Source of the DNA: Burkholderiales bacterium
GTDB taxonomy: Bacteria > Pseudomonadota > Gammaproteobacteria > Burkholderiales > SG8-39
Assembly: GCA_041558415.1 (NCBI GenBank)
Contig: JBFFEY010000011.1
Location: 3,927 to 67,926 of the forward strand
Length of the DNA stretch: 64,000 bases
Direction of reading: 5' to 3'
Part shown: piece by piece, positions 1 to 64,000 of the stretch
Numbering within the stretch: the stretch's first letter is position 1
How the letters are laid out: each line of letters starts with the position of its first letter
The notes under the pieces: model-generated
Databases searched by the model: none
The model's input: the letters and a program-made list of their open reading frames with translations, nothing else
What the model was told of the DNA's origin: nothing
Translations under genes and position numbers: made by a program

Positions 1-172
1 CGCAAAACCCGGCGCCGCTGCCGTGCAGCAGCAGCGCCGCGGGCGGTGTTTCCTGCGCCGCTGCCTCCAGCGCGGCCAGCAGCTGCTCGGTGGTGTCGAG
101 GTCCAGCGCGTTGCGCACCTGGGGGCGATCGAGCACCAGCTCGCGCACGCACCCGTCGTCGACGATCTTCAT
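1..172 (-). CDS. Enoyl-CoA hydratase/isomerase family protein (5' part; runs off window start)
   Basis: Not in ORF track. Hand translation from ATG at 172 gives MKIVDDGCVRELVLDRPQVRNALDLDTTEQLLAALEAAAQETPPAALLLHGSGAGFC, with crotonase-type 'LDRP..RNAL' and 'G.G..FC' motifs. Starts 4 nt after the metZ stop. Confidence 0.8.
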   Translation of the reverse strand, partial: MKIVDDGCVRELVLDRPQVRNALDLDTTEQLLAALEAAAQETPPAALLLHGSGAGFC

Positions 173-176
173 GACT

Positions 177-1352
177 TCACCCCGACAGCCCTCGCGCCAG
201 GTCGGCGCACAGGTCAGCCGGCGCCTCGAGGCCGACCGCGACCCGCAGCAGGCCTTCACCGATGCCCGCCGCGGCACGCGCCTCGGCGCTGATGCGGCCG
301 TGCGTGGTGGTCGCCGGGTGCGTAATCGTCGACTTGACGTCGCCCAGGTTGGCGGTGATCGAGAGCAGGCGTGTCGCGTCGACCACGCGCCAGGCCGCCT
401 CGCGCCCGCCCTTGACGTCGAACGCCACCACCGCACCGGCTGCCTTCTGCTGGCGCTTCGCCAGCACGTGTTGCGGGTGCGATTCGAGCCCCGGGTAATA
501 CACGCGCTCGATCCCGGGATGGGCCTCGAGCCAGCGCGCGACGACCAGCGCATTGGCCGATTGCGCCTGCATGCGCAGCGTCAGCGTTTCGAGGCCTTTC
601 AGGATGACCCAAGCATTGAACGGTGACAGCGTGGGCCCGGCCGCGCGCAGGAAGGCAAACACGCCGTCCATGACCAGCGCGCGCGGTCCGACGACGGCAC
701 CGCCCAGTACACGCCCCTGACCGTCCAGATACTTGGTCGCCGAGTGCACCACCAAGTCCGCGCCAAGTTCGAGCGGGCGCTGCAGCGCCGGCGTGCAGAA
801 GCAATTGTCGACCACCAGCGTTGCGCCGACGCGCTTCGCCACCGCGGCGATGGCCGCGATGTCGGCGACCTCGGTAAGCGGATTGGAGGGCGTTTCGAGG
901 AAGAACATGCGGGTGTTGGGACGCACCGCGGCCGACCAGGCCTCGCGCTCATGGCCCCGCACGAAGCTGGTTTCGATGCCGAAACGCGCCAGAACCGTGC
1001 CGAACAGCTGCACGGTCGCACCAAAGACGGCACTCGAGCAGACGACATGATCGCCCTGCTTCAGCAGCGCCATCGCGGCGGCGAGAATCGCCGACATGCC
1101 CGAAGCCGTCGCCACGCAGGCTTCGGCACCCTCGAGAGCGGCAAGACGGTCCTGCAGCATCGACACGGTGGGATTGCTGAAGCGCGAGTAGACGAAACCG
1201 TCTTCGGCGCCCGCAAAGCGCGCCGCGGCCTGGGCAGCGCTGTCGAAGACGAAGCTGGAGGTGAGAAACAGCGCCTCGGCGTGCTCGTTGAATTCCGTGC
1301 GGACCTGGCCGGCCCGCACGCCGAGGGTTGCAAGCTCGAAAGTGTCTTTCAT
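177..1352 (-). CDS. metZ: O-succinylhomoserine sulfhydrylase
   Basis: Cys/Met PLP enzyme motifs YSRFSNPT and HSATKYLDG. Start reassigned to MKDTFELATL (ATG 1352, SD GAGGAAGG). Follows purF and carries a SAM riboswitch. Confidence 0.93.
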   Translation of the reverse strand: MKDTFELATLGVRAGQVRTEFNEHAEALFLTSSFVFDSAAQAAARFAGAEDGFVYSRFSNPTVSMLQDRLAALEGAEACVATASGMSAILAAAMALLKQGDHVVCSSAVFGATVQLFGTVLARFGIETSFVRGHEREAWSAAVRPNTRMFFLETPSNPLTEVADIAAIAAVAKRVGATLVVDNCFCTPALQRPLELGADLVVHSATKYLDGQGRVLGGAVVGPRALVMDGVFAFLRAAGPTLSPFNAWVILKGLETLTLRMQAQSANALVVARWLEAHPGIERVYYPGLESHPQHVLAKRQQKAAGAVVAFDVKGGREAAWRVVDATRLLSITANLGDVKSTITHPATTTHGRISAEARAAAGIGEGLLRVAVGLEAPADLCADLARGLSG

Positions 1353-1376
1353 GATCCCTTCCTCGGCTTGCAGGCA

Positions 1377-1407
1377 CAAAAAAACCCGGCTGCGGCGACC
1401 GGGTTTT
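1377..1407 (-). terminator. Intrinsic terminator in metZ leader (riboswitch expression platform)
   Basis: Minus strand AAAACCCGG-TCGCCGCAG-CCGGGTTTT followed by further Ts, between aptamer and metZ start. Confidence 0.8.
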
Positions 1408-1414
1408 CTCGGCA

Positions 1415-1464
1415 CGCTTTAGCAGCATTTTTTACGCGCCCGCAAGCTGTGTTCAAATCGGCGC
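1415..1464 (-). ncRNA. SAM-II riboswitch aptamer
   Basis: Minus strand GCGCC-GATTT-GAACACAG-CTTGC-GGGCGC-GTAAAAAAT-GCTG-CTAAAG. P1 is GCGCC/GGCGC, the pseudoknot is CAGC/GCTG, and the conserved GAUUU, UUGC, AAAU and CUAAA segments are present. Lies upstream of a Met-biosynthesis gene. Confidence 0.85.
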
Positions 1465-1471
1465 AGCGCAC

Positions 1472-1500
1472 ATTGTAGCGGCAGTGCGCCGCGGCGCCAA
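1472..1500 (-). promoter_or_regulatory. Putative sigma70 promoter for metZ leader
   Basis: TTGGCG (1500-1495), N17, TACAAT (1477-1472), positioned to start transcription just before the aptamer. Confidence 0.6.
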
Positions 1501-1530
1501 GCCGGACGGGACGATCGCGCGGCAGCCGCG

Positions 1531-3051
1531 CTAGGAGGCAGTGACCAGGTTGAGGTCGAGCTGTGGGCCTTCGTCGCCCTCAAGCGTATCGCGCGCCGCG
1601 TCGCGCCGCAGCTCGATGGATTCCAGGTAATCGCTCGTCACGTCGCCGGTGATGTAGTGACCGTCGAAGCACGAGGTTTCGAAGCGCGCCAGGCGCGGAT
1701 TGACGGCACGCACCGCCGCTTTCAACGCCTCAAGGTCCTGGTAGATCAGTGCATCGGCACCGATCTCGCGGTTGACCTCCTCGTCGCTGCGATGCGCGCC
1801 GATCAGCTCGGAGCGCGTTGGCATGTCGATGCCGTACACGTTCGGAAAGCGCACCGGCGGCGCCGCCGAGGCGAAGAACACCTTGCGCGCGCCGGATTCG
1901 CGGGCCATCTGCACGATCTCGCGGCTGGTGGTGCCACGCACGATCGAGTCATCCACCAGCAGCACGTTCTTGCCCTTGAACTCCATCGCCATCGCGTTCA
2001 GCTTCTGCCGCACCGAACGTCGCCGCACGGCCTGACCGGGCATGATGAAGGTGCGGCCGATGTAGCGGTTCTTTACGAAGCCTTCGCGGTAGGGCACGCC
2101 GAGCCCGAGCGCCAGCTGCAGCGCCGCCGGGCGGCTCGAGTCCGGGATCGGGATGACGACGTCAACGTCGAGCTGCGCGTACTGCCGGCGAATCTTCTCG
2201 GCGAGCATTTCGCCCATCTTGAGCCGCGTCTCGTAGACCGAGGCGCCGTCGATCACCGAGTCCGGTCGCGCGAGGTAGACGTACTCGAAGATGCAGGGAT
2301 TCAGGCTGTGCGCCGGCGCGCACTGCTGGCTGAACAGGTTGCCCTGCTCGTCAATGAGCACTGCCTCGCCCGGCGCGATGTCGCGCAGCACGCGGAAACC
2401 GAGCGCGTCGACCGCCACGGACTCCGAGGACACGATGTACTCGGTGCCCTCGCGCGTTTCGTTGTAACCGATCACCGCCGGCCGGATGCCGTAGGGGTCG
2501 CGGAACGCCAGCAGCCCGTAACCGGCGATCATGGCGACCACCGCGTATGCGCCGCGGCAGCGGCGGTGCACGTTCGCCACCGCCGAAAAGATGGTCTGCG
2601 GATCGAGTCGCAATCGCACGGAGGTCTGTTCGAGCTCGTGCGCCAGCACGTTGAGCAGGACCTCGGAATCCGAGTTCGTGTTGATGTGCCGCAGGTCCTG
2701 GCGGAACATCTCGTCCATCAACTGATCGGCATTCGTCAGGTTGCCGTTGTGGCCCAGCACGAGGCCAAAGGGCGAATTGACGTAAAACGGCTGCGATTCC
2801 GCCGAATTGTGTGCCGAGCCCGCGGTCGGATAGCGGCAGTGCGCGATACCGATGTTGCCCGGCAGCGAGCGCATGTTGCGCGTGCGGAACACGTCGCGCA
2901 CCATGCCCCCGCCCTTCTGCATGTGGAAAGTCTTGCGCTCGGCGGTGACGATGCCGGCGGCGTCCTGGCCGCGGTGCTGCAGCAACAGCAGCCCGTCGTA
3001 GAGCAGCTGGTTAACCGGGGAACGCGCAACGATTCCGAGTATCCCGCACAT
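1531..3051 (-). CDS. purF: Amidophosphoribosyltransferase
   Basis: N-terminal MCGI (Ntn Cys), QHRGQDAAGI, and PRPP-binding VLLVDDSIVRGTT. Confidence 0.98.
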   Translation of the reverse strand: MCGILGIVARSPVNQLLYDGLLLLQHRGQDAAGIVTAERKTFHMQKGGGMVRDVFRTRNMRSLPGNIGIAHCRYPTAGSAHNSAESQPFYVNSPFGLVLGHNGNLTNADQLMDEMFRQDLRHINTNSDSEVLLNVLAHELEQTSVRLRLDPQTIFSAVANVHRRCRGAYAVVAMIAGYGLLAFRDPYGIRPAVIGYNETREGTEYIVSSESVAVDALGFRVLRDIAPGEAVLIDEQGNLFSQQCAPAHSLNPCIFEYVYLARPDSVIDGASVYETRLKMGEMLAEKIRRQYAQLDVDVVIPIPDSSRPAALQLALGLGVPYREGFVKNRYIGRTFIMPGQAVRRRSVRQKLNAMAMEFKGKNVLLVDDSIVRGTTSREIVQMARESGARKVFFASAAPPVRFPNVYGIDMPTRSELIGAHRSDEEVNREIGADALIYQDLEALKAAVRAVNPRLARFETSCFDGHYITGDVTSDYLESIELRRDAARDTLEGDEGPQLDLNLVTAS

Positions 3052-3109
3052 GCCGATCGCCTAGCGTGTATTCGCGCACTGCGCGCCCGCGAGCGCTGCG
3101 TCCGAAGCA

Positions 3110-3601
3110 TCAATCATAGCGCAGGCGCGCAGCGAAGGTCTGCGGCAGCCAGGGTTTTACAGTCATTGCGGCCCGCGCGAGTGGCGCGCCCGCAACCGAA
3201 TCGCGCCACAGCGGCTGCTGCGGCAGGGCCGTCAGCCCGGCCAGCAGGGCAAACGCCAGCACGATGAGGGCGCCCCGCGCAATGCCGAACAGGGAGCCGA
3301 GCGTGCGGTCGAGTCCGCCGAGACCGATCGCATGCACGATCTTCGAGAGCACCAGACCGAGCAGGGTCGCCACCGCGAGCGCGCCGATGAACACGGCGAG
3401 GAAGGCGACCAGCACGCGTAGCTCGGGCGAGGGTATGGATTCCGGCATGGTCTCGCCGAGCGGACCAGCAAACAGGTTGGCGGCAAGAAAGGCGATGATC
3501 CAGCCGAGGATGGAGATGATCTCGCGCACCAGCCCGCGCCAGGCTCCCCAGATCAATGACACCACCACGACGCCGAGGACCCCGTAGTCGAGCCAGGTCA
3601 T
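3110..3601 (-). CDS. cvpA: CvpA family membrane protein
   Basis: MTWLDY...GAWRGLVRE and DRTLGSLFGIARG motifs; directly upstream of purF. Start reassigned to ATG 3601. Confidence 0.93.
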   Translation of the reverse strand: MTWLDYGVLGVVVVSLIWGAWRGLVREIISILGWIIAFLAANLFAGPLGETMPESIPSPELRVLVAFLAVFIGALAVATLLGLVLSKIVHAIGLGGLDRTLGSLFGIARGALIVLAFALLAGLTALPQQPLWRDSVAGAPLARAAMTVKPWLPQTFAARLRYD

Positions 3602-3608
3602 CCCGTCG

Positions 3609-4205
3609 TCAGGACCTCTCGATGACTTTGCCCGGCTTGAGGCCCATGCCCTTGAGCTTCTCCTGGGCACGGTCGGCCGCGGCACGGTTCGCGAACGGGC
3701 CGACGCGCACCCGGGTCACGGGTCCCTGCGCGGAGGCAATCGGCTCCGTGTAATACGGTATCTTCGCGGCGGCGAGCCGCTCGGTGAGCGCCTTGACCTT
3801 GTCTGGATCGGCGAGCGCCGCGACCGGCACGACGAACTCGACGCCGCGCAGCGCCGCTTCTGCGCGCGCCCGCTCCGCCGATTCGCTGCGTGGCGCCGTC
3901 TTCGGTTCCGCGCGCTTCGGCGCCGCTTCGACCTTCGCCTGTGGCGCAGCCGGCGCCGGCTTGGCACTCTCCGTCGCCGCGGCGCTCGGTGCGGGCGCAG
4001 GCGCAGGCGGCGTCTCCAGCTTCGGCGTGAACTTGGCGTCGTCCTCGGGCGGGATGCGCACGCTCACGGTCGGTTCGGTCTGGCGCGGCTCGCTGTCAAA
4101 CACCATCGGCAGCACGATCACCGCGAGTAGGACGAGGGCCACGGCGCCGACCAGCCGGCGACGGCTGCGACGCTTCAGGGTATTCACATCCAGAGCTTCA
4201 GCCAT
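3609..4205 (-). CDS. dedD: SPOR-domain cell division protein (DedD-like)
   Basis: KRRSRRRLVGAVALV N-terminal anchor, Pro/Ala linker, C-terminal SPOR (TRVRVGPF). Sits between folC and cvpA. Start ATG 4205. Confidence 0.85.
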   Translation of the reverse strand: MAEALDVNTLKRRSRRRLVGAVALVLLAVIVLPMVFDSEPRQTEPTVSVRIPPEDDAKFTPKLETPPAPAPAPSAAATESAKPAPAAPQAKVEAAPKRAEPKTAPRSESAERARAEAALRGVEFVVPVAALADPDKVKALTERLAAAKIPYYTEPIASAQGPVTRVRVGPFANRAAADRAQEKLKGMGLKPGKVIERS

Positions 4206-5490
4206 CGATCGAAGAACGGTGTCGCGTCGACGCGAGATGGGCTGCGACCTCGCCGACTGTGAGAAAGGAACCGAACACCACGATTCTATCATCGTCACCT
4301 GCTTCCTCGAGCGCGGCGCGGAACGCCGCGCGCGGATCCGGGTGACAGCGCAGCGGCGACTGCACGCCGCAGCGACGCAATACCCTTTCCAAGTGCTCGG
4401 CGCGCGCGCCGCGCGGGCCCGGCAGCGAGGCCAGCTGCCAGCGCGTCAGGCGCGGCGCGATGGCGCGGACCACGCCCTCGATGTCCTTGTCGCCAAGCAT
4501 GCCGAGCACGCCGATCGTCTCGCGCGCGTAGCCGGCCGCGCCGAGGTTCGCCGCCAGCGTGCGCGCCGCCTGCGGATTGTGCGCCACGTCGAGCACCACC
4601 GAGGGTCGCCCGGGCAGCACCTGAAAGCGGCCGGGCAGCGCGACACGCGCCAGACCCTGGCGGACGTCCTGCATTGAAACCGGCAAGCGGCCGTGCAGCG
4701 ACTGCAGCGCGCAGATGGCCGCGGCGGCGTTGGCCAGCTGCGCCCGTCCGCGCAGGGCGGGATGGGCGAGACTGGCGCGGCGCCCGTCGGGCCCCCAGTA
4801 GCGCCACTGCGCGCCCTGCGCCTCGAAGCCGAAGGCCTCGCCGAGCCGCAGCAGCTGCGCGCCGACGGCCCGCGCAGCCTGCAACACGCTCTGCGGCGGA
4901 TCGGCATCGGCAATCACGGCCGGCCGTGCCGCGCGCAGGATGCCGGCCTTCTCGGCTCCGATGGCCTCGCGCGTGGCGCCGAGGTACTCGCTGTGATCGA
5001 CGTCGATCGCCACCAGCACCGCGCAGTCCGCGTCGATGACGTTCACGGCGTCGAGCCGGCCACCGAGACCAACCTCGAGCACCACCGCGTCCGGCCGCTC
5101 CCGCTGGAACAGCCAGAGTGCCGCCAGGGTGCCGAACTCGAAGTAGGTCAGCGCCACTTCGCCCCGTGCCTGCTCCACCGCCGCGAACGCCGCGCACAGC
5201 GCCGCATCGCTCGCCTCGCGCGCGTCGATGCGCACGCGCTCGTTGTAGCGCAGCAGATGGGGCGAGGTGTACAGGCCGGTGCGGTGGCCTGCGGCGCGCA
5301 GGATCGCCTCGAGCATCGCGCAGGTCGAACCCTTGCCGTTCGTGCCGCCGACCGTGATCACCGGGCACGTCAACTCGAGCGCCAGTCGCCGACGCACCTG
5401 CCCGACGCGCTCCAGTCCGAGCGCGATGCTCGCCGGATGCTGGCGCTCGATGAACGCCAGCCACTCGGCGAGCGTACGCGCGGTCGCCAA
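4198..5490 (-). CDS. folC: Bifunctional folylpolyglutamate synthase/dihydrofolate synthase
   Basis: VGGTNGKGST P-loop, LEVGLGGRLDAVN, LDVAHNP. Probable TTG start at 5490 (LATARTLAEWL); start uncertain. Confidence 0.95.
   Translation of the reverse strand: MATARTLAEWLAFIERQHPASIALGLERVGQVRRRLALELTCPVITVGGTNGKGSTCAMLEAILRAAGHRTGLYTSPHLLRYNERVRIDAREASDAALCAAFAAVEQARGEVALTYFEFGTLAALWLFQRERPDAVVLEVGLGGRLDAVNVIDADCAVLVAIDVDHSEYLGATREAIGAEKAGILRAARPAVIADADPPQSVLQAARAVGAQLLRLGEAFGFEAQGAQWRYWGPDGRRASLAHPALRGRAQLANAAAAICALQSLHGRLPVSMQDVRQGLARVALPGRFQVLPGRPSVVLDVAHNPQAARTLAANLGAAGYARETIGVLGMLGDKDIEGVVRAIAPRLTRWQLASLPGPRGARAEHLERVLRRCGVQSPLRCHPDPRAAFRAALEEAGDDDRIVVFGSFLTVGEVAAHLASTRHRSSIDG
4283..4291 (-). 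promoter_or_regulatory. Putative internal extended -10 promoter (TGnTAGAAT) inside folC for dedD-cvpA-purF
   Basis: TGATAGAAT on the minus strand about 80 nt upstream of the dedD ATG. The same 9-mer lies upstream of ndk. Confidence 0.45.
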
Positions 5491-5509
5491 GCCTCGCCCT
5501 GTCCGCGCT

Positions 5510-6382
5510 TCAGTCGGCCCGGTCGGCCGGCAGGTCCTGCAGCATGGCGAGCAGCTTCGCCAGCCGCTCACGCAGCTCGCGCCGGTCGACGATCATGTCG
5601 ATCGCGCCCTTCTCGAGCAGGAACTCGGCACGCTGAAAACCCTCTGGCAGGGTCTGGCGTACCGTCTGCTCGATGACGCGCGGGCCCGCGAATCCGATCA
5701 GTGCCTTCGGCTCGGCGATGACGACGTCGCCCAGCATGGCGAAGCTGGCCGATACGCCGCCCATTGTCGGATCCGCGAGCACCGAGATGAACGGCAGGCG
5801 CCGCCCGGCGAGCTCGCTGAGCGCTGCCGTGGTCTTGGCCATCTGCACCAGCGACAGGAGACCTTCCTGCATGCGCGCCCCCCCGGAGGCCGTGACGCAG
5901 ATGAACGGCAGCTTCTGCTCGAGCGCCAGGCGCACGCCGCGCACGAAGCGCTCACCGACCACCGAACCCATCGAGCCGCCCATGAAGTCGAACTCGAAGG
6001 CTGCGCAAACCACGCCGATCGACTGGATTGCGCCCTGCATCACCACCAGCGCATCGCGCTCGCCGGTCTGCGTCTGCGCCTCGGACAGCCGCTCGGGATA
6101 GCGGCGCGAATCCTTGAACTTCAGGCTGTCGACCGGTTGCACCTCGTCGCCAATCTCGAAGCGGCCGTCGGCATCGAGCAAGGCGTCGAGGCGCTCGCGC
6201 GCCCCCAGGCGCTCGTGGTGTCCGCACTTGGGGCAGACGTTGAGGTTGCGCTCGAGGTCGGTGCTGTAGAGCACCGCATCGCAGGACGGGCACTTGGTCC
6301 ACAAGCCTTCGGGTACCGTCTTGCGCCCGGATCCGGAGGAACGCTGGATCTTCGGCGGCAGCAGCTTCTGTAGCCAGCTCAT
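5510..6382 (-). CDS. accD: Acetyl-CoA carboxylase carboxyltransferase beta subunit
   Basis: Zn finger CPSC...[31 protein letters not shown]. Confidence 0.98.
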
Positions 6383-6403
6383 TACGATCCTCCCGGAAGG
6401 CCT

Positions 6404-7207
6404 CTACTGCGGCGCATCGAGCGCGGCGCGGATCGGCGCCAGCAGCGCCTTGACGCGGGCCACGGCGTGCTCGGGGCCCGCCGCCTCGATCTCTTGAATG
6501 ATACGGCTGCCGATCACCACGGCATCCGCGCTGCGGGCGATGTTTCGGGCCGACTCCGCGTCGCGAATGCCGAAGCCGACGCCGATCGGCAGCCGCGTCG
6601 CGGCCCGGATCGCCGGTACGCGCGCCGCCACCTCGGTCAGGTCGAGATGACCCGCGCCGGTGACGCCCTTGAGCGAAACGTAGTACAGATAGCCGCTGCC
6701 GATGCGGGCGACTTCCTCGATGCGCTTTTGCGTCGAGGTCGGTGCGAGCAGGAAGATCGGATCAATGCCGTGGCGCTTGGCGGACTCGGCGAAGCGCGCG
6801 CATTCCTGCGGTGGATAGTCGACGACGATCAGACCGTCGACGCCCGCAGCGGCGGCCGCGTCGAGGAAGCGCTCGACGCCCATCGCCTCGATGGGATTCG
6901 CATAGCCCATCAGCACCAGCGGCGTTTGCGCATCGCCGCGGCGGAACGTGCGCACCAATTCGAGCACGTCTTGCAGACCGACACCGAGCTTCAGCGCGCG
7001 CTCGCTCGAGCGCTGGATCACGGGTCCGTCCGCCATCGGGTCGGAAAACGGCACGCCCAGCTCGAGGATGTCGGCGCCCGCCTCTACCAGCGCCTGCAGC
7101 AGCGCCACGGTGAGCGCCGGCGTCGGGTCGCCCGCCGTAATGTAGGGGATGAGCGCCTTGCGGCCCTGCGCGCGCAGCGCCTCGAAGCGTTGCGGGATGC
7201 GCGACAT
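6404..7207 (-). CDS. trpA: Tryptophan synthase alpha chain
   Basis: [33 protein letters not shown]. Confidence 0.98.
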
Positions 7208-7209
7208 TG

Positions 7210-8409
7210 TCAGAAGCGGATACCGGAGCGCTCGGCGACCGTGTGCATGTCCTTGTCGCCGCGCCCGGAAAGATTCACCAGCAGCAGCGCATCACGCGGC
7301 ATGCTCGGCGCGATCTGCGCTGCGTAGGCGATCGCGTGGCTCGACTCGAGCGCCGGAATGATGCCCTCCAGGCGACACAGGTCGTGGAAGGCCTGCAGCG
7401 CAGCTTCGTCGGTGACTGCCGCGTACTCCGCGCGACCGCTGTCCTTCAGCCAGGCATGCTCCGGCCCGACGCCCGGATAGTCGAGGCCGGCAGAAATCGA
7501 GTGCGTCTCGATGATCTGGCCGTTGGCGTCCTGCAGCAGGTACGTCCGGTTGCCGTGCAGCACGCCGGGCTGACCGGCGCAAAGCGACGCGGCGTGCTTG
7601 CCGGTCGCGAGGCCCTCACCCGCCGCCTCGACGCCGATCAGGCGTACGCCCTCGATACCGATGTACGGATAGAAGATGCCCATGGCATTCGAGCCACCTC
7701 CGACACAGGCGATGACGGCGTCCGGTTGCCTGCCGGCCAGCGCCGGCATCTGCTCCAGGCACTCGCGCCCGATCACCGCCTGAAAGTCGCGCACCATCAT
7801 GGGATAGGGATGCGGCCCCGCGACCGTGCCGATGATGTAGAACGTGTTCTCGACGTTGGTGACCCAGTCGCGCATCGCCTCGTTCAGAGCGTCCTTCAGG
7901 GTCTTCGAGCCGGATTCGACCGGCACCACGCGCGCGCCGAGCAGTTTCATACGGTAGACGTTGGCCGCCTGGCGCTTGGTGTCCTCCACACCCATGTACA
8001 CCACGCACTCCATGCCGTAGCGCGCCGCAACCGTCGCGGCGGCGACACCGTGCATGCCGGCGCCAGTCTCCGCGATGACGCGCGGCTTGCCCATGCGGCG
8101 CGCAACCATCGCCTGGCCGACCGTGTTGTTGATCTTGTGCGCGCCGGTGTGGTTCAGATCCTCGCGCTTGAGGTAGATCTGCGCGCCACCCAGCTGATCG
8201 GAGAGACGCTTGGCATGGTAGATCGGGCTCGGCCGGCCGACGTAATGCTTGAGCTCGTAGGCGAGCTCCGCCGCGAACGCAGGGTCCGCGCGGCAGGCTT
8301 CATAGGCGAGCGTCAGCTCCTCGAGCGCCTGCGACAGCGTCTCGGCGACGAAGACGCCGCCATAGTTTCCAAAATGCCCGCGCGCGTCGGGCAGGTCATA
8401 CACCTGCAT
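7210..8409 (-). CDS. trpB: Tryptophan synthase beta chain
   Basis: [16 protein letters not shown] (PLP Lys), [24 protein letters not shown]. Confidence 0.98.
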
Positions 8410-9016
8410 CGTTTACCTCGGCGATGAACGCTTCGATCATTGCGGCGCCTTTGATTCCTTTCGCAACCTCGACACCGGTGGACACATCGACACCCCAGGG
8501 TCTGACCAGGCGCAGCGCCTCGCGGACGTTGTCGATCGTCAGCCCCCCCGACAGGATCAGCGGCCGATCCCGCTCGGCCGGCACCAGGCGCCAATCGAAG
8601 CGCGATCCCACGCCACCATAGGCCTCCACGTAGGCGTCCGCCAGCCAGCCCTGCGCACCCTTGAACGGGGCGAAATATTCTAGCAAATCAGTGCCCTCCC
8701 TTACCCGGCAGGCCTTGATGTAGGGCACGCCGAACTGCGCGCAGAACGGCGCATCCTCCTCGCCGTGAAACTGCAGCGCGTCGGGTCTCACTTCGGCGAG
8801 GACGCGCTCGACCATTGCGCGTTCCGGATTGACGAACAGCGCGACCGCGCTGACGAAAGGCGGCAGCGCCTCGCGCAGGCGCCGCGCCTGCTCGTATGAA
8901 AGACAGCGCGGGCTCGGCGGGTAGAACACCAGTCCGATCGCGTCCGCGCCGGCACGCGCCGCGGCCAGCGCATCCTCGATCCGTGTGATACCGCAGATTT
9001 TCACCCGCACGCGCAC
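8396..9016 (-). CDS. trpF: Phosphoribosylanthranilate isomerase
   Basis: [26 protein letters not shown]. Confidence 0.97.
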
Positions 9017-9019
9017 GGC

Positions 9020-9811
9020 TCAGGCGTCCAGCGCGAGCAGCTCGGGGGCCGCGCGTCGTTGCGGCAGTCCCCAGCGCGCCTCGTACTCGATCGTCTCCAG
9101 GTACAGTCCTTCCGCGCCGAAAGTCGGCGCCCCAAGGCTGCGGTCGCGCGCGTCGAGCAGCTCGCGCATCCAGTGCGGCGGATAGCGCCCCTTGCCGACA
9201 TAGACCAGCGCGCCCACCAGATTGCGTACCATGTGGTGCAGGAAGGCGTTTGCCCGCACGACGAAGTCGATGCGCTCGCCGCGCGGTTCGATGCCCAGGG
9301 CACTCACCGTGCGCACCGGCGTTTTCGCCTGGCATTCGGACGAACGGAACGCGGAAAAGTCGTGCTCGCCGATCACGTGCTGCGCGGCGGCGCGCATGGC
9401 ATCGACGTCGAGCGGTGCGTGAAACCAGCCCACGCGTCCCGCCGCGAGCGCGGGCCGCACCGCGCGGTTGATCAGCACGTAGCGGTAGCTGCGTGCGCGG
9501 GCGCTGTAGCGCGCATGAAATGTGGCATCGACCGGCGACGCCCACAGCACGGCCAGCGACGATGGCAGCAGAGCATTCACGCCGCGCACCCAGGCAGTCA
9601 TCGGCCGCGCCACTTCGGCGTCGAAATGCACGACCTGCTCACGGGCATGTACGCCGCGATCGGTGCGCCCGGCCGCGACGACCGACAGTGCGGCGCCGGC
9701 GATCGTCGTCAGGGCTTCCTCGAGCGCGTCCTGCACCGTGCCGCCGTCCGGCTGGGTCTGCCAGCCGAGAAAGCGGCTGCCGTCGTACTCGAGACCGAGT
9801 GCGATTCGCAT
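9020..9811 (-). CDS. truA: tRNA pseudouridine(38-40) synthase
   Basis: MRIALGLEYDGSRFLGWQ, AGRTDRGVHA, FLHHMVRNLVG. Start reassigned to ATG 9811. Confidence 0.97.
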   Translation of the reverse strand: MRIALGLEYDGSRFLGWQTQPDGGTVQDALEEALTTIAGAALSVVAAGRTDRGVHAREQVVHFDAEVARPMTAWVRGVNALLPSSLAVLWASPVDATFHARYSARARSYRYVLINRAVRPALAAGRVGWFHAPLDVDAMRAAAQHVIGEHDFSAFRSSECQAKTPVRTVSALGIEPRGERIDFVVRANAFLHHMVRNLVGALVYVGKGRYPPHWMRELLDARDRSLGAPTFGAEGLYLETIEYEARWGLPQRRAAPELLALDA

Positions 9812-9881
9812 GTCGTTAAGGTTAGCCCACGCAGCGGCGCCCGGCACCGCGCTGTGGTGGCCCGGCTCGCGCGGGCGAGGA

Positions 9882-12290
9882 TTATCCCAGGCTCGCGAGC
9901 ATCTGCTGCGCCTGCGCCTGCTGTGCGGCGTCGCCTTCCCGGGCAACCTCGTTTAGCAGCTCGCGCGCGCCGTCCTTGTCGCCCATCTCCTCGTAGGCCT
10001 TGGCGAGATCGAGCTTGGTCGCGACTTCCTGCCACTTGGCATCGCCGCCACCCGGCGCCGCGGCCTCGCCTTCCCCGCCCCCGAGATCGAGGCTGATCAT
10101 GCCGAGGTCAGTCGATTCGCCCCCACCTGGCGCGCGCTCCTCGGCCGCGGCGGCAGGCCGCTCGCCGGAGTCGAGACTGAGCTCGAAGTCCAGCCCGCCG
10201 CCAGCGGCGGGTGCGGCCGCCGACGGTTCCTCGGCCAGCGGGCTCTTTTCCATCGTCGTCGTGCCGAGGTCGAAATCCAGCGGACCGGTGGTGTCGACGA
10301 GCTTGGGCCGGTCCTCTGCGCCGGCCTCGGCCGCCGCGGGTTCCTCGCTCGTCGCACCGCCCAGGTCGAAGTCGAGGGTCACGTCAGAGCCCTTGCGATC
10401 GATTCCCGCGGAGGTCGCCTCGATGTTGAAATCCACAGCCGGCGCCGCCTCCGGCGATCCGAAGTTGGGCATCACCGGCGCTGCCTCGCCCTCGCCGTAC
10501 AGGCGGTTGCCGGGATCGATGGAGCGGCCGAGCGCCATGGTCTTTTCCCACTCCGGCCCCTGTTCCTTGACCAGGCCCTTCAGCTTGAGGGCGGTGGTTT
10601 CGAAGGCCTTCGTGTCGCGCCGCTTGGCGTAGATTTCGAGCAGCTTTTCGTGAAGCGCGGCGCGGCCGCTGTCCTTCTGCAGCGCCTCGCGCAGAATCTC
10701 CTCGGCCTGCGTGTCGCGCCCATAGGCCAGATACACGTCCGCCTCGGCGAGCGGATCGACTTCCTCCGCCTCCATCCCCGCCGCTGCGCCCGCAGCGACC
10801 GCCCCGGCGCCCACCGCCGCGCCGCCGCCGGCCGCGGCGACGTTCAGCAGGCTATCGCCTAGCTGCGACTGCGTCGCCTGCTTTTTTCGTTTCCATGCAT
10901 AGGCCCCGTAGCCGACGAGCAGGAGAATCACCAGCCCGAGACCGCCCAGCATGAGCGGATCGCCGAGATACTCGTCGAGCAGACTCGGCTCCGGCTGCGG
11001 CGCGGGTGCCACCGGCCGCGGCTTGGCTGGCGCCGGCTTCGGCTTCGGTGCCTCGGCCGCCGGCTTGGCGGGTTGGGCGGCCGGCTTGGGCGCTTCGGCG
11101 GCCGGCTTGGGCGTCTCGGCCGCAGGCTTGGGTGCTTCCGCAGCCGGCTTCGGCGTCTCTGCCGCCGGCTTGCCCGCGGACGCAGCCGCGCTTTGCTCGA
11201 GCTGCGCGATCTGCTGGTTCTTGATCTCGAGCAGTTTCTGCAGATCGGTGATGTTCTTTTCCAGCTCGCCGACGCGCGACTGCGCTTCCTCGAGCTCGCG
11301 ATCGCGCGCCACGCGATCGTCCTCGCGCGCGGCCGCCGCCGCCGCGCTCGGCGCGCCGGGCTTCTCCGGCTCGGCGCGCGACAGCTTCAGCTGGTCGCGC
11401 GAGCTATCGGGTTCGGCCCTGCCTGCATCGGCGGTGATCTGTCCTTCCGCGGTACGCGTACCCGCGGTGCCCGGCGCGGTCGGCGCGGCCGCGGCAATCT
11501 GCCGGCGATATTCCGCGAAGCGCGCCATGTGCTCGAGCACGACCTCCTTTGCTTCGTCGCGACCGACTGCGGTAACCGTGTCGCGATCGGGAATGCGCAG
11601 AATGCGACCGGCGCGCACCAGATTGATGTTCTCCCGGATGAACGCTTCCTGGTTCGCGCGGTAGATCGCGATCATCATCTGATTGAAGGTCACGCCGGCA
11701 TGCATGTGTTCGCGCGCGATCTTCGACAGCGTGTCGCCCTTGACCACTTCGTAGTCGACCGCCGGTGTGATTGCCGCCGAAGGCGCGGGCGCCGCGCTGG
11801 GCTCGACTGGTGCCGCAGGCGTCACCGGTTGCGAAGGTGCAGCCGCCGCCGGTGTCGTGGGCCCCATCACCGCGCCGGCCGGCGGCGGCGGAATGTAGGT
11901 CGGCGGATCGAGCAGTACGGTGTACTCGCGCACCAGGCGACCACCCGCCCACTCGAGTTCGATCAGCATCTCGAGAAACGGCTCGTTCACCGGGCCACGC
12001 GATGTCAGGGCAACGATCGGCTGGCCGTCACGTCGCTGTACCGTCAGCTTCAGGCCGATCAGCGCCGGATGGAATTCGACGCCGGCCTGGCGGAATGCTT
12101 CCGAGGACGCAAGCCGAACGCTGAGCGTGTCTTGCTCGCCGCTTCGCAGGGCGACGATCTCGATCTCGGCGCGCAGCGGTTCACCCAGGGCAGACAGCAC
12201 GCGCAGCGTGCCGAGGCCTGCCGCGTTCGCCGCAAACGAGGCGAAAAACAGCAGCGCGGCCAAAGCCTGCGCGAGGAAACGTTTGCTCAC
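9882..12290 (-). CDS. fimV: FimV/HubP family polar landmark protein
   Basis: Signal peptide then AGLG.L.V.SALGEPL N-terminal domain, LysM-like VVKGDTLSKIA, TM helix, DPLAEADVYLAYGR, and C-terminal TKLDLAKAY. Located between asd and truA. Confidence 0.93.
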   Translation of the reverse strand: MSKRFLAQALAALLFFASFAANAAGLGTLRVLSALGEPLRAEIEIVALRSGEQDTLSVRLASSEAFRQAGVEFHPALIGLKLTVQRRDGQPIVALTSRGPVNEPFLEMLIELEWAGGRLVREYTVLLDPPTYIPPPPAGAVMGPTTPAAAAPSQPVTPAAPVEPSAAPAPSAAITPAVDYEVVKGDTLSKIAREHMHAGVTFNQMMIAIYRANQEAFIRENINLVRAGRILRIPDRDTVTAVGRDEAKEVVLEHMARFAEYRRQIAAAAPTAPGTAGTRTAEGQITADAGRAEPDSSRDQLKLSRAEPEKPGAPSAAAAAAREDDRVARDRELEEAQSRVGELEKNITDLQKLLEIKNQQIAQLEQSAAASAGKPAAETPKPAAEAPKPAAETPKPAAEAPKPAAQPAKPAAEAPKPKPAPAKPRPVAPAPQPEPSLLDEYLGDPLMLGGLGLVILLLVGYGAYAWKRKKQATQSQLGDSLLNVAAAGGGAAVGAGAVAAGAAAGMEAEEVDPLAEADVYLAYGRDTQAEEILREALQKDSGRAALHEKLLEIYAKRRDTKAFETTALKLKGLVKEQGPEWEKTMALGRSIDPGNRLYGEGEAAPVMPNFGSPEAAPAVDFNIEATSAGIDRKGSDVTLDFDLGGATSEEPAAAEAGAEDRPKLVDTTGPLDFDLGTTTMEKSPLAEEPSAAAPAAGGGLDFELSLDSGERPAAAAEERAPGGGESTDLGMISLDLGGGEGEAAAPGGGDAKWQEVATKLDLAKAYEEMGDKDGARELLNEVAREGDAAQQAQAQQMLASLG
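11039..11175 (-). repeat. Imperfect 21-bp tandem repeat in fimV encoding (KPAAE[T/A]P)n
   Basis: Translation KPAAETP-KPAAEAP-KPAAETP-KPAAEAP-KPAAQPA-KPAAEAP; about 6 units with synonymous divergence. Confidence 0.85.
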
Positions 12291-12327
12291 GATGGTCCCA
12301 CCCTGAGTCTATTCTTGCCGGCCAAGT

Positions 12328-12356
12328 AACATAACATCATGGTCTTAGGCTGGCAA
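12328..12356 (-). promoter_or_regulatory. Putative sigma70 promoter for fimV
   Basis: TTGCCA (12356-12351), N17, TATGTT (12333-12328). Preceded by AT-rich tracts and the palindrome GAGAAA-T-TTTCTC (12360-12372). Confidence 0.55.
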
Positions 12357-12515
12357 GCTGAGAAATTTTCTCGGTTTTTTTAATTTTGCTTAGGAATCAG
12401 AAGAAAAAAATCACGCATTCGATAAATTGCAGGAAGCCATCAGCGGCGCGCGATGCGGCGGCGCATCAAGGCCCGAAACTGACGGTCGTGCCTCCCCGAT
12501 GCGATGCCGGGCAGG

Positions 12516-13640
12516 TCAGTGTTTGACGCCGGCGTCCAGCAGGATGCGCAACATCCTGCGCAACGACTCGGCCGCACCCCACAGCAGCTGGTCACCGACG
12601 CTGAACGCGGTCAGGAATTCGCCGCCCATCGGCAGCTTGCGTACACGGCCAACCGGCACCGTCAGCTTTCCGCTGACCGCCGCGGGCGTCAGTTCCGCGA
12701 GCGACACCTCGCGCTGGTTCGGTACCAGCCTCACCCAATCGTTGCCCTCGGCGATCATGCCCTCCACCTCGTCGAGCGGCACGTCTCGGCGCAGCTTGAT
12801 GGTGAAGGCTTGGCTGTGGCAGCGCATGGCGCCGATCCGCACGCAAATGCCGTCGATCGGGATCGGGCGCTCGCTGCGCCCGAGGATCTTGTTGCTCTCG
12901 CTTTGCCCCTTCCACTCCTCGCGGCTCTGGCCATTGCCGAGATCCTTGTCGATCCACGGCAGCAGGCTGGCGGCGAGCGCGTGGCCGAACTGCTCGCGCG
13001 GCAGCGTCGACGAGCGGATCGTCTCGGTCACGTCGCGATCGAGCGACAGCGCGCTTGTCGCGGGATCGTCGAGCAGGGGTCGCGCCTGCGCGCCGATGGC
13101 CGACATCTGCGCCACCAGCTCGCGCATGTTGGCGGCACCCGCGCCCGAGGCGGCCTGATAGGTCATGCTCGTCATCCACTCGACGAGGTCGTTGCGAAAC
13201 AGGCCGGCCAGCCCCATCAGCATCAGACTCACCGTGCAGTTGCCGCCGATGTAATTGCGCAGGCCCTTCGCGTGCGCCTGCTCGATGACCGGCATGTTCA
13301 CCGGATCGAGGATGATCACGGCGTCGTCCTGCATGCGCAGCGCGCTCGCCGCGTCGATCCAGTAGCCCTTCCAGCCCGCGTTGCGCAGCTTCGGGAACAC
13401 CGCATTGGTGTAGTCACCGCCCTGGCAGGAGATGATCACCGGCAATGCGCGCAGGGCCTCGAGATCCATCGCGTCCTGCACCGCCTCGACGTCCTTGCCG
13501 ATCGCCGGGCCCTGGCCACCGGCCTGCGAGGTTGAAAAGAACAGCGGCTCGATCAGGTCGAAGTCGCCCTCCTCGCGCATGCGCTGCACGAGCACCGAGC
13601 CGACCATCCCGCGCCAGCCGACAATGCCCACTCTCAACAT
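12516..13640 (-). CDS. asd: Aspartate-semialdehyde dehydrogenase
   Basis: [21 protein letters not shown] (catalytic Cys), [15 protein letters not shown]. Confidence 0.98.
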
Positions 13641-13652
13641 GGTTGCCCGCCC

Positions 13653-14714
13653 TCAGCCGAGCGCCGCGAGCACCGCATCGCCCATCTCGACCGTGCCCAC
13701 CTTCTTCGTACCGGGGGTATGGATGTCAGCCGTGCGGTAGCCCTGCGCCAGCACCTGCTGCACGGCGTGCTCGATGCGGTCGGCCGCCGCGCTCTGTCCG
13801 AGCGAGTAGCGCAGCATCATCGCCGCAGACAGGATCGTGGCGAGCGGATTCGCCACACCCTTGCCGGCGATGTCCGGCGCCGAGCCGTGAATGGGCTCGT
13901 ACAGCCCCTTATTGCGCGCGTCGAGCGACGCCGAGGGCAGCATGCCGATCGAGCCGGTCAGCATCGAGGCCTCGTCGGACAGGATGTCGCCGAACATGTT
14001 GCCGGTGACGATGACGTCGAACTGCTTGGGCGCACGCACCAGCTGCATCGCGCAGTTGTCGACGTACATATGCGACAGCTCGACGTCCGGGTAGTCCTTC
14101 GCCACCTCGCTAACCACCTGCTTCCACAGCTCGGTGGTCTCCAGCACGTTCGCCTTGTCGACCGAGCACAGCCGCTTTCCGCGCAGGCGCGCCGCCTGGA
14201 ACGCGACCTGCGCGATGCGCCGGATCTCGCCTTCGCGATAGCGCATCGTATTGATGCCCTCGCGCTCGCCGCCGGGCAGCGTGGCGATGCCGCGCGGCTC
14301 GCCGAAATAGATGTCGCCGGTCAGCTCGCGCACGATGAGCACATCCAGGCCGGCAACCACCTCGGCTTTCAGCGAGGAGGCCGCGGCGAGCTCGGCGTAG
14401 ACGCGCGCCGGACGCAGATTGGCGAACAGGCCGAGCGCCTTGCGCAGCCCGAGGATCGCCTGCTCGGGCCGTTTTTCGCGCGGCAGCGAATCGTATTTCC
14501 AGTCGCCGACCGCGCCGAACAGGATGGCGTCGGCCGCCTGCGCCAGGCGCAGGGTGGCCTCGGGCAGAGGATGATCGGCGGCGTCGACGCCCGCACCGCC
14601 GACCGCCGCCTGCTCCAGCTCGAACGCGAGATCGAGCCGCTGCAACACCTTGAGCGCCTCGGCGACGATCTCGGGACCGATGCCGTCGCCCGGCAATACC
14701 GCGATGTTGCTCAT
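13653..14714 (-). CDS. leuB: 3-isopropylmalate dehydrogenase
   Basis: [33 protein letters not shown]. Confidence 0.98.
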
Positions 14715-14718
14715 CGCC

Positions 14719-15360
14719 TCAGCGGAAGTACCAGGGGAACTGCGCGCGCCGCCGGTCTTCGAACGCGCGGATCGTGTCGGCCCGGCGCAGCGTGAGACCG
14801 ATCTCGTCGAGCCCGTTCAGCAGGCAGTACTTGCGGTGCGCGTCGACATCGAAGCGCATCACCTTGGCGCCGTCGGCCGTGCGCAGCTGCTGCTGCTCGA
14901 GGTCCACCGTGAGCTGGAAACCGGGGAACGAGGCGCAATCGTAGAACAGGCCGTCCACTTCCGACTCCGACAGCACCACCGGCAGCAGGCCGTTCTTGAA
15001 GCAGTTGTTGAAGAAGATGTCGGCGAACGATGGCGCGATCACGCAGCGGAAGCCGTAATCCAGCAGCGCCCACGGCGCATGCTCGCGCGAGCTGCCGCAG
15101 CCGAAATTACGGCGCGCGAGCAGGATCGAGGCCTTCTCGTAGCGCGGTTGATTGAGCACGAAGTCCGGGTTGCGTGGCCGCTTGGCGTTGTCCATGCCGG
15201 GCTCGCCGTGGTCGAGATAGCGCCAGGCATCGAACAGGTTCGGCCCGAAGCCGCTGCGCTTGATCGACTTGAGGAACTGCTTCGGGATGACCTGGTCGGT
15301 GTCGACGTTGGCGCGGTCGAGCGGCGCCACGATCCCCGTGTGTACGGTAAACGCGTCCAT
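14719..15360 (-). CDS. leuD: 3-isopropylmalate dehydratase small subunit
   Basis: [28 protein letters not shown]. Start reassigned to ATG 15360 (MDAFTVHTG). Confidence 0.97.
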
Positions 15361-15362
15361 CG

Positions 15363-15482
15363 CTAGCGGGTCGATTTCTGGATCGCCTTGCCGCCCGCCT
15401 CGACGTCCTCGCCAATGCCGCGCATGGTGTTGCAGCCAGCCATCAGCGCGGCGAGCAGAACAAAGAACACAATGCGTCTCAT
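15363..15482 (-). CDS. Entericidin A/B-like small lipoprotein (39 aa)
   Basis: Not in ORF track. [39 protein letters not shown] has lipobox MAGC, the 'CNT..G.G.D...GG.AI' pattern and SD GGAGG. Confidence 0.85.
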
Positions 15483-15496
15483 AGCAGCCTCCGGTT

Positions 15497-16912
15497 TCAA
15501 CGCCAGTTACGAATATCGACGAAATGCCCCGCCACCGCCGCGGCCGCGGCCATCGCCGGGCTGACGAGGTGCGTGCGCCCCCCGGCGCCCTGGCGGCCCT
15601 CAAAATTGCGGTTCGAGGTCGCCGCGCAGCGCTCGCCGGGCTCGAGGCGATCGGCGTTCATCGCCAGGCACATCGAGCAGCCCGGCTCGCGCCACTCGAA
15701 GCCCGCCTCGCGGAACACACGATCGAGCCCCTCTTTCTCGGCCTGCACCTTCACCAGGCCGGAGCCCGGAACCACCAGCGCGGCGCGGATGCTGGACGCG
15801 ACCTTGCGACCCTTCACCACCGCGGCCGCATGGCGCAGGTCCTCGATGCGGGAGTTGGTGCACGAGCCGATGAAGACTTTGTCGAGCCGGATGTCGGTGA
15901 TCGGCGTGCGCGGCGTCAGGCCCATGTAGACCAGTGCGCGCTCCATGCCCTCGCGCCGCAGCGCATCCTTCTCCTTTTCCGGATCGGGCACCGTGGCGTC
16001 GACCGGCACCACCATCTCGGGCGACGTGCCCCAGGTGACCTGCGGCAGGATGCCGCGCGCATCGAGCGACAGCTCGCGATCGAAGGTCGCGTCCGGATCG
16101 CTGACCAGCGTGCGCCAGTAGATCACCGCCTGATCCCATTCCGGCCCGACCGGCGCCAGCGGACGCCCCTGGACGTAGGCCAGCGTGGCGTCATCGAACG
16201 CCACCATGCCGGCGCGCGCGCCCGCCTCGATCGCCATGTTGCACAGGGTCATGCGCCCTTCCATCGACAGGGCGCGGATCGTGCTGCCGGCGAACTCGAC
16301 GGCGCAGCCCGTACCGCCCGCGGTGCCGATCTTGCCGATGATCGCCAGCACGACGTCCTTCGCCGTCACGCCGCGCGCAAGCGGCCCCTCGACCAGCACC
16401 CGCATGTTCTGCATCTTCTTCGCCACCAGGCACTGGGTGGCGAGCACGTGCTCGACCTCCGACGTGCCGATGCCGTGCGCCAGGCAGGCGAACGCGCCGT
16501 GCGTGCTGGTGTGCGAATCGCCGCACACCACGGTCATGCCGGGCAGCGTGGCGCCCTGCTCCGGGCCGATCACGTGCACGATGCCCTGGCGCTTGTCGAG
16601 GAACGGGAAATAGGCGCGTGCGCCGAATTCCTTCATGTTGGCGTCGAGCGTCTGCACCTGCAGGCGCGAGGTGGCGTCACGGATGCCTTCGATGCCGAGC
16701 GCCCAGTCGGTGGTCGGCGTGTTGTGGTCCGCAGTGGCGATCACCGAGTCGCTGCGCCAGGGCTTGCGTCCGGCAATCTTGAGCCCCTCGTAGGCCTGCG
16801 GGCTGGTGACCTCGTGCACCAGGTGACGGTCGATGTAGAGCAGCGCGGTACCGTCGGCCTCCTCGTGCACGAGGTGCGCGTTCCAAAGCTTGTCATAGAG
16901 CGTCTGTCCCAT
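15497..16912 (-). CDS. leuC: 3-isopropylmalate dehydratase large subunit
   Basis: [40 protein letters not shown]. Confidence 0.98.
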
Positions 16913-16995
16913 GGCGTCGCGGGCTCGACTGAAAGCGTTGAATTATCCCACAGCGCCACGCGCTTTTTGCCGCCGCCGCGCCGCGACGGCGCCGC

Positions 16996-17835
16996 TCAGC
17001 CGCCGCGCCGGGCGCGCTCGTAGAGCGGCATCACGCGATCGGCGTAGAGGCGCAGGTCGGCGATGCGGCTTTCGTAGGACGGGTGGGTGGAAAGAAACTG
17101 CGGTGGCTGTCCTTCGCCGAGCGCGCCCATCTTCTGCCACAGCGTGATCGCCGCCCGCGGGTCGTACCCGGCGCGCGCCGCCAGCTCGACGCCGACGCGG
17201 TCGGCCTCCGTTTCGAAGGCCCGCGAGTTGGGCTTCATGATGGTGACGTCGACGACGATCGCCGAGAGATCCATCGCGCCGCTCGACATCCCGGTCGCGG
17301 CACCCAGGATGCTGAGGCCGATGCTCGCCGCCATCGCCTGCGAGGCGCGCTCCCGGCCGTGCTCGCGCAGCGCGTGGGCGATCTCGTGGCCCATGATCGC
17401 GGCGAGTTCGGCGTCGGTCGGCTTGAGCCGCTCGATGAGGCCCGTGTAGACGGCCATCTTGCCCCCCGGCATGCACCAGGCGTTGACCGCCTTCGCGCTG
17501 AGCACGTTCGTCTCCCAGGCCCAGCCGCGCGCGTCGGCGCGGAACGCCCCGCTCGCCGTGATGAGCCGCGCCGCGATCGCGCGCACGCGCGCCACCTGCT
17601 GCGGGTTGCGGTTGAGGCGCCCGGCGCGCTGCGCCGCGGCCATCTCCTGGCGGTAGGCCTGTGCCGCGCTGCGGTTGACCTCCTCGGAGGAGAGCAGCAT
17701 GGTCTGCTGGCGCTCGACGCCGACCGCGCCGGTGTCCGTCGTGCGCGCGCTCTGGCAGCCCCCCAGCGCGAGCGCCGACAGGGCGAGGGCGAGCCCCGCG
17801 GTCGTCCGCAGCCTGTCGAAGAACAGCTCAGGCAT
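16996..17835 (-). CDS. M48 family zinc metallopeptidase, probable lipoprotein
   Basis: NAWCMPGGK, HEIAH (HExxH), E.EADRVG, STHP; lipobox-like ALGGC. Confidence 0.9.
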   Translation of the reverse strand: MPELFFDRLRTTAGLALALSALALGGCQSARTTDTGAVGVERQQTMLLSSEEVNRSAAQAYRQEMAAAQRAGRLNRNPQQVARVRAIAARLITASGAFRADARGWAWETNVLSAKAVNAWCMPGGKMAVYTGLIERLKPTDAELAAIMGHEIAHALREHGRERASQAMAASIGLSILGAATGMSSGAMDLSAIVVDVTIMKPNSRAFETEADRVGVELAARAGYDPRAAITLWQKMGALGEGQPPQFLSTHPSYESRIADLRLYADRVMPLYERARRGG

Positions 17836-17844
17836 CGTCGTTCA

Positions 17845-19008
17845 TCAAACCTCTCGTGGCGTTACCCGCCAGGCCAACAGCGCTGCGCCGACCAGCCCGG
17901 CGAGCGAGCTGATGGTAAAGGTCCAGCCCGGCCCGAGCGCAGCCCAGCTCCAGCCTGCGAGCAGGGTTCCGGCGGCCCCCCCGAGGCCGTAGGAAACGCT
18001 CGAGTACACCGCCTGGCCGCGCGCCTGCTGTGCGCCGCTGAAGGCGCGGTGAATCATGGCAACCGAGGCCGCATGATAAACGCCGAAGGTGGCCGCATGC
18101 AGCAGCTGCGCGGCCGCGAGCAGCAGCACCCAGTCGACCGCCCAGCCGATCACCACGAAGCGCAGGCCGGCGGCGAGAAAGCTGCCGAGCAGCAGCTGGC
18201 GCAGCGAGAAGCGGCGCAGCAGCCGCGGCAGGGCGATGAAGACGACGATCTCCGCGAGCACGCCGAGCGTCCAGAGCGCGCCGATCGCAAGCTTGCTGTA
18301 GCCGGCGTGCGACAGGTGGATCGAATAGAACGCATACAGCGCGCCGTGCGCCACCACCATGCAGAAGCAGGCGGCCAGCAGGCGTACCACCTCTGGCTGG
18401 CGCAGCACCGCCCAGAAGCGCGGCGCGTCGGGCGCCGCCTCGCTGCGCAGCGGCCGCGCCGGCAGACCGCAGGCGGCGACGAGCGCACCGAGCGCGAGCA
18501 CCCAGATGATGACCAGCAGCGAGGACGGCGCCGAGCGGTCGAGCCAGAAGCCCGTGAGCAGCACCCCGAGGATGAAGCTCACCGAACCCCACAGCCGCAC
18601 CGGCCCGTAGCGGCCGGACTGGGCGCCGAGCGCCGAAAGCGCGAGCGACTCGACGATCGGCATGGCACCGGCCGAGGCCACGCTGAGGGCCAGCATCACC
18701 GCAGCAATGCCGTACACGTCGTCGATCCAGAACAGCGCCCCGTAGCCAATGACCAGCGCCACGCCCGAGAGCACCACGATCGCGCGGTGCCATTGCGCAC
18801 GGTCGGCCACCCAGCCCCAAAACGCGGGCGCGAAGACGCGCGCGATCTGCGGCATCGCCAGCACCAAGGCGATCTGCGCTGCGCGCAGGCCGAGCGATTC
18901 GAGGTACAGCGCGAAGTACGGCAGCATCGCGCCGGCGTAGGCGAAATACGTGAAGTAGTAGGCCGCGAGCCTGACTTCCGCGCCCGCTAATCCGGCAGCT
19001 GCGTGCAA
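17845..19008 (-). CDS. MFS transporter
   Basis: About 12 hydrophobic segments, YGPVRLWGSVSF, LGVLAEIVVF. Start uncertain (TTG 19008 chosen). Confidence 0.85.
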   Translation of the reverse strand: MHAAAGLAGAEVRLAAYYFTYFAYAGAMLPYFALYLESLGLRAAQIALVLAMPQIARVFAPAFWGWVADRAQWHRAIVVLSGVALVIGYGALFWIDDVYGIAAVMLALSVASAGAMPIVESLALSALGAQSGRYGPVRLWGSVSFILGVLLTGFWLDRSAPSSLLVIIWVLALGALVAACGLPARPLRSEAAPDAPRFWAVLRQPEVVRLLAACFCMVVAHGALYAFYSIHLSHAGYSKLAIGALWTLGVLAEIVVFIALPRLLRRFSLRQLLLGSFLAAGLRFVVIGWAVDWVLLLAAAQLLHAATFGVYHAASVAMIHRAFSGAQQARGQAVYSSVSYGLGGAAGTLLAGWSWAALGPGWTFTISSLAGLVGAALLAWRVTPREV

Positions 19009-19115
19009 CGATCGTTCCGCCGCAAGGCATTCAGTGCCCTCGATCGGGCCGGCGGACTGTACCATTTGGCGGTCGGCGGGCGCGAGCGGTGGCCGCGCCC
19101 CTGTGTTCGAACGCC

Positions 19116-19883
19116 ATGGACCTGCCCTCACTGTTCAGCCTCGCCGGCCGCGTCGCGCTGGTCACCGGTGGCAGCTCGGGCCTCGGGCGTGAAATCGCGC
19201 TGGCGCTGGCGCAAGCTGGCGCGGCGGTCGTGCTGGTGGCACGCCGCGCCGATGCGCTCGCGGCTGCGCAGCAGGCGATCGAGGCCGCCGGCGGCCGCGC
19301 CGCGGCCCTGCCCTGCGACCTCGCCGACCGCGCGCAGCTCGCCGACTGTGCCGCGCGGGCAGGCGCGATCTTCGGCGCGCCGGAAATCCTCGTGTCGGCG
19401 GCCGGCATCAACATCCGCAAGCCGATGCTCGAGCTGAGCGAGGCGGACTGGGATCGGACCCTGCGCCTGAACCTCGACGCCGCGTTCCTGCTCGCGCAGC
19501 GTCTCGCCCCCGCGATGATCGAGAAAGGCTGGGGCCGCATCATCAACCTCGCCTCGCTGCAGGCGGTACGCGCCTTCGGCAACAGCGGGGCCTACGGCGT
19601 CTCGAAAGCGGGCGTGGCACAGCTCACGCGCGCGCAGGCCGAAGCCTGGTCGCGCCACGGCGTCAACGCCAACGCGATCGCGCCGGGCTTTTTCGCCACG
19701 CCGCTCACCGCGGCCGTGGCGAACGATGCGCAGCGCTGGCAGCAGCTGGCCGAGCGCAGCTTTGTCGGTCGCAACGGCGCGCTGCCCGACATACGCGGCA
19801 CCGCGCTCTTCCTCGCGAGCCGGGCCTCGGACTACGTGACCGGACAGACGATTTTCGTCGACGGCGGCTTTTCCGCGGCATGA
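19116..19883 (+). CDS. SDR family oxidoreductase (gluconate 5-dehydrogenase-like)
   Basis: TGGSSGLG, YGVSK, IAPGFF, VDGG. Start reassigned to ATG 19116. Confidence 0.9.
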   Translation: MDLPSLFSLAGRVALVTGGSSGLGREIALALAQAGAAVVLVARRADALAAAQQAIEAAGGRAAALPCDLADRAQLADCAARAGAIFGAPEILVSAAGINIRKPMLELSEADWDRTLRLNLDAAFLLAQRLAPAMIEKGWGRIINLASLQAVRAFGNSGAYGVSKAGVAQLTRAQAEAWSRHGVNANAIAPGFFATPLTAAVANDAQRWQQLAERSFVGRNGALPDIRGTALFLASRASDYVTGQTIFVDGGFSAA

Positions 19884-22800
19884 AGCCGGACGCGGCAGCC
19901 ACGCGCGCCGGGCCAGACGTACTGCCGCCGCGCGCCGCCTTCTATGCGCTGTTCACGGCCTCGGGCTTCGCCGGGCTCATCTACGAGTCCATCTGGACGC
20001 ACTACCTCAAGCTGTTCCTCGGTCACGCCGCCTACGCCCAATCACTCGTTCTCGCGGTGTTCATGGGCGGCATGGCGATCGGCGCGGCGCTCGCCGGGCG
20101 GCGTTCGACGCGTCTCGCCAATCCCCTGCTCGGCTACGCGCTGGTCGAGGCAATCGTCGGCGGCTTGGCCCTGGTCTTTCACGAACTGTTCGTCGCCACC
20201 ACCGACTGGGCCTACGTCGCGCTCTTGCCGGCGCTGGGCGACGCATCGTTCGCGCTCGGCGCCAAGCTGCTCCTCGCCTGCGCGCTGATCCTGCCGCAGT
20301 CGATTCTGCTCGGTGCGACCTTCCCGCTGATGAGCGCCGGCCTGGTCCGCGCGCAGCCCGCGGCGCAGGGCGAATCGATCGCGATGCTGTACTTCGCCAA
20401 CAGCCTCGGTGCCGCGGCGGGGGTGCTGACGAGCGGCTTCGTGCTGATTGCCTGGGTCGGGCTGCCCGGCACCTTGCGCAGTGCCGGCGTCATCAACCTG
20501 TGTCTCGCAGCGATCGTCTGGATGCTGGCGCGACCCGTGCACCACCGGCCGCTCGCGGCGCGCGCCGGCGGCGCGCGTGCGGCCCCGCTGCAGCTCGCCG
20601 TGGCGTTTTTCACCGGGCTGGCCTCCTTCGTCTACGAGATCAGCTGGATCCGCATGCTCGCCCTGGTGCTCGGCGCATCGACGCACTCCTTCGAGCTCAT
20701 GCTGTCGACGTTCATCCTCGGCCTTGCCCTCGGCGGGCTCGCCGTGCGGCGCCGCGCCGACCGCCTGCCGCGCCCGGCGCGCGCGCTGGGCTGGATCCAG
20801 CTGACGATGGGCCTGCTGGCGCTCGCGACGCTGCCGCTCTACCACCTGACCTTCGACGTCATGGCGCGCCTGATGGACGCGCTGACGCGCAGCGAAACCG
20901 GCTACCTGCTGTTCAACCTCGCCGGGCAGGGATTATCGGCGTTCATCATGCTGCCGGTCACCTTCTGTGCCGGCATGACGCTGCCCTTGATCACCGTCGC
21001 GCTGCTGCGCGACGGTGCGGGCGAAGCGGCGATCGGCAGGGTGTACGCCGCCAACACACTGGGCGCGATTGCCGGCGTGCTGTTCGCGCTGCATATCGGC
21101 CTGCCGGGGCTCGGTCTGAAGGGCACGCTGCTCGCCGGCGCGCTGGTCGACGTCCTGCTCGGTCTCGTCCTGCTGCGGCACACGGCGCTCGGGCCGCGTG
21201 TCCTCGCGGCCGCCGCCGCGGCGGGCGCGGCGCTGTTCCTGCCACTGGCGCTCGCTTTCGAGCTCGACGCCAACAAGATGACCGCCGGCGTGTTCCGCCA
21301 CGGCGACCTCGAATCCTCGCGCGACGCCGAGATCCTGTTTGCCGCCGACGGCAAGACCGCCACGGTGCACCTGGTGGCTTACCCCGGCGCGGTGAGCCTG
21401 CGTACCAACGGCAAGTCCGACGGCTCGATCGCGAATCCCGATCGCCCGCGCGGCACCGACGAGATCACGATGGTGCTGACCGCAGCATTGCCGCTCGCGC
21501 TCAAGCCCAACGCGCGCCAGGCGGCGGTGATCGGCATCGGCACCGGCCTCACCAGCCACACGCTGCTGCAGGACCTCGACCTGGAGCGCGTCGATACGAT
21601 CGAGATCGAGTCCAAGATGGCCGAAGCGGCGCGCGGTTTCCTGCCGCGCAATGCCGCGACCTTCGCCGACGGTCGCGGCCACATCATGATCGACGACGCC
21701 AAGACCTTCTTCTCGACGCATGGCCGCCGCTACGACATCGTCGTGTCCGAGCCCTCGAACCCCTGGGTGAGCGGCGTCTCGAGCCTGTTCACGCGCGAGT
21801 TCTACGCGCGCATTCGCGCGCACCTCAATCGCGGCGGGCTGCTGGTGCAGTGGTTCCAGCTCTACGAGATCGACCCCTCGATGCTGGCGACCGTGATGGT
21901 CGCGCTCGGCGAAGCATTTCCGCATTACGCGATCTACGCCCCCAGCGATCACGACGTGCTCATCATGGCGAGCGACGCGCCGGTATCGCGCGCGCCGCAG
22001 GCAGGCATCTTCGAGCAGCCGGGCATCGCAAAGGAGCTGTGGACCGTCGACGTGCTCAGCATCGGCGACCTCGATGCGCGCTATCTCGGCGACCGCGCCA
22101 CACTCGAGCCGCTGTTCGCCAGCTACGCGATGCCGGCCAATTCGGACTATGCGCCGATTCTCGATCTCAATGCGGCCAAGCAGCGCTTCATGGACCGCAG
22201 CGCGACCGGGGTCGTCGGCCTGCTCAACCAGGGCGTGCCGATCCTCGAACTGCTCGAGCCCGGCCGCAGCGCGCGCCCGATCAATCCGCTCTACAAGGGC
22301 GCGCACGCCTTCACGCGCATCGAGAACGCGCGGCGCGCGCGCTACGCGCTCGACTTCCTTCTCGGCACGGTACCGCCTGCACCCGAGAACATTGCCACCG
22401 ACCTGCAGAAAGACCTCGAGATCGTCCAGCTGCGGCTGCTCGGCTGCCAGTCGCCGCGCAGCCTGGATGTCTGGCTGCACGCGCTGCTGCGCGTGGCAGG
22501 GGCCATCAATCCTTACGTCGCTGCAGACGAAGCCGCCGCGCTATGGTCGAAGGTGCTGGCCGCGCCCTGCGTCGCAACCCTGCACGCATTCCAGCGCAAG
22601 TGGATTGCGCTGTTCGCGGCGGTCGGCGCGCGCGACGCGGCGCGCATGGCCGAGCTCGGCGAGGACCTGCTGAGCACGCAGCCCACGCTGAGCAGCGACG
22701 CGCGCGAGTACCTGCTGCTGGCGACCATGGGCGGGGCCCTGGTGCGCGGTGAAGCCCGGCGCGCCGCCGCGCTGTGGGACCGCTATGCGCCCGGGCTGCT

Positions 22801-22885
22801 GCGCGCGCGCGCGCCGGGGCTGCGCCTGCTGCGCTGCCACGCCGCGGCGACGCGCGCGGAATGCATCGAGGCGCTCGGCGGCTAG
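19880..22885 (+). CDS. Large membrane protein with spermidine-synthase-like (class I SAM-binding) domain
   Basis: N-terminal multi-TM region (SGFAGLIYE, GATFPL, YAANTLGAI), then IGIGTGLT, DAKTF, VSEPSNPW, FTREFY. Start overlaps the SDR stop (ATGA). Confidence 0.8.
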   Translation: MKPDAAATRAGPDVLPPRAAFYALFTASGFAGLIYESIWTHYLKLFLGHAAYAQSLVLAVFMGGMAIGAALAGRRSTRLANPLLGYALVEAIVGGLALVFHELFVATTDWAYVALLPALGDASFALGAKLLLACALILPQSILLGATFPLMSAGLVRAQPAAQGESIAMLYFANSLGAAAGVLTSGFVLIAWVGLPGTLRSAGVINLCLAAIVWMLARPVHHRPLAARAGGARAAPLQLAVAFFTGLASFVYEISWIRMLALVLGASTHSFELMLSTFILGLALGGLAVRRRADRLPRPARALGWIQLTMGLLALATLPLYHLTFDVMARLMDALTRSETGYLLFNLAGQGLSAFIMLPVTFCAGMTLPLITVALLRDGAGEAAIGRVYAANTLGAIAGVLFALHIGLPGLGLKGTLLAGALVDVLLGLVLLRHTALGPRVLAAAAAAGAALFLPLALAFELDANKMTAGVFRHGDLESSRDAEILFAADGKTATVHLVAYPGAVSLRTNGKSDGSIANPDRPRGTDEITMVLTAALPLALKPNARQAAVIGIGTGLTSHTLLQDLDLERVDTIEIESKMAEAARGFLPRNAATFADGRGHIMIDDAKTFFSTHGRRYDIVVSEPSNPWVSGVSSLFTREFYARIRAHLNRGGLLVQWFQLYEIDPSMLATVMVALGEAFPHYAIYAPSDHDVLIMASDAPVSRAPQAGIFEQPGIAKELWTVDVLSIGDLDARYLGDRATLEPLFASYAMPANSDYAPILDLNAAKQRFMDRSATGVVGLLNQGVPILELLEPGRSARPINPLYKGAHAFTRIENARRARYALDFLLGTVPPAPENIATDLQKDLEIVQLRLLGCQSPRSLDVWLHALLRVAGAINPYVAADEAAALWSKVLAAPCVATLHAFQRKWIALFAAVGARDAARMAELGEDLLSTQPTLSSDAREYLLLATMGGALVRGEARRAAALWDRYAPGLLRARAPGLRLLRCHAAATRAECIEALGG

Positions 22886-23475
22886 CGGGCGCGCGCCAGG
22901 CGCACGGCGCCGAGCACCTCGCGCACGAACGCCGCGACCGCCGCCTCGCCGCGCGGCAGCTGGGAGAAGTGGCCGTCGAGCAGCAGCTGCGCGAGACCAT
23001 GGGTCAGCGACCAGGCTGCGGCGGCGGCGATCGGCGCCCCGCTCGCCCCGGTCACGGCCTCGAAGGCGCGCAGCAGTCCGGCATAGGTCTGCGCGGCCGC
23101 CGCGCGCAGCGCGGGATAGGCGTCAAGCGGCAGCAGACCGCCGAACATCAGCCGGAAGCGCGCCGGGTTGCGGAGGGCGAACTGCACGTAGGCCTCGCCG
23201 CGCGCACGCGGCCCGCCCGCGGCGGCGGCAAGCGCCTCGTCGAGCCGCGCAAAACCCTGGGCCGCGAGCGCCGCGAGCAGCGCGTCGCGGTCGGCGAAAT
23301 GGCGATAGGGGGCGTTGTGCGACACCCCCGCGCGGCGCGCGGCTTCCCGCAGGCTCAGATCGGCACCCCCCCGTTCCTCGAGCAGTTCGCCTGCAGCCTG
23401 CAGGATCGCCGCACGCAGTTCCCCATGGTGGTAAGAGCCCCGGCTGTCGCGTTTCCTGCGAAATGATGTTGACAT
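22882..23475 (-). CDS. TetR/AcrR family transcriptional regulator
   Basis: YHHGELRAAIL...LSLREAARRAGVSHNAPYRHF HTH; C-terminal AWSLTHGLA. Start ATG 23475. Confidence 0.92.
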   Translation of the reverse strand: MSTSFRRKRDSRGSYHHGELRAAILQAAGELLEERGGADLSLREAARRAGVSHNAPYRHFADRDALLAALAAQGFARLDEALAAAAGGPRARGEAYVQFALRNPARFRLMFGGLLPLDAYPALRAAAAQTYAGLLRAFEAVTGASGAPIAAAAAWSLTHGLAQLLLDGHFSQLPRGEAAVAAFVREVLGAVRLARAR

Positions 23476-23515
23476 CAGCAACATTATTCCTGATAAATGT
23501 TGTCATTGACAACAT
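23466..23515. promoter_or_regulatory. Two 19-bp palindromic operators at the TetR start
   Basis: ATGTTGACATCAGCAACAT (23466-23484, imperfect) and ATGTTGTCA-T-TGACAACAT (23497-23515, perfect), 31 bp apart. Confidence 0.75.
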
Positions 23516-23558
23516 AGCTGCCTGCAACCGCCACGTCAACCGCGCGCGACCGGGGAAA

Positions 23559-24902
23559 CTAGCGGCGCGACGCCCGCGGGGCGTAAGGGTTGCGGCCGCT
23601 GCGCATTTCGATTCTGAGCGGCGTGCCGACCAGCGCGAAGGCCTTGCGAAACCAGCCCTCGAGATAGCGCCGGTAGCTGTCGGGCACCCGGTCGAGCGCG
23701 CTGCCGTGCACGATCACGCGTGGCGGATTCATGCCGCCCTGGTGCGCGTAACGCAGCTTCGGCCGGATCGGCCCGCGTCGCGGCGGTGCCTGGCGCTCGA
23801 CGGCGGCGAACAGCGCACGGGTCAGTTTCGGCGTCGACAGCTTGGCCATCGCCGCCGCATACGCCGCATCGACTGAACGCATGAGCGCTCCAAGGCCGCG
23901 TCCGTGCTTCGCCGAAATCATGTGCACCTCGGCAAAATCGAGAAAACCGAGCTTCCAGCGCAGTTCGTCGTGCACCCGGCCGCGGCTCTCTTCGTCCGCG
24001 GCGTCCCATTTGTTGACGCCGACCACCAGCGCGCGACCGCGCTCGAGCAGGTAGCCGGCCACATGCGCGTCCTGCTCGTTGATGCCCTCGACTGCGTCGA
24101 GCAGCAGGATGGCGACGTTGGCGGCCTCAATCGCCTGCAGCGTCCTGACCAGCGAAAAGCGCTCCACGGCCTCGCCCTGCCGCCCACGTCGGCGCATGCC
24201 CGCGGTGTCGATCAGCGTGTACCGGCGCCCGTCGCGCTCGAACGGCACTTCGATGGCGTCACGCGTCGTGCCCGGTGCATCCAGCGCGATGACGCGCGCC
24301 TCGCCGACGAGCGCATTGACGAGCGTCGACTTGCCGACGTTGGGCCGCCCGACCACGGCGACGCGCGGCTGCCGTTCCGCCGTCTCCTCGGGCTCGATTT
24401 CCGCCACCGGCGCGAGCGGCACGAGCGCCGCCTCAAGCAGCGCCGAGATGCCCTCGCCGTGCGCCGCCGAGATCGCCACCGGTGCGCCGAGACCGAGTGC
24501 GTGAAACTCGGCTGCCGCGATGTCCGGAGCCAGTCCCTCGGCCTTGTTCGCTGCGACGACCACCGCGCGCGCGCTGCGCCGCAGCTGCTCGCCGATCTCG
24601 CGGTCAACGGCCGTCAGCCCGGCGCGCGCATCGACCAGCAATACGACGGCGTCAGCTTCGGCGATTGCCTGCTCGACCTGGCGCGCGGTCTCGCGTGCGA
24701 TGCCCGCCTGTGCGCTCGGCTCGAGGCCACCGGTGTCGATGACGATGAAGCCGCGTTCGCCGACGCGGCCTTCGCCGTAGTGGCGGTCGCGCGTCACCCC
24801 CGGCACGTCGACGACGATGGCGTCGCGCGAGCGCGTGAGGCGGTTGAAGAGGGTCGATTTGCCGACGTTGGGCCGACCGACGAGTGCGATGACGGGCTTC
24901 AT
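23559..24902 (-). CDS. der: Ribosome biogenesis GTPase Der
   Basis: Two G domains (GRPNVGKS twice, DTGG/DTAG, NKAE/NKWD). Start ATG 24902 (MKPVIALVG). Confidence 0.97.
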
Positions 24903-24945
24903 GGAAATCGTCGCATGGCACGGCCCGCGACGCGCGACGCGGTCT

Positions 24946-26097
24946 TCAGAACGCGAGCGCGAACAGGCCGCCGTTGCGCGTCTGCACAAGGAAGCCGCTC
25001 GGCAGGCGAATCGGCGCGGCCCGCACAGCGCCGCCGTCGGTCGCGATGCGCGCGATGAAGGCCCCCGAGTCGCGCGCGAGGAAGTGAACGTAGCCTTCGA
25101 GATCGCCGACCGCGATCGCCGACGCCGTCGGGTACGGCAGCGAGAGCTGGCGGTGGGCGAGCTTGTCCTGCTTCCAGACACTGCGGCCGGTGAAACGGTC
25201 GAGCGCGTGCACCGCGCCCTGATCGTCGCTCACGTAGGCATTGCGCTCATCGAGGCGAACGCCCGTGACCGAGGACAACTCGCGCGACCAGACGGGGTTG
25301 CCGCTGCGCATGTCGAAGCAGGTCACGCGCCCCTGGTAAGCCGCGGCGCACACCTCTCGGCCGAGCACCGCCGGCTCGCCGACGACGTCGGTGACGCGCT
25401 CGAGCTCGGTTGCGCCGCGCGGCAGCGCCACGCTGCCTTCCCAGCGCCCGGCGCCGTTCGTCGTCGTGATACCGACCAGCTTGCCGCCAGAAAAGCCCGC
25501 CAGCGCGAGGCCGGGCACCAGCGTCACGCCCGCCGGGGAGCGTACCAGCAACGACGAGGCGGCGCGTTGGTAGACCCAGCGCCGCTTGCCGTCCGCGACG
25601 CTGAAGGCGAACACCCGGTTGTCGACGCTGCGCACGATCGCCAGCCCGTCGCCGACTGACGGTGCCGCGAGTACTTCGCTGGAGACCTGCGCCCGCCAAA
25701 GCGGCGCACCGTCCGCCGCGTTCAGCGCCCGCACCTCGCCCTCCTGCGTCGCAACCACCACCGTCGTGCCGTCGCTGCCGACCCCGGCCGAGAGCCGCGT
25801 GTCGAGCGAGACGCGCCAGCGTGTTGCGCCGGTCGTTGCATCGATACGCATGACGGTGCCGTCGTGCGCGGCCGCGTAAACGTCGTCGCCCACCAGCACT
25901 GGGCTGAAGACGAAGCGATCGCCACTGCCGACACTGGTCGACCACAGCACGCGCACCGTCTGGCCGCCCGCGAGCGGCGGCAACGGCGCAGGCTTCGGCC
26001 CTTCGCTGCCGCCGAACCAGTCGACCGGGTTGAGGCTGAAATTCGAGCACGCGCCCAGCAGGAGCACGAGCGGGAGCAGGATGGCGCGCTTCAGCAC
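24946..26097 (-). CDS. bamB: Outer membrane protein assembly lipoprotein BamB
   Basis: Lipobox LLGAC and PQQ-like beta-propeller repeats; located between yfgM and der. Probable GTG start 26097 (SD GGAGG). Confidence 0.92.
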
Positions 26098-26099
26098 GT

Positions 26100-26732
26100 T
26101 CAGCCTCCGAGCGCCTCGAGCCGCATGCGCACGCTCTGCACGAAAGCCTGGTCGTCTTTCGTCGCCTTCTCGAGCGCGCTGCGGTACGCCGCCGCCGCCT
26201 GCGCCGACTGCTGCTTGGCGACCAGGATGTCGCCCTTCAGCGCGGCGTATTGCGCAGCGAAGGATTCCGCCGGCGCCGTCTCGAGCTGGGCGAGCGCGGC
26301 ATCGTAGGCCTTCTCGTCGAGCAGGACCTGGGCGAGTCGCAGGCGCGCGATGTCGCGGAACTCGTCGGAGGGCGACCGCTCGATCACCCACTGCAGCTGC
26401 GCCTTGGCGCTTTTCAGGTCGCCGCGGTCGAAATAGAAGCGCGCCTGGGCAAGTGCGCCCATCGACGCCTGCAGGCGGTTGGGATAGCTTTCGACCAGCG
26501 TGCCGCCGCTGTCGCGTACGCCCTTGGCGTCGCCCGTCTCGACCGCCTTGAGCACGGCCTCGTACAGCGCACTCGCCTCGCTCGCCTGCCGCAGCTGGTA
26601 CCAGCGCCAGCCCTGCCAGCCCGAGAAGGCGATCGCCGCGGCGACCACGACCAGAACCACGCTCCCGCCGTGGTCCTTCCACCAGCCCTTCAGGGTTGCC
26701 AGTTGTTCCTGCTCTTCGAGATCGTATGCCAT
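26100..26732 (-). CDS. yfgM: YfgM family TPR protein (ancillary SecYEG subunit)
   Basis: MAYDLEEQEQL...WWK..G, single TM, ARLRLAQV, LKGDILV. Confidence 0.9.
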   Translation of the reverse strand: MAYDLEEQEQLATLKGWWKDHGGSVVLVVVAAAIAFSGWQGWRWYQLRQASEASALYEAVLKAVETGDAKGVRDSGGTLVESYPNRLQASMGALAQARFYFDRGDLKSAKAQLQWVIERSPSDEFRDIARLRLAQVLLDEKAYDAALAQLETAPAESFAAQYAALKGDILVAKQQSAQAAAAYRSALEKATKDDQAFVQSVRMRLEALGG

Positions 26733-26758
26733 GCAAAATGCTCCGGTGTGCGTTGCCC

Positions 26759-28039
26759 TCAGGCGCGTGCCTGGGCGAGCGCCGCAGCGAAGGCATCGAC
26801 GATGCCTTCACGCGGCAGGCGGATCTGCTGCGACTCGCGGCGCAGCGGCTTTAACGAAACCTGGTTGGCGCGCAGCTCGTCCTCGCCCACGATCAGCGCC
26901 GCCCACGCCTTGCTGGCGTCGGCTTTCTTCATCTGCGACTTGAAGCTGCCCTCGCCCGCGTGCTGCACGATGGCGAAACCGGCGCCGCGCAGCGCCTCGG
27001 CGATGAGCATCGCATAGGCGTAGGTGCCGGCGCCCTGCGCCACGAGGTAGGCGTCCGGCAGGCACTCCTGCGGCGTGCCCCCGGCGTCGCGCATCAGCGC
27101 GATCAGCCGCTCGCTGCCCATCGCAAAGCCCGTGGCAGGCGCCGCCTTGCCGCCAATCTGCGCGAACAGCCCGTCGTAGCGCCCGCCGCCGCAGACCGTG
27201 CCCTGCGCGCCGAGGCTGTCCGAGATCCACTCGAACACGGTGAGGTTGTAGTAATCGAGTCCACGCACCAGTTTCGGATTGATCGTGTACGCCATAGCGG
27301 CGGCATCGAGCAGCGACCGCAGGCCTTCAAAGTGCGCCAGCGAAGCCTCGCCAAGGTAGTCCATCAGGCTCGGCGCCGTCGCCACCACTGCCTGCACCGC
27401 CGCATTCTTGGAATCGAGCACGCGCAGCGGATTGGTGTGCAGGCGCCGCCTGGCGTCGGCATCGAGCGCGTCCCTATGCGCTTCGAGATGGCGGATGAGA
27501 TCGGCGCGGTAGCGCGCGCGTTCTTCCGGGGAGCCGATGGTATTGATCTCCAGGCGGACACCGTCCAGACCCAGATCGCGCCATAGCGCGGCGCACATGA
27601 CGATCAGCTCAGCGTCGACATCCGGACCGGGAAAGCCGAGCGCTTCGGCGCCGTACTGGTGAAACTGCCGGTAGCGGCCTTTCTGCGGCCGCTCGTGGCG
27701 GTACATCGCGCCGCTGTACCACAAACGCTTCGGCCCGTCGTAGAGCAGGTTGTGCTCGATCGCGGCACGCACCAGGGATGCGGTCGCCTCCGGGCGCAGC
27801 GTCAGGTCTTCGCCGTTCAGCTCATCGCGCCAGGAGTACATCTCCTTTTCGACGATGTCGGTGACTTCGCCGATCGCGCGCCGGAAAAGCTGGGTATGCT
27901 CGACGAGCGGCATGCGGATGTTGCGGTAGCCGTAGCGCGCGAGCCAGGCCTCGACCTTCGACTCGTAGGTCTGCCACCACGCCGCCTCATCGGGCAGCAC
28001 GTCGTTCATGCCGCGTACGGCCTGGATTTTGGTGCTCAT
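26759..28039 (-). CDS. hisS: Histidine--tRNA ligase
   Basis: [39 protein letters not shown]. Confidence 0.98.
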
Positions 28040-28063
28040 GGAACGTCCGGATCTCTGCGACGC

Positions 28064-29353
28064 TCAGGACACCGCCTTGACGGCGATCTCTCTGGGCGGC
28101 TTGCGCCGCGCGCCGTCGCCGCCACCGGCAGCGCCGTAGCGCGCCTGCACGTAGGCCTCGACCAGCGCCTGAAACTCCTCGGCGATGCGGTCGCCCTTCA
28201 GCGTGACCGTCTTCTCGCCGTCGATATACACCGGCGCCACCGGTACTTCGTTGGTGCCCGGCAGGCTGATGCCGATGTCGGCGTGCTTCGATTCGCCCGG
28301 CCCGTTGACCACGCAGCCCATCACCGCAACGCGCATCGACTCGACCCCGGGATAGCGCGCACGCCACTGCGGCATCTGCGCGCGCAGGTAGCGCTCGATG
28401 CGGTCGGCCAGTTCCTGGAAGAAGCTGCTGGTCGTCCGCCCGCAGCCGGGACAGGCGCTGACCATCGGCGTAAACGCGCGCAATCCCATGCTCTGCAGGA
28501 TCTCCTGCGCCACCTGCACTTCGCGCGTGCGGTCGCCGCCGGGCTCCGGTGTGAGCGAGACGCGGATCGTGTCACCGATGCCTTCCTGCAGCAGCACCGC
28601 GAGCGCCGCCGTGGACGCGACGATGCCCTTCGAGCCCATGCCGGCCTCGGTCAGGCCGAGATGCAACGGGTACGCGCAGCGCGCGGCGAGCGCCCGGTAG
28701 ACCGCGATCAGGTCCTGCACCTGGCTCATCTTGCAGGAGATCACGATGCGCTCGGCCGGCAGCCCCAGGGCTTCGGCCTGCTGCGCCGAATCGAGCGCCG
28801 AGCGGATTACCGCCTCGCGCATCACCGCTTGCGCCTCGAGCGGCACCGCGCGTGCGGCGTTCTCGTCCATCAGCAGCGCGAGCAGCGCTGGATCCAGACT
28901 GCCCCAGTTCACGCCGATCCGAACCGGCTTGTCGTAGCGCAGGGCGCACTCGATCATGGTCGCGAACTGCTCGTCGCGCTTCGCGCCGCGCCCGACATTT
29001 CCCGGATTGATGCGGTATTTGGCGAGCGCCCGTGCGCAGTCGGGATACTGCGCGAGCAGCTTGTGGCCATTGAAGTGAAAGTCGCCCACCAGCGGCACCG
29101 GGCAGCCCAGCGTGTCGAGGCGCGCGCGGATCGCGGCGACCTGCGCCGCCGCCTCCGGCGTATTGACCGTGATGCGCACCAGCTCGGAACCGGCGCGCCA
29201 CAGCGCATGCACCTGCGCCGCCGTGGCTTCGGCGTCCGCCGTATCGGTGTTGGTCATCGACTGAACGACGATCGGCGCGCCGCCGCCGATGCGCACGCCG
29301 CCGACCACCACCTGCCGCGAGACGCGGCGCTGTGCGACGCCGGGCGTGTTCAT
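28064..29353 (-). CDS. ispG: 4-hydroxy-3-methylbut-2-en-1-yl diphosphate synthase
   Basis: [44 protein letters not shown]. Start ATG 29353. Confidence 0.97.
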
Positions 29354-30396
29354 GGCAGCGTGAACCGCGCCACGGCCACCCTGATGTACGGCGCCAGGTC
29401 GACGCTGCGACCATCGACATTCAGGCGCACCGACTGCGCGTTGCCGATGACGAAGGACAGCGGCGCCGCGCCCGTCACCTCGACGGTGCTGCCCGCGGCG
29501 TTGAGTTGCGCGTGCAGCAGCCTGCCGTCCGCATCGCGAATTTCCACCCAGGCCTCCTCGCCACACTCGAGCCGCACGCTCTGCTGCCCGCTGGGCGTCG
29601 CGGCCGCGCTAACCGACGCCACCGCAGCGCCGCCCGCTGCCCCCGGCGACGCGGTGTCCGTCGCGGCGGCCAGCGCTTCGGCCGGCGGTTTCTCCGCCGC
29701 GGCCGACTCGGTCGGCGTCTGCGCCGGCGCCGGCGCTGCGACGCCCGCCTCCAGCCGTGGTTCCTCTTTCGGCGCAGTCGCGCGCGCAGCCGTGTCATTG
29801 TGCGAAAGGGCGGCGCCCGGCGTCTGCGCCGGCGCCTCGACCGACGGCGGTACCGGCAAGGTATCGCCCGCGCTCGCTACCACGTTGCGCTGCGACTCGT
29901 TCGCGGGCACGACGAAGGTCATGCGCGCCTCGCTCTGCGGCCGCTCCTGACGCCATTGCACCAGCACCAGCGCCGCGACCGCGAGCACGGCGAGCGTGAA
30001 CACGACGTACACCACGTTGGAACGCTTGGAGGCGTCGCTGAAGGGCACCGGCTCGCGATAGCGCGCGACGATCTGGTTGGCGTCCGGCGCAGGCACCGCG
30101 TCGCGCAGCGCCTCGAGCAGGGGCGCGGCGTCCATGCCGACCAGCCGCGCGTAGCCGCGCACCATGCCGCGCACCACGGCGACGCCCGGCAGCTGGTCAT
30201 AGCGGTCGGCCTCGAGCGCCTCGATCTGGCGCGGCGAAAACTTCAGCTGCTGCGCCACGCCCTCGAGCGTCAGACCGTGCACGACGCGCGCCTGCGCGAG
30301 TTGCACGCCGGGCATCAGCGTCGGCGTCGGCGTCGGCGTCGCCGCTTCTGCCGAAGTCGCCTCGCTCGCCGCTGCGCTGCGCTCGAACTCAGTCAT
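29350..30396 (-). CDS. rodZ: Cytoskeleton protein RodZ (HTH, TM, C-terminal periplasmic domain)
   Basis: HTH with RGYARLV, one TM, C-terminal WVEIRD...IGNA; located between pilW and ispG. Confidence 0.9.
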
Positions 30397-31171
30397 ACTC
30401 TCCGCGCTGCAGCTTCTGGTATTCCGGCGAGCCAGGGAAGCGTCGGCGCAGCTGGCTTGCCAGGCTCGCTTCGTTCATGCGCTGCCCGAGCTTGCGCTCG
30501 ATGCGGATCCCGAGCCACAGCGATTCCGCGGTCGGCGGGTTGATCTGACCGAAACGCCGCATCAAGCGCTGCGCGTCTTCCAGGGCGTTCTGACGGTAGC
30601 GAATCTCGCTCATCTGCAGCACGGCGCGCGGATCGCCGGGATTGAGCTTCAGCGCCTGCTGGACCAGCACTTCCGCGTCGTCCACCTTGTTGATGCGCAG
30701 CAGACAGAACCCCGCGGCGCTATAGGAACGCCAAGGTTTCTGATAAAGCGGGTTGCGGGTCGCGCGCAGGAAGTGATCCACCGACTGCTCCTCGCGCTCC
30801 GTCTGGCACAGGTACCAGCCATAGTTGTGGTTGATGTCGGGGTCGTTCGGCGCCAGATTCAGCGCGCGCCGGAAGTTCTCCTCGGCGAGGCGCGTTTCGC
30901 GCAGCTCCATGTACACCAGCCCGTACATGCTGTAGGCCGGGGCGTAGCTCGGATCCGCGCCGGTCGCGATGCGAAGCTCCTCGAGCGCAACCCCCATGTT
31001 GCGACGGCTGTAATACAGCGCCGCAAGCTCGGTGTGCAGCCGCGCGCGGTTGCGCGGATCGCCCACCTCGCCGACCAGCTGGCCGGTATCGACCTCGGGC
31101 GCCTTCGGCGTCTCGGTCGTTGCGCAACCGACAAACAGGGCAAAGGGCAACAGGATCAGTATCCGCTTCAT
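30389..31171 (-). CDS. pilW: Type IV pilus biogenesis/stability TPR lipoprotein PilW/PilF
   Basis: Lipobox FVGC, TPRs ([13 protein letters not shown]), LWLGIRIER; located between rlmN and rodZ. Confidence 0.9.
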
Positions 31172-32277
31172 GCATTGAGCTCCGCTGCTGGCCGCAGTCG
31201 CCGTGTTTCGCGCGTGCGGCGCGTTCGGTCCGAGACATCTCCCGCGAGTTGCCCGCAGGCCGCGTCGATGCCGTCGCCGCGCGTCTTGCGCGTGGTCACG
31301 GTGACGCCAGCGCCCTGCAGAATTTCCGCGAAGCGCCGGATGCGCTCGGTCGGCGAACGGCGATACGCCGTGCCGGAGAACGGGTTGAATGGAATGAGGT
31401 TGAACTTGGAACGGACACTGCGGGCGATGCCGGCGAGCGCCCGCGCATCGGCGTCGCTGTCGTTCACCCCGTCCAGCATGACGTATTCGAACGTCACGAA
31501 GTCACGCGGCGCACGCTCCAGGTAGCGGTTGCAGGCCGCGAGCAGTGTGCGCAGCGGGTACTTGCGGTTCAACGGAACCAGCTGATCGCGCAGCGCGTCG
31601 CGCGGCGCATGCAGCGACACCGCAAGCGCCACGGGGCATTCGTCGCGCAGCCGGTCCATCTCGGGCACCACGCCCGAGGTCGACACCGTGACGCGCCGGC
31701 GTGAGAGGCCGTAGGCGTGGTCGTCGAGCATTAGGCGCAGGGCGGGCAGCACCTGGTCCAGGTTCAGCAGCGGCTCGCCCATGCCCATCATCACCACGTT
31801 GGTGATTGCGCGCGGGGGATCGCGCTCGCTGCCGGACCCATCGAGCGCTTTGCGCGCCAGCCAGAGCTGGCCGATGATTTCCGCGGTGCTCAGGTTGCGG
31901 TTGAAGCCCTGCTTGCCCGTGGCGCAGAACGCGCAATCGAGCACGCAGCCCGCCTGGCTCGAAATGCACAGCGTGCCGCGCGCACGCTCCGGGATGAACA
32001 CCGTCTCGACCGCGTTCGCACCGTCCACCTGCAGCAGCCATTTGCGCGTTCCGTCCGGCGCCCGGCTGTCGCCGACCACCTGCGGCGCGCGTACCTGCGC
32101 CGCGCCCGCGAGCCGGCCGCGCAGCGACTTCGCGAGGTCGGTCATGCGGGAGAAATCCGACGCACCGCACTGGTGGATCCAGCGCAGCAGCTGGCGGGCA
32201 CGAAAGCGCGGCTCGCCGAGCTGCGCCACGTAGGCCTCGAGCCCCGGCGCGTCGAAATCGAGCAGGTTGACGGTCAT
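31168..32277 (-). CDS. rlmN: 23S rRNA/tRNA m2A methyltransferase
   Basis: [15 protein letters not shown] (CxxxCxxC), [14 protein letters not shown]. Start ATG 32277. Confidence 0.97.
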
Positions 32278-32296
32278 CGAACGAATAGGACCTCGC

Positions 32297-32722
32297 TCAG
32301 CGCGAAAAGATCTCGCAGCTCGGGAAGAAATACGCGACCTCGGCGCGCGCGGTTTCGGGGCCGTCGGAGCCGTGCACCGCGTTGGCGTCGATCGACTCGG
32401 CGAAGTCGGCACGGATGGTGCCCTTGTCCGCCTTCTTCGGGTCGGTGGCGCCCATCAGCTCGCGGTTGCGCGCGATCGCGTTCTCGCCTTCCAGCACCTG
32501 CACGATCACCGGCCCGGAGGTCATAAAGTCGACCAAATCCCTGAAGAACGGCCGGTCACGGTGCACCGCGTAGAAACCCTCGGCCTGAGCGCGCGACAGC
32601 TGCATCATGCGTGCCGCGATGATGCGCAGGCCGGCGGCCTCCAAGCGCGTATAGATCTGTCCGATCACGTTCTTGACGACCGCGTCGGGCTTGATGATGG
32701 ACAGGGTCCGTTCGACTGCCAT
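32297..32722 (-). CDS. ndk: Nucleoside-diphosphate kinase
   Basis: [27 protein letters not shown]. Start ATG 32722. Confidence 0.98.
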
Positions 32723-32760
32723 TCTTGTTTCTCCGGGGATGCGTGCAGGGAAAATGCAGA

Positions 32761-32769
32761 ATTCTATCA
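32761..32769 (-). promoter_or_regulatory. Putative extended -10 promoter for the ndk operon
   Basis: TGATAGAAT in an AT-rich intergenic stretch about 40 nt upstream of ndk. Confidence 0.55.
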
Positions 32770-32831
32770 CCAAATATCCACGAACCGCGTAAAAACAATG
32801 GGTTGCGAGACGCTTGTGGCGCTCGGCCGGC

Positions 32832-34115
32832 TCAGTCGGTCGCCGGCGCCCCGGCCGCGCGCCACTGCAGCACGATGCCCGGCGCCCCGGCCGCGGCCCG
32901 ATAGCGGCAATCGACCCCGAGTCCGGGCACCCACACCAAGTCTTCGTCGCAGTACACCAGCGGCAGCTGATCGCGCCGCCAGGGCGGAATGCCGGCCTCC
33001 TGGAACAGATTCTTCAGCGTGCGGCGCGGACGCCGCGCATCCGGTTGCAGCCGCTCGCCGCCGCGACGCCGCCGCACGCTGACGCGTGCCGTGGCGAAGC
33101 GCGCCGCGTCGATTCCCCTGCCGCGCACGCGCCGCAGCTGCAGTTCTCCGCCGTCCAGCGCGGCGATGCGCAGGCGGCGTTCGCCGCGCCAGTTCAGCGG
33201 CGTGAATGCCGCGGGCTCGCCGTGCGCCGCGATCGGTTCGAGGTACACGCGCCCACGATAGCTGCGCAGCCGCATGCCGTCGTGCACCAGCTGCATGCGA
33301 GGACTGCCGCTCGAGAGCTGCTTCAGCATCTCGAGCAGGCGCGCCTCGCTCGGCGCGCGCAGGCCGTGCTGCGCGAGAAAGGCGCGCAAGAGCGCGCGCT
33401 CGTCGGCCTGCGCCGCGGCGAAATGCCGCGCGGCGCGCGCCAGGCTTTCGCGCCAGCGCGGGAAGCGTGCCGCGATCAGCGGCGCGACGCGATGGCGCAG
33501 GTAGTTGCGGGTGATCGACTCGCGCGCATTGGACTCGTCATCGACCCAGGCGATCGCATGACGCCTTGCATAGCGCAGGATCTCCTCGCGCGGCACATCG
33601 AGCAGCGGCCGCAGCAGGCGCTTGTCGCCCAGCATGCCGAGCGCCGGCATCGCACTCGCCCCGCGCGGACCGGCGCCGCGCAGCAGCTGCAGCAGCACGG
33701 TTTCGGCCTGGTCGTCGAGATGATGTGCGAGCACGATGGCGTCGGCGCGCAGCCTTTGCAGGGCGGCCTGGCGCGCCTGGCGCGCAGCCGCCTCGAGGCC
33801 GCGCCCGCTGCGCGCCGCGACCTGCACGCGCTGCACGCGCAGCGGCACACCGAGCGCGCGGCAGGCGCGTCGGCAATGGCGCGCCCAGGCATCCGCGTTC
33901 GGACTGAGCGCGTGGTGCACGTGCAGCGCCGCAAGGCGGAAGCCGTGACGCGTCGCCGCCGCGTGCAGCAGCTGCAGCAAAACGCTCGAATCGAGGCCGC
34001 CCGAAAAGCCGAGCACGAGCCGCGCGCCGCGCAGTTCGGGATGCGCCCGCAGGAAGCGCTCGACGGCGCCGCGCGGTCCGACGTCAGCCGCGGTCGGCTT
34101 CCTTGAATTTGCCAT
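32832..34115 (-). CDS. tilS: tRNA(Ile)-lysidine synthetase
   Basis: [44 protein letters not shown]. Start uncertain; ATG 34115 overlaps the accA end by 32 nt. Confidence 0.95.
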
Positions 34116-35052
34116 AGCTCATCAAGCGCTCGAGGCGCTCGTCGACGAGCTCTTTCGGTTTCTTGTCCTGCAGCTGGCGCAGTGCGTCGGCGAGCGCCTT
34201 GCGCAGCGTCTGCCCCATCGCCTGCGGGTCGCGGTGCGCGCCGCCGAGCGGCTCGTTCAAGACGCGGTCGATCAGACCGAGGGTTTTCAGGCGGCTTGCC
34301 GTGATGCCGAGCGCCTCGGCCGCGGCCGGCGCCTTGTCCGCGCTGCGCCAAAGGATCGACGCGCAGCCCTCCGGCGAAATCACCGAGTAGGTGGCGTACT
34401 GCAGCATCAGCACGATGTCGCCTACGGCAATGGCGAGTGCGCCGCCCGAGCCGCCCTCACCGATCACGGTGACGATGAGCGGCACGCGCAGTCCGGCCAT
34501 TGCGAAGAGGTTGCGGCCGATGGCCTCCGACTGTCCGCGCTCTTCCGCGTCGATTCCCGGGTAGGCGCCCGGCGTGTCGACGAAGGAGAACACCGGCAAA
34601 GCGAACTTCTCGGCCAGCTGCATGAGGCGCAGCGCCTTGCGGTAGCCCTCGGGCTTCGGCATGCCGAAATTGCGCAGGATCTTCTCCTTCGTGTCGCGCC
34701 CCTTCTGATGGCCGATCACCACGCAGGCTTGCCCGTTGAAGCGCGCCAGCCCGGCGACGATCGAGGCATCGTCCGCGAACAGGCGATCGCCGTGCAATTC
34801 CTCGAAATGGGTGAACAGCATCGGCAGGTAGTCAAGCAGGTAGGGCCGCTGCGGATGCCGCGCCACCTGCGCAATCTGCCAGGGCGTCAGCTTCGCGTAG
34901 ATCTCCTTGGTGAGCGCCTGGCTCTTGCGCGTCAGGCGCTGGATTTCCTGCGAAATATCGACCGCCGAGTCTTCCTGCACGTAGCGCAGCTCTTCGATGC
35001 GCTGCTCGAGCTCTGCGATCGGCTGCTCGAAGTCGAGAAAGGTCGTCTTCAT
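34084..35052 (-). CDS. accA: Acetyl-CoA carboxylase carboxyltransferase alpha subunit
   Basis: [38 protein letters not shown]. Start ATG 35052. Confidence 0.98.
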
Positions 35053-35128
35053 CGGCCGCCACATTCTACTCGCCGCGGCGTTTTGACGCGGGCCGCCCGG
35101 GGAAACCCTGCCGACCGCCGGGGGTGCG

Positions 35129-35746
35129 TCAGTACTCCACCGGCACCGGATCGAGGGAGCGCCACAGGTACCAGGTGGCGACCGAGCGCCACGGTGACCA
35201 GGTAGTGCCGAGCCGGCGCATGCGCGCGCGTGTCGCACTGCGGCCGTTGAAGTAGGCGCGCCGAATCGCCTTCTGCAGCCCGAGGTCGTCGAGCGGGAAC
35301 ACGTCGGGGCGCAGCAGGTTGAAGATGAGGAACATTTCCGCGGTCCAGCGGCCGATGCCGCGCACCTGCACGAGCTCGGCGATCACCGCTTCGTCGTCCA
35401 TTTGCGGCCAGCGCTGCACGTGGATCGTGCCATCGGCAAAGTGCCGCGCGAGATCCGCGATGTACTCCACCTTGCGCGCCGACAGGCCGCAGGCACGCAG
35501 CCGCCTGCGGTCGAGCGCCAGCACCTGTGCCGGCGTCGCGTCCGGGGCGGCGGCGACGAAGCGGTCCCACACGCTCTGCGCCGCACGCACCGAGATCTGC
35601 TGCCCGACGATCGCGCGCGCCAGCGTCATGAACGGCTCGCCGCGGCGCACCAGAAACACGCCAGCGTGCGCGCGCATGATCGCGGCGAGCGTCGGATCGC
35701 GCCGTGCGAGCGCGCGTTTCGCGCGGGCCCAGTAGGCCGGCTTCAT
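35129..35746 (-). CDS. DNA-3-methyladenine glycosylase II (AlkA/HhH-GPD family)
   Basis: [11 protein letters not shown], Hh[23 protein letters not shown]. Confidence 0.9.
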
Positions 35747-35756
35747 GCGTCGTGCC

Positions 35757-36770
35757 TCAGGCCGCCGCTGCGAGCGGCAGGTTGATAAGCAGATTCTGCG
35801 GCTTCATGCGCACGACGTCTGCCTCGTCCATCGACAGCGCGAGCACCACCGGAGCGCCGGCGAGGTCGGCGCGCATCGCGGCGCGCTCGGCGAAGGTCAG
35901 GCGAAACAGCGCGACGATGCGCCGCATGCGCCCAGCCTCCACCTCGCCGCCGTGCCACAGCGTGTTGAGAATCGCGGTCGACTCCGCATCGAGCCCGATG
36001 TGCCACTGCCAGCGCTGCTCCTCGAGGGCACGCACCGCCTGCACCTCGACCCGCACGCCGTGGAAATGCGCGATCCACGCTTCGATCACCCGGCAAAACG
36101 CCTCCAGGGCGGCGCTGCCCAGCTGGATCGGGATCACCGTATCGAAGCGCGATTCGCGTTCCCAGTAACGCTGCGCGTTGTCCGGCCCGAGCACGTCCAG
36201 ATCGACCCGACCGAGCCCGCCTTGCGCCTCGACGATCAGGCGCCCGAGGCTGCCGTAGCGGCTTCCGGCCGCGTGCATCTCGACCGTCTCGAGGTCGGCG
36301 AGCAGCACCTGGCCGTCGCGCAGTGTCGCCTTCTGCTCGCGAAAGAACAGCTCTGCCGCGCGCAGGCGCAACGGGTCCTCGCAGCCGTCGAGGACGTTGC
36401 GCAGGATGACATGCACCAGCTGATCGATGAACAGCGGCGGCACGTCGATTGCACCGCCCTGGAACAGCCCCGCGTAGCAGGCCTCGAGGGTACCCGCCTC
36501 GAGCAGCCGGTCGCGGAAGCGCAAAAGCAGGCGGTAGTTGTCGCGCGCGTCGCTGTCCGCGATGGCCTCGAGCTCGGCCGGCGCAACCGGCCGACGCGGC
36601 GCCGCCATCAGCGCGGCGTGCAGCGCGTTTTCCGCATCGCAGGATTCTTCCACCGGGTGGATCTCCGGCCGCAGCAGGTAGGCGCGCAGGAAATCGTCGC
36701 TCACGACCAGCTGCCCCGCGGCGTTGCGGGGCAGAAGATGAAAGCCGCTCGCGCGCCAGAACTCCGGCAT
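35757..36770 (-). CDS. Conserved hypothetical protein (resembles DUF6352 family)
   Basis: N-terminus MPEFWRASGFHLL..., RPEIHPVEESC, PPLFIDQL, W.WHIGLDAES and MKPQNLL.NLP recalled as DUF6352-like; not database-verified. Confidence 0.65.
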   Translation of the reverse strand: MPEFWRASGFHLLPRNAAGQLVVSDDFLRAYLLRPEIHPVEESCDAENALHAALMAAPRRPVAPAELEAIADSDARDNYRLLLRFRDRLLEAGTLEACYAGLFQGGAIDVPPLFIDQLVHVILRNVLDGCEDPLRLRAAELFFREQKATLRDGQVLLADLETVEMHAAGSRYGSLGRLIVEAQGGLGRVDLDVLGPDNAQRYWERESRFDTVIPIQLGSAALEAFCRVIEAWIAHFHGVRVEVQAVRALEEQRWQWHIGLDAESTAILNTLWHGGEVEAGRMRRIVALFRLTFAERAAMRADLAGAPVVLALSMDEADVVRMKPQNLLINLPLAAAA

Positions 36771-37348
36771 CAAGCCGGCGCGGTCACCAGGCGGCTGTTC
36801 GCCGCGACGTGCTGCCGGAGGAACTCCATCTGGTCGGCGTAGATGCGCCGGTTGGTGAGAATGAGATATTCCGCCTTGTTCGGCACGTACGGCGCGTACA
36901 GCAGCTCCATGCCTGACTCTTCCGGCAGGCGATTGCGCTTATGACCGTTGCAGTGCCGGCAGGCCGTGACCACGTTCATCCAGCTGTCCCGCCCGCCGCG
37001 CGACAGCGGCGTGATGTGGTCGCGGGTGAGGCGGAAATAGTTGAAGACCCGCCCGCAGTAGGCGCAGGTCTGGCGATCGCGACGGAATAGTTCGCGGTTG
37101 TTGAGAGGCGGCACCTGGTTGAAGCCGCGCGCGGCCAGCGCGCGTCCCTTGATGGCGATGATCGAATGCGCCGTGATGCTCGAGCGCTCGCCGGTCAGGC
37201 GCGACAGGCCGCCGTAGAAGGTGAAGGTCCGCTCGCCGAGGCTCCAGGCCACCAGGTCCTTCGCATAGTAAAAACAGGCCTGCTGCCAGCTGATCCAGCG
37301 GTGCGGCACGCCGTGACTGTCGAGCGAAAGAATGAGCGGACTTTCCAT
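36770..37348 (-). CDS. HNH endonuclease (McrA-like, Zn-binding)
   Basis: CAYCG...TRDHITPLSRGGRDSWMNVVTACRHCNGHK. Start ATG 37348; stop overlaps the next ATG (TGATG). Confidence 0.9.
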   Translation of the reverse strand: MESPLILSLDSHGVPHRWISWQQACFYYAKDLVAWSLGERTFTFYGGLSRLTGERSSITAHSIIAIKGRALAARGFNQVPPLNNRELFRRDRQTCAYCGRVFNYFRLTRDHITPLSRGGRDSWMNVVTACRHCNGHKRNRLPEESGMELLYAPYVPNKAEYLILTNRRIYADQMEFLRQHVAANSRLVTAPA

Positions 37349-37372
37349 GGCACGAACCTTGAATGCGCGACG

Positions 37373-37401
37373 ATTCTGCCAAGTGTCCTGCCGCTTTGCA
37401 A
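37373..37401 (-). promoter_or_regulatory. Putative sigma70 promoter for the HNH operon
   Basis: TTGCAA (37401-37396), N17, CAGAAT (37378-37373). Confidence 0.45.
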
Positions 37402-37406
37402 TCAGC

Positions 37407-37442
37407 AAAAAAACAAAAGGCTGCGGGCAAAAGCTCGCAGCC
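37407..37442 (-). terminator. Intrinsic terminator after the HU gene
   Basis: Minus strand GGCTGCG-AGC-TTTT-GCC-CGCAGCC followed by TTTTGTTTTTTT. Confidence 0.85.
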
Positions 37443-37474
37443 CCCTCGAAGCGCTCTGGCGAATCGGTCAGGCG

Positions 37475-37765
37475 CTAGCGCCGGCCAACCGCGTCCTTGA
37501 AGCCCTGCCCCGCCGCAAACGCCGGGATGGTCTTTGCCGTAATCTTGATTTCCTTGCCGTTCATCGGACTGCGGCCGTTGCGCGCCTTTCGCTTGCGCGG
37601 CATGAACGTGCCGAAACCGACGACCGTTACGCGATTGCCTTTTGCCACGTTAGAGACGATGGCGTCGAACATCGCGTTGACCGCCTCACCGGCTGTGGAC
37701 TTGCTCAGGTTCCCCGACTTCGCGACGACCCGCACGAGATCCGACTTGGTGACGACGGACGGCAT
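37475..37765 (-). CDS. HU family DNA-binding protein
   Basis: TKSDLV, V...GFGTF, R.AR.GR.P..G.EI.I, P.F.AG..FKDAV; strong SD AGGAGGA. Confidence 0.93.
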   Translation of the reverse strand: MPSVVTKSDLVRVVAKSGNLSKSTAGEAVNAMFDAIVSNVAKGNRVTVVGFGTFMPRKRKARNGRSPMNGKEIKITAKTIPAFAAGQGFKDAVGRR

Positions 37766-38017
37766 GACATTCCTCCTATGTCAACGAGGCCCGGATGACG
37801 GGCTCTTTTCGAGTATCGCTTCCGCGAACATCGCTCAACCGTGATGTCGCGTCGACAAAGCCCGCGCGAGAGCGCGCATCGTATCCAAATCAAAAACGGA
37901 AGACAATGCGCGCACGCAAACTTTTTTTCGCTTGCGTTGAATTTTTTCTCGTGCGCACGGTTCGCGCATGCGAAGGCAAGCATTTAACATCTGCGCATCG
38001 CATCGATTGATAGCGCG

Positions 38018-39634
38018 ATGAATTCGAATGCGCCAAGCGGAACGCTGACACTGAGCGCACTGCTCGCGGCGCGCGCGGCGACGGCTGGCGGCGCGCCGAT
38101 GCTGGTCGATCGCGGGCGGCCGATCGCCTTCGCGGAGATCGCCGCCGAAAGTCGCCGCGTGGCGACAGCCTTCGCGCGCCTCGGCATAGGCCGCGAAGAT
38201 CGTGTAGCACTTTGGCTTCCGAACGTATCTGCTTGGCTGACCTGTTTTTTTGCTTGCGCGCAGCTCGGTGCAATCGCGGTGTCGGTCAACACGCGCTTTC
38301 GCGCGCAGGAGGTAGCGGACATCGTCGGACGTTCCGGTGCACGGCTGCTGGTCTACTGGCCGGGGTTCAAGGGCATTGATTTCTCGGCCATTCTGACGGA
38401 GGTGGCCGAGGCGGCGCCCACCGCGCTCGCCGGCATCGAGGCGCTGATCGCCTATGCCGAAGCCGAGTCAGCAGCGCCGCACCACATCGCCGGCAGAGCG
38501 GTGCATGCTTATGGTGCGCTCGCCGGCGAGCTGCCGCGGCAACGGGATGACGCAACGCCGGATGCCGGCTGCATTCTGTTCACCACCTCCGGCACGACCA
38601 AGGCGCCCAAGTTCGTGCTGCACGACCAGCGCGCGGTGGTCGCGCACGCGCACGACGTGGCACGCGGCTTCGGGCTCGACGCGGACGCCGTGATGCTCCT
38701 GGTCCCGCCGCTGTGCGGCGTGTTCGGTTTCTGCTGCGCCATGGGTGCGCTCGCCGCCGGGCGGCCACTTGTCATGCGGCCGGCCTGGGATGCCGCGCAG
38801 GCCGCCGCTGACATCGCCGCACAGCGCGTCACCCACGCCAACGCGACCGATGAGGCCATCGCGCAGCTGCTCGCCCACAGCAGGACGGAACCGGCGTTCC
38901 CGAGCGTGCGGTTCTTCGGCTATGCGTCGTTCAACCCTTCGCTCGACGATATCGTCGAGCGCGCCGCCGCGCGCGACCTGACGCTCGTCGGGCTGTATGG
39001 CGCGAGCGAGGTGCAGGCACTGTTCGCACGGCAGGACGAGAACGCGCCGCTCGCCGAACGCGGGCTTGCCGGCGGCCGACCGGTGAATCCGGCGGCACGC
39101 GTGCGCGTGTGCGATCCCGAGTCCGGCCGTGTCTTGCCGCACGGCGAAGCCGGCGAGCTCGAGTTCTTCTCGGCCAACAGCCGCATGGTCGGCTACTTCG
39201 GCAATCCGCAAGCGACGCACGCCGCGCTCAGCGAGGACGGTTTCTACCGTTCGGGTGACCTCGGCTACACCACCGCCGACGGGCGTTTCGTTTTCCTCGC
39301 GCGCATGGGCGATTCGCTGCGGCTCGGCGGCTTTCTCGTCAGCCCGCTCGAAATCGAAGCCGTGGTGCAGCAGGCGCCCGGCATCGCCGCCTGCCAGGTG
39401 GTCGGCGTACCGGGGGCGGCGGGGCTGGTGGCGGTGGCATTCGTGATCCTCGCGCCGGGTGCGACGCTCGACGAAGCCGCCCTGCGCGCGCACGTCGGCG
39501 CTCGGCTGGCACGGTTCAAGGTGCCGCAGCGCATCGTGCCGCTGGAGGCCTTCCCGGTCACGCCGGGCGCCAACGCAACCAAGATCCAGAAGGGCAAGCT
39601 GCGCGAGATGGCCCAAGCGCTGCTCGCGCCGTGA
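38018..39634 (+). CDS. AMP-binding acyl-CoA synthetase family protein
   Basis: FTTSGTTKAPK, YGASE, FYRSGDLG, R.GD.LRLGG, KIQK. Confidence 0.92.
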   Translation: MNSNAPSGTLTLSALLAARAATAGGAPMLVDRGRPIAFAEIAAESRRVATAFARLGIGREDRVALWLPNVSAWLTCFFACAQLGAIAVSVNTRFRAQEVADIVGRSGARLLVYWPGFKGIDFSAILTEVAEAAPTALAGIEALIAYAEAESAAPHHIAGRAVHAYGALAGELPRQRDDATPDAGCILFTTSGTTKAPKFVLHDQRAVVAHAHDVARGFGLDADAVMLLVPPLCGVFGFCCAMGALAAGRPLVMRPAWDAAQAAADIAAQRVTHANATDEAIAQLLAHSRTEPAFPSVRFFGYASFNPSLDDIVERAAARDLTLVGLYGASEVQALFARQDENAPLAERGLAGGRPVNPAARVRVCDPESGRVLPHGEAGELEFFSANSRMVGYFGNPQATHAALSEDGFYRSGDLGYTTADGRFVFLARMGDSLRLGGFLVSPLEIEAVVQQAPGIAACQVVGVPGAAGLVAVAFVILAPGATLDEAALRAHVGARLARFKVPQRIVPLEAFPVTPGANATKIQKGKLREMAQALLAP

Positions 39635-39644
39635 ACGGCATCGC

Positions 39645-40337
39645 GTGAGCGCCGCCGTCGACCGCTTCGTCGCGCAGCTGCGCGCATTTTCCGGGCCGAA
39701 CGTCTTCAATCCCTGGGCCGACTTCGATCCGGCGCACGACGCCTTGCGCGCGGCACCCGCGATCCGCGGCCGCCAGCTCGCCGCCTACCTCACCGAACGC
39801 GCTTCGCGCGCACGCCTGCTGCTGGTCGCGGAAGCCGCCGGCTACCAGGGCGCCAAGTTCTCCGGCATCGCCATGACCTCGGAGCGCATTCTGCTCGGCC
39901 ATCTCGCGGCCAAAGGCATCACGCCGCAGGACGTGATTCGGCTACCGCCCGAGCGCACCAGCCGGCCCGCGGAAAAGCCGCTCGGGTTCAACGAGCCGAC
40001 TGCGACGGTGGTCTGGGGCACGCTGCTCGGCGCAGGCGTCGATCCGCGCGCCTGGGTCAACTGGAATGCCTTCGCCTGCCACCCGCACCGGCCGGGCGCG
40101 CCGCTGTCCAACCGCACGCCGACGCGAACCGAGCTGGAAGCCGGCCGCGAACTATTGCGTGGCTTCCTGCAGCTCTACCCGCGCGCCGAGGTCGTTGCCC
40201 TCGGCCGGCACGCGGCCCATTCGCTCGGCCTGCTCGAGGTGCCGCACCGCGCGGTGCGGCACCCCTCGATGGGTGGCGCCAGCCGCTTTCGTGCGGAGAT
40301 CCTCGCAATCGCCGCGGCGCTGCAGGCGAAACGCTAG
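39645..40337 (+). CDS. Uracil-DNA glycosylase superfamily protein
   Basis: LLVAEAAGYQG...SG...TSE, WNAFACHP, NRTP, VALGR, VRHPSMGG. GTG start 39645. Confidence 0.8.
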   Translation: MSAAVDRFVAQLRAFSGPNVFNPWADFDPAHDALRAAPAIRGRQLAAYLTERASRARLLLVAEAAGYQGAKFSGIAMTSERILLGHLAAKGITPQDVIRLPPERTSRPAEKPLGFNEPTATVVWGTLLGAGVDPRAWVNWNAFACHPHRPGAPLSNRTPTRTELEAGRELLRGFLQLYPRAEVVALGRHAAHSLGLLEVPHRAVRHPSMGGASRFRAEILAIAAALQAKR

Positions 40338-41254
40338 CCGGCGCTTTTGTCCTGCGACGCGATTTCGGTGTGCGTGCGCTGCTCGACCCAGCGAAACAGG
40401 TCGCTCACGTTGCGGCCGGCGCCGAATGCCTGCAGCGCCGTGCGCCACAGCTGCTCGCCCAGCCCGCTCATCGGCAGCGGCAGCTCCGCCTCGCGCGCCA
40501 GCGACATCGCAATGCCGATATCCTTCACCATCAGCTCGAGCTTGAACGGGTCGTCGAACTTGCGGCTGAGGATGCGCTGGCCGACGTGGTTCTGCGTGAC
40601 CCAGGACATCCCGGTCGACTCGTTCAGCACCGCGTTCATGGCTGCGGGGTCGAGGCCGTAGCGCTTGCCGATCACCAGTCCCTCTGCGGTGGAGAGGAAT
40701 GTGAGTGCGGTGATCAGGTTGTTGATGCATTTCATCGCATGCCCTGCACCAAGCGGACCGAGGTGAAAGAGCGCGCGCCCCATGCGCCGCAGAATCGGCG
40801 TCACGCGCGCGACCGGCGCCGCCTCGCCACCGACCATGAACACCAGCTGCGCGCTCTGCGCCCCGACCTGCGCGCCCGAAACCGGCGCATCGACCATGTC
40901 GACGCCGTTCGCGGCGAGCGCCGCGGCCGTGCGGCGTGTCAGCCAGGGCTCGGACGACGAGGTGTCGAGCAGCAGCGTGCCGCGCGCGAGGCCACCGAGC
41001 AGTCCCGCTTCGCCCAGCGCGACCCGCTCGACTGCCTCGCCGTTCGGCAGCATGGTGATGACGATGTCGGCCTGCGACGCGAGCGCCTGCGGCGTGGGCG
41101 CGGCCGATGCGGCCGGATGCGCCGCGACGAAGCCGCGCAGCGCGGTTTCATCGATATCGTGCACCGTGAGCGGGTATCCCGCAGCGAGCAGGTGCCCCGC
41201 CATCGGCGCGCCCATGACGCCTAGACCGACGAAGCCGATGCGCGTCGCAGCCAC
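40334..41254 (-). CDS. NAD(P)-dependent 3-hydroxyisobutyrate/6-phosphogluconate dehydrogenase family protein
   Basis: IGFVGLGVMG, TMLPN, DAPVSG, GAGHAMKCINN. GTG start 41254. Confidence 0.9.
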   Translation of the reverse strand: MAATRIGFVGLGVMGAPMAGHLLAAGYPLTVHDIDETALRGFVAAHPAASAAPTPQALASQADIVITMLPNGEAVERVALGEAGLLGGLARGTLLLDTSSSEPWLTRRTAAALAANGVDMVDAPVSGAQVGAQSAQLVFMVGGEAAPVARVTPILRRMGRALFHLGPLGAGHAMKCINNLITALTFLSTAEGLVIGKRYGLDPAAMNAVLNESTGMSWVTQNHVGQRILSRKFDDPFKLELMVKDIGIAMSLAREAELPLPMSGLGEQLWRTALQAFGAGRNVSDLFRWVEQRTHTEIASQDKSAG

Positions 41255-41276
41255 CGGCGGTTCGCGCCGCGCGCCC

Positions 41277-41486
41277 CTACGCGGATTTGGCGAGCCGGTC
41301 GAAATGCCCCACCGCCGGCGGCGCCGCACGGAACGGCTCGACGATCGCCCGCCATGCCTGGCACGCGGCCGAGCCGCGAAAGCCCTTGGCCCTCGCGATC
41401 GCCGTCTCGACGCTCTTCCTGATCGCCGCGTCGAATTCGGCCTGCTGGCCCGGCGGGATGCGGATGTCGGCGAGCTCGAGCATCAT
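41277..41486 (-). pseudogene. Antibiotic biosynthesis monooxygenase (ABM) family gene with apparent in-frame internal deletion (69 aa)
   Basis: MMLELADIRIPPGQQAEFDAAI...AKGFRG joins directly to S....WRAIVEPF.APP.VGHF. The central 'ESPERY.L.I.W.TLE.H' segment I expect in this subfamily is absent. Confidence 0.6.
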
Positions 41487-41497
41487 GGTCCTGCCTG

Positions 41498-42475
41498 TCA
41501 AAGCCCTTCGAACAGCGGCGTCGACATGTAGCGCTCGGCGGTCGACGGCGCGAAGCACACCACGGTCTTGCCCTTGTTTTCCGCGCGCGCCGCCACCTGC
41601 AGCGCGGCATGGATGATCGCGCCCGAGGAGATGCCCACCGGGATGCCGTCTAGCTTGGCCACCTTGCGCGCCATGGCGAAGGCCTCCTCGTTGGCCACGG
41701 CAATCACCTCGTCGATCAGCTTGGTGTCGAGGATATCGGGCACGAAGCCCGCGCCCAGGCCCTGCAGCGCGTGCGGCCCCGGCTGCCCGCCCGACAGCAC
41801 CGCGCTGTCCTTGGGCTCGACCGCGACGATCTTGAGCGCCTTGTTTCGCGGCTTGAGCACCTCGCCGCAGCCGGTCAGCGTGCCGCCGGTGCCGACGCCG
41901 GAGACGAGGATGTCAACCTTGCCGCCGGTGTCGGCCCAGATTTCCTCGGCGGTCGTACGGCGGTGAATCTCGGGGTTGGCCGGGTTGCCGAACTGCCAGG
42001 GCATCACCGAATTCGGAATCTCTTTCAACAGCTTGTTCGCCGCGTCGATCGCGCCCTGCAGGCGCTGCTCCTTCGGCGTCAGCACCATCTCCGCGCCGAG
42101 CAGCGCGAACATCTTGCGGCGCTCGACCGACATCGACTCCGGCATGGTCAGGATGCAGCGGTAGCCGCGCGCCGCGCACACGAAGGCGAGCGCGATGCCG
42201 GTGTTGCCGGAGGTCGGCTCGACGATCACCGAGCCCGGGCCGATCTTGCCCTCGGCCTCGAGCGCCTCGATCATCGAAAGCCCGATGCGGTCCTTCACGC
42301 TGAGCAGCGGGTTGAGGTACTCGAGCTTGACCAGCACCTGCGCGACCGCGCCGACTTCCTGTGCCACCCGATTGAGACGCACCAGCGGCGTATTGCCGAT
42401 CACCTCGGCGATGGAGTCGTAGACGCGCTTGCGGAGCGGTCCGTCCAGCTTGAGTGGTTTCGGCTTTGCGGCCAT
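41498..42475 (-). CDS. cysK: Cysteine synthase A
   Basis: IGNTPLVRL, SVKDRIG (PLP Lys), EPTSGNTGIALA, GVGTGGT, QGLGAGF. Start ATG 42475. Confidence 0.95.
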   Translation of the reverse strand: MAAKPKPLKLDGPLRKRVYDSIAEVIGNTPLVRLNRVAQEVGAVAQVLVKLEYLNPLLSVKDRIGLSMIEALEAEGKIGPGSVIVEPTSGNTGIALAFVCAARGYRCILTMPESMSVERRKMFALLGAEMVLTPKEQRLQGAIDAANKLLKEIPNSVMPWQFGNPANPEIHRRTTAEEIWADTGGKVDILVSGVGTGGTLTGCGEVLKPRNKALKIVAVEPKDSAVLSGGQPGPHALQGLGAGFVPDILDTKLIDEVIAVANEEAFAMARKVAKLDGIPVGISSGAIIHAALQVAARAENKGKTVVCFAPSTAERYMSTPLFEGL

Positions 42476-42638
42476 GGCAGTCTCGCTTCCTGTTTGGTTT
42501 CGGACGTTATTGCGGGCTTGACCCGCGATAGTACCGCGATTGCGATGCGCGGCGCAGCGCGCACCGCTCGCAAAACCCGCGCCGATGCGGCAGACTTGCG
42601 CCGCCCTTTTTACCCAAGACCACGATGAAAGAGCAGAC

Positions 42639-43595
42639 ATGAAAGCGGCCATGATCGTCGAAACCGCGAACGCCACTGCGCTCGAAATGCGCGAGGCCCC
42701 CACGCCCGAGCCGGGCCCGCAGCAGCTGCTGCTGCGCGTCAAGGCGAGCTCGCTAAACCGCGGCGAGCTGCTGCCCAGCGGCAAGCCCGGTGCGCGCCCG
42801 GGCGGCGTCGAGGCGGTCGGCGAAGTCGCTGCGCTCGGCAAGGGCGTCAAGGGCCTCGCCGAGGGCGCGCGCATCATGGCGCGCTGCAAGGGCGGCTTTG
42901 CGGAATACGCGCTGGTCGACGCCGGCGAGGCGATCGTCATTCCGGATCGGCTCTCCTGGGAGCAGTCCGCGGCAGTGCCGATCGTGTTCCTCGTCGCCTA
43001 CGACATGCTCGTGCCCTACGGCCGCGTGCAGCGCGGCGACTGGGTGCTCGTCACCGCGGTGTCTTCGGGCGTCGGCGTGGCGAGCCTGCAGCTCGCCAAG
43101 GCGCTGGGTGCGCGCGTCATCGGCACCTCGGGCTCGCCGCAAAAGCTCGAGCGGTTGCGCGCCCTGGGGCTCGACGCCGGCGTCGCCACGGCCGGCGAAC
43201 TCGCTGCCGAGGGGATGCGCATCACCGACGGGCACGGCGCCGACCTCTCCATCAACAACGTCGGCGGCAGCGTGTTCCCGCAGCTGGTGCGTGCCGCGGC
43301 CTACCGTGGGCGCATCGCCATCGTCGGCTACGTCGACGGCGCACTCGAGGCGCCGCTCGACCTCAGCGCCGTGCACTCGAACCGGCTCGAGATCTTCGGC
43401 GTCAGCAATCGGCTGAGAAGCGCCGCCGAGCGCGCCGAGACCGTTGCCGGCTTCACCCGCGACTGCCTGTCATGGTTCGCCGACGGCAGCATCCAGCCGC
43501 TGGTCGACAAGGTGTTCGCGTTCGACGCGCTGGCCGAGGCAAAAGCCTACTTCGACCGTAACGCCCACGTCGGCAAGGTGGTGTTGCGGCTGTAG
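42639..43595 (+). CDS. Zinc-independent NADPH:quinone oxidoreductase (MDR family)
   Basis: SLNRGE, TAVSSGVG, HVGKVVL. Start ATG 42639. Confidence 0.88.
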   Translation: MKAAMIVETANATALEMREAPTPEPGPQQLLLRVKASSLNRGELLPSGKPGARPGGVEAVGEVAALGKGVKGLAEGARIMARCKGGFAEYALVDAGEAIVIPDRLSWEQSAAVPIVFLVAYDMLVPYGRVQRGDWVLVTAVSSGVGVASLQLAKALGARVIGTSGSPQKLERLRALGLDAGVATAGELAAEGMRITDGHGADLSINNVGGSVFPQLVRAAAYRGRIAIVGYVDGALEAPLDLSAVHSNRLEIFGVSNRLRSAAERAETVAGFTRDCLSWFADGSIQPLVDKVFAFDALAEAKAYFDRNAHVGKVVLRL

Positions 43596-43599
43596 CCGC

Positions 43600-44208
43600 T
43601 CAGTCGGCGCGCTGCGCGATCGCCTCCTCCAGGTCACGCAGCCGGTCCTTGCCGAAGTACATGTCGTCGCCGACGTAGAAGGTCGGCGCGCCGAAGGTGC
43701 CGCGCGCCACCGACGCCTCGGTGTTCCTGAGCAGCGCGTCCTTCACGTCTTGGTCCTGGATGCGCGCCAGGATATGCGCCGCGTCGAGCCCGGATTCCTC
43801 CAGCGCCGCGCGGATCACCGCAGGGTCGTCCATCTTTTTCGGCGCTTCCCACATGTGGTGGAACACCGCGTCGACGTAAGGCATCAGATTGCCGTCCAAC
43901 TGCGCGACGATCGCGCCGCGCATGATGCTCACCGTGTTCACCGGAAAGTGCGGGTTCCACTGGAACTGCGTCAGACCGTGCTTCTCGATGAAGCGCCGCA
44001 TCTCGAGGCGCTGGTACTCGAGCTTGTTCTTCACGTCCTTGAACTGCACCATCGGCGCGACGTTGTGGGTCAGCTTGAACACGCCGCCGAGCAGGATCGG
44101 CACGTAGACGAAGGCCGCGCCGCTGCGCTGCTCGATGCCGAGAATCAGCTTGTGGGCGAGGTAGGCGTTCGGGCTGCCGAAATCGAAATGGAATTCCACC
44201 TGTGTCAT
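43600..44208 (-). CDS. 2-hydroxychromene-2-carboxylate isomerase / DsbA-like (GST-kappa) protein
   Basis: FHFDFGSPNAY, ILLGGVF, FPVNT, GTFGAPTF, FGKDRL. Confidence 0.88.
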   Translation of the reverse strand: MTQVEFHFDFGSPNAYLAHKLILGIEQRSGAAFVYVPILLGGVFKLTHNVAPMVQFKDVKNKLEYQRLEMRRFIEKHGLTQFQWNPHFPVNTVSIMRGAIVAQLDGNLMPYVDAVFHHMWEAPKKMDDPAVIRAALEESGLDAAHILARIQDQDVKDALLRNTEASVARGTFGAPTFYVGDDMYFGKDRLRDLEEAIAQRAD

Positions 44209-44238
44209 GCGCGCCTCCGTGACCGCAACGGCACCAGC

Positions 44239-44959
44239 CTACCAGCGTTCCATCCAGGGCCGCAGGTCGAGCTCGAAGGTCCAGGCGTCGCGCGGCTGGC
44301 AGTGCAGCTGCCAGTAGGCCTCGGCGATGTGCTCGGGATTGACGATGCCGTCCTCGTCCTTGAGTGCGTAGCGCTCGGGAAAGTTCTCGCGGATGAAGGC
44401 GGTGTCGATCGCGCCGTCGATCACCACGTGCGCGACGTGGATGTTCTTCGGCCCGAGCTCGCGCGCCAGGCTCTGCGCGAGCGCGCGCAGCGCGTGCTTC
44501 GCGCCGGCGAAGGCGGCGTAGTGAGCCGAGCCGCGCAGGCTCGCCGTGGCGCCGGTGAAGAGCATCGTGCCGCGGCCGCGCACCGCCATGCGCCGGGCCG
44601 CCTCGCGCCCGGTGAGAAAGCCCGCGAACGCCGCCATCTCCCAGATCTTGAAGTACTTGCGCGCGGTCTCGTCGAGGATCGAAGACGGCACGTTGGCGCC
44701 GACATTGAAGACGAAGACCTCGATCGGCCCGACCTCGCGCTCGACCGTTTCGAACAGCTCGACGACCTGCTCTTCGCGCCGCGCGTCGCTGCCGAAGGCG
44801 CGCGCGCGGCCACCCGCGGCTTCGATTTGCGCAACCAGCGGCGCGATCGCCTGCGCACTGCGTCGCGTCACGCAGGCGGTGTAGCCCTCGCGCGCGAAGC
44901 GCCGCGCCACCGCACCGCCGGTGGCGTCGCCGGCGCCGATGACCAGCGCCACGCCTTTG

Positions 44960-44967
<8 letters not shown>
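44239..44967 (-). CDS. SDR family oxidoreductase (atypical)
   Basis: GAGDATG, FNVGAN, TGATASLRG, VAHVVIDG. Confidence 0.88.
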
Positions 44968-50053
<5,086 letters not shown>

Positions 50054-50182
50054 GCCCTCCCCCAACAAAACGCGTGATCGCGCAGTGTAACCCCACGCCC
50101 GATCAATCCGGCGTGGCGCGCGCGATCTGCGCTATGCTTCGCTGCCGCACGCGGTGCGGCCAACCACCACAACAGGAACCCC

Positions 50183-50851
50183 ATGAAGAAAATCGCAGCC
50201 GCCCTCGCGGCCGGGCTCGCGCTGGGCAGCGCCAGTGCGGCCGAACTGAGCGAAGAGCAGAAAACCTTCTACGCGCTGGGCCAGGTGCTGGCGCGCAACG
50301 TTTCGACGTTCAGCCTGACGCGCGCCGAGCTCGACGCCGTGCAGCAGGGCTTTCGCGACGGCGTGCTCGGCGCGAAGAGCGCGGTCGACATGAACGTCTA
50401 CGGACCGAAGATCCAGCCGCTGGCGACCGCGCGCCAGGCCGCGGTCGCCGAAAAATCGGCCGCAGCCGGCAAGGCGCAGCTCGCCAAGGCGGCGCAAGAA
50501 AAAGGCGCGCTGAAGGCACAAAGCGGACTCGTCTACCTCGCGCTGCGCGAGGGCAAGGGCGCCAAGCCGGCGGCGACCGACACCGTCCGCGTGCACTACC
50601 GCGGCACGCTGATCGACGGCACCGAGTTCGACAGCTCCTACAAGCGCAAGGAACCGACCGAGTTCCCGCTAAACGGCGTCATCCCCTGCTGGACCGAGGG
50701 CGTGCAGATGATGAAGGTCGGCGGCAAGGCGCGCCTGACCTGCCCGCCGGAAACGGCCTACGGCGAGCGCGGCGCCGGCGGCGTGATCCCGCCCAACGCG
50801 ACGCTCACCTTCGAGGTCGAACTGCTGGAGATCAAGCAGGCCGCCAAGTAG
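50183..50851 (+). CDS. FKBP-type peptidyl-prolyl isomerase (FkpA/Mip-like, exported)
   Basis: Signal peptide, VHYRGTLIDGTEFDSS, VIPCWTEG, AYGERG, IPPNATL.FEVELL. Confidence 0.95.
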   Translation: MKKIAAALAAGLALGSASAAELSEEQKTFYALGQVLARNVSTFSLTRAELDAVQQGFRDGVLGAKSAVDMNVYGPKIQPLATARQAAVAEKSAAAGKAQLAKAAQEKGALKAQSGLVYLALREGKGAKPAATDTVRVHYRGTLIDGTEFDSSYKRKEPTEFPLNGVIPCWTEGVQMMKVGGKARLTCPPETAYGERGAGGVIPPNATLTFEVELLEIKQAAK

Positions 50852-50869
50852 CAACGCCTGCGGTGGCCG

Positions 50870-51595
50870 CTACGAGGTCGCGCGCGCAACGTAGATCGTG
50901 TTCGCGGCCTCGTACCCGGTGTACGGGTTGTCGAAGTGCACGACATGCGTCTGCGAGGACACGAAGACTTGGGCGAGCGCGCTCTCGAATTCGGCATCCG
51001 GCGGCTCGTTCGACCACAGTGCAAACACGCCGCCCGGATTAAGGTGGCGGGAAGCCGCCCGCAGGCCTGCGGGCGCGTAGAACGGGCCGCGCCGCGCATC
51101 GAGCACGTGGCGCGGCGAATGATCGACATCGAGCAGCACGGCATCGAAGCGGCGCGCGGCGTCCTCCGGATCCAGGCCGCCCTGCGCCGCGCCTGCCAGC
51201 GCAAAGAAATCGCCCTGCAGCAGGCGACAGCGCGGATCGGCGCACAATTGCCCGCCCAGCGGCACAAGCCCTTTGCGGTGCCAGCCGAGCACCGGGGCGA
51301 GCAGCTCGATCACCAGCAGCGAGCGCACGGACGGTTTCCCGAGCACCGCCGCGGCGGTGTAGCCCAGTCCGAGCCCGCCGACGACGACATCCGGATGCGC
51401 CGCGCGCACGGCGGCGAGGCCATGCTCGGCAAGCGCGACCTCGCCCGCCGTGAAGCGGCTCGACATGAGGAAGTCGTCGCCGAGCTTCACTTCAAGAAGC
51501 GGTTCGCCTCCCAGGACGGGGTCGCGGCGCCGGCGCAGCACCAGCTCGCCGAGCGGCGTGCGGCAGTAGTCGAGCTCCTCGAATTCCGTCGTCAA
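50870..51595 (-). CDS. Spermidine-synthase-like SAM-binding protein
   Basis: TPLGELVLRRR, FLMSS, VVVGGLGLGYT, LLDVDHSP, GGVFALWS. Start uncertain (TTG 51595). Confidence 0.8.
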   Translation of the reverse strand: MTTEFEELDYCRTPLGELVLRRRRDPVLGGEPLLEVKLGDDFLMSSRFTAGEVALAEHGLAAVRAAHPDVVVGGLGLGYTAAAVLGKPSVRSLLVIELLAPVLGWHRKGLVPLGGQLCADPRCRLLQGDFFALAGAAQGGLDPEDAARRFDAVLLDVDHSPRHVLDARRGPFYAPAGLRAASRHLNPGGVFALWSNEPPDAEFESALAQVFVSSQTHVVHFDNPYTGYEAANTIYVARATS

Positions 51596-51609
51596 ACGGG
51601 CCGCGGTAT

Positions 51610-51999
51610 TCAGACCTTCGGCCGATCGAGCAGGATCTTGTAGGCGCGCAGCACCGTGCCGCCCGGCCAGGAGAGCTCGACCAGCAGATCGACGGCCGGC
51701 TCGTTGACCGAATGCCTGCCCTTGATGAGGATCACCGGCTTGCCCTCGACCGTGACGACCGAAACCTGCGCGCCCGCGACCGCGGGCTGCAGGGTCATTC
51801 CGGCCTTCTCGTAATCCTCGAGCGACGCGATACGCGCATTGAACAGCTCCTCGCCGCGCTTGAGCGCCACCAACGGGATCTCGCCCTGCAGCGGCTGGCC
51901 CAGCTTGGAGGTTACGCGCAGCTCGCCCAAGCCAGCCGCCTGCGCGAGCCACGGCCCCAGCAGCAGCAGGCCGGCCAGCATCAGGGCCCGCAGCATCAT
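51610..51999 (-). CDS. Exported protein consisting only of a FimV N-terminal domain
   Basis: Signal peptide then AGLGELRVTSKLGQPL...VNEPAVDLLVELSWPGG.VLR.YKILLDRP, matching the N-terminus of the FimV in this window (AGLGTLRVLSALGEPL...VNEPFLEMLIELEWAGGRLVREYTVLLDPP). Confidence 0.85.
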   Translation of the reverse strand: MMLRALMLAGLLLLGPWLAQAAGLGELRVTSKLGQPLQGEIPLVALKRGEELFNARIASLEDYEKAGMTLQPAVAGAQVSVVTVEGKPVILIKGRHSVNEPAVDLLVELSWPGGTVLRAYKILLDRPKV

Positions 52000-52107
52000 C
52001 GATTTGCGCACGATTCCACCCCGCGTTCTTGTTCGATCCGCGTAACACTACGGCGAGGCGCAGCGAATCTCAAGCGCTTGCCGGCCCGCGGCGTGACGTA
52101 TGACCGC

Positions 52108-52881
52108 TCAGGCCGCAGCCTGCCAGGCGATCCAGGCGCCCCAGGCGACGAGCAGCACGCCGCCCGCCTTGCCCAGACGCCCGCCCGCCGGCACGACCTT
52201 CTCGATGAGCACGAACAGCGCCAGCGCCGCGACCCAGAGCAGGTTCATCACGCCGCCGACGAACAGCAGCGCCATGAGCGCCCAGCAGCAGCCGGTGCAG
52301 AAGGCGCCGTGGCGCAGCCCCATCACCAGCGCGCCGCGCGCGCCGTCGCGCCACTCGGTCATGATGAAGCCGATCGGGCTGCGGCACTTGTCGAGGCAGA
52401 CGTCCTTGAGCGGCGCGAACTGGAACAGGCCCGCGCCGACGAGCAGCGCCGCGCCGAGCCAGGGCGCGGCCTTGCCAATCATCGGCGAGACGAGCGCGGC
52501 ACGCTCGAGCCCGTACTGCGCGCTGGTCGCGAGCAGGCTGAAGGCGGCCCAGACCAGCAGGTAGCCAGCGATGAATACGCCCGTCGACACCATGCTGCCG
52601 CCCTGTGCCTGCCGACGACGCTGGATCGCCGCAAACGTCAGGATCATCGGCGCGGCCGACGGCAGCATCATCGCCACCATCATGACGAACCACATGACGA
52701 CCATGAAGGCGAACATCCCCGCGCTCCACGCCTGCAGCTGCGGCATCGCCATGCCACCGCCCGACATGTCTATGCTGCGCGCGAGGTAAGCCGTATAGCC
52801 CCAGGCAAGCAGCACGATGAGAACGAGAGCTGCGCCGACCGTCAGGCGGTCGCGCTTGAGCAGGGCTTCGACGTGCGTCAT
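52108..52881 (-). CDS. DUF2182-like predicted metal-binding integral membrane protein
   Basis: MMVAMMLPS, LKDVCLDKCRSP, GAFCTGCCWALM.LLFVGGVMNL.W. Start ATG 52881. Confidence 0.85.
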   Translation of the reverse strand: MTHVEALLKRDRLTVGAALVLIVLLAWGYTAYLARSIDMSGGGMAMPQLQAWSAGMFAFMVVMWFVMMVAMMLPSAAPMILTFAAIQRRRQAQGGSMVSTGVFIAGYLLVWAAFSLLATSAQYGLERAALVSPMIGKAAPWLGAALLVGAGLFQFAPLKDVCLDKCRSPIGFIMTEWRDGARGALVMGLRHGAFCTGCCWALMALLFVGGVMNLLWVAALALFVLIEKVVPAGGRLGKAGGVLLVAWGAWIAWQAAA

Positions 52882-52909
52882 GCGCAAGCGCCCAGCAGCT
52901 GCAGGCTGG

Positions 52910-53386
52910 CTATTTTTTCGCCTGCGCCTCGAGGAAGTTGACCATGCGCACCACGTCGGTCGCCTCGACGCGGCCAATGGGCCCGGAGCTGTAGGTCGCA
53001 CTCAGAACCTTGCCGCCCTGCCCAATGAGGAACTCCGAGGGCTGGATGACCTGGCGCTTGTCCTCCCACCAGGAACCCAGCTGCTCGGCCTGCGCGCGCG
53101 TCACGCCGTAGCCCACAGGGAAGCTGAGCGCGGCAGCCACTTCCTTCGCCTTGTCGAGCGGATCGACGCTCGCCGCGAAGACTTTGACGCCCGCCGCAGT
53201 GAGCTGCGCCTTCCAGAATTCGAAGCCGGCCAACTGCCGGCGGCAGTACGGTCACCAGTGCCCGCGGTAGAACAGGATGACCTTGTACTTGGCGTCGATT
53301 CCGTCGGGCAGCTCGAGCGTGCTGCCGTCGACCAGGCTTAGCGTCATCTTCGGAAAGACGTCGCCGGTGTTCAGCTTTTGCGCCAT
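52910..53386 (-). CDS. Selenocysteine-containing peroxiredoxin-like (AhpC/TSA, UxxC) protein, 158 aa, Sec45
   Basis: ATG 53386 with SD GGGAGGG. MAQKLNTGDVFP...VILFYRGHW-(TGA 53254-53252)-PYCRRQL continues in frame into the ORF-track fragment 52910-53233. SECIS-like hairpin follows; adjacent to selC. Confidence 0.9.
53225..53254 (-). promoter_or_regulatory. Putative bacterial SECIS element (peroxiredoxin)
   Basis: UGA-CCGUACUGCC-[GCCGGC-AGUUG-GCCGGC]. Confidence 0.7.
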
Positions 53387-53413
53387 CGCCTCACCCTCCC
53401 GATGCGCATGATA

Positions 53414-53509
53414 TGGCGGAAAAGAGTGGGAGTCGAACCCACCAGGGACGTCTGACGCCCCTCACTGGATTTGAAGTCCAGGCGCCCCACCGGGGTGCGA
53501 TTCTCTTCC
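53414..53509 (-). tRNA. selC: tRNA-Sec (anticodon UCA), 96 nt
   Basis: 8-bp acceptor stem GGAAGAGA/UCUUUUCC, discriminator G plus CCA, anticodon arm CUGGA-CUUCAAA-UCCAG, long variable arm AGGGGCG-UCAGA-CGUCCCU, T arm GUGGG-UUCGACU-CCCAC. Confidence 0.97.
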
Positions 53510-55393
53510 GTGCTGGTCGCGCTGCAGCACGTGCGCATCGCCCTTGCGTCGGGTGAATTTTATCCGGTCGAAGAACTCGAGCACCTCGATCGTGAGGTTG
53601 CGCCCGATGCCCGAGCGGTCGCGGAACGCCGCCGCGGTGATCGCGCCGCTGGCGTGCGCCTCCTCTTCCGCGAGTTGTTCGAGACGGCGCAGTGCCGCAG
53701 GCAGGAAGAAGCGCGTTTTCGAAACGCGCACCAGCAAACCCTGACGCTCGAGACGTGACAGCGCGGCCTCGAGTCTGCGCGGATCGGTCGCGAGCGTTGC
53801 GGCCAGCTCGACGACGCTCGGCGCACGCAAGGCGCTCGATGCGAGCAGCGGTTCGACCTTCTGCCACAGCGCGGCATCGGCGGCGCTGAGCTGAATCCGA
53901 TGCTCCGCCAGACGCAGGCCCGCGCCGTCACGCACGACCCTGCCCTCGCTCACCAGCGACTCGATGAGCGTCGTCAGCGCCGCGCGCGGCAGGCGCAGGC
54001 CGCTGCCCTCGAGCAGGCGGGATTCCGGCGGACCGGCGCTGTCCGGCGCCCGGCGGTGCCAGGCGGTGAGCGCTTCGAGCGCCTTGGCGCGCAGCGCATC
54101 CCAGTGCGCCGGTGAAAAACCCCAGTCGCCGGCGCGCTGTACGGGCAAGCGCTCGGCCAGCGCCACGGCGGCGGCTGGCGTCAGGTTGCGATTCATCGCG
54201 AAGCGCGTCAGGTCGACGCCCTCGGCTGCCTGCGCCAGCAACGCCCCGAGCGCCGCGGCGGGATCGTCGAGCACCTGCGCGGCGAGCGCGGCGAGGCGCT
54301 CGGGCCGCGCCCGGCCGCGCGCCGGCGGAAAGACGTCGATCACGCGACCGCCGGCGAGCGTGCGCCGCGCGGACTGGTCGCGCAGGATGAAGCCGTCGCC
54401 GAACAGCGCGCCGAGTGGGCGGTCGAGCACGAGCTGCACCAGGCCCGCGGCGCCCGGCGCGATGCTGTCGCCCTCGAGCAGCGCGACGCGGCCGATGACG
54501 TTGGCGGCGCCGAGGTGGACGTGCACCGGCGTCCAGTGCGCGAGCGGCTTTGCCTCGTCCGCCAGCACGCGCAACCGCGCGTCGAACTTGCGCACCGCCG
54601 CAGGCACGTCGCCGGCGACGATCCAGTCGCCCCGCTCGATCGCCGTCTTATCGCCGAGCCCGGCGAGATTGAGCGCACAACGCTGCCCCGCAACGCCCCG
54701 CTGCGCCGCCGCGTTCTGCGCATGGATCGCGCGCACGCGCGCCGACTGTCCCGCGAGCAGCGCACGCACCGCGTCGCCGACGCGGATTGCGCCGCTCACG
54801 ACCGTGCCGGTCACGACCAGGCCGGCGCCGGCAATGGTGAAGGTGCGGTCGACCGCGAGGCGGAAGTTGCCCTCGTCTGTCCGCGGCCGCAGCGCCTGCG
54901 CCGCCGCTTGCAGATGCGCCTTCAGCGCGGCGACGCCGTGACCGCCGAGGCTCGAGAGCGGAAACACGGGCGCGGCGCGCAGAGCGGTCGGCGCGAGCAG
55001 CGCGGCGAGCAGCGCCTTGACTTCGGCCACGCGCGCGTCGCTCACGCGATCGATCTTGGTGAGCGCCACCGCGCCCTGTGATACCCCCAGCAGGTCGAGG
55101 ATCGCCAGGTGCTCGCGCGTCTGCGGCATCGGCCCGTCGTCGGCGGCGACGACGAGCAGCGCAAAGTCGATGCCCGCGACGCCGGACAGCATGTTGTGCA
55201 CGAAGCGCTCGTGGCCGGGCACGTCGACGAAGCCGATCGTCTGCGCGTCGTCCACGGGGAGGTAAGCGAAGCCGAGGTCGATCGTCAGGCCGCGCTTTTT
55301 CTCCTCCGGCAGGCGATCGGTGTCGACGCCGGTGAGCGCGCGCACCAGGCTGGTCTTGCCGTGGTCGACGTGGCCCGCCGTGGCGACGATCAC
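53462..55393 (-). CDS. selB: Selenocysteine-specific elongation factor
   Basis: [31 protein letters not shown]; C-terminal winged helix [24 protein letters not shown] start overlaps the selA stop; last 16 codons lie inside selC. Confidence 0.97.
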
Positions 55394-56766
55394 GCGCCCT
55401 CCAGCTGCGCGGCGAAGCGCGCTTCGTCGGCCGGCTCCAGGCCGCGCAGGTCGAGAATCAGGGCACCGTCCTGCAGGCGGCCGATGACCGGAACCGGCAG
55501 CGCGCGAAACGCGGTGGCAAGGCGCGTCGTGCCCGGGCGCAGCGCGAGCCCCGCGCTCGCGAGGTGCTGGCGCGGCGCCGCCCCGCTGCCGACCTCGCTC
55601 TCGCAGTCGATCACGCTCACCTCGACGCCCGGCTTGGCCCAGGCGGCCAGCCGCGGGCGCAGGCGATCGGCCATCGTGCGGAGGTCCGCCACCGATCGCG
55701 CCAGGCGACGCAGCACGGGCAGGCGCGTCGCCACGCGCTCGGGATCCTGGTAGAGCCGCAACACCGCGGCGAGCGCCGCCACGGTGAGCTTGTCGACGCG
55801 CAGCGCGCGCTTCAGCGGGTTGCGCCGCAGCCGGGCGACGAGATCCGCGCGCCCGACGATGATCCCCGCCTGCGGGCCGCCGAGCAGCTTGTCGCCGCTG
55901 AAGCTAACCAGGTCGGCGCCCTGCGCGATGGCCTGCGCCGGGGTCGGCTCGGCCGGCAGGCCGAAGCGCCGCAGGTCGACCAGCGTGCCGCTGCCGAGAT
56001 CGACCACGAAGGGCACGCCCCGCGCGCGGCACAGCGTGGCGAGGTCGCGCTCGGCGACCGCCGCGGTAAAGCCCTCGATGGCGTAGTTGCTGGCGTGCGC
56101 CTTCAGCACCAGCCCGGTCTTCGATCCGATCGCCTGCGCGAAATCGTCGAGATGCGTGCGGTTGGTCGTGCCGACTTCGCGCAGCCTGCAGCCCGCGCGC
56201 TGCATGAGGTCCGGCAGACGGAACGAGCCGCCGATCTCGATCAGCTCGCCGCGCGAGACCGGCACTTCCTTGCGCTTGGCGAGCGTGTTCAGCATCAGCA
56301 GCACCGCGGCCGCGTTGTTGTTCACCACGGTGGCCGCCGGTGCGCCGGTCAGCGCGCACAGCAGCCGTTCGAGGTGATGGTCGCGCTCGCCGCGCCGGCC
56401 CGTGGCGAGGTCGTACTCCAGATTCGTCGCCTCGCGCGCGGCCTCGCACAGTGCGTCGATCGCCTCCTCGGGCAGCGGCGCGCGACCGAGATTGGTGTGC
56501 AGCAGCGTGCCGGTGAGGTTGAACACCGGGCGCAGCGAGGAACGCGCCTGCTGCGCGAGGCGCTCGGCGACGCGGCCGACGACGGCGTGCGCCACGTCCT
56601 GCGGCAGGGCCGCGCGCGCGCTGCGCAGGTCATCGAGCACGCCGCGGATCGCGTCGGTCACCGCCGCGCGGCCGTAGGCGGCGATCAGCGCGTCGGCTTC
56701 CGGCCGCCGCAGCAAACGGTCGACCGAGGGCAGCGCGGCAAGTGCGGAAGCGCGTGAATCCACCAT
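55390..56766 (-). CDS. selA: L-seryl-tRNA(Sec) selenium transferase
   Basis: [58 protein letters not shown]. Start ATG 56766. Confidence 0.97.
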
Positions 56767-56833
56767 GTCTGGAACGCTCGGGAAGATGGCCCTATGATAG
56801 CCAACGTCCCTCCACGAGACCGAAAGGCCAGCC

Positions 56834-57610
56834 ATGCGTGCCGAGACGCCCGTCGATCCCGTCGCCCTGCGCGAGGAGGTCAAGATCAAGTACCGCGAAG
56901 TCGCCTGCAATCCGCAGGGCAAGTACCACTTTCACACCGGCCGGCGCCTGGCGAGGCGCCTGGGCTACGACGACGCGGTCGTCGCGCGCATGCCGGACGA
57001 GGCGGTCGAGTCCTTCGCCGGGGTCGCCAACCCGTTCGCGCTGCGCGCGCTCGCGCCCGGCGAGACCGTCGTCGACGTCGGCTCGGGCGCGGGCTTCGAC
57101 TGCTTCATCGCCGCGCAGCAGGTCGGCGCCGGCGGAAAGGTGGTCGGCGTCGACATGCTCGAGGAAATGCTGCAGAAGGCGCGCGCCAGTGCCGCGCGCA
57201 TGGGTCTGACGAATGTCGAATTCCGCGCGGGCCTGATCGAGGCGATGCCGGTCGAGGACGGCTGGGCCGACGTCGTCATCAGCAACGGCGTCATGAACCT
57301 GTGCGCCGACAAGAAAAAGGCGTTCGCGGAGATCTGGCGCGTGCTCAAGCCCGGCGGGCGGCTGCAGTTCGCCGATATCGCCAACGGCAAGCCCGTGCCG
57401 GAAGCGGCCATCCGCAACATCGATCTCTGGACCGCTTGAATCGCCGGCGGCCTTCCGTGTGAAGGCTGGCGGGCGATGCTGGAGCAGATCGGCTTCGTCG
57501 AGGTGCAGATCGGCGCGCCCTGCGACACCTTCGGCGAGGCCGCCGGCGAGAAGAACGCGCGCAGCTTCGAGGTCTACGGCTACCCGTTCCTCGCGCGCAA
57601 GCCGACGTAA
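56834..57610 (+). CDS. Selenocysteine-containing ArsM-like SAM-dependent methyltransferase, 258 aa, Sec202
   Basis: Motif [29 protein letters not shown]-(TGA 57437-57439)[24 protein letters not shown]...[12 protein letters not shown] continues as a plausible ArsM-type C-terminus. SECIS-like hairpin follows; divergent from selA. Confidence 0.85.
57437..57471 (+). promoter_or_regulatory. Putative bacterial SECIS element (methyltransferase)
   Basis: UGA-AUCGCCGGCG-[GCCUUC-CGUGU-GAAGGC]-UGGCG, with possible lower stem CGCCG/UGGCG. Confidence 0.75.
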
Positions 57611-57687
57611 GCGCCGCGGGCGCCGGGTGCCCGCCGCCAGCGAACCTGAGTCACCCCGGGCGATGGCGCAGGATTTATGATCCGCGC

Positions 57688-58812
57688 GTGTCCAGCCCGG
57701 AATCCAACGCGCCTTCGCATCGTGCCGCGCGGCGCCGCCGCGCGCCGCTCAACCTGGTCGTGCTGGGCCTGGCGATCGTCCTCGCGCTCGGCTTCGGCTA
57801 CCGCGAGTTTCGTCAGCGCCTGCTCTTTCTGCACGAGGAGGATGCGCGCATCCGCGCCGACATGGTGACCGTCGCCAGCCGCGTCGCCGGCTGGGTGACG
57901 CGCGTCGCGGCACAGGAGGGTCAGGCAGTGGCGGCCGGCACGGTGCTGGTCGAGGTCGACCGACGCGATGCCGCGCTCGCGCTGGAGGAGCTCGACGCGC
58001 AGCGCGCCGCGCTGGCGGCCGAGCGTTCGCGCCTGGCCGCCGAGCAGGCGCTGGTGCGCGGCCAGACCGAGAGCCATCTGCAGTCGGCGCGCGCCGAACG
58101 CGAGGCGGCGCGCGTGACCGTCTCCAGCCTCGAGCCGCAGCGCAGCCTGGCGCGCAGCGAGCTGAAGCGCAGCCAGCAGCTGTTCGACAAGAAGATGGCC
58201 TCGCAGAGTGCGCGCGACCAGGCCGAGACGCAGCTGCAGCGCGTCGAGCGCGAGTACCGCATCGCGGCCGCCAACCTGGAGGGCGCGGAGGCGCGCGTGC
58301 GCGAGGCCGAGGCCGAGCGCGCGCGCCTCGATGTGCTGGCCGGCCAGCTTGCGGTGCTCGAGACGCGCGAGGCCGAGATCGCGGCGCGCCTGCAGCGCCA
58401 GCGACTCGACCTCGGCGACCGAATTGTCAAGAGCCCGCTCGACGGCGTGGTCGACCGCAAGTTCGTCGAGGCCGGCGAGTACGTCTCGCCGGGGCAGCGG
58501 CTGATGCTGCTGCACGACCCGTCGAAGGTCTGGGTCGAGGCCAACATCAAGGAGACGGCGTTGCGCCGGCTCGCGGTCGGCCAGACCGTGCGCGTGCGCG
58601 TCGACGCCTATCCGGACGAGACCTTCGAGGGCCGCATCGAGCGCATTGGCCACGCCGCCACCAGCACCTTCGCGCTGCTGCCGAGCCCGAACCCGAGCGG
58701 CAACTTCACCAAGATCACGCAGCGCGTGCCGGTGCGCATCGCGGTCGCGCAGCGCGAGGGCCGGCTGCGCCCGGGCATGATGGTCGAGATCAAGATTGCC
58801 ACCGGCGGTTGA
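57688..58812 (+). CDS. HlyD/EmrA family membrane fusion protein
   Basis: N-terminal TM, VASRVAGWV, coiled coil, VKSPLDGVV, VWVEANIKET, NPSGNFTKITQRVPVRI, LRPGM. Confidence 0.93.
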   Translation: MSSPESNAPSHRAARRRRAPLNLVVLGLAIVLALGFGYREFRQRLLFLHEEDARIRADMVTVASRVAGWVTRVAAQEGQAVAAGTVLVEVDRRDAALALEELDAQRAALAAERSRLAAEQALVRGQTESHLQSARAEREAARVTVSSLEPQRSLARSELKRSQQLFDKKMASQSARDQAETQLQRVEREYRIAAANLEGAEARVREAEAERARLDVLAGQLAVLETREAEIAARLQRQRLDLGDRIVKSPLDGVVDRKFVEAGEYVSPGQRLMLLHDPSKVWVEANIKETALRRLAVGQTVRVRVDAYPDETFEGRIERIGHAATSTFALLPSPNPSGNFTKITQRVPVRIAVAQREGRLRPGMMVEIKIATGG

Positions 58813-60358
58813 CGCGAGCCTCGGTATCGAGGCCCTGTTCCAGCGCTACGGGCCTGCGTACCGCTGGCTGGTGACCGTCGGCGGGCTGCTCGGCGCGATG
58901 TCGATGGTGCTTTCGTCGACGATGATCAACGTCGCGGTGCCGAGCATCATGGGCGCCTTCGGCATCGGCCAGGATCTCGCGCAGTGGGCGGCGACCGCGT
59001 TCCTCGCGACCATGGTGGCAAGCCAGCTGCTAAACGCCTGGGCGGTGGAGGCCTTCGGCCAGCGCATCACGTTCTGCCTCGCCTTGCTGATCTTCGTGCT
59101 CGGCGCGCTGATCGGCGCCAACGCGACCAGCATCGAGACGCTGATCGCGGGGCGCGTGCTGCAGGGCTTTTCCGCGGGCCTGGTGCAGCCGCTGGTGATG
59201 GCGACGGTGGTGGCGGTATTTCCCGCCGAGCGGCGCGGCATGGCCGTGAGCCTTTACTCGGTGGGCGTCACCATGGCGCCGAGCTTCGGTCCCTGGATCG
59301 GCGGCCTGGCGATCGATGCCATGAACTGGCGCCAGATCTTCATGGTGCCGCTGCCGCTGGTGGGGCTGGCTTTCCTGCTCGGGCTGGTGCTCATGCCGTC
59401 GAAGAAGCTCTCGCGCCGGCTGCCGAAGTTCGACTGGAGCGGCTACGCGCTGCTCACGCTCGCGCTGATGTGCGTGATGAGCGTGATCGGCAACGGCCAG
59501 CGCTGGGGGTGGAGCTCCGACCGCAGCGCCACCTTTCTCGTCGTCGGCCTGGCCGCAGCGGCGCTGTTCACCCTGCTCCAACTGCGTTCGAAAAACCCCC
59601 TGCTCGACGTCAGCCTGTTCGCCGACCTGCGCTTCACCGCGGCGATGGGCATCGCTTTTGCCTTCGGCGCGGGCAACTTCGCCACCAACTACGCCATCCC
59701 GGTGTTCATGCAGACCGTACAGGGCTTCACGCCGACCGAGGCCGGCTTCGTACTGGTGCCCGCCGGCATCCTGCTGGTGACGATGATCCCGGGCGTCGGT
59801 CGGCTCGCCGACACGCTGCCTTCGCACCTGCCGATCATGCTCGGTTGCGTGCTGTTCTCGCTCGCCGGCTGGCTGCTGTCCGATACCGACGTCAACACCG
59901 CGTTCTGGACCATGGCCGGCTTCGCCATCGTCAGCCGCATCGCGCTCGGCCTGGTGATGCCGAACCTCGGCAAGGTGGCGATGAGCACGGTGCCGGCCGG
60001 CAAGCTGAACCAGGGCGCCGGCACCTACAACTTCATCCGCCAGATGGGCGGCGCCTTCGGCGTCGCCCTGACGGCGGTCGCGATCGAGCTGCGCACCGCG
60101 CGCCACGCCGACCTGCTGACCGCGACACAAACGCCGGCCAACGTGCAGACCCGCGAACTGCTCGATCGCGTCGCCGAGCTGCTCGCCCGCGGCGGGCTGC
60201 CGGAATCGCTGCTGCAGCCCGGCGCGCTCGACTACCTCGGCCGCGTACTCTACGCGCAAGCGCTCGGCCTCGGCTTCCAGGACGCGTACTTCTTCATCTG
60301 CTTCGCCTTCGCGCTCGCCCTCGTGCCGGCCTGGTTCCTCGGGCGGGCGGGGCGCTAG
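58796..60358 (+). CDS. DHA2/EmrB family MFS efflux transporter
   Basis: STMINVAVPSI, GRVLQG, RG.A, PSFGP.IGG, W..IF; about 14 TMs; overlaps the end of the fusion-protein gene. Confidence 0.93.
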   Translation: MPPAVDASLGIEALFQRYGPAYRWLVTVGGLLGAMSMVLSSTMINVAVPSIMGAFGIGQDLAQWAATAFLATMVASQLLNAWAVEAFGQRITFCLALLIFVLGALIGANATSIETLIAGRVLQGFSAGLVQPLVMATVVAVFPAERRGMAVSLYSVGVTMAPSFGPWIGGLAIDAMNWRQIFMVPLPLVGLAFLLGLVLMPSKKLSRRLPKFDWSGYALLTLALMCVMSVIGNGQRWGWSSDRSATFLVVGLAAAALFTLLQLRSKNPLLDVSLFADLRFTAAMGIAFAFGAGNFATNYAIPVFMQTVQGFTPTEAGFVLVPAGILLVTMIPGVGRLADTLPSHLPIMLGCVLFSLAGWLLSDTDVNTAFWTMAGFAIVSRIALGLVMPNLGKVAMSTVPAGKLNQGAGTYNFIRQMGGAFGVALTAVAIELRTARHADLLTATQTPANVQTRELLDRVAELLARGGLPESLLQPGALDYLGRVLYAQALGLGFQDAYFFICFAFALALVPAWFLGRAGR

Positions 60359-60365
60359 CGCGCGA

Positions 60366-60378
60366 GGGGTCAGACCCC
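60366..60378. repeat. Short perfect palindrome GGGGTC-A-GACCCC between convergent genes (REP-like)
   Basis: Directly visible 8 nt after the MFS stop. A second hairpin GCCCC-ACATCA-GGGGC lies at 60398-60413. Only one copy seen in the window. Confidence 0.45.
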
Positions 60379-60482
60379 AATTACGCCGCTGCCAGGCGCC
60401 CCACATCAGGGGCCCCGACGTCGCAGCCTGCCCGCGGCTCATCGCTTTAGCCGTTGCTCGCCCATCGTGCATGCCGCGGCAT

Positions 60483-61223
60483 TCACGGTGTCTTCGCCGC
60501 ACCGGCGCGATGCGGCAGGCAACCATCGGCGTCGCGCGGCGCAGGGCGCGCCACACTCACCACCGCGCGCTTCAGGTCGCGCAAGTCGGGGCGCAACGCG
60601 AGCGTCCAGTCTGCCCCGGAGCGCGATTCCCGCACGCTGAGGTGGGTACCCGAGGCCTGCAGCCTGAAGTCGTCCTCGTGCGCGGGAAATCCGCTCACCG
60701 CATCGACGCCGTAGGTTTCACGGTAGCGCCGCACCGCCTCCGTGTCGCGCGCACTCACTTCCCAGACCAGCGCCGTGTCGACCGGCGCCATCGCCACGAG
60801 ACGCAGGTCGCGCACCTCGGTCGACAGATATTCGCGGTGACCGACGACGCCGACCATGAAGACGTGCCGCAGGAACGGGCCGTCGCGATGCCGGCCGAGC
60901 AGCACGCCCTGCACGTCCCAGCGCCCTGCGCCGGTTTCGACGTCCAGCACGCCGAAGCGAATGCGCGCCGGCCGCGGTACGTTCGGCGAGCGCAGCCGGC
61001 GCAGCTCGGAGAGCACCGCGGCATCGCCGTTGCCCGCCGTCGCGATGTATTGGCAAAGCCGCGCCTGCCAGACAGCGAGCAGTTGCTGCGTCGTCGCCTC
61101 GTTTAACGCGCCGGTGCTGCCGCGCGGCACGACCACGGTCTGCGACGAGCGCGTCGCGCAGCCGGCCAGCAGCGCGACCAGCAGCAGCCCGACGAAAATG
61201 ACCCGCCTGCGCCCGGCGAACAT
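60483..61223 (-). CDS. Hypothetical lipoprotein
   Basis: MFAGRRRVIFVGLLLVALLAGC lipobox; no recognisable domain. Start ATG 61223, 1 nt after the upstream stop. Confidence 0.7.
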   Translation of the reverse strand: MFAGRRRVIFVGLLLVALLAGCATRSSQTVVVPRGSTGALNEATTQQLLAVWQARLCQYIATAGNGDAAVLSELRRLRSPNVPRPARIRFGVLDVETGAGRWDVQGVLLGRHRDGPFLRHVFMVGVVGHREYLSTEVRDLRLVAMAPVDTALVWEVSARDTEAVRRYRETYGVDAVSGFPAHEDDFRLQASGTHLSVRESRSGADWTLALRPDLRDLKRAVVSVARPAPRDADGCLPHRAGAAKTP

Positions 61224-61224
61224 C

Positions 61225-62925
61225 TCAGCGCCCCCGGCTCGCCGCGAGGCGCCGTTGCGCCGCCGGCTGATAGCTCGCCAGCCATTCGCCCAGCGCCACA
61301 TTGCCGGCGCGCGCCGCAAGCTGTGCCGGTGTGCGCCGCAGGTAGCGCGCGCCGCGGTCGGCGCCATGGTCTAGCAGCAGCGCCGCCAGTGCGCGATCGC
61401 CCTGCAGGATCGCCTGGTGCAGCGGCATGCGGCCGAACTGATCGCGCGCGTTCACAGTCGCGCCGGCCTCGAGCAGGGCCTGCACGCTCGCGGCCTCGCC
61501 GCTCTCAACCGCAAGGTGCAGCGGCATTGTGCCGTAACGGTCGCCTGCACCGGGGTCGGCGCCGTGGCGCAGCAGCCGCGCGATCACCGCCGCGTGCCCA
61601 CCGCGCGCCGCGGCGTGCAGCGGCGCCTCGCCGTCGATGTCGCGCGCGTTCGGGTTCTCCGCCGCGTCGATCAGCTGCCGCACCGTGTCGAGCTGCCCCT
61701 CGCGCGCGGCCCACCACAATGCCGTTCGGCCGAAGCGGTCGCTGCCCGGCCAGCTGCCCGCGGGTGCGCTCGCCGCTGCGTCATCAGGGCGCGCCGCGCC
61801 GCCCTCGAAACAGGTCGTCGCGATGCTGACGCGGTCGGGCCCGTCGTTGCGGTAGCCGTAGGGCTCGCCGTAGAAGGTCGAAAGGTCTTGCTCCAGCGCC
61901 TCGAACTGCTCGCGCGTGCGCAGCCGGCCGCGCGCATCGCGATACCAGTCGAGCAGGTCGTAGCAGCGCTCGCGCAGAACCGCCTGCACGCGCTCCCCGA
62001 CCGGGCCGAGGTAGCCGTTCGGGTTGAGCGCCTCGTTGAAGTGCGGCGTGACGAAGACGGCGAAGAAGTCCGAGCCGGGCTGCACGCGGTTGCCGAGCCG
62101 CCAGTAGACGCCGTCGCGCTCGAGCATGGGCGGCAGCGGCCGCTCGCCGATGCGCACCGGCTCGGTGAGGTTGCGATAGAACTTAAACCCGGCATAGTCC
62201 GCCGCGAGATCGCCATTCGAGCGGATGCCGGTGCTGATCGTGCCGAGAAAGCCGTTCTCGGAGAGGAACGGGTTGGCGCCGGCCGACACGTCGACCGTGC
62301 GCGTCAGCGCCTGCGCCTCGTCCAGCCCCTCGGCGCGCGCCTCGAGGTATTCGGCATGGTAGATCCTGCCGAGGTGGAAAAAGTGCAGGAACTTGTCGGT
62401 GCCGAACAGCGTGCCGCCGACGTTCACCGAAGAGCTGCGGAAGAAGGTGCGCACGAACTTGGTGATGTCGATGAGCAGCAGCGGGTCGTCGTAGATCAGC
62501 TGCTCCGGGCGGTAGACGACGACCAGCCCCGGGTAGCGCATGCGCGTCGTTTCGACGCCCAGCTCGGCGTCCAGCATCTCGTTGGTGGGCATCGCGGCGA
62601 AGACTTCGTACCAGACCTGACCGGCGATGAACCCGGGGGACTGGTACCAGCTGGTGTCCCAGGTCGGTTTGCCGTTCGCCAGCGACTTGCGGATTTCCGC
62701 GTTCGTCGTCTGCACCGCCGCGGCGATGGCATCGTGCACCATGCGCGAGAAGTGCAGGCGCAGGTCGGCGAATTCCTGGCCGAGCGGCAGCGTGTACTGA
62801 TCGGTCTCGTGCGCGTCGGCGCTCGGCGACAGCGCGGCGATAAGGCCGAGCGAGATCACTGCCAGAAGATGCTTCAAGGTCGGGCGCCGAACGCTCGACA
62901 CGGCCTGCAGTGGGCGCATACGCAT
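61225..62925 (-). CDS. Exported protein with unknown N-terminal domain and C-terminal ankyrin repeats
   Basis: Signal peptide ...ALSPSADA/HETDQ. Ankyrin motifs GRTALWWAA, GEAPLHAAA, GTMPLHLAV, GRMPLHQAI, RTPAQLAA. Start uncertain. Confidence 0.85.
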   Translation of the reverse strand: MRMRPLQAVSSVRRPTLKHLLAVISLGLIAALSPSADAHETDQYTLPLGQEFADLRLHFSRMVHDAIAAAVQTTNAEIRKSLANGKPTWDTSWYQSPGFIAGQVWYEVFAAMPTNEMLDAELGVETTRMRYPGLVVVYRPEQLIYDDPLLLIDITKFVRTFFRSSSVNVGGTLFGTDKFLHFFHLGRIYHAEYLEARAEGLDEAQALTRTVDVSAGANPFLSENGFLGTISTGIRSNGDLAADYAGFKFYRNLTEPVRIGERPLPPMLERDGVYWRLGNRVQPGSDFFAVFVTPHFNEALNPNGYLGPVGERVQAVLRERCYDLLDWYRDARGRLRTREQFEALEQDLSTFYGEPYGYRNDGPDRVSIATTCFEGGAARPDDAAASAPAGSWPGSDRFGRTALWWAAREGQLDTVRQLIDAAENPNARDIDGEAPLHAAARGGHAAVIARLLRHGADPGAGDRYGTMPLHLAVESGEAASVQALLEAGATVNARDQFGRMPLHQAILQGDRALAALLLDHGADRGARYLRRTPAQLAARAGNVALGEWLASYQPAAQRRLAASRGR

Positions 62926-62989
62926 CGCGATCTCGAGTTTGCCAGAAACGCGACGCGGCGGTCGCGCCGCGCAGCAGCGCGTCCTTCGC

Positions 62990-64000
62990 CTACGTTCGCA
63001 GGAAGGCGAGCACTTCCTCCACGAAGCGGCCGAACGCGGGATCGTGCTCGAGAAGCATATGGTTCTTGCTCTGCAGGGGCACCAGTCGCGCTCCGGGAAT
63101 CCCCGCCGCCATGCGGCGCCCCAGGTCGAATGGCGCGCGCGCGTCATCGCGGGCGTGCAGCACCAGGGTCGGCACCCTGACTCGCGACAGCAGCGGCGCC
63201 ACGTCGACGTCGGCGACCGCCTGCAGATAGCGCACCGCGTTCTCGGGCGAGGTCGCGCGTCGCTGCAGCTCGTTGAACCAGTCGACCTGCTCGCGGCTCG
63301 CCTCCGGCATGAATTGCGAGGTGAACATCTGGCGAAAGGCCGGGTTGTCCTGGCCCCAGCCGAGCCGCGTCAGCGTCAGCATCGCGGCGAAAGCCTCCTT
63401 CTGGCTCTCTGGGGCTGCCCGCCGATTGATGCCTTGTGCGAAGCCGCCGTACAGCACGAGCTGCGACACGCGCTCGGGATGGCGCACCGCATACGCGATC
63501 GACACCGAGCAGCCCTGCGAGATACCGAGCAGCGCGAAGCGCTCGACCCCGGCGGCGTCCACCACGGTTTCCAGATCGCCGACCCAGGCGTCGAACGAAA
63601 TGTCCTCGACGTCCCAGTCCGACAGGCCGTTGGCGCGCGCGTCGTAGCGCAGCAGCGTGTGCTCCCTCGAGAGCGTGGTCCACAGGTGCCGCCGCGTAGG
63701 GCTCTCCATCTCGTATTCGAGGTGCGTCATCCAGTTGCCGGTCTTCACCAGTGGCGGACCGCTGCCGATCGACGCGTAGGCCAGCTGCACGCCGTCGCGC
63801 GCCGTGCAGAAGCGGATGTCCTGCTCGACGACGTCGGCCGCCGCGGCGGGCGTCGAGGCGGGCGCCGGGCCCGCCGCGCGCTTGACGCGGAATGCGCGCA
63901 CCGGCTCGGCGATGTTCTTCACCTTTTGCTCGCCCAGGTCTTCAAACGCCGCGACGACCTTGCCGCGCACGGCACCGCGTATCGAATCCGAGACCGCGAC
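62990..64000 (-). CDS. Adenylate/guanylate cyclase-like domain fused to alpha/beta hydrolase (3' part; start beyond window)
   Basis: DLGEQKVKNIAEPVRAF (end of class III cyclase-like domain), then YDARANGLSD, GISQG nucleophile elbow, VPTLVLH and HMLL. Frame open to the window end. Confidence 0.8.
   Translation of the reverse strand, partial: VAVSDSIRGAVRGKVVAAFEDLGEQKVKNIAEPVRAFRVKRAAGPAPASTPAAAADVVEQDIRFCTARDGVQLAYASIGSGPPLVKTGNWMTHLEYEMESPTRRHLWTTLSREHTLLRYDARANGLSDWDVEDISFDAWVGDLETVVDAAGVERFALLGISQGCSVSIAYAVRHPERVSQLVLYGGFAQGINRRAAPESQKEAFAAMLTLTRLGWGQDNPAFRQMFTSQFMPEASREQVDWFNELQRRATSPENAVRYLQAVADVDVAPLLSRVRVPTLVLHARDDARAPFDLGRRMAAGIPGARLVPLQSKNHMLLEHDPAFGRFVEEVLAFLRT

Follow-up and report, generated by a model that had tools for sequence, protein, structure and literature searches.

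The DNA described here, from an uncultured Burkholderiales bacterium, very probably holds a selenocysteine (Sec) insertion operon, selA-selB-selC, standing beside two of its own clients, a Prx-like protein and an ArsM-like methyltransferase, with DUF2182 and EmrAB as variable neighbours. The most fitting reading of the cluster is that the Sec 'trait' is inherited or expressed together with its clients, rather than that the genes make up a single biochemical pathway. We document for this locus the identities of the genes, their recoding signals, their conservation and their transcription in environmental samples. Within the window, that is, the whole stretch of 64,000 nucleotides that was analysed, the locus comprises selA, selB, tRNA-Sec, the Prx-like gene and DUF2182/PpoB2 on the minus strand, and the methyltransferase, EmrA and EmrB genes on the plus strand (table 1). 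All the elements named in an earlier note on this DNA were found in place, at most a few bases off.

Table 1. Features of the locus, with positions in the window and the evidence for each
Feature	Position	Strand	Evidence
DUF2182/PpoB2-family integral membrane protein, 257 aa	52108..52881	-	PF09948, 235.5 bits
Prx-like thiol:disulfide oxidoreductase selenoprotein, 158 aa	52910..53386	-	PF00578, 70.8 bits
SECIS-type hairpin, Prx-like mRNA	53225..53241	-	pairing and compensatory changes in alignment
selC (tRNA-Sec gene)	53414..53509	-	ARAGORN; Rfam RF01852
selB, Sec-specific elongation factor, 643 aa	53462..55393	-	TIGR00475
selA, L-seryl-tRNA(Sec) selenium transferase, about 458 aa	55390..56766	-	TIGR00474
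Divergent intergenic region selA / methyltransferase, 67 bp	56767..56833	.	coordinates of flanking genes
ArsM-like SAM-dependent methyltransferase selenoprotein, 258 aa	56834..57610	+	NF008823, Methyltransf_31
SECIS-type hairpin, methyltransferase mRNA	57448..57468	+	pairing, covariation, RNAalifold
EmrA/HlyD-family periplasmic adaptor, 374 aa	57688..58812	+	HlyD_D23, HlyD_3, TIGR01730
DHA2-family EmrB-like MFS efflux permease, 520 aa	58796..60358	+	TIGR00711

Profile matches identified SelA (580.4 bits, cut-off 268) and SelB (454.7 bits, cut-off 242, with both the beta-barrel and the winged-helix domains detected). The tRNA-Sec has the anticodon TCA (UCA in the RNA) according to ARAGORN, and scores 75.4 bits in Rfam against a gathering score of 47. 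The likely start of selA is the ATG at 56766, a choice also guided by the point where the alignments of its relatives begin. The GTG start of selB overlaps the stop of selA (GTGA), and the first 48 nt of selC double as the last 15 SelB residues and their TGA stop, an overlap kept in the homologous loci L023, L027, L034, L037 and others. Together, the three genes would form a translationally coupled chromosomal Sec-insertion operon. A search for selD elsewhere in the genome, proposed in the earlier note, located it at C33:1024-1950, and the selABCD set is complete; selenophosphate would be supplied by this Cys-type SelD, encoded on a separate contig. Formate dehydrogenase, often regarded as the usual Sec client, does not play that part here, as the alpha homologues in this genome have no in-frame stop. 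A further selenoprotein (UGSC), the third, is found on another contig. Both promoters presumably lie in the stretch that separates selA from the methyltransferase gene, in which no consensus sigma-70 site was found.

The idea that both genes flanking the operon are true selenoprotein genes hidden by truncation at a TGA is borne out by the conservation of the codon, by homology running past it and by downstream hairpins. In the Prx-like gene, the TGA at 53254-53252 encodes residue U45 of the motif HWUPYC, giving the redox motif U-P-Y-C, and the PF00578 match (residues 8-127) spans it. The aligned codon is TGA in all 17 homologous Prx loci recovered by tblastn, and rare Cys homologues with 55-64% identity carry GHWCPYC. 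A AGGGUGAGG-type Shine-Dalgarno sequence precedes the ATG at 53386, and GC3 past the TGA is of coding type (0.85). In the methyltransferase gene, the TGA at 57437-57439 corresponds to residue U202 of LWTAUIAGG; the aligned codon is TGA in 67 of 69 loci (tblastn) and GC3 beyond it is 0.93, again of coding type. Among the carriers of this gene is a cultured species, Desertibaculum subflavum SYSU D60015. The protein matches Methyltransf_31 (113 bits), NF008823 across the TGA (231 bits over residues 13-227, below the cut-off of 263) and three Sec-ArsM 'exception' models (205-230 bits). The tblastn alignments cross the TGAs as single HSPs, with 55-88% identity, and the TGA positions are unchanged in contigs from four other metagenome runs. 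Both selenoprotein genes are real but routinely mis-annotated.

The Prx hairpin has a 6-bp stem (GCCGGC/GCCGGC) and an apical loop, AGUUG, at nt 20-24 from the U of the UGA. In 14 distinct sequences 100% of the cells are paired, and the share of the majority codon reaches 0.94 over codons +1 to +10, compared with 0.75 and 0.76 in the flanks. Folded as a single sequence the region is unexceptional (z = -2.09 and +0.61); the support for this putative hairpin is comparative. The methyltransferase hairpin has an 8-bp stem, including six strong pairs (GCCUUC/GAAGGC), and the apical loop CGUGU at the same distance, nt 20-24. Here 92.3% of the cells are paired in 26 diverse sequences, RNAalifold recovers the same upper stem, synonymous constraint rises to 0.78 from 0.65 and 0.70 on either side, and the Cys (TGC) forms of the enzyme, L092 and L093, have a degraded hairpin. 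Two pairs of the Prx hairpin are altered on both sides (CG to GC, GC to AU), matched by none of 500 shuffles, and one pair only in the methyltransferase hairpin (18-26, GC in 14 sequences and UA in 11), whose covariation score none of 500 shuffles attains, but these counts are not independent events because they are drawn from coding sequence and related genomes. Both hairpins outdo slid controls as well as shuffled ones. In both mRNAs a short hairpin, whose apical loop contains G-U and lies 20-24 nt past the UGA, would serve as a bacterial SECIS, and SelB with Sec-tRNA(Sec) would read the UGA as Sec; from these features we infer Sec insertion itself at both TGAs.

The physical tie between the two selenoprotein genes and selA-selB-selC, also suggested in the earlier note, holds in the genus and beyond. 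The order Prx, selC, selB, selA, methyltransferase is identical in all five genus genomes, on single contigs in the other four, and recurs in further Burkholderiales MAGs; the divergent arrangement of selA and the methyltransferase is kept in L022/31, L027/30, L029, L033, L038, L040 and L049. Metatranscriptome contigs, which are unstranded and may contain DNA, cover selB-selC-Prx including the TGA (X26 record 11), the Prx-DUF2182 junction (X26 record 10, 52612-53049) and the methyltransferase gene past its TGA as far as the stop (X25 record 4, X26 record 13). The Prx-like gene, just downstream of tRNA-Sec, is probably co-transcribed with it. One client gene sits just 3' of tRNA-Sec, and the other diverges from selA across the 67 bp that would act as control region.

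It is scarcely credible that the two TGAs are ordinary stops, or belong to decaying pseudogenes with relic homology downstream, or that UGA is read otherwise, as Trp or Cys. Gene callers do terminate both genes at the TGA, public databases mostly store the products as fragments of 201 and 107 aa, and some ENA entries print a W at the Prx position. Nevertheless, the same TGA occurs in dozens of species across phyla without any further disruption, identity (60-88%) and coding GC3 persist past it, and conserved hairpins follow it in both genes of a genome with complete selABCD; a different reading of UGA is also at odds with TGA being the normal stop of most genes in this genome, such as SoxY (GGCGG-TGA). 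A broader proposal, put forward in the earlier note, takes the whole 8.2-kb stretch as one selenium/metalloid-handling module, with a redox branch (Sec-Prx and DUF2182 as its membrane partner) and a methylation/export branch (a Sec-methyltransferase whose methylated product EmrAB would export) co-regulated with the Sec machinery. We regard it as quite unlikely, and what survives of it is the association of the selenoproteins with the sel core. The gaps are tight (28 nt from Prx to DUF2182, 78 nt from the methyltransferase to EmrA), the Prx-DUF2182 junction is spanned by an RNA contig, ArsM-like proteins make methylated metalloids that are exportable or volatile, and in other MAGs a MerT/MerC-fused paralogue adjoining the Sec-methyltransferase hints at metal transport. 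However, the module gains only partial support because DUF2182 lies behind Prx in three of the five genus members and EmrAB touches the methyltransferase in this genome only. DUF2182 follows Prx only in the window, in L027/L030 (with DUF1326 between) and in L029, and is missing beside Prx in 12 of the 15 other loci of that gene. In the closest relative, collinearity is broken by a 0.85-kb insertion at the Prx/DUF2182 junction and by one of 4.5 kb, carrying four other genes, that separates the methyltransferase from EmrA; EmrAB was not found in the methyltransferase neighbourhood of the other genus members or of about 65 other methyltransferase loci, and L030 is the only one of the methyltransferase loci to have EmrB near the gene. 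Among the metatranscriptome contigs none joins the methyltransferase to EmrA, depth over 57620-57900 is zero or near-zero in all four RNA runs, and in one MAG the Prx-sel cluster (L019) lies about 105 kb from the methyltransferase (L067) on the same contig. EmrA itself scores 209 bits with TIGR00998 (below the cut-off of 390) and 119 with TIGR01730 (above 94.9), and the gene of EmrB, with 290 bits (cut-off 230), overlaps its end. DUF2182/PpoB2 is a peripheral, lineage-local and variable neighbour, and EmrAB is a variable neighbour and not a conserved partner; their placement looks like a local accident of gene order, with co-transcription and retention in three of five genus members leaving room for a functional Prx-DUF2182 link.

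A Sec-insertion operon beside two clients, our preferred reading, leaves the substrate of the methyltransferase to be considered. With SAM as the methyl donor, the enzyme would act on a soft metalloid or chalcogen bound by Sec202, Cys157 (conserved in 65 of 69 sequences) and possibly Cys209 (63 of 69), and it may play a part in Se/As/thiol-metalloid handling. That it is a selenium/sulfur-chalcogen enzyme, methylating selenide/perselenide or sulfide/persulfide on Sec202 and Cys157 and not arsenic, seems unlikely to us. Such a role would explain its repeated siting beside selD, selA and selB: out of about 68 loci, 17, from the Beta- and Alphaproteobacteria and the Actinomycetota, carry sel genes no more than 8 kb from the methyltransferase, and the gene adjoins sel genes in three phyla, with the order selD, methyltransferase, selA in L085. 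DsrE-like proteins directly upstream in at least nine loci, and recurrent ArsR-rhodanese regulators and MBL-rhodanese proteins, are likewise of sulfur/persulfide-handling types, and the enzyme retains one of the four canonical ArsM cysteines, as Sec, where the field calls ArsM on at least three of four (PMC5552862). On the other hand, the unrelated Prx-like gene is at least equally close to sel genes (about 13 of 15 informative loci), as UGSC and AhpD-like selenoproteins are near them, so proximity may simply mean that Sec clients gather near the machinery. Moreover, C157, U202 and C209 are three conserved soft ligands that could still bind As(III), and the MerT/MerC-fused paralogues suggest metals over chalcogens.

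Both selenoprotein families, Prx-like UxxC and arsenite methyltransferase UxxG, are already catalogued (PMC13188914, PMC9312934, PMC1088965). The Prx of this locus shares the AhpC/TSA fold with the Prx-like UxxC selenoproteins ('Prx-like 1', PF00578) of Zhang and Gladyshev's Sargasso Sea/GOS selenoproteomes (PMC1088965, PMC2398784, PMC13188914). In both, Sec comes first in a thioredoxin-type UxxC, whereas true Sec-peroxiredoxins have TxxU, Cys homologues exist, and annotation is usually truncated. Unlike the wider family, the FYRGHWUPYCRRQL subfamily is all but confined to Burkholderiales MAGs and nearly always adjoins selC/selB. Its protein would be a cytoplasmic thioredoxin-fold thiol:disulfide oxidoreductase with Sec as the first residue of the CxxC motif, acting through selenenylsulfide formation and reduction. 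The methyltransferase has the class-I fold and SAM motifs of the ArsM selenoproteins (PRK11873/NF008823) and of CmArsM (PDB 4fr0, 4kw7), and shares with the former the UxxG motif, as U-I-A-G (table of PMC13188914). Residue-by-residue alignment to the CmArsM structures places Sec202 exactly on the substrate-binding Cys224, with Val at Cys72, Gly at Cys174 and no conserved equivalent of Cys44. It differs further in conserving another cysteine, C157 (NLCxDK), together with C209, and in its N-terminal HFHTGR motif.

Neither selenoprotein operons nor the siting of selenoprotein genes next to Sec genes is new, examples being grdA-grdB, frhA-frhD-hdrA, the SAO and Tso operons, and a Sec-SelD by selAB in Photobacterium profundum (PMC13188914 section 9; PMC1273633); in the literature we found no account of this precise layout, Prx-like and methyltransferase genes around selA-selB-selC. 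As in those clusters, selenoprotein genes group together or with the Sec machinery, which fits co-inheritance or co-expression, but the clients here are functionally unrelated and stand one on either side of the operon. The tRNA-Sec gene lying over the 3' coding end of selB, on the same strand, recalls the selC nested in or overlapping selB of Mukai 2021, as cited in PMC9312934 and PMC13188914. In contrast with complete nesting, the overlap here is partial, extending 48 nt through the anticodon arm, and it occurs in Burkholderiales, where those reviews name Alpha- and Gammaproteobacteria and Nitrospirae.

The two genes that flank selABC, coding for a peroxiredoxin-like (Prx-like) protein and an ArsM-like methyltransferase, can be predicted with high confidence to be selenoprotein genes, as the earlier note had claimed in calling their products hidden selenoproteins. 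Profile searches, together with ARAGORN and Rfam, recovered every part of the locus, and the gene map proposed in that note was correct. SelA and SelB score above their family cut-offs, the tRNA-Sec has a UCA anticodon, and a selD gene, needed elsewhere in the genome, was located on another contig (C33; TIGR00476, 435 bits vs. a cut-off of 125; Cys type, motif GGGCGCK), which completes the Sec-insertion machinery. The assembly comprises 3.54 Mb in 113 contigs and is 96% complete, and the window, on contig C11, is chromosomal. The nearest relatives place this MAG of an uncultured organism in the Burkholderiales/Betaproteobacteria.

Features of the selenium locus, of homologous loci (L numbers) and of other contigs of the same genome (C numbers)
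Feature	Location	Strand	Remarks
DUF2182/PpoB2 membrane protein	window 52108-52881	-	28 nt beyond the Prx-like ORF
Prx-like ORF (AhpC/TSA fold), 158 aa	window 52910-53386	-	TGA at 53254-53252; PF00578
tRNA-Sec (selC)	window 53414-53509	-	ARAGORN, anticodon tca (UCA); Rfam RF01852, 75 bits vs. 47
selB	window 53462-55393	-	TIGR00475, 455 bits vs. cut-off 242; GTG start overlaps selA stop (GTGA)
selA	window 55390-56766	-	TIGR00474, 580 bits vs. cut-off 268; likely start ATG at 56766
ArsM-like methyltransferase, 258 aa	window 56834-57610	+	TGA at 57437-57439; 67 bp from selA, divergent
HlyD/EmrA-type adaptor	window 57688-58812	+	HlyD_D23 and HlyD_3 domains
DHA2 EmrB-type permease	window 58796-60358	+	TIGR00711, 290 bits vs. 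cut-off 230
Cys paralogue of the methyltransferase, fused to a membrane domain	L046:2247-3419; L048:1366-2550; L036:24-974		41-47% identical, TGC at the Sec position
AhpD-like ORF split by an in-frame stop	L031:8883-9464; L038:7478-8080; L022:2993-3574		stop right after INDCAY
Formate dehydrogenase alpha homologues (three)	C20:14706-16811; C47:17286-19385; C6:31556-34402		no in-frame stop
UGSC-family (seleno)protein	C39:25779-26309	-	TGA at C39:26030; NF041046, 127.6 bits vs. cut-off 125

The last 15 codons and the TGA stop of selB lie within the first 48 nt of the tRNA-Sec gene (window 53462-53509, minus strand), a span that covers the acceptor 5' strand, the D arm and the anticodon arm of the tRNA. 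An overlap of about 45 nt is kept in L023, L027, L029, L034, L037 and L038, and not in L019, L021, L047 and L049. A selC gene overlapping or nested in selB is already in the literature (Mukai 2021, cited in PMC9312934); Burkholderiales are not among the lineages named in the reviews. The 27 nt that separate selC from the Prx-like ORF contain a Shine-Dalgarno sequence. A promoter and terminator scan was not decisive, with one weak sigma-70-like site, within the 3' end of the tRNA, and no terminator between the methyltransferase gene and emrA. In one further genome bearing both TGA genes (G018), an apparent absence of selB was rejected, as a looser search found the C-terminal half of the gene at a contig end beside the Prx-like gene, indicating assembly fragmentation and not gene absence.

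In a comparison of 87 loci from species-representative genomes, the codon at Sec45 of the Prx-like protein was TGA in all 17 loci bearing this subfamily, and that at Sec202 of the methyltransferase was TGA in 67 of 69 full-length homologues, the other two (L092 and L093) having TGC. More distant homologues have TGC or TGT (L097, L102) or TGA (L099). Tblastn alignments cross both TGAs unbroken with 55-88% identity, and the sequence downstream of them keeps a coding-type GC3 (0.85 in the Prx-like gene, 0.93 in the methyltransferase gene). Cys homologues of the Prx-like protein carry GHWCPYC, and full-length Cys versions of the two proteins occur in the large protein database at 55-75% identity. 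Both genes thus combine a conserved in-frame TGA with Cys homologues and with homology continuing downstream, and contigs from four other metagenome runs showed no variant at either TGA.

Each TGA is followed by a hairpin with a 5-nt apical loop located at nt 20-24 from the U of UGA. In the Prx-like gene, the stem GCCGGC/GCCGGC closes the loop AGUUG; all cells are paired across 14 distinct sequences, two pairs are altered on both sides (CG to GC in L033, GC to AU in L028), and no shuffled sequence or slid register came near the observed score. The methyltransferase hairpin has the stem GCCUUC/GAAGGC, two additional outer pairs and the loop CGUG(U/C), with 92% of cells paired across 26 diverse sequences. 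One of its pairs switches between GC (14 sequences) and UA (11), a change in which a synonymous Leu substitution must offset a Glu/Ala replacement. The majority-codon share, taken over sequences with the majority residue, rises from 0.75 and 0.76 in the flanks to 0.94 in the first ten codons behind the TGA of the Prx-like gene, and from 0.65 and 0.70 to 0.78 in the methyltransferase gene. In the two TGC-bearing methyltransferases (L092, L093), the stem is degraded. Single-sequence folding after the Prx TGA was unremarkable (z = -2.09 and +0.61) and we therefore relied on the comparative analysis, by which, in both genes, the UGA is soon followed by a SECIS-like stem-loop whose apical loop contains G(U). 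No SECIS family came out of a scan of Rfam, which has none covering bacterial SECIS elements, at gathering thresholds; tRNA-Sec and a SAM_alpha riboswitch were the sole matches. The latter (window 1398-1474, minus strand; RF00521, 37.2 bits, gathering score 36) overlaps the beginning of an ORF at 177-1415 on the same strand. The SAM_alpha family is described for Alphaproteobacteria, and the genome studied here is betaproteobacterial.

In the public protein database, the Prx-like protein is recorded mostly as 107-aa and the methyltransferase mostly as 201-aa fragments, in hundreds of clusters. Because they are recorded almost entirely in this form, metabolic reconstructions of the abundant sediment and soil Burkholderiales concerned miss both proteins, and it is in annotation that the observation has its practical use. 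Some ENA-derived "full-length" Prx-like entries (P0126, P0127, P0143 and P0192) have W at the Sec position (GHWWPYC); here a different genetic code seems to have been applied, turning the TGA into Trp, a second type of mis-annotation besides truncation.

The other four genomes of the genus (G001-G004) each carry the core of the locus, made up of the Prx-like gene, selC, selB, selA and the methyltransferase gene, on a single contig and with the same spacing, which makes five of five with the window. The core also occurs in further Burkholderiales MAGs, among them L033, L038, L040 and L049, and in rearranged forms with either the methyltransferase gene (L034, L037) or the Prx-like gene (L019-L026) convergent with selC. 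Of 15 informative loci, about 13 have the gene of the Prx-like subfamily beside selC/selB. Sel genes lie at most 8 kb from the methyltransferase in 17 of about 68 loci; by rough arithmetic, and not by a computed test, the chance of finding them in a 16-kb span around a random gene of a 4-Mb genome is about 0.4%. Proximity to sel genes extends beyond Burkholderiales, to a Rhodospirillales MAG (L077) and to an Actinomycetota MAG (L085, 6827-10154), in which the Sec-methyltransferase lies between a divergent selD and selA. One MAG carries the Prx-sel cluster and the methyltransferase gene at a distance of about 105 kb from each other (L019, L067).

The earlier note had gone further and proposed a module of two branches, the Prx-like protein with a DUF2182 membrane partner and the methyltransferase with an EmrAB export pump. 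Of this, the core held in the related genomes and the two additions did not. DUF2182 follows the Prx-like gene in three of the five genus members (the window, ALJrbin.28 and SG8_39), with its usual partner DUF1326 ahead of it in ALJrbin.28. In one of four informative genomes, that of the window alone, EmrAB adjoins the methyltransferase gene directly. Neither tblastn of the window proteins on the 87 loci nor de novo ORF clustering found EmrAB or DUF2182 travelling with the selenoprotein genes. The closest relative is collinear at the DNA level throughout except for two insertions, one of 0.85 kb at the Prx/DUF2182 junction and one of 4.5 kb, carrying four genes, at the methyltransferase/EmrA junction. 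The pump itself is of EmrAB type, with a DHA2 14-TMS MFS permease and a HlyD-family adaptor, the latter scoring below the cut-off of TIGR00998 (209 vs. 390 bits); no outer-membrane factor gene is adjacent. The Sec machinery and its two predicted clients are, on the whole of this evidence, a conserved cluster, the "membrane partner" and the "export pump" are not conserved with it, and a two-branch module beyond the core is not supported.

Other genes of the window can be noted here. At lower window coordinates than the locus, a sensor histidine kinase of 1702 aa that contains six GAF and several PAS domains (44960-50068, minus strand) is followed by an FKBP gene (50183-50851), a gene for a FimV_N-domain protein (51610-52011) and a spermidine synthase-like gene, the last so named from our reading of the sequence, as Pfam and NCBIfam gave no family; this stretch is conserved in the closest relatives. 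An HNH endonuclease gene (35757-37408, minus strand) adjoins a DUF6352 gene and has no relation to the selenium locus.

Transcription of the locus in the environment is indicated by RNA contigs matching it with 0-2 mismatches. Some bridge selB, selC and the Prx-like gene including its TGA, others bridge the Prx-like gene and DUF2182, and others cover the methyltransferase through the TGA to the stop; the stretch between methyltransferase and emrA (57620-57900) lacked coverage in all four RNA runs. This evidence is weak, the contigs being unstranded and possibly containing DNA. Metagenomes of 13 different studies, carrying the labels soil, sediment, freshwater and marine, also contain the region 52900-57700, with 94-97% of the sampled words present and a word depth that is much alike throughout, about 9x; this reflects either a very widespread organism or that some of the data sets share material or are synthetic.

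In many Proteobacteria, the usual Sec client is formate dehydrogenase. We looked for a Sec type in this genome and found three alpha-subunit homologues, none with an in-frame stop, so that formate dehydrogenase is not a selenoprotein here and the organism, although a Sec-using proteobacterium, lacks a Sec-formate dehydrogenase. A search of the whole genome for more in-frame TGAs, based on GC3 and not exhaustive, turned up 128 candidates, of which all but a few were adjacent genes in the same frame. SoxY, which ends in GGCGG-TGA with SoxZ next, proved a false positive; a LuxR-type candidate on contig C68 was rejected as two genes. The scan recovered both window genes and, as the only other candidate that held up, a UGSC-family gene on contig C39. 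A hairpin follows its TGA, with the loop GUU at +23 to +25 and G-U at loop positions 23-24, and its homologues adjoin the Sec-methyltransferase gene in L039 and are found close to selA in L047; we predict that it is a third selenoprotein gene. With these three recovered, the Sec machinery would serve at least three small proteins of redox or metal type (Prx-like, ArsM-like and UGSC), a case of a proteobacterial lineage retaining a costly machinery for a few redox- and metalloid-type proteins. A further selenoprotein is probably encoded in other genus members, in which the methyltransferase is followed by an AhpD-like gene and then by thioredoxin and DsbA-like genes. The stop that splits the AhpD-like ORF is presumably TGA and would give a CxxU motif; the joined protein had no Pfam match.

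The Prx-like protein has the AhpC/TSA fold (PF00578, 70.8 bits) and the motif U45-P-Y-C48, in which P46, C48 and the flanking residues are invariant among eight aligned homologues and only the U/C/W column varies. [quoted passage not shown] True peroxiredoxins of the AhpC or BCP type, in contrast, have Thr/Ser three residues before the active Cys and an upstream Pro (PxxxT/SxxC(U)), whereas the sequence VILFYRGHWUPYC has Gly at -3 and no Pro at -7; the BCP model gave 30 bits against a cut-off of 140 (NF006960), and other equivalog cut-offs were likewise far above the score. The protein lacks a signal peptide and is therefore presumably cytoplasmic.

The methyltransferase has a SAM-binding domain (Methyltransf_31/25/11 matches) and aligns with residues 57-249 of CmArsM, a solved Cys arsenite methyltransferase (PDB 4fr0, 4kw7), with E = 1e-26. 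Members of its family, which is widespread, occur in Beta-, Alpha- and Gammaproteobacteria, Binatia and Actinomycetota, and database entries nearly always give them in truncated form. A cultured carrier of the TGA gene is Desertibaculum subflavum SYSU D60015 (L074). Outside the sel context, a DsrE-like gene lies immediately upstream on the same strand in at least nine loci, and ArsR-rhodanese regulators, MBL-rhodanese proteins and ECF sigma/anti-sigma pairs are other recurrent neighbours. In several Burkholderiales MAGs, a Cys paralogue lies just upstream of the Sec-methyltransferase, often with the DsrE-like gene between them, and ends in a MerT (PF02411, 82.9 bits) or MerC-like membrane domain; such a fusion of a methyltransferase with a mercury transporter is unusual. 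Such neighbours suggest a chemistry of soft metals, metalloids or chalcogens without singling out a substrate.

Our preferred reading, to which we give about even odds, is that the enzyme uses SAM to methylate a thiophilic metalloid or chalcogen bound by Sec202 and Cys157; arsenite is a possible substrate. Sec202 aligns exactly with the As(III)-binding Cys224 of CmArsM, and its motif UIAG agrees with the "UxxG" catalogued for the arsenite methyltransferase selenoprotein (PMC13188914). The working definition of ArsM, however, demands at least three of the four conserved cysteines (CmArsM C44, C72, C174 and C224; PMC5552862), and the present protein keeps one of these positions, as Sec: C72 is replaced by Val and C174 by Gly, and no N-terminal Cys equivalent to C44 is conserved across the family (Cys25 is present in eight of 69 homologues). 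Conserved instead are Cys157 (NLCxDK; 65 of 69) and Cys209 (63 of 69; Arg in actinobacterial members). The ArsM profile gave 231.4 bits against a cut-off of 263 (NF008823), and the matches to the Sec-ArsM fusion models NF041537, NF047649 and NF041536 likewise fell short of their cut-offs. We think it unlikely that the enzyme is a methyltransferase dedicated to chalcogens, with selenide/perselenide or sulfide/persulfide as its substrate in place of arsenite. Such a function could fit a protein having only the Cys224 equivalent (as Sec) and the relocated Cys157, and being a repeated neighbour of selD, selA and selB and of sulfur-relay genes of the DsrE and rhodanese types; the enzyme would then be a selenoenzyme managing the cell's own selenium pool, or would provide a new way of forming volatile methylated Se or S. 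A subfamily off the ArsM cysteine signature and yet strongly conserved across phyla is worth a biochemical test.

Compared with known systems, the methyltransferase would be of ArsM type in its workings, a SAM enzyme that has a soft nucleophile or ligand where the substrate binds, but with one of four cysteines and scores below the cut-offs it does not belong under the label of arsenite methyltransferase. The locus as a whole is not a new system, and gene arrangement alone reveals no new mechanism. Both selenoprotein families, the selC-selB overlap and the clustering of selenoprotein genes are already in published catalogues; the pairing of the Prx-like and methyltransferase genes around selABC in this genus appears to be undescribed.

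Follow-up and report, generated by a model that had tools for sequence, protein, structure and literature searches.

A family of selenocysteine (Sec)-containing proteins related to the peroxiredoxins (Prx) was catalogued in the Sargasso Sea data as the "Prx-like protein," which carried a UxxC motif instead of TxxU and was represented by 22 Sec and 4 Cys sequences (Zhang and Gladyshev 2005). The family was later listed in the GOS data as "Prx-like 1" (pfam00578, UxxC), with 225 Sec sequences (Zhang and Gladyshev 2008), and a 2026 review calls it a "Prx-like thiol:disulfide oxidoreductase" (PF00578, UxxC/UxxU), "predicted with high confidence" and experimentally unverified. Two arrangements of the Sec-decoding genes have also been reported. 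In Alpha-, Beta-, and Gammaproteobacteria, fdhA is found next to selA-selB-selC, an association that was read as the co-transfer of the machinery and its client (Zhang et al. 2006; Peng et al. 2016). In Alphaproteobacteria, Gammaproteobacteria, and Nitrospirae, selC overlaps or is embedded in selB, and a part in SelB/tRNA-Sec homeostasis was proposed for this overlap in the 2026 review.

Here we describe a member of the Prx-like 1 family, referred to as prx, in a window of 64,000 nt (the whole stretch of DNA that was analyzed). Most published members are known from marine reads that lack genomic context, whereas this gene comes from an uncultured soil/sediment Burkholderiales and lies 27 nt past selC. 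At the protein level no difference from Prx-like 1 was found, as the same Pfam domain and the motifs FYRGHW-U-PYCRRQL and IQPSEF are present, and the alignment with the GOS "Prx-like 1" sequence JCVI_READ_1093012132367 extends over 145 residues without gaps (63% identity, E 3e-75). The first-pass annotation had stated that Sec forms of Prx-like proteins are known, in agreement with GOS Dataset S1, where "FYRGHW" occurs 23 times and "HWUPYC" 41 times under "#Prx-like 1." Also as in the published data, Sec forms outnumber Cys forms among the relatives of prx. The gene belongs to a family catalogued since 2005, and its recognition is a correction of the annotation and not the discovery of a new kind of protein; the findings at this locus leave both the knowledge of Sec decoding and the identity of the Prx-like 1 family unaltered. 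The new points are modest: the recurrent placement of prx beside selC, a multi-client "Sec island," and the scale of the mis-annotation. Taken as a whole, the explanation developed below is in our judgment highly probable, namely that prx encodes a cytoplasmic 158-residue Prx-like 1 selenoprotein with a SECIS-decoded Sec45 and a chemistry based on Sec45 and Cys48, probably co-transcribed with selA-selB-selC.

With TGA translated as Sec (U), the prx coding sequence (52910..53386, minus strand) comprises 158 codons plus a TAG stop (52912-52910) and encodes an AhpC/TSA domain. The individual observations of the first-pass annotation were all reproduced. It had noted a strong Shine-Dalgarno sequence and an ATG 27 nt past the CCA end of tRNA-Sec; by sequence inspection, the start is the ATG at 53386-53384, the Shine-Dalgarno sequence GGAGG (53399-53395) is found 8 nt upstream, and the CCA end is at 53414. 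The 27-nt spacer between the tRNA and the ATG (53387..53413, minus strand) also holds a -10-like TATCAT (53413-53408). The string FYRGHW-TGA-PYC, which had been taken to place Sec45 at the first position of a CxxC, is translated as VILFYRGHW-U-PYCRRQL, with UGA codon 45 at 53252..53254 and the TGC codon of Cys48, the second UxxC position and invariant in the protein alignment, at 53243..53245 (both on the minus strand). As had equally been pointed out, the only entry of the standard ORF list at this place is a 107-aa tail (52910..53233, minus strand) starting from a TTG. This TTG is the Leu52 codon (53231..53233, minus strand) and falls inside the loop of the SECIS-type hairpin described below.

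The family scan covered one genome per GTDB species and returned at least 527 matching stretches, of which the best 80 loci were analyzed in detail. Codon 45 is TGA in all 80 of these related loci, the ATG is at the same start position in 77 of them, and none of the 81 sequences carries an in-frame stop in the 42 codons 5' of the TGA; because of these three observations, the in-frame TGA is far beyond what chance would produce. Likewise, the eight prx orthologues detected among 61 related genomes all contain exactly one in-frame TGA each. The entropies of the three codon positions are 0.71/0.60/1.31 in the 42 codons 5' of the TGA and 0.54/0.44/1.24 on its 3' side, and the median identity to the window's prx is 69% and 70%, respectively. 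Judged by these comparisons among sequences, the 42 codons preceding the TGA evolve as coding sequence.

If the TGA were instead a true stop, the gene would be decayed, or would encode just the 107-residue tail or a peptide of 44 residues. Standard gene calling does yield the 107-aa ORF alone, and most database entries have that form: among the 120 database proteins listed, more than 90 are 106–110 aa long and cover 66–68% of the query. In the structural model, however, a Trx/Prx fold is impossible without strands 14–39 and the active-site motif, and purifying selection acts on the N-terminal 42 codons just as it does on the remainder of the gene. The TGA was never lost or swapped for TAA or TAG in the 80 loci, and both the adjacent Sec machinery and a covarying hairpin speak against termination, which leaves a true stop extremely improbable. 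Some full-length database forms have Trp at position 45; in the one case looked up (P0013), this Trp results from decoding a TGA with a different genetic code. A search for Cys-containing homologues had been suggested as a check and gave a positive answer, as P0003 (61% identity) and P0016 (56%) both translate under table 11, and Cys codons (TGC/TGT) occupy the TGA position in the homologues L095 and L096. True Cys forms do exist, though they are rare.

The SECIS-type hairpin is located at 53225..53241 (minus strand), within codons 49–54 (R-R-Q-L-A-G). It begins 10–11 nt past the UGA and consists of a 6-bp stem (53241-53236 paired with 53230-53225) and the loop AGUUG (53235-53231), with a dG of -12.9 kcal/mol. 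As is characteristic of bacterial SECIS elements, it is a stem-loop that follows closely on the UGA and carries G/U in its apical loop. When the 71 nt downstream from the UGA were folded as a single sequence, the result was no better than for shuffles (z -1.02), and the MFE structure did not contain the conserved hairpin; since this fold was uninformative, comparative counting across the relatives was used instead. On 46 distinct sequences, 85.7% of the cells pair, and compensatory changes were found in two stem pairs (CG to GC in five sequences; GC to AU in 10, to UA in three, and to GU in eight). The covariation score of the hairpin was reached by none of 500 shuffles, and slid registers were all much worse in the same 46 sequences, five of which show U-U instead of a base pair at one stem position. 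Part of the hairpin is dictated by the conserved CRRQL(A/V)G peptide. The stem changes, for their part, tie the Arg codon that is used to the amino acid present at position 53 or 54, and constraint on the protein can hardly account for this link by itself.

Counting against the SECIS assignment, a similar hairpin is still retained in the Cys forms L095 and L096. Hairpins of comparable shape are found in two other TGA genes of the genome (see below), with spacers of 8–10 nt, 5-nt loops (CGUGU and AGUUU), and GU at loop positions 2–3, a geometry whose sharing across the three genes is expected for one SelB. By analogy with established bacterial Sec decoding, SelB and Sec-tRNA-Sec would bind the prx hairpin downstream from UGA45, and Sec would be inserted instead of translation being terminated. 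The initial proposal of a hidden UxxC Prx-like selenoprotein directly 3' of tRNA-Sec is borne out by the reading frame, the Pfam assignment, the TGA in 80 of 80 loci, and the compensatory changes in the hairpin. The apparent stop codon almost certainly encodes Sec, and prx an intact 158-residue redox protein.

Pfam assigned residues 8–127 of this protein to AhpC-TSA (1.3e-19; 70.8 bits against a cut-off of 26 bits), with Redoxin as a further match (2.5e-12). The AlphaFold2 model (pLDDT 91.4) has a Prx fold, and the best 50 matches listed by Foldseek against the PDB are all peroxiredoxins (TM 0.78–0.84), including Bcp4 (3hjp, TM 0.83), Prx6, and AhpE. Helix 46–57 of the model begins directly after U45, which occupies its N-cap. 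The canonical peroxiredoxins (BCP/PrxQ, Prx6, AhpE, AhpC) have in common with prx the fold and the position of the peroxidatic Cys, which is taken by Cys48 in the profile alignment to Prx 6q5v and ResA. The same alignment places Sec45 opposite the Thr of the Prx TxxC and opposite the attacking Cys of the ResA WCPHC, and the invariant Pro116 opposite the catalytic Arg of 6q5v and opposite a Pro of ResA, which we take to be the cis-Pro of thioredoxin-fold oxidoreductases. Whereas known Sec-containing Prx are of the TxxU type, prx is of the UxxC type, with Sec at the Thr position. The Prx motif PxxxTxxC was not found in prx, which reads R41-G-H-W-U45-P-Y-C48, with Arg for Pro and Sec for Thr, and where canonical peroxiredoxins have the conserved catalytic Arg, ahead of the strand F-(I/V)-(I/V)-D, the profile alignment shows Pro116.

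The comparison with ResA, TlpA, and StoA is complementary, since their W-C-P-x-C aligns with the W-U-P-Y-C of prx, and the ResA cis-Pro with Pro116. These proteins are, however, membrane-anchored and extracytoplasmic, whereas the window's prx has no signal peptide or anchor and a fold nearer to Prx. No family-specific model was found for prx in NCBIfam, where the best match scored 30 bits against a cut-off of 140, the ResA model 21 bits against 170, and the model of the SelL-related redox protein (NF040769) 20.9 bits against 120. Because the fold matches Prx, and Sec45 and Pro116 align with ResA, prx is, as modeled, a Prx scaffold with a thioredoxin-type UxxC active site.

With such an active site, Sec45 would attack an oxidized substrate, which could be a disulfide, a sulfenic acid, or a hydroperoxide, and a selenenylsulfide would form between Sec45 and Cys48, to be re-reduced by a thioredoxin- or AhpD-type partner. 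Peroxidase activity is uncertain, because the Thr and the Arg of the Prx triad are missing. A genuine peroxidase, in which Sec45 and Cys48 reduce hydroperoxides and are recycled by an AhpD-like protein or thioredoxin in the manner of AhpC/AhpD, would be in keeping with the structural matches at TM ~0.8, all of them peroxiredoxins, with the alignment of Cys48 to the peroxidatic Cys, and with the AhpD/CMD-like genes that lie just upstream in 15 relatives, one with CSY-TGA (a thioredoxin gene is present in nine of the 15). The replacement of the motif residues by Arg41 and Sec45 and of the catalytic Arg by the invariant Pro116 speaks against that activity, and the prx of the window has no AhpD-like or thioredoxin neighbor. 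We consider it rather unlikely that prx acts as a peroxidase and not as a general thiol:disulfide oxidoreductase.

The Sec-decoding trait of the genome is complete, with selA, selB, and selC in the window and selD elsewhere. On the minus strand, selA (selenocysteine synthase, 55390..56922; Pfam SelA 9.4e-153) is followed by selB (Sec-specific elongation factor, 53462..55393; Pfam GTP_EFTU, Beta-barrel_SelB, SelB-wing_2, and SelB-wing_3), selC (tRNA-Sec with anticodon UCA, 53414..53509; detected by ARAGORN and by Rfam RF01852 with 75.4 bits against a gathering score of 47), prx, and the gene of a DUF2182/PpoB2-family membrane protein (52108..52881; PF09948 9.1e-70 on a longer ORF, with ATG 52881 as the likely start). 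The successive junctions are a 4-nt overlap, a 48-nt overlap, a 27-nt gap, and a 28-nt gap. The frame of selB has no stop before tRNA-Sec, and its last 48 nt (53462-53509, minus strand) are inside the tRNA gene. The reported overlap of selB and selC is seen here too, but in Burkholderiales and with a selenoprotein gene after the tRNA. An overlap of ~45 nt was also observed in at least seven relatives (L021, L024, L025, L026, L027, L038, and L043). As in the published fdhA-sel linkage, a selenoprotein gene is joined to the Sec-decoding genes; where the published cases have fdhA, the clients in the window are Prx-like 1 and an ArsM-like methyltransferase. A literature search of limited coverage returned no report of Prx-like 1 adjoining selC.

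No terminator-like site was predicted on the minus strand from selB to the DUF2182 gene. Contigs from metatranscriptome runs span 52918-53439 (prx and the 3' part of the tRNA), 53370-53541 (the start of prx, the tRNA, and the end of selB), and 52346-52944 (the DUF2182/prx junction); being assembled contigs of depth 3–6 that carry no strand information and may derive from carried-over DNA, they are no more than suggestive. Given the tiny gaps, the lack of a predicted terminator, and the RNA-run contigs crossing the junctions, co-transcription of prx with selA-selB-selC, which the first-pass annotation had proposed, is plausible. The gene would probably be transcribed together with selA-selB-selC and then freed by the processing of the tRNA. 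A promoter scan gave one site, TCGACT-17-TATCAT (53436..53408), which overlaps the 3' half of the tRNA, and a weak promoter at this end of the tRNA may supplement the transcription of prx.

The neighborhood of prx is recurrent among the relatives. tRNA-Sec was found within 6 kb of prx in 39 of the 80 loci, and selC within 300 nt in 29, a linkage by which thiol/selenol redox proteins join fdhA in the known "machinery plus client" pattern. In 21 loci selC is in tandem upstream of prx (within 240 nt in 15 of these), and tandem spacers between tRNA-Sec and prx measure 18–45 nt in the relatives. In 14 other loci selC is convergent and downstream, 59–286 nt away, with selB and selA behind it, so that co-transcription is impossible there and the neighborhood is still kept. 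In the Prx tree, the well-supported clade of the window mixes tandem and convergent forms, and therefore the linkage of prx and selC has survived inversions. Such persistence points to co-transfer or to selection acting on proximity, and not strictly to co-transcription.

These same observations, linkage without co-transcription in the 14 convergent relatives and both arrangements within the window's own clade, would also be accommodated if prx were transcribed alone and its proximity to selC reflected the co-inheritance or co-transfer of a "Sec island" instead of membership in a selA-selB-selC operon. The promoter-like site and the -10-like hexamers present in several tandem spacers point in that direction. 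The single site compares with 0.3 expected, however, and its -35 is merely the conserved T-arm of the tRNA, while the tandem spacers of 18–24 nt in L026, L053, L029, and L036 hold a Shine-Dalgarno sequence only. The lack of a predicted terminator between selB and prx and the RNA-run contigs crossing the tRNA-prx junction also speak against transcription of prx on its own, to which we give somewhat less than an even chance; co-transcription in the window is retained as the preferred reading.

Other genes with an in-frame TGA accompany prx in the relatives. A DsbA/FrnE-like UxxC gene (FSDYV-TGA-PWCYLS) is directly 3' of prx in 22 loci, namely in L019, L026, L027, L032, and L038, where it lies ~50 nt past the prx stop, and in 17 others. 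In the convergent-type loci, prx is preceded by AhpD/CMD-like genes with CSY-TGA, by a CMD-like paralogue that has no Cys, and by a thioredoxin (WCAPC); L031, L074, and L090 contain long AhpD-like genes with C(T/F/V)Y-TGA. The DUF2182 gene was considered as a conserved partner and rejected: it is downstream of prx in the window, G002, and G004 only, is on the opposite strand in L036, and is absent from the same-genus G001 and G003 and from 79 of the 80 wider loci. In two cases (L043 and L054), a Burkholderiales-type prx is on contigs of MAGs labeled "uncultured Enterobacteriaceae" and "uncultured Gemmatimonadaceae," which are probably cases of mis-binning or mislabeling rather than of transfer.

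A codon-bias scan had left prx as the only selenoprotein gene of the genome, a result that two further genes overturn. The first encodes an ArsM-like SAM methyltransferase (56834..57610, plus strand) and is divergent from selA. Its TGA (57437-57439) corresponds to U202 in LWTA-U-IAGG and is followed by the hairpin with the loop CGUGU. The protein matches Pfam Methyltransf_31 (1.2e-32) and scores 231 bits with the NCBIfam arsenite methyltransferase model, below the cut-off of 263 bits. By tblastn, its residues 1–257 are matched across the TGA in L021, L023, L024, and L026, and in these loci, too, the gene is linked to the sel genes. Beyond it are genes of an HlyD-type (57688-58812) and an MFS (58796-60358) efflux protein. 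The second, recovered in a hairpin-filtered rescan, is a UGSC-family gene located outside the window, on contig C39, with a TGA at 26028-26030 (minus strand) in AGVGD-U-GSCSSC. When this TGA is read through, the product scores 127.6 bits with NF041046 against a cut-off of 125, and its hairpin combines a spacer of 10 nt, a stem of 8 bp, and the loop AGUUU.

The SelD of the genome is of the Cys type (GGGCGCK), and no in-frame stop was found in its nine molybdopterin oxidoreductase genes, one of which is cut by a contig end. Among 14 other carrier genomes, TGA occurred in just two molybdopterin matches, and in 12 of the 14 no Sec-type molybdopterin enzyme was found. A partial molybdopterin match in G003 (L097, contig C4, 9500-14500; model positions 97–352) was examined as a hidden Sec enzyme and discarded. 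Its upstream part is in another frame, and for this reason it looks like an assembly frameshift and not a TGA; the counterpart of this gene in the genome studied here is the one cut by the contig end, where a Sec-type enzyme is still conceivable. A generalization made in 2006 held that either Sec-FdhA or Sec-SelD is present in every selenoproteome. Carrier genomes with neither of the two appear to exist, as far as a non-exhaustive scan of the sequences goes, and would be example selenoproteomes that run against this generalization.

A broader reading would be that the Burkholderiales and Alphaproteobacteria considered here keep Sec without Sec-FDH or Sec-SelD, on a rearranging "Sec island" made up of selA-selB-selC flanked by Prx-like 1 and by DsbA-, AhpD-, or ArsM-like clients, and that the tandem transcript is cut at the tRNA. 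We put this forward as a speculative and, on balance, unlikely reading. If it were true, the cutting of the selA-selB-tRNA-Sec-prx transcript would mechanically couple the production of the factor, the tRNA, and the client, and selB would lose its stop codon whenever the tRNA was released.

The annotation error is systematic, as the family, present in at least 527 stretches of GTDB species representatives, has been deposited mostly as the tail of 107–109 residues or in the full-length, false-Trp form. The absence of an NCBIfam model scoring above its cut-off may be the reason why automatic annotation leaves prx truncated.

Of the sampled 31-mers of the region 52100-55400, 94–98% are present in each of at least 20 metagenome runs, which come from at least 13 studies and cover soil, sediment, freshwater, and marine samples. 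Either the organism is cosmopolitan or it is a contaminant that recurs. On the other side of the DUF2182 gene from prx are a FimV N-terminal-domain ORF (51610-52011, minus strand), a gene of an FKBP-type isomerase (50183-50851, plus strand), and the gene of a 1702-residue sensor histidine kinase (44960-50068, minus strand) that contains PAS domains and six matches to the GAF domain.

Follow-up and report, generated by a model that had tools for sequence, protein, structure and literature searches.

In the window, by which we mean the whole stretch of 64,000 nucleotides analysed here, the coding sequence of selB runs into the adjacent tRNA-Sec gene selC on the same strand, and the stop codon of the protein is supplied by the tRNA. 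This is a genuine selB-selC overlap of the partial type already in print (Mukai 2021, Int J Mol Sci 22:4605, PMC8124441). Both the layout and the idea that a transcript yields either the protein or the tRNA were published in that 2021 study, and the reading put forward in the initial annotation of this DNA is an independent rediscovery of them. The host, an uncultured Burkholderiales known from a metagenome-assembled genome (MAG), is a new lineage for this overlap, because the Betaproteobacteria, although examined in PMC8124441, are not among the carriers that it lists. On balance we consider the overlap to be a tolerated, near-neutral product of a very tight selB-selC junction and not a demonstrably selected device.

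The overlap lies in a set of four genes arranged head to tail on the minus strand, namely selA, selB, selC and a Prx-like gene for a putative selenoprotein. The features of the locus are the following.

55390..56766, minus strand: selA (selenocysteine synthase); Pfam SelA, 9.4e-153, and Se-cys_synth_N
53462..55393, minus strand: selB, 643 codons and TGA; from the ORF list, translation and Pfam
53510..53524, minus strand: linker QRDQH, 5 codons, from the last SelB winged-helix domain to tRNA nt 1
53462..53509, minus strand: selB-selC overlap of 48 nt, in which SelB residues 629-643 and the stop correspond to tRNA-Sec nt 1-48
53462..53464, minus strand: selB stop TGA, tRNA nt 46-48; from the Rfam alignment
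53414..53509, minus strand: selC, tRNA-Sec of 96 nt with CCA encoded; ARAGORN and Rfam RF01852
53472..53474, minus strand: anticodon TCA of selC; ARAGORN
53387..53413, minus strand: spacer of 27 nt between selC and the next gene, with a GGGAGGG Shine-Dalgarno-like motif
52910..53386, minus strand: Prx-like (AhpC/TSA) putative selenoprotein gene, 158 codons; Pfam AhpC-TSA, 1.3e-19

The selA reading frame stays open back to a TTG at 56922, and inspection of the candidate starts points to the ATG at 56766 as the probable start; its TGA overlaps the GTG start of selB by 4 nt (GTGA). SelB carries the Pfam domains GTP_EFTU, GTP_EFTU_D2, Beta-barrel_SelB, SelB-wing_2 and SelB-wing_3, and the bacterial SelB architecture is present, with an EF-Tu-like GTPase, domain II, a beta-barrel and the C-terminal winged-helix domains that bind the SECIS. 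The E. coli SelB of the ribosome structure 5LZB aligns with the window protein (E 1.5e-135) over residues 2-624 only, and the SelB-wing_3 match stops at residue 623. The conserved part of SelB extends to about residue 624, and the 15 extra residues sit past the end of the conserved SelB fold. The tRNA-Sec scores 75.4 bits against Rfam RF01852 (cut-off 47 bits), covering model positions 1-91 at 53418..53509, and a search of the 3.54-Mb genome gave no other tRNA-Sec that passes the Rfam cut-off. Its cloverleaf is kept, with compensatory changes, across 17 overlapping relatives, and we take it to be an intact and probably functional tRNA-Sec despite the overlap.

The description of the junction in the initial annotation is correct in both its parts. 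No stop interrupts selB before the tRNA-Sec gene on the same strand, the uninterrupted ORF extending over 53462..55393 and the tRNA over 53414..53509, both on the minus strand; and the last 15 SelB residues with their TGA are read from tRNA nt 1-48, nt 1 being the first base of a codon, with coordinates that are exact. Read on the minus strand, the 3' end of selB is ...CAG CAC and then, from the first tRNA nucleotide onwards, GGA AGA GAA TCG CAC CCC GGT GGG GCG CCT GGA CTT CAA ATC CAG TGA. Residue 629 is Gly (GGA, tRNA nt 1-3), and tRNA nt 1-45 encode residues 629-643. The shared stretch takes in the acceptor 5' strand, the D arm and the anticodon arm, and of the three bases of the TGA the first closes the 3' strand of the anticodon stem, the second is a linker base and the third opens the variable arm. 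The selB of the window ends at nt 48, and nesting of the whole tRNA, the alphaproteobacterial type, is not encountered there. A further 16 stop-free codons in an ORF are not improbable by chance; we take the overlap to be real because the junction recurs across relatives, and not because of the length of the ORF. Both the tRNA and the 15-residue SelB tail are genuine features, and an annotation of the locus should list the two.

Several arrangements of this kind have been described. In many Alphaproteobacteria selC is nested within selB, and partial selB-selC overlaps occur in Dyella/Luteibacter (Rhodanobacteraceae) and in a groundwater lineage of Nitrospirae (PMC8124441). In these published partial overlaps the selB stop is at tRNA nt 46-48 and the extensions begin with a Gly from GGA, and the model offered is that processing of the tRNA produces a non-stop selB mRNA, so that expression of SelB and expression of tRNA-Sec are alternatives (PMC8124441). 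Reviews of 2022 and 2026 still treat the coupling as a hypothesis and name Alpha- and Gammaproteobacteria and Nitrospirae as carriers. The junction of the window matches the Dyella/Luteibacter/Nitrospirae type in the shared strand, the Gly from GGA at nt 1-3 and the stop at nt 46-48, and the published description of Dyella/Luteibacter agrees further in that close relatives have a stop before selC and in the same RNase P and non-stop-mRNA model. It differs from them in its host, an uncultured Burkholderiales family, and in the Prx-like putative selenoprotein gene that follows selC. With the nested selC of the Alphaproteobacteria (e.g. Azorhizobium caulinodans; Mukai 2021) it shares the frame and the either/or logic, but the ORF of the window stops at nt 48 and does not pass through the whole tRNA to a downstream ORF. 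The window SelB is 50-63% identical to SelB of alphaproteobacterial MAGs.

To see how common the junction is, we compared relatives at increasing distance, the genomes compared being MAGs throughout. The nearest SelB loci, up to 69% identical, come from soil MAGs labelled Burkholderiales or Betaproteobacteria, and several of these are identical (100% matches) to contigs from members of the GTDB family of the window. Of the best 80 SelB loci from species-representative genomes, 12 share the 48-nt overlap of the window and have an intact long ORF. Within the genus of the window the overlap is found in three of the four other species; in the fourth, L102, the selB TGA lies 24 nt before selC. For the family as a whole all 317 species were searched, 120 of which have a tRNA-Sec, every locus was fetched, and 129 tRNA-Sec genes were classified, ARAGORN starts being moved by 1 nt where a call opened with a non-G followed by GG. 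The classes are as follows.

48-nt overlap: 24 of 129 tRNA-Sec genes
58-nt overlap, in which tRNA nt 1 is a third codon base and the variable loop contains the TGA: 14
Whole tRNA inside selB (L124 in the frame of the window, L206 and L214 in another): 3
11-nt overlap: 1
No overlap, the selB stop lying 2-154 nt ahead of selC (median about 14 nt): 28
selC not directly after selB: 47, a class that may be inflated where the SelB detection panel misses a very divergent SelB
selB more than 160 nt upstream or undeterminable: 12

Overlap is found in 42 of the 70 adjacent selB-selC pairs of the family, in at least four configurations. The window thus adds a new host lineage, uncultured soil Burkholderiales, in which overlap is the majority state of adjacent pairs, and the same family adds three further overlap configurations. 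The 58-nt type (L098, L153, L157, L164, L167, L168, L175, L176, L180, L186, L197, L212, L213 and L224) has a 93-nt tRNA-Sec (about 901-993 in most of these loci), a different frame and a SelB tail ending ...EEKRPRWGARTSNPERGV; it is conserved across one SelB clade and appears not to be described in PMC8124441. Nesting of the whole tRNA was found in three Burkholderiales genomes (L124:901-1017, L206:901-1009 and L214:901-1024), and in L206 and L214 it is unlike the alphaproteobacterial cases with GGA for Gly, since tRNA nt 1 falls on the third position of a codon. In the 11-nt overlap (L109:1501-1511) the selB TGA falls at tRNA nt 9-11. Among the junctions without overlap, the selB stop of L108 ends 2 nt before the tRNA, and in L089, L101, L105 and L111 selB stops 13-57 nt before selC with a stop derived from the winged-helix domain. 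In a collection of 5.8 billion proteins, the tRNA-encoded tail is present in 118 of the 121 proteins checked, that is, the query (SelB residues 560-643) and the 120 matches listed. One SelB homologue among the database matches, P0077, continues past the usual stop position (...GLQITTGTLTDQRLTK), which points to a tRNA variant that lacks the stop triplet at nt 46-48. Two tRNA-Sec genes are present in some genomes of the family (G213, G163, G081, G272 and G088); the pair in G213 (C49:21379-21468 and 22851-22940) is 1.4 kb apart, and only one of the two follows selB.

The distribution of the overlap was then placed on a SelB tree computed from the C-terminal 280 residues with the tRNA-encoded part removed (quick IQ-TREE searches, with SH-aLRT support only). 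The window belongs to a clade (SH-aLRT 99) of 27 distinct sequences from five genera, 21 of which have the 48-nt overlap. Because the six members without it lie scattered among overlapping sisters, the overlap must have been lost at least five times, once inside the genus of the window; the losses are seen in L102 (the genus of the window), L032, L178, L195 and L020, with selB and selC otherwise intact. All the 58-nt and nested cases fall in a second SelB clade (SH-aLRT 99), where they account for 16 of 20 members. Outside these clades there are isolated 48-nt cases, L088/L188 and L165 (with TAA instead of TGA) and three alphaproteobacterial MAGs. From this distribution on the tree we judge that the overlap is old in the clade of the window, has arisen more than once and is dispensable. 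The initial annotation had counted it as evidence against its reading if close relatives all stopped before selC; most of them keep the overlap.

The position of the stop can be traced to the tRNA. A stop triplet, mostly TGA, occupies nt 46-48 in 22 of 58 tRNA-Sec genes without a selB overlap, those of the closest non-overlapping relatives included. Since the triplet is present also in genes that are not overlapped, it belongs to the tRNA itself and did not evolve for selB. In the other two frames there is no stop inside the tRNA and the median first stop falls at nt 125-139, so that a short extension is possible only through the frame that begins at nt 1.

On a shared transcript this geometry would impose an alternative between the two products. 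RNase P cleaves at tRNA position +1 and frees tRNAs from polycistronic transcripts (PMC7049720), and tmRNA rescues ribosomes stuck on stop-less mRNAs (PMC3985003); the genome encodes both an RNase P RNA (222.7 bits, contig C10) and a tmRNA (contig C38, tag ANDERYALAA). We propose that selA, selB, selC and the Prx-like gene are carried by one transcript. A ribosome finishing selB would keep the 5' half of the tRNA unfolded, the terminating ribosome lying over about tRNA nt 30-60. Once the tRNA has folded, the RNase P cut at +1 would take away the last 16 codons of selB, including the stop, leaving a stop-less selAB message; ribosomes still on it would be rescued by tmRNA and their SelB would be tagged. 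A given RNA molecule would then stop giving releasable SelB once it gives tRNA-Sec. The alternative would be a necessary consequence of co-transcription plus the geometry of the overlap, and the coupling is probably a physical by-product that lowers the yield of SelB per transcript. The initial annotation had drawn the same either/or from the RNase P cut. Its geometry is sound, a cut at +1 removing 15 sense codons and the stop in a genome with RNase P RNA and tmRNA, but a regulatory role is not required by the comparative data. If the coupling were functional, it would mean a built-in balance of a dedicated elongation factor against its single tRNA, with processing of the tRNA acting as an off-switch for the mRNA.

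The near-neutral origin that we favour would work through two steps. Loss of the own stop of selB in the nt-1 frame would add only 15 residues, because this tRNA lineage has a built-in UGA/UAA at nt 46-48; and the overlapped state would persist, because the short GC-rich linker offers very few changes through which a new stop can be regained. The linkers average 6.6 codons, with 1.3 single-base changes that create a stop (two in the window), whereas of the nine single-base changes possible in a TGA eight abolish the stop; the mutational expectations are roughly 0.4 versus 2.7 per neutral substitution per site. At equal fitness, a mutation balance gives an expected overlap of about 86% at equilibrium in the nt-1 frame, compared with 78% observed in the clade of the window, a crude estimate that takes equal rates for all base changes, ignores indels and uses no measured divergence times. 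Since mutation balance predicts a similar prevalence, conservation alone is not evidence of selection. The conservation can be accounted for without selection, by the UGA of the tRNA itself and mutation bias, and this is a quantitative reason for caution. The non-overlapping junctions of the family are also tight (median spacer about 14 nt, range 2-154). Against a near-neutral origin, the overlap persists over the five genera of the clade, and it occurs in several frames within one family and in 42 of 70 adjacent pairs, which could equally mean repeated selection for coupling. Repeated origins in different frames and uniformly tiny spacers are also expected under selected coupling, and the comparative data do not decide between selection and drift.

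Selection for the coupling is accordingly the alternative that has to be weighed most carefully, and we regard it as a possible, if unlikely, explanation. In the form given by Mukai (2021), maturation of tRNA-Sec by RNase P would turn selB into a non-stop mRNA and cap SelB relative to tRNA-Sec, and the cap would prevent an excess of SelB from sequestering Sec-tRNA-Sec. The hypothesis is in print (PMC8124441), no shared transcript with this geometry could escape the either/or, and both RNase P RNA and tmRNA are encoded. Moreover, the overlap is ancestral to the SelB clade of the window and retained in 21 of its 27 members, the second clade keeps another overlap (58 nt or nesting of the whole tRNA) in 16 of 20, and the prevalence of overlap among adjacent pairs, in its several configurations, looks like convergence: in one Burkholderiales family selB ends in or beyond selC through overlaps of 48 nt, of 58 nt in another frame, of the whole tRNA in two frames and of 11 nt. 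On the other side stand the losses in the clade of the window with selB and selC otherwise intact, the dictation of the stop position by the tRNA and a prevalence close to the neutral mutation-balance expectation, and no experimental follow-up of the overlap model was found in the literature searched up to 2026. The specific idea of a selected, convergently evolved timer, in which excision of tRNA-Sec by RNase P silences the selB message and fixes the ratio of SelB to tRNA-Sec, strikes us as rather doubtful. If it were true, it would mean a general form of gene control by tRNA maturation, which is so far without an experimental demonstration in bacteria. The initial annotation had suggested a device for stoichiometry or feedback and, as a fallback, a harmless loss of the original stop. 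The geometric logic of the former survives, whereas the need for such a device is weakened by at least five losses, by a stop at nt 46-48 that is ordinary for the tRNA and by the comparison of about 86% with 78%; the fallback fits at least as well.

It is improbable that the overlap is irrelevant to expression, as would be the case if selC were transcribed mainly from a promoter of its own inside the 3' end of selB, and read-through from selAB into selC were rare or not a substrate of RNase P. In E. coli selC is transcribed on its own, and the promoter scan used here is insensitive. Nevertheless, that scan predicted no sigma-70-like site within 700 nt upstream of selC (minus strand), which is weak negative evidence against an internal selC promoter. 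Neither was a sigma-70-like promoter or a terminator predicted between selB and the Prx-like gene, where only the strict sigma-70 consensus was scanned, nor a terminator in the 27-nt spacer between selC and the Prx-like gene (53387..53413). Any selB transcript that has a stop must hold at least tRNA nt 1-48, and since no terminator is predicted, such a transcript would normally run through the whole tRNA.

Very improbable is an explanation at the level of the protein, in which the 15-residue tail is functional in SelB, contacting for example the ribosome, the SECIS or the tRNA, and it is this peptide that keeps the overlap in place. The tail is part of the SelB annotation in more than 100 database clusters and looks conserved, but this conservation mirrors that of the tRNA. 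Where pair 30:44 alternates between C-G and U-A, the last residue of SelB changes with it between Arg and Gln, the change in the codon of the partner base being silent. Because the variation of the tail peptide tracks the base-pair covariation of the tRNA, the constraint acts on the RNA and not on the peptide. In addition, solved SelB shows nothing that corresponds to the tail, close relatives, a congener included, do without it, and the tails of other clades are read from other frames and are quite different. An error of assembly or sequencing, such as a stop or frameshift missed just before selC near 53509, a possibility named in the initial annotation, can be regarded as refuted, because the identical junction geometry is found in dozens of independent assemblies, even though the MAG behind the window is fragmented (113 contigs).

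The preferred reading, a tolerated overlap whose coupling is a by-product, can be set beside systems in which tRNA maturation or SelB abundance is tied to a message. We know of no case in E. coli in which the stop of an upstream ORF lies inside a tRNA, so that cleavage in the E. coli operons would leave the upstream ORF its stop. In the mixed mRNA-tRNA operons of that species RNase P makes pre-tRNAs from polycistronic operons (Mohanty et al. 2020, PMC7049720), and in them, as proposed for the window, RNase P parts the tRNA from the upstream RNA of a shared transcript. The E. coli selAB mRNA has a SECIS-like element through which SelB regulates itself (Thanbichler and Bock 2002, cited in PMC8124441). 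The presumed purpose would be the same, to hold SelB down relative to Sec-tRNA-Sec, but the E. coli mechanism is translational repression through binding of SelB. In animal mitochondria tRNA genes overlap or are nested in protein genes, e.g. tRNA-Lys inside cox1 of Armadillidium vulgare (cited in PMC8124441). There, too, the tRNA lies within a coding sequence in direct orientation, and alternative processing has been put forward; however, those are compact organellar genomes with another processing machinery, and compaction is no obvious driver in the window.

The gene downstream of selC has an in-frame TGA at 53252..53254 that would place selenocysteine at residue 45, in the motif GHW-U-PYC (translated with TGA as U). 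This Prx-like gene very probably encodes a selenoprotein that ORF callers split in two, and it is probably the last gene of the selA-selB-selC unit. It follows selC in at least eight relatives that have the overlap. The fold of the region after its TGA is unremarkable (z-score -0.25). Beyond its own TGA the frame of selB is open through the remaining tRNA and continues in frame into the Prx-like gene (53386-53509, minus strand), so that in the window one TGA alone parts selB, selC and prx within a single frame. Read-through of selB into the Prx-like gene was considered and rejected: the in-frame continuity is found in only five of the eight relatives that have the gene and is taken as coincidence, and the sequence after the TGA lacks the geometry of the SECIS candidates of this locus (UGA, 10 nt and a 6-bp stem).

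Some minor observations concern the surroundings of these genes. The sole sigma-70-like match of the region (TCGACT, a 17-nt spacer and TATCAT, at 53408-53436 on the minus strand) sits in the T arm and 3' end of the tRNA, just 5' of the Prx-like gene, and may be due to chance. Near the selenium locus lie the genes for a 640-residue ankyrin-repeat protein (61225-63147, minus strand) and for a sensor histidine kinase of 1702 residues that contains six GAF and several PAS domains (44960-50068, minus strand).

Follow-up and report, generated by a model that had tools for sequence, protein, structure and literature searches.

We analysed a stretch of 64,000 nucleotides (the window) from a Burkholderiales bacterium, in which the gene order is PpoB2/DUF2182, Prx-like, tRNA-Sec, selB and selA, followed by a divergent methyltransferase gene, a HlyD/EmrA-like gene and an MFS gene. 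The features that matter for the interpretation are the following.

52108-52881, minus strand: PpoB2/DUF2182 gene
52910-53386, minus strand: putative Prx/AhpC-like selenoprotein gene with a U45-x-x-C motif, TGA at 53252-53254 (from sequence and translation, FYRGHWUPYC)
53414-53509, minus strand: tRNA-Sec (selC), anticodon UCA (ARAGORN; Rfam RF01852, 75.4 bits against a gathering score of 47)
53462-55393, minus strand: selB, Sec-specific elongation factor (TIGR00475, 455 bits, cut-off 242)
55390-56766, minus strand: selA, L-seryl-tRNA(Sec) selenium transferase (TIGR00474, 581 bits, cut-off 268)
56834-57610, plus strand: ArsM-like SAM methyltransferase with a predicted selenocysteine (Sec), complete coding sequence (ATG at 56834, Sec codon 202, TAA at 57608-57610; 258 residues)
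57437-57439, plus strand: in-frame TGA, predicted Sec codon 202 in the motif U-I-A-G, opposite Cys224 of CmArsM (from the alignment, homologue codons and metagenomes)
57440-57477, plus strand: putative SECIS-type hairpin (from fold energy and covariation in 65 sequences)
57688-58812, downstream of the methyltransferase gene: HlyD/EmrA-like gene
58796-60358, after the HlyD/EmrA-like gene: MFS gene

The methyltransferase gene contains an ORF of 201 codons (56834-57439, plus strand) that ends in IDLWTA followed by TGA, and beyond this codon another 56 codons can be read in frame before the TAA is reached. A first-pass annotation had described exactly this arrangement, and the peptide that it quoted for the extension was recovered letter for letter upon translation. 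Residues 75-192 of the product match class I SAM methyltransferase families of Pfam (Methyltransf_31, Methyltransf_25 and Methyltransf_11, with E 1e-32 for Methyltransf_31), and in a phmmer search against the PDB sequences arsenite methyltransferases rank first (CmArsM, 4fr0/4kw7, E 1e-26). The product carries a single TGA/Sec position and no fused domain. The genome has a GC content of 68.5% and long open frames are common in it, as a genome-wide in-frame scan indicated, so that 56 open codons past a stop are by themselves weak evidence for read-through. The TGA might thus be a genuine stop, leaving a 201-residue truncated methyltransferase or a pseudogene with a downstream frame that is open by chance. 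This is also how the gene is treated in public gene calls, all of which end at 201 residues, as had been anticipated for standard annotation; a homologue search retrieved hundreds of 201-aa entries from the protein database, and well over 80 database proteins with 78-92% identity are exactly 201 residues long, each of them ending at the TGA site.

The comparison of orthologues argues strongly against a genuine stop. A scan with one genome per species yielded 76 related loci, and the set of orthologues (n=71) consists of 68 loci from this species scan and 3 from genome searches. Codon 202 is TGA in 69 of the 71 orthologous loci, which come from different species, and TGC in the other two (L115 and L116). 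The TGA form occurs in Beta-, Alpha- and Gammaproteobacteria, Binatia, Actinomycetota, Gemmatimonadota and Thermodesulfobacteriota, always at this exact codon and with a conserved downstream peptide; one of the carriers is a cultured strain, Desertibaculum subflavum SYSU D60015 (L097). More distant homologues (e.g. P0021, P0025, P0027 and P0032; 255-277 residues, 62-66% identity) are full length and have Cys at 202, and in a maximum-likelihood tree the Sec forms constitute one clade that is sister to two Cys clades. The interchange of Cys and TGA at residue 202 that the first-pass annotation had suggested looking for is thus present, and the Cys-type homologues do not end at this position. The substitution pattern on both sides of the TGA is of the coding type: for 68 TGA-form sequences the mean column entropy at the three codon positions is 0.46/0.33/1.21 bits in the 54 codons that precede the TGA, and beyond it 0.50/0.44/1.20 bits. 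From this pattern it appears that the 56 codons past the TGA evolve as coding sequence. Moreover, a product that terminates at the TGA would be left without the strands and helices that complete the fold. Together with the hairpin and the adjacent Sec machinery described below, these observations make termination at residue 201 scarcely credible.

The TGA is no assembly error. A stretch of approximately 1 kb is found nearly identical in the assemblies that 12 studies made of some 20 metagenomes of sediment, soil, freshwater and marine origin, and contigs from four metagenomes (four different studies) span positions 57300-57620 with 0-2 differences, none of them at 57437-57439.

A further possibility is that the UGA is read as tryptophan or cysteine, either by a near-cognate tRNA or in an alternative code. 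Such a reading could be supposed from a database entry that shows W at position 202 (P0003) and from a Blastococcus homologue that has a real TGG codon there (P0013). The W of the former, however, comes from a TGA to which the gene caller applied code 4, and the TGG of the latter is a single derived case nested within the Sec clade. In addition, TGA serves as an ordinary stop elsewhere in the genome (selB ends in TGA) and the genome has a complete Sec system. We therefore assign this reading, too, only a very remote probability.

The region directly 3' of the TGA has the properties of a bacterial SECIS-type hairpin. The 38 nt that follow the UGA fold at -30.9 kcal/mol (z -2.35, a moderate gain over shuffled sequences). 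The apical stem, in which GCCUUC (57450-57455) pairs with GAAGGC (57461-57466), starts 10 nt past the UGA and closes a loop CGUGU (57456-57460) that has GU at loop positions 2-3 and lies 19 nt from the U of the UGA. Over 65 distinct sequences 90.3% of the cells can pair, whereas sliding the 3' partners by 1-3 columns lowers this share to 30-54%. Compensatory changes occur at two pairs: an apical U-A pair is replaced by G-C in 23 of these sequences, and a basal C-G pair is replaced by U-A in 16 of them through two synonymous third-position changes. Part of the conservation will be driven by the protein, because the hairpin sits within coding sequence. The loop, however, reads CGUGY across the loci, and in five actinomycete-like loci (L104-L106, L108 and L114) it is kept as CGUGC although the codon register has shifted there, a sign that the RNA itself is under selection. 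No relevant match to a SECIS family of Rfam was found, either for the whole window at the gathering threshold or for positions 57380-57540 at E<=10; since the coverage of bacterial SECIS elements in Rfam is poor, we do not count this result against the hairpin.

The machinery needed to decode such a codon is present in the genome. The selA gene is divergent from the methyltransferase gene, the two start codons being 67 nt apart, and in addition to the selA, selB and selC genes of the locus we found selD on another contig (C33, 435 bits). A selA gene and a strong tRNA-Sec were also found in three of four other TGA-form genomes that we tested; in the fourth (G055), which has two TGA-form genes, neither was found in its fragmented assembly of 270 contigs. 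The Prx-like gene at the other end of the machinery has a weak thiol peroxidase match, and its C-terminal part is conserved in 6 related loci. Downstream of its TGA a hairpin is found with the same geometry as in the methyltransferase gene, i.e. the UGA, 10 nt, a 6-bp stem and a 5-nt loop (AGUUG). A Sec-containing formate dehydrogenase was not found in this genome. With the Sec machinery placed between two selenoprotein genes and with no Sec-containing formate dehydrogenase, the locus offers a compact example of a Sec trait that serves other selenoproteins than formate dehydrogenase. A noisy genome-wide scan for in-frame TGA codons recovered the methyltransferase gene and one candidate with a UGSC motif; the Prx-like gene was missing from its top 60, so that the scan does not provide a complete selenoproteome.

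Codon conservation, coding constraint, the hairpin and the adjoining Sec machinery thus all point in the same direction, and they bear out the central claim of the first-pass annotation, namely that of a selenoprotein with Sec at the equivalent of Cys224. That UGA-202 is decoded as selenocysteine appears, from these comparative data, close to certain.

The product clearly belongs to the ArsM superfamily. In an alignment with CmArsM (PDB 4fr0/4kw7), Cys72 corresponds to Val64 (FAGVANP), Cys174 to Gly152 (SNGVMNL) and Cys224 to the TGA/Sec202, in agreement with the earlier observation that the first two cysteine motifs of ArsM have lost their Cys and that the third is found opposite the TGA. In canonical ArsM sequences of the same order the matching columns read GLGCGNP, SNCVINL and LYTGCMAGA. 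When an AlphaFold2 model made on an alignment of 43 sequences (pLDDT 94.5, pTM 0.92) was compared with the PDB, the 13 top-ranking structures were all ArsM or AS3MT proteins (TM-scores of 0.61-0.70 on the query, with 25-35% identity), and the methyltransferase is accordingly predicted to have an ArsM-type fold, composed of a SAM domain and an As-binding subdomain.

Comparison with curated family models, among them those for selenoproteins, gave a clear but sub-threshold relation. The arsM model of NCBIfam (NF008823, PRK11873) scored 231.4 bits (E 1.3e-68), below its cut-off of 263, and the three ArsM-type selenoprotein 'exception' models to which the product is homologous were likewise below cut-off (NF041537, 230 bits against 510; NF041536, 205 against 575; NF047649, 212 against 460), with a match that was limited to the N-terminal ~225 positions. 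By the curated thresholds the methyltransferase therefore falls into none of these families. As the whole clade falls below every NCBIfam cut-off, its members are cut short at residue 201 in public gene calls.

The exchange of the two canonical cysteines is not a peculiarity of this protein. Val64 and Gly152 are nearly invariant across a large superclade of ArsM-like proteins with Sec or Cys at 202, which comprises the Cys-type sisters, a second Sec clade (L012 and L030; 44-45% identity), a clade with both Cys194 and Cys202 (L013-L018) and a paralogue that carries a fused MerT membrane domain. No position other than 202 has a Cys-type residue that is conserved throughout the superclade: Sec or Cys is found there in 42 of the 43 aligned sequences, the exception being the Trp of P0013. 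The 258-residue product itself has cysteines at positions 25, 90, 157 (in NLC), 209 (U-x6-C) and 230 (in APCD). An earlier list of these had 25, 157, 209 and 230 right but omitted Cys90, and C25 and C230 turned out not to be conserved in the Sec clade, in which C157 is present in 67 of 71 members and C209 in 65 of 71. The six members without C209 have Arg (five, L104-L106, L108 and L114) or Leu (one) at this position. Most of the Cys-type relatives carry Cys194, and some of them are without C157.

We clustered the neighbouring genes within 5 kb for 72 loci. The selA and/or selB genes were found in 17 of the 72, in at least four arrangements (divergent upstream, convergent downstream, same-strand upstream, and with selA immediately downstream, the latter in an actinomycete). 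An ArsR-type regulator fused to a rhodanese domain was encoded at 11 of the 72 loci, mostly divergent and immediately upstream, a DsrE-like protein at 10 of the 72 (immediately upstream and on the same strand) and the ArsM-like::MerT fusion paralogue at 7 of the 72 (mostly upstream and on the same strand). At the Trp-form locus (L129), genes for a protein with a metallo-beta-lactamase fold and a rhodanese domain and for an MFS protein are found downstream. None of arsC, acr3, arsB and arsH was among the 25 most frequent neighbour clusters of the 72 loci. Since 30 of the 72 loci are without any of the recurrent neighbours given here, and many loci are too short to judge, the neighbourhood should be taken as suggestive only. 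The EmrA/MFS pair of the window (57688-60358) was considered as a conserved exporter of the methylated product and rejected, as it was missing from the three contexts inspected and from the recurrent clusters. An unrelated MFS family is found near the gene in 7 other loci.

We thus arrive at the following explanation, to which we give a probability of roughly 0.9: the gene would encode an intact selenoenzyme of 258 residues that belongs to the ArsM/AS3MT superfamily and to the UxxG selenoprotein family, and for which the UGA is decoded by SelB. In this scheme, SelB and Sec-tRNA(Sec) would read UGA-202 after recruitment by the hairpin, which begins 3 nt after the UGA. Sec202 would then take the place of the metalloid-binding Cys224, opposite the methyl group of SAM, and would most likely hold a soft nucleophilic substrate through an Se-X bond while this substrate attacks the SAM methyl group. 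The second ligand, or a resolving thiol, would most likely be Cys209 or Cys157, or Cys194 in the Cys-type relatives; in the AlphaFold2 model Cys209 is located at the N-terminus of a helix (209-219) and Cys157 in the loop past strand 4.

A different role for Sec202 could be that of a redox or regulatory residue or of a self-methylated acceptor, for instance as part of a selenenylsulfide switch with Cys209. The U-x6-C spacing with Cys209 at a helix N-terminus does resemble redox pairs, and the second Cys shifts between positions 194, 209 and 157, as is usual for resolving cysteines. Nevertheless, the site is that of the substrate-binding Cys of ArsM and is the one that has been retained throughout the superclade, and some Sec forms have no Cys at either 209 or 194. 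We consider a redox or self-methylation role improbable, and prefer direct binding of the substrate by Sec202.

With respect to the substrate, the chemistry sets some limits. The methyl group that SAM gives off is electrophilic and can be accepted only by a nucleophile, for which As(III), Sb(III) and species of sulfur, selenium or tellurium come into question. On chemical grounds Hg(II) is an unlikely substrate, the MerT-fused paralogue notwithstanding. The enzyme could be a true arsenite or antimonite methyltransferase, in which As(III) is held by a relocated set of ligands (Sec202, Cys157 and Cys209) and is methylated as in ArsM. All of the closest relatives in sequence and in fold are ArsM or AS3MT proteins, the Sec is found at the As-binding position of Cys224, the conservation of C157 and C209 in the Sec clade would provide three chalcogen ligands, and such proteins are filed under 'arsenite methyltransferase' in the literature (PMC13188914). 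On the other hand, two ligands that CmArsM and hAS3MT need for catalysis have given way to Val64 and Gly152 (PMC4211708), the score for PRK11873 remains below the cut-off, the proposed ligands are missing from part of the family (C209 in the six Sec-clade members with Arg or Leu, C157 in some Cys-type relatives) and the arsenic resistance genes searched for are absent from the recurrent neighbours. Methylation of arsenite or antimonite by this enzyme therefore seems unlikely to us, and judging from the sequences it is reasonable to think, as the first-pass annotation did, of a substrate other than arsenite.

A chalcogen compound, for which sulfane sulfur, selenide or perselenide and tellurium species are candidates, may be the substrate, at what we would put as slightly less than even odds on the sequence data; the remainder falls to something else. 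We rate a chalcogen somewhat likelier than arsenite because two of the three As ligands are absent, an ars context is lacking and rhodanese and DsrE neighbours recur. A more far-reaching version of this idea is that the Val64/Gly152 superclade, and the Sec clade especially, represents a distinct family of chalcogen methyltransferases and not of arsenite methyltransferases. For such a family we imagine that an S, Se or Te atom would be delivered by carriers of the rhodanese or DsrE type and be held on Sec202 as an Se-S or Se-Se adduct, and that SAM would methylate this atom before a resolving cysteine (C209, C194 or C157) sets it free. We put this forward tentatively, as a proposal that is somewhat unlikely as it stands.

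The association with selA and selB may point to a link between this enzyme and the maintenance of the Sec trait. As the linkage recurs in various arrangements across phyla, the methyltransferase may be a main reason why the trait is retained. If this is true, many Burkholderiales, Rhodospirillales, Binatia and actinomycetes of soils and sediments may keep the Sec trait for this enzyme.

The findings also have consequences for annotation. This gene and hundreds of its orthologues are recorded in public databases as 201-residue fragments, from which the catalytic residue and the final quarter of the fold are missing, and since no NCBI selenoprotein model rescues the members of the clade, a dedicated model would fix what is a systematic error. 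Similarly, counts of 'arsM' in metagenomes, used as a marker of arsenic methylation, probably include the superclade without two of the three arsenic ligands. If S, Se or Te species are methylated instead, such surveys would overestimate arsenic methylation and miss a route to volatile chalcogen compounds.

Methyltransferases with Sec have been described before, in line with the reservation made in the first-pass annotation that they might already be catalogued: the family has been listed since 2007 and three NCBIfam 'exception' models exist. Fomenko et al. (2007) are cited as having identified the catalytic cysteines of mouse AS3MT with the help of a Sec-containing homologue of arsenic methyltransferase (PMC4211708, PMC9312934). 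'Arsenite S-adenosylmethyltransferase' was named as a selenoprotein family of both prokaryotes and eukaryotes (PMC2398784) and was found in 39 bacterial genomes (PMC5029168), and in Table 1 of an inventory of 2026 the Sec motif of this family is given as UxxG (PMC13188914).

In comparison with the characterized ArsM and AS3MT enzymes (CmArsM, 4fr0/6cx6; CrArsM, 5evj; human AS3MT, 8xt7), the window protein has conserved the SAM motifs and the third metalloid position, the latter as Sec. It differs from these in having Val and Gly at the equivalents of Cys72 and Cys174, in having no ars-operon context and in the absence of the C-terminal domain of ~100 residues (258 residues in total, versus 327-377 or more). 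The proteins described by NF041537 (ArsM/AhpD, UU), NF041536 (ArsM/DUF2284, UU) and NF047649 (methyltransferase/UXPK-star) are homologous over their N-terminal ~225 residues and have the same UxxG Sec position (PMC13188914), but each of them is a fusion with a second domain and carries two or three Sec residues, whereas the window protein is unfused and has one. The H2S and methanethiol S-methyltransferases MddH, MddM1 and MddM2 are small cytosolic SAM enzymes that act on small chalcogen nucleophiles (PMC11445057, PMC12904073), the kind of chemistry that we favour above, but this would be an analogy of function only: considered as characterized relatives they were rejected, as they are members of UbiE/UbiG-type families (~200-210 aa) and neither resemble ArsM nor contain Sec.

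The closest known system is the UxxG family itself (PRK11873/NF008823-type). The window protein shares its domain (E 1e-68), has Sec at the position of Cys206/207 in AS3MT or Cys224 in CmArsM, and is, like the members of this family, a stand-alone enzyme with a single Sec. It differs in that it scores below the NF008823 cut-off and that its clade often adjoins selA/selB. On the basis of the homology to the PRK11873-type domain and the U-I-A-G motif, we place the methyltransferase in this catalogued selenoprotein family, whose reference sequence is WP_011987699.1. Within the family, the clade described here, which lies outside all curated models, is without the other As ligands and is repeatedly linked to Sec machinery, may have been under-appreciated.

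A second hidden selenoprotein gene, encoding a Prx/AhpC-like protein of 158 residues, was found in the window:

52910-53386, minus strand, Prx/AhpC-like selenoprotein gene, in-frame TGA at 53252-53254

The product carries a UxxC motif (FYRGHW-U-PYC), the UGA is followed by a hairpin (UGA + 10 nt + GCCGGC/AGUUG/GCCGGC) with the same geometry as that of the ArsM-like methyltransferase gene, and the C-terminal part of the protein is kept beside selAB in six related loci. The gene lies on the downstream side of the tRNA-Sec gene, at a distance of 27 nt. On the same strand, selB (in the frame as listed) and the tRNA-Sec gene overlap by 48 nt (53462-53509, minus), the TGA stop of selB falling within the latter. 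Directly 3' of the Prx-like gene we found:

52108-52881, minus strand, membrane protein of the PpoB2/DUF2182 'copper chaperone' family (Pfam PF09948, 235 bits)

Elsewhere in the window there was a riboswitch match, barely over the gathering score; the closest relatives of the host genome here are Burkholderiales/Betaproteobacteria:

1398-1474, minus strand, SAM_alpha (alphaproteobacterial SAM riboswitch; Rfam, 37.2 bits vs a gathering score of 36)

In seven loci (L068, L069, L071, L059, L009/L037 and L084) a neighbour of the Sec-methyltransferase gene codes for a paralogous fusion protein, in which the ArsM-like methyltransferase part is followed at the C-terminus by a mercuric-ion transporter domain of the MerT type (NF010314, 86 bits). 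The fusion gene is located upstream of or beside the orthologue, often accompanied by two further genes, one encoding an ECF sigma factor, the other a DsrE-like protein.

One homologue, P0013, has a genuine TGG at position 202:

L129:6001-6783, Trp-form homologue P0013, Blastococcus deserti

It lacks Cys at both 194 and 209 and was placed within the Sec clade despite the Trp, an apparent Sec-to-Trp change via one base. Its operon reads ArsR-rhodanese, methyltransferase, metallo-beta-lactamase-rhodanese and MFS.

Another genome, G055, holds two TGA-form ArsM-like genes (loci L009 and L030), and in its assembly of 270 contigs neither selA nor a tRNA-Sec over the gathering score was found. In the host's own genome no Sec-containing formate dehydrogenase was found, and a candidate third selenoprotein was located outside the window:

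contig C39, offset 2600, reverse strand, candidate selenoprotein gene with in-frame TGA

Its motif (...AGVGD-U-GSC...) resembles that of the known UGSC-containing selenoprotein family.
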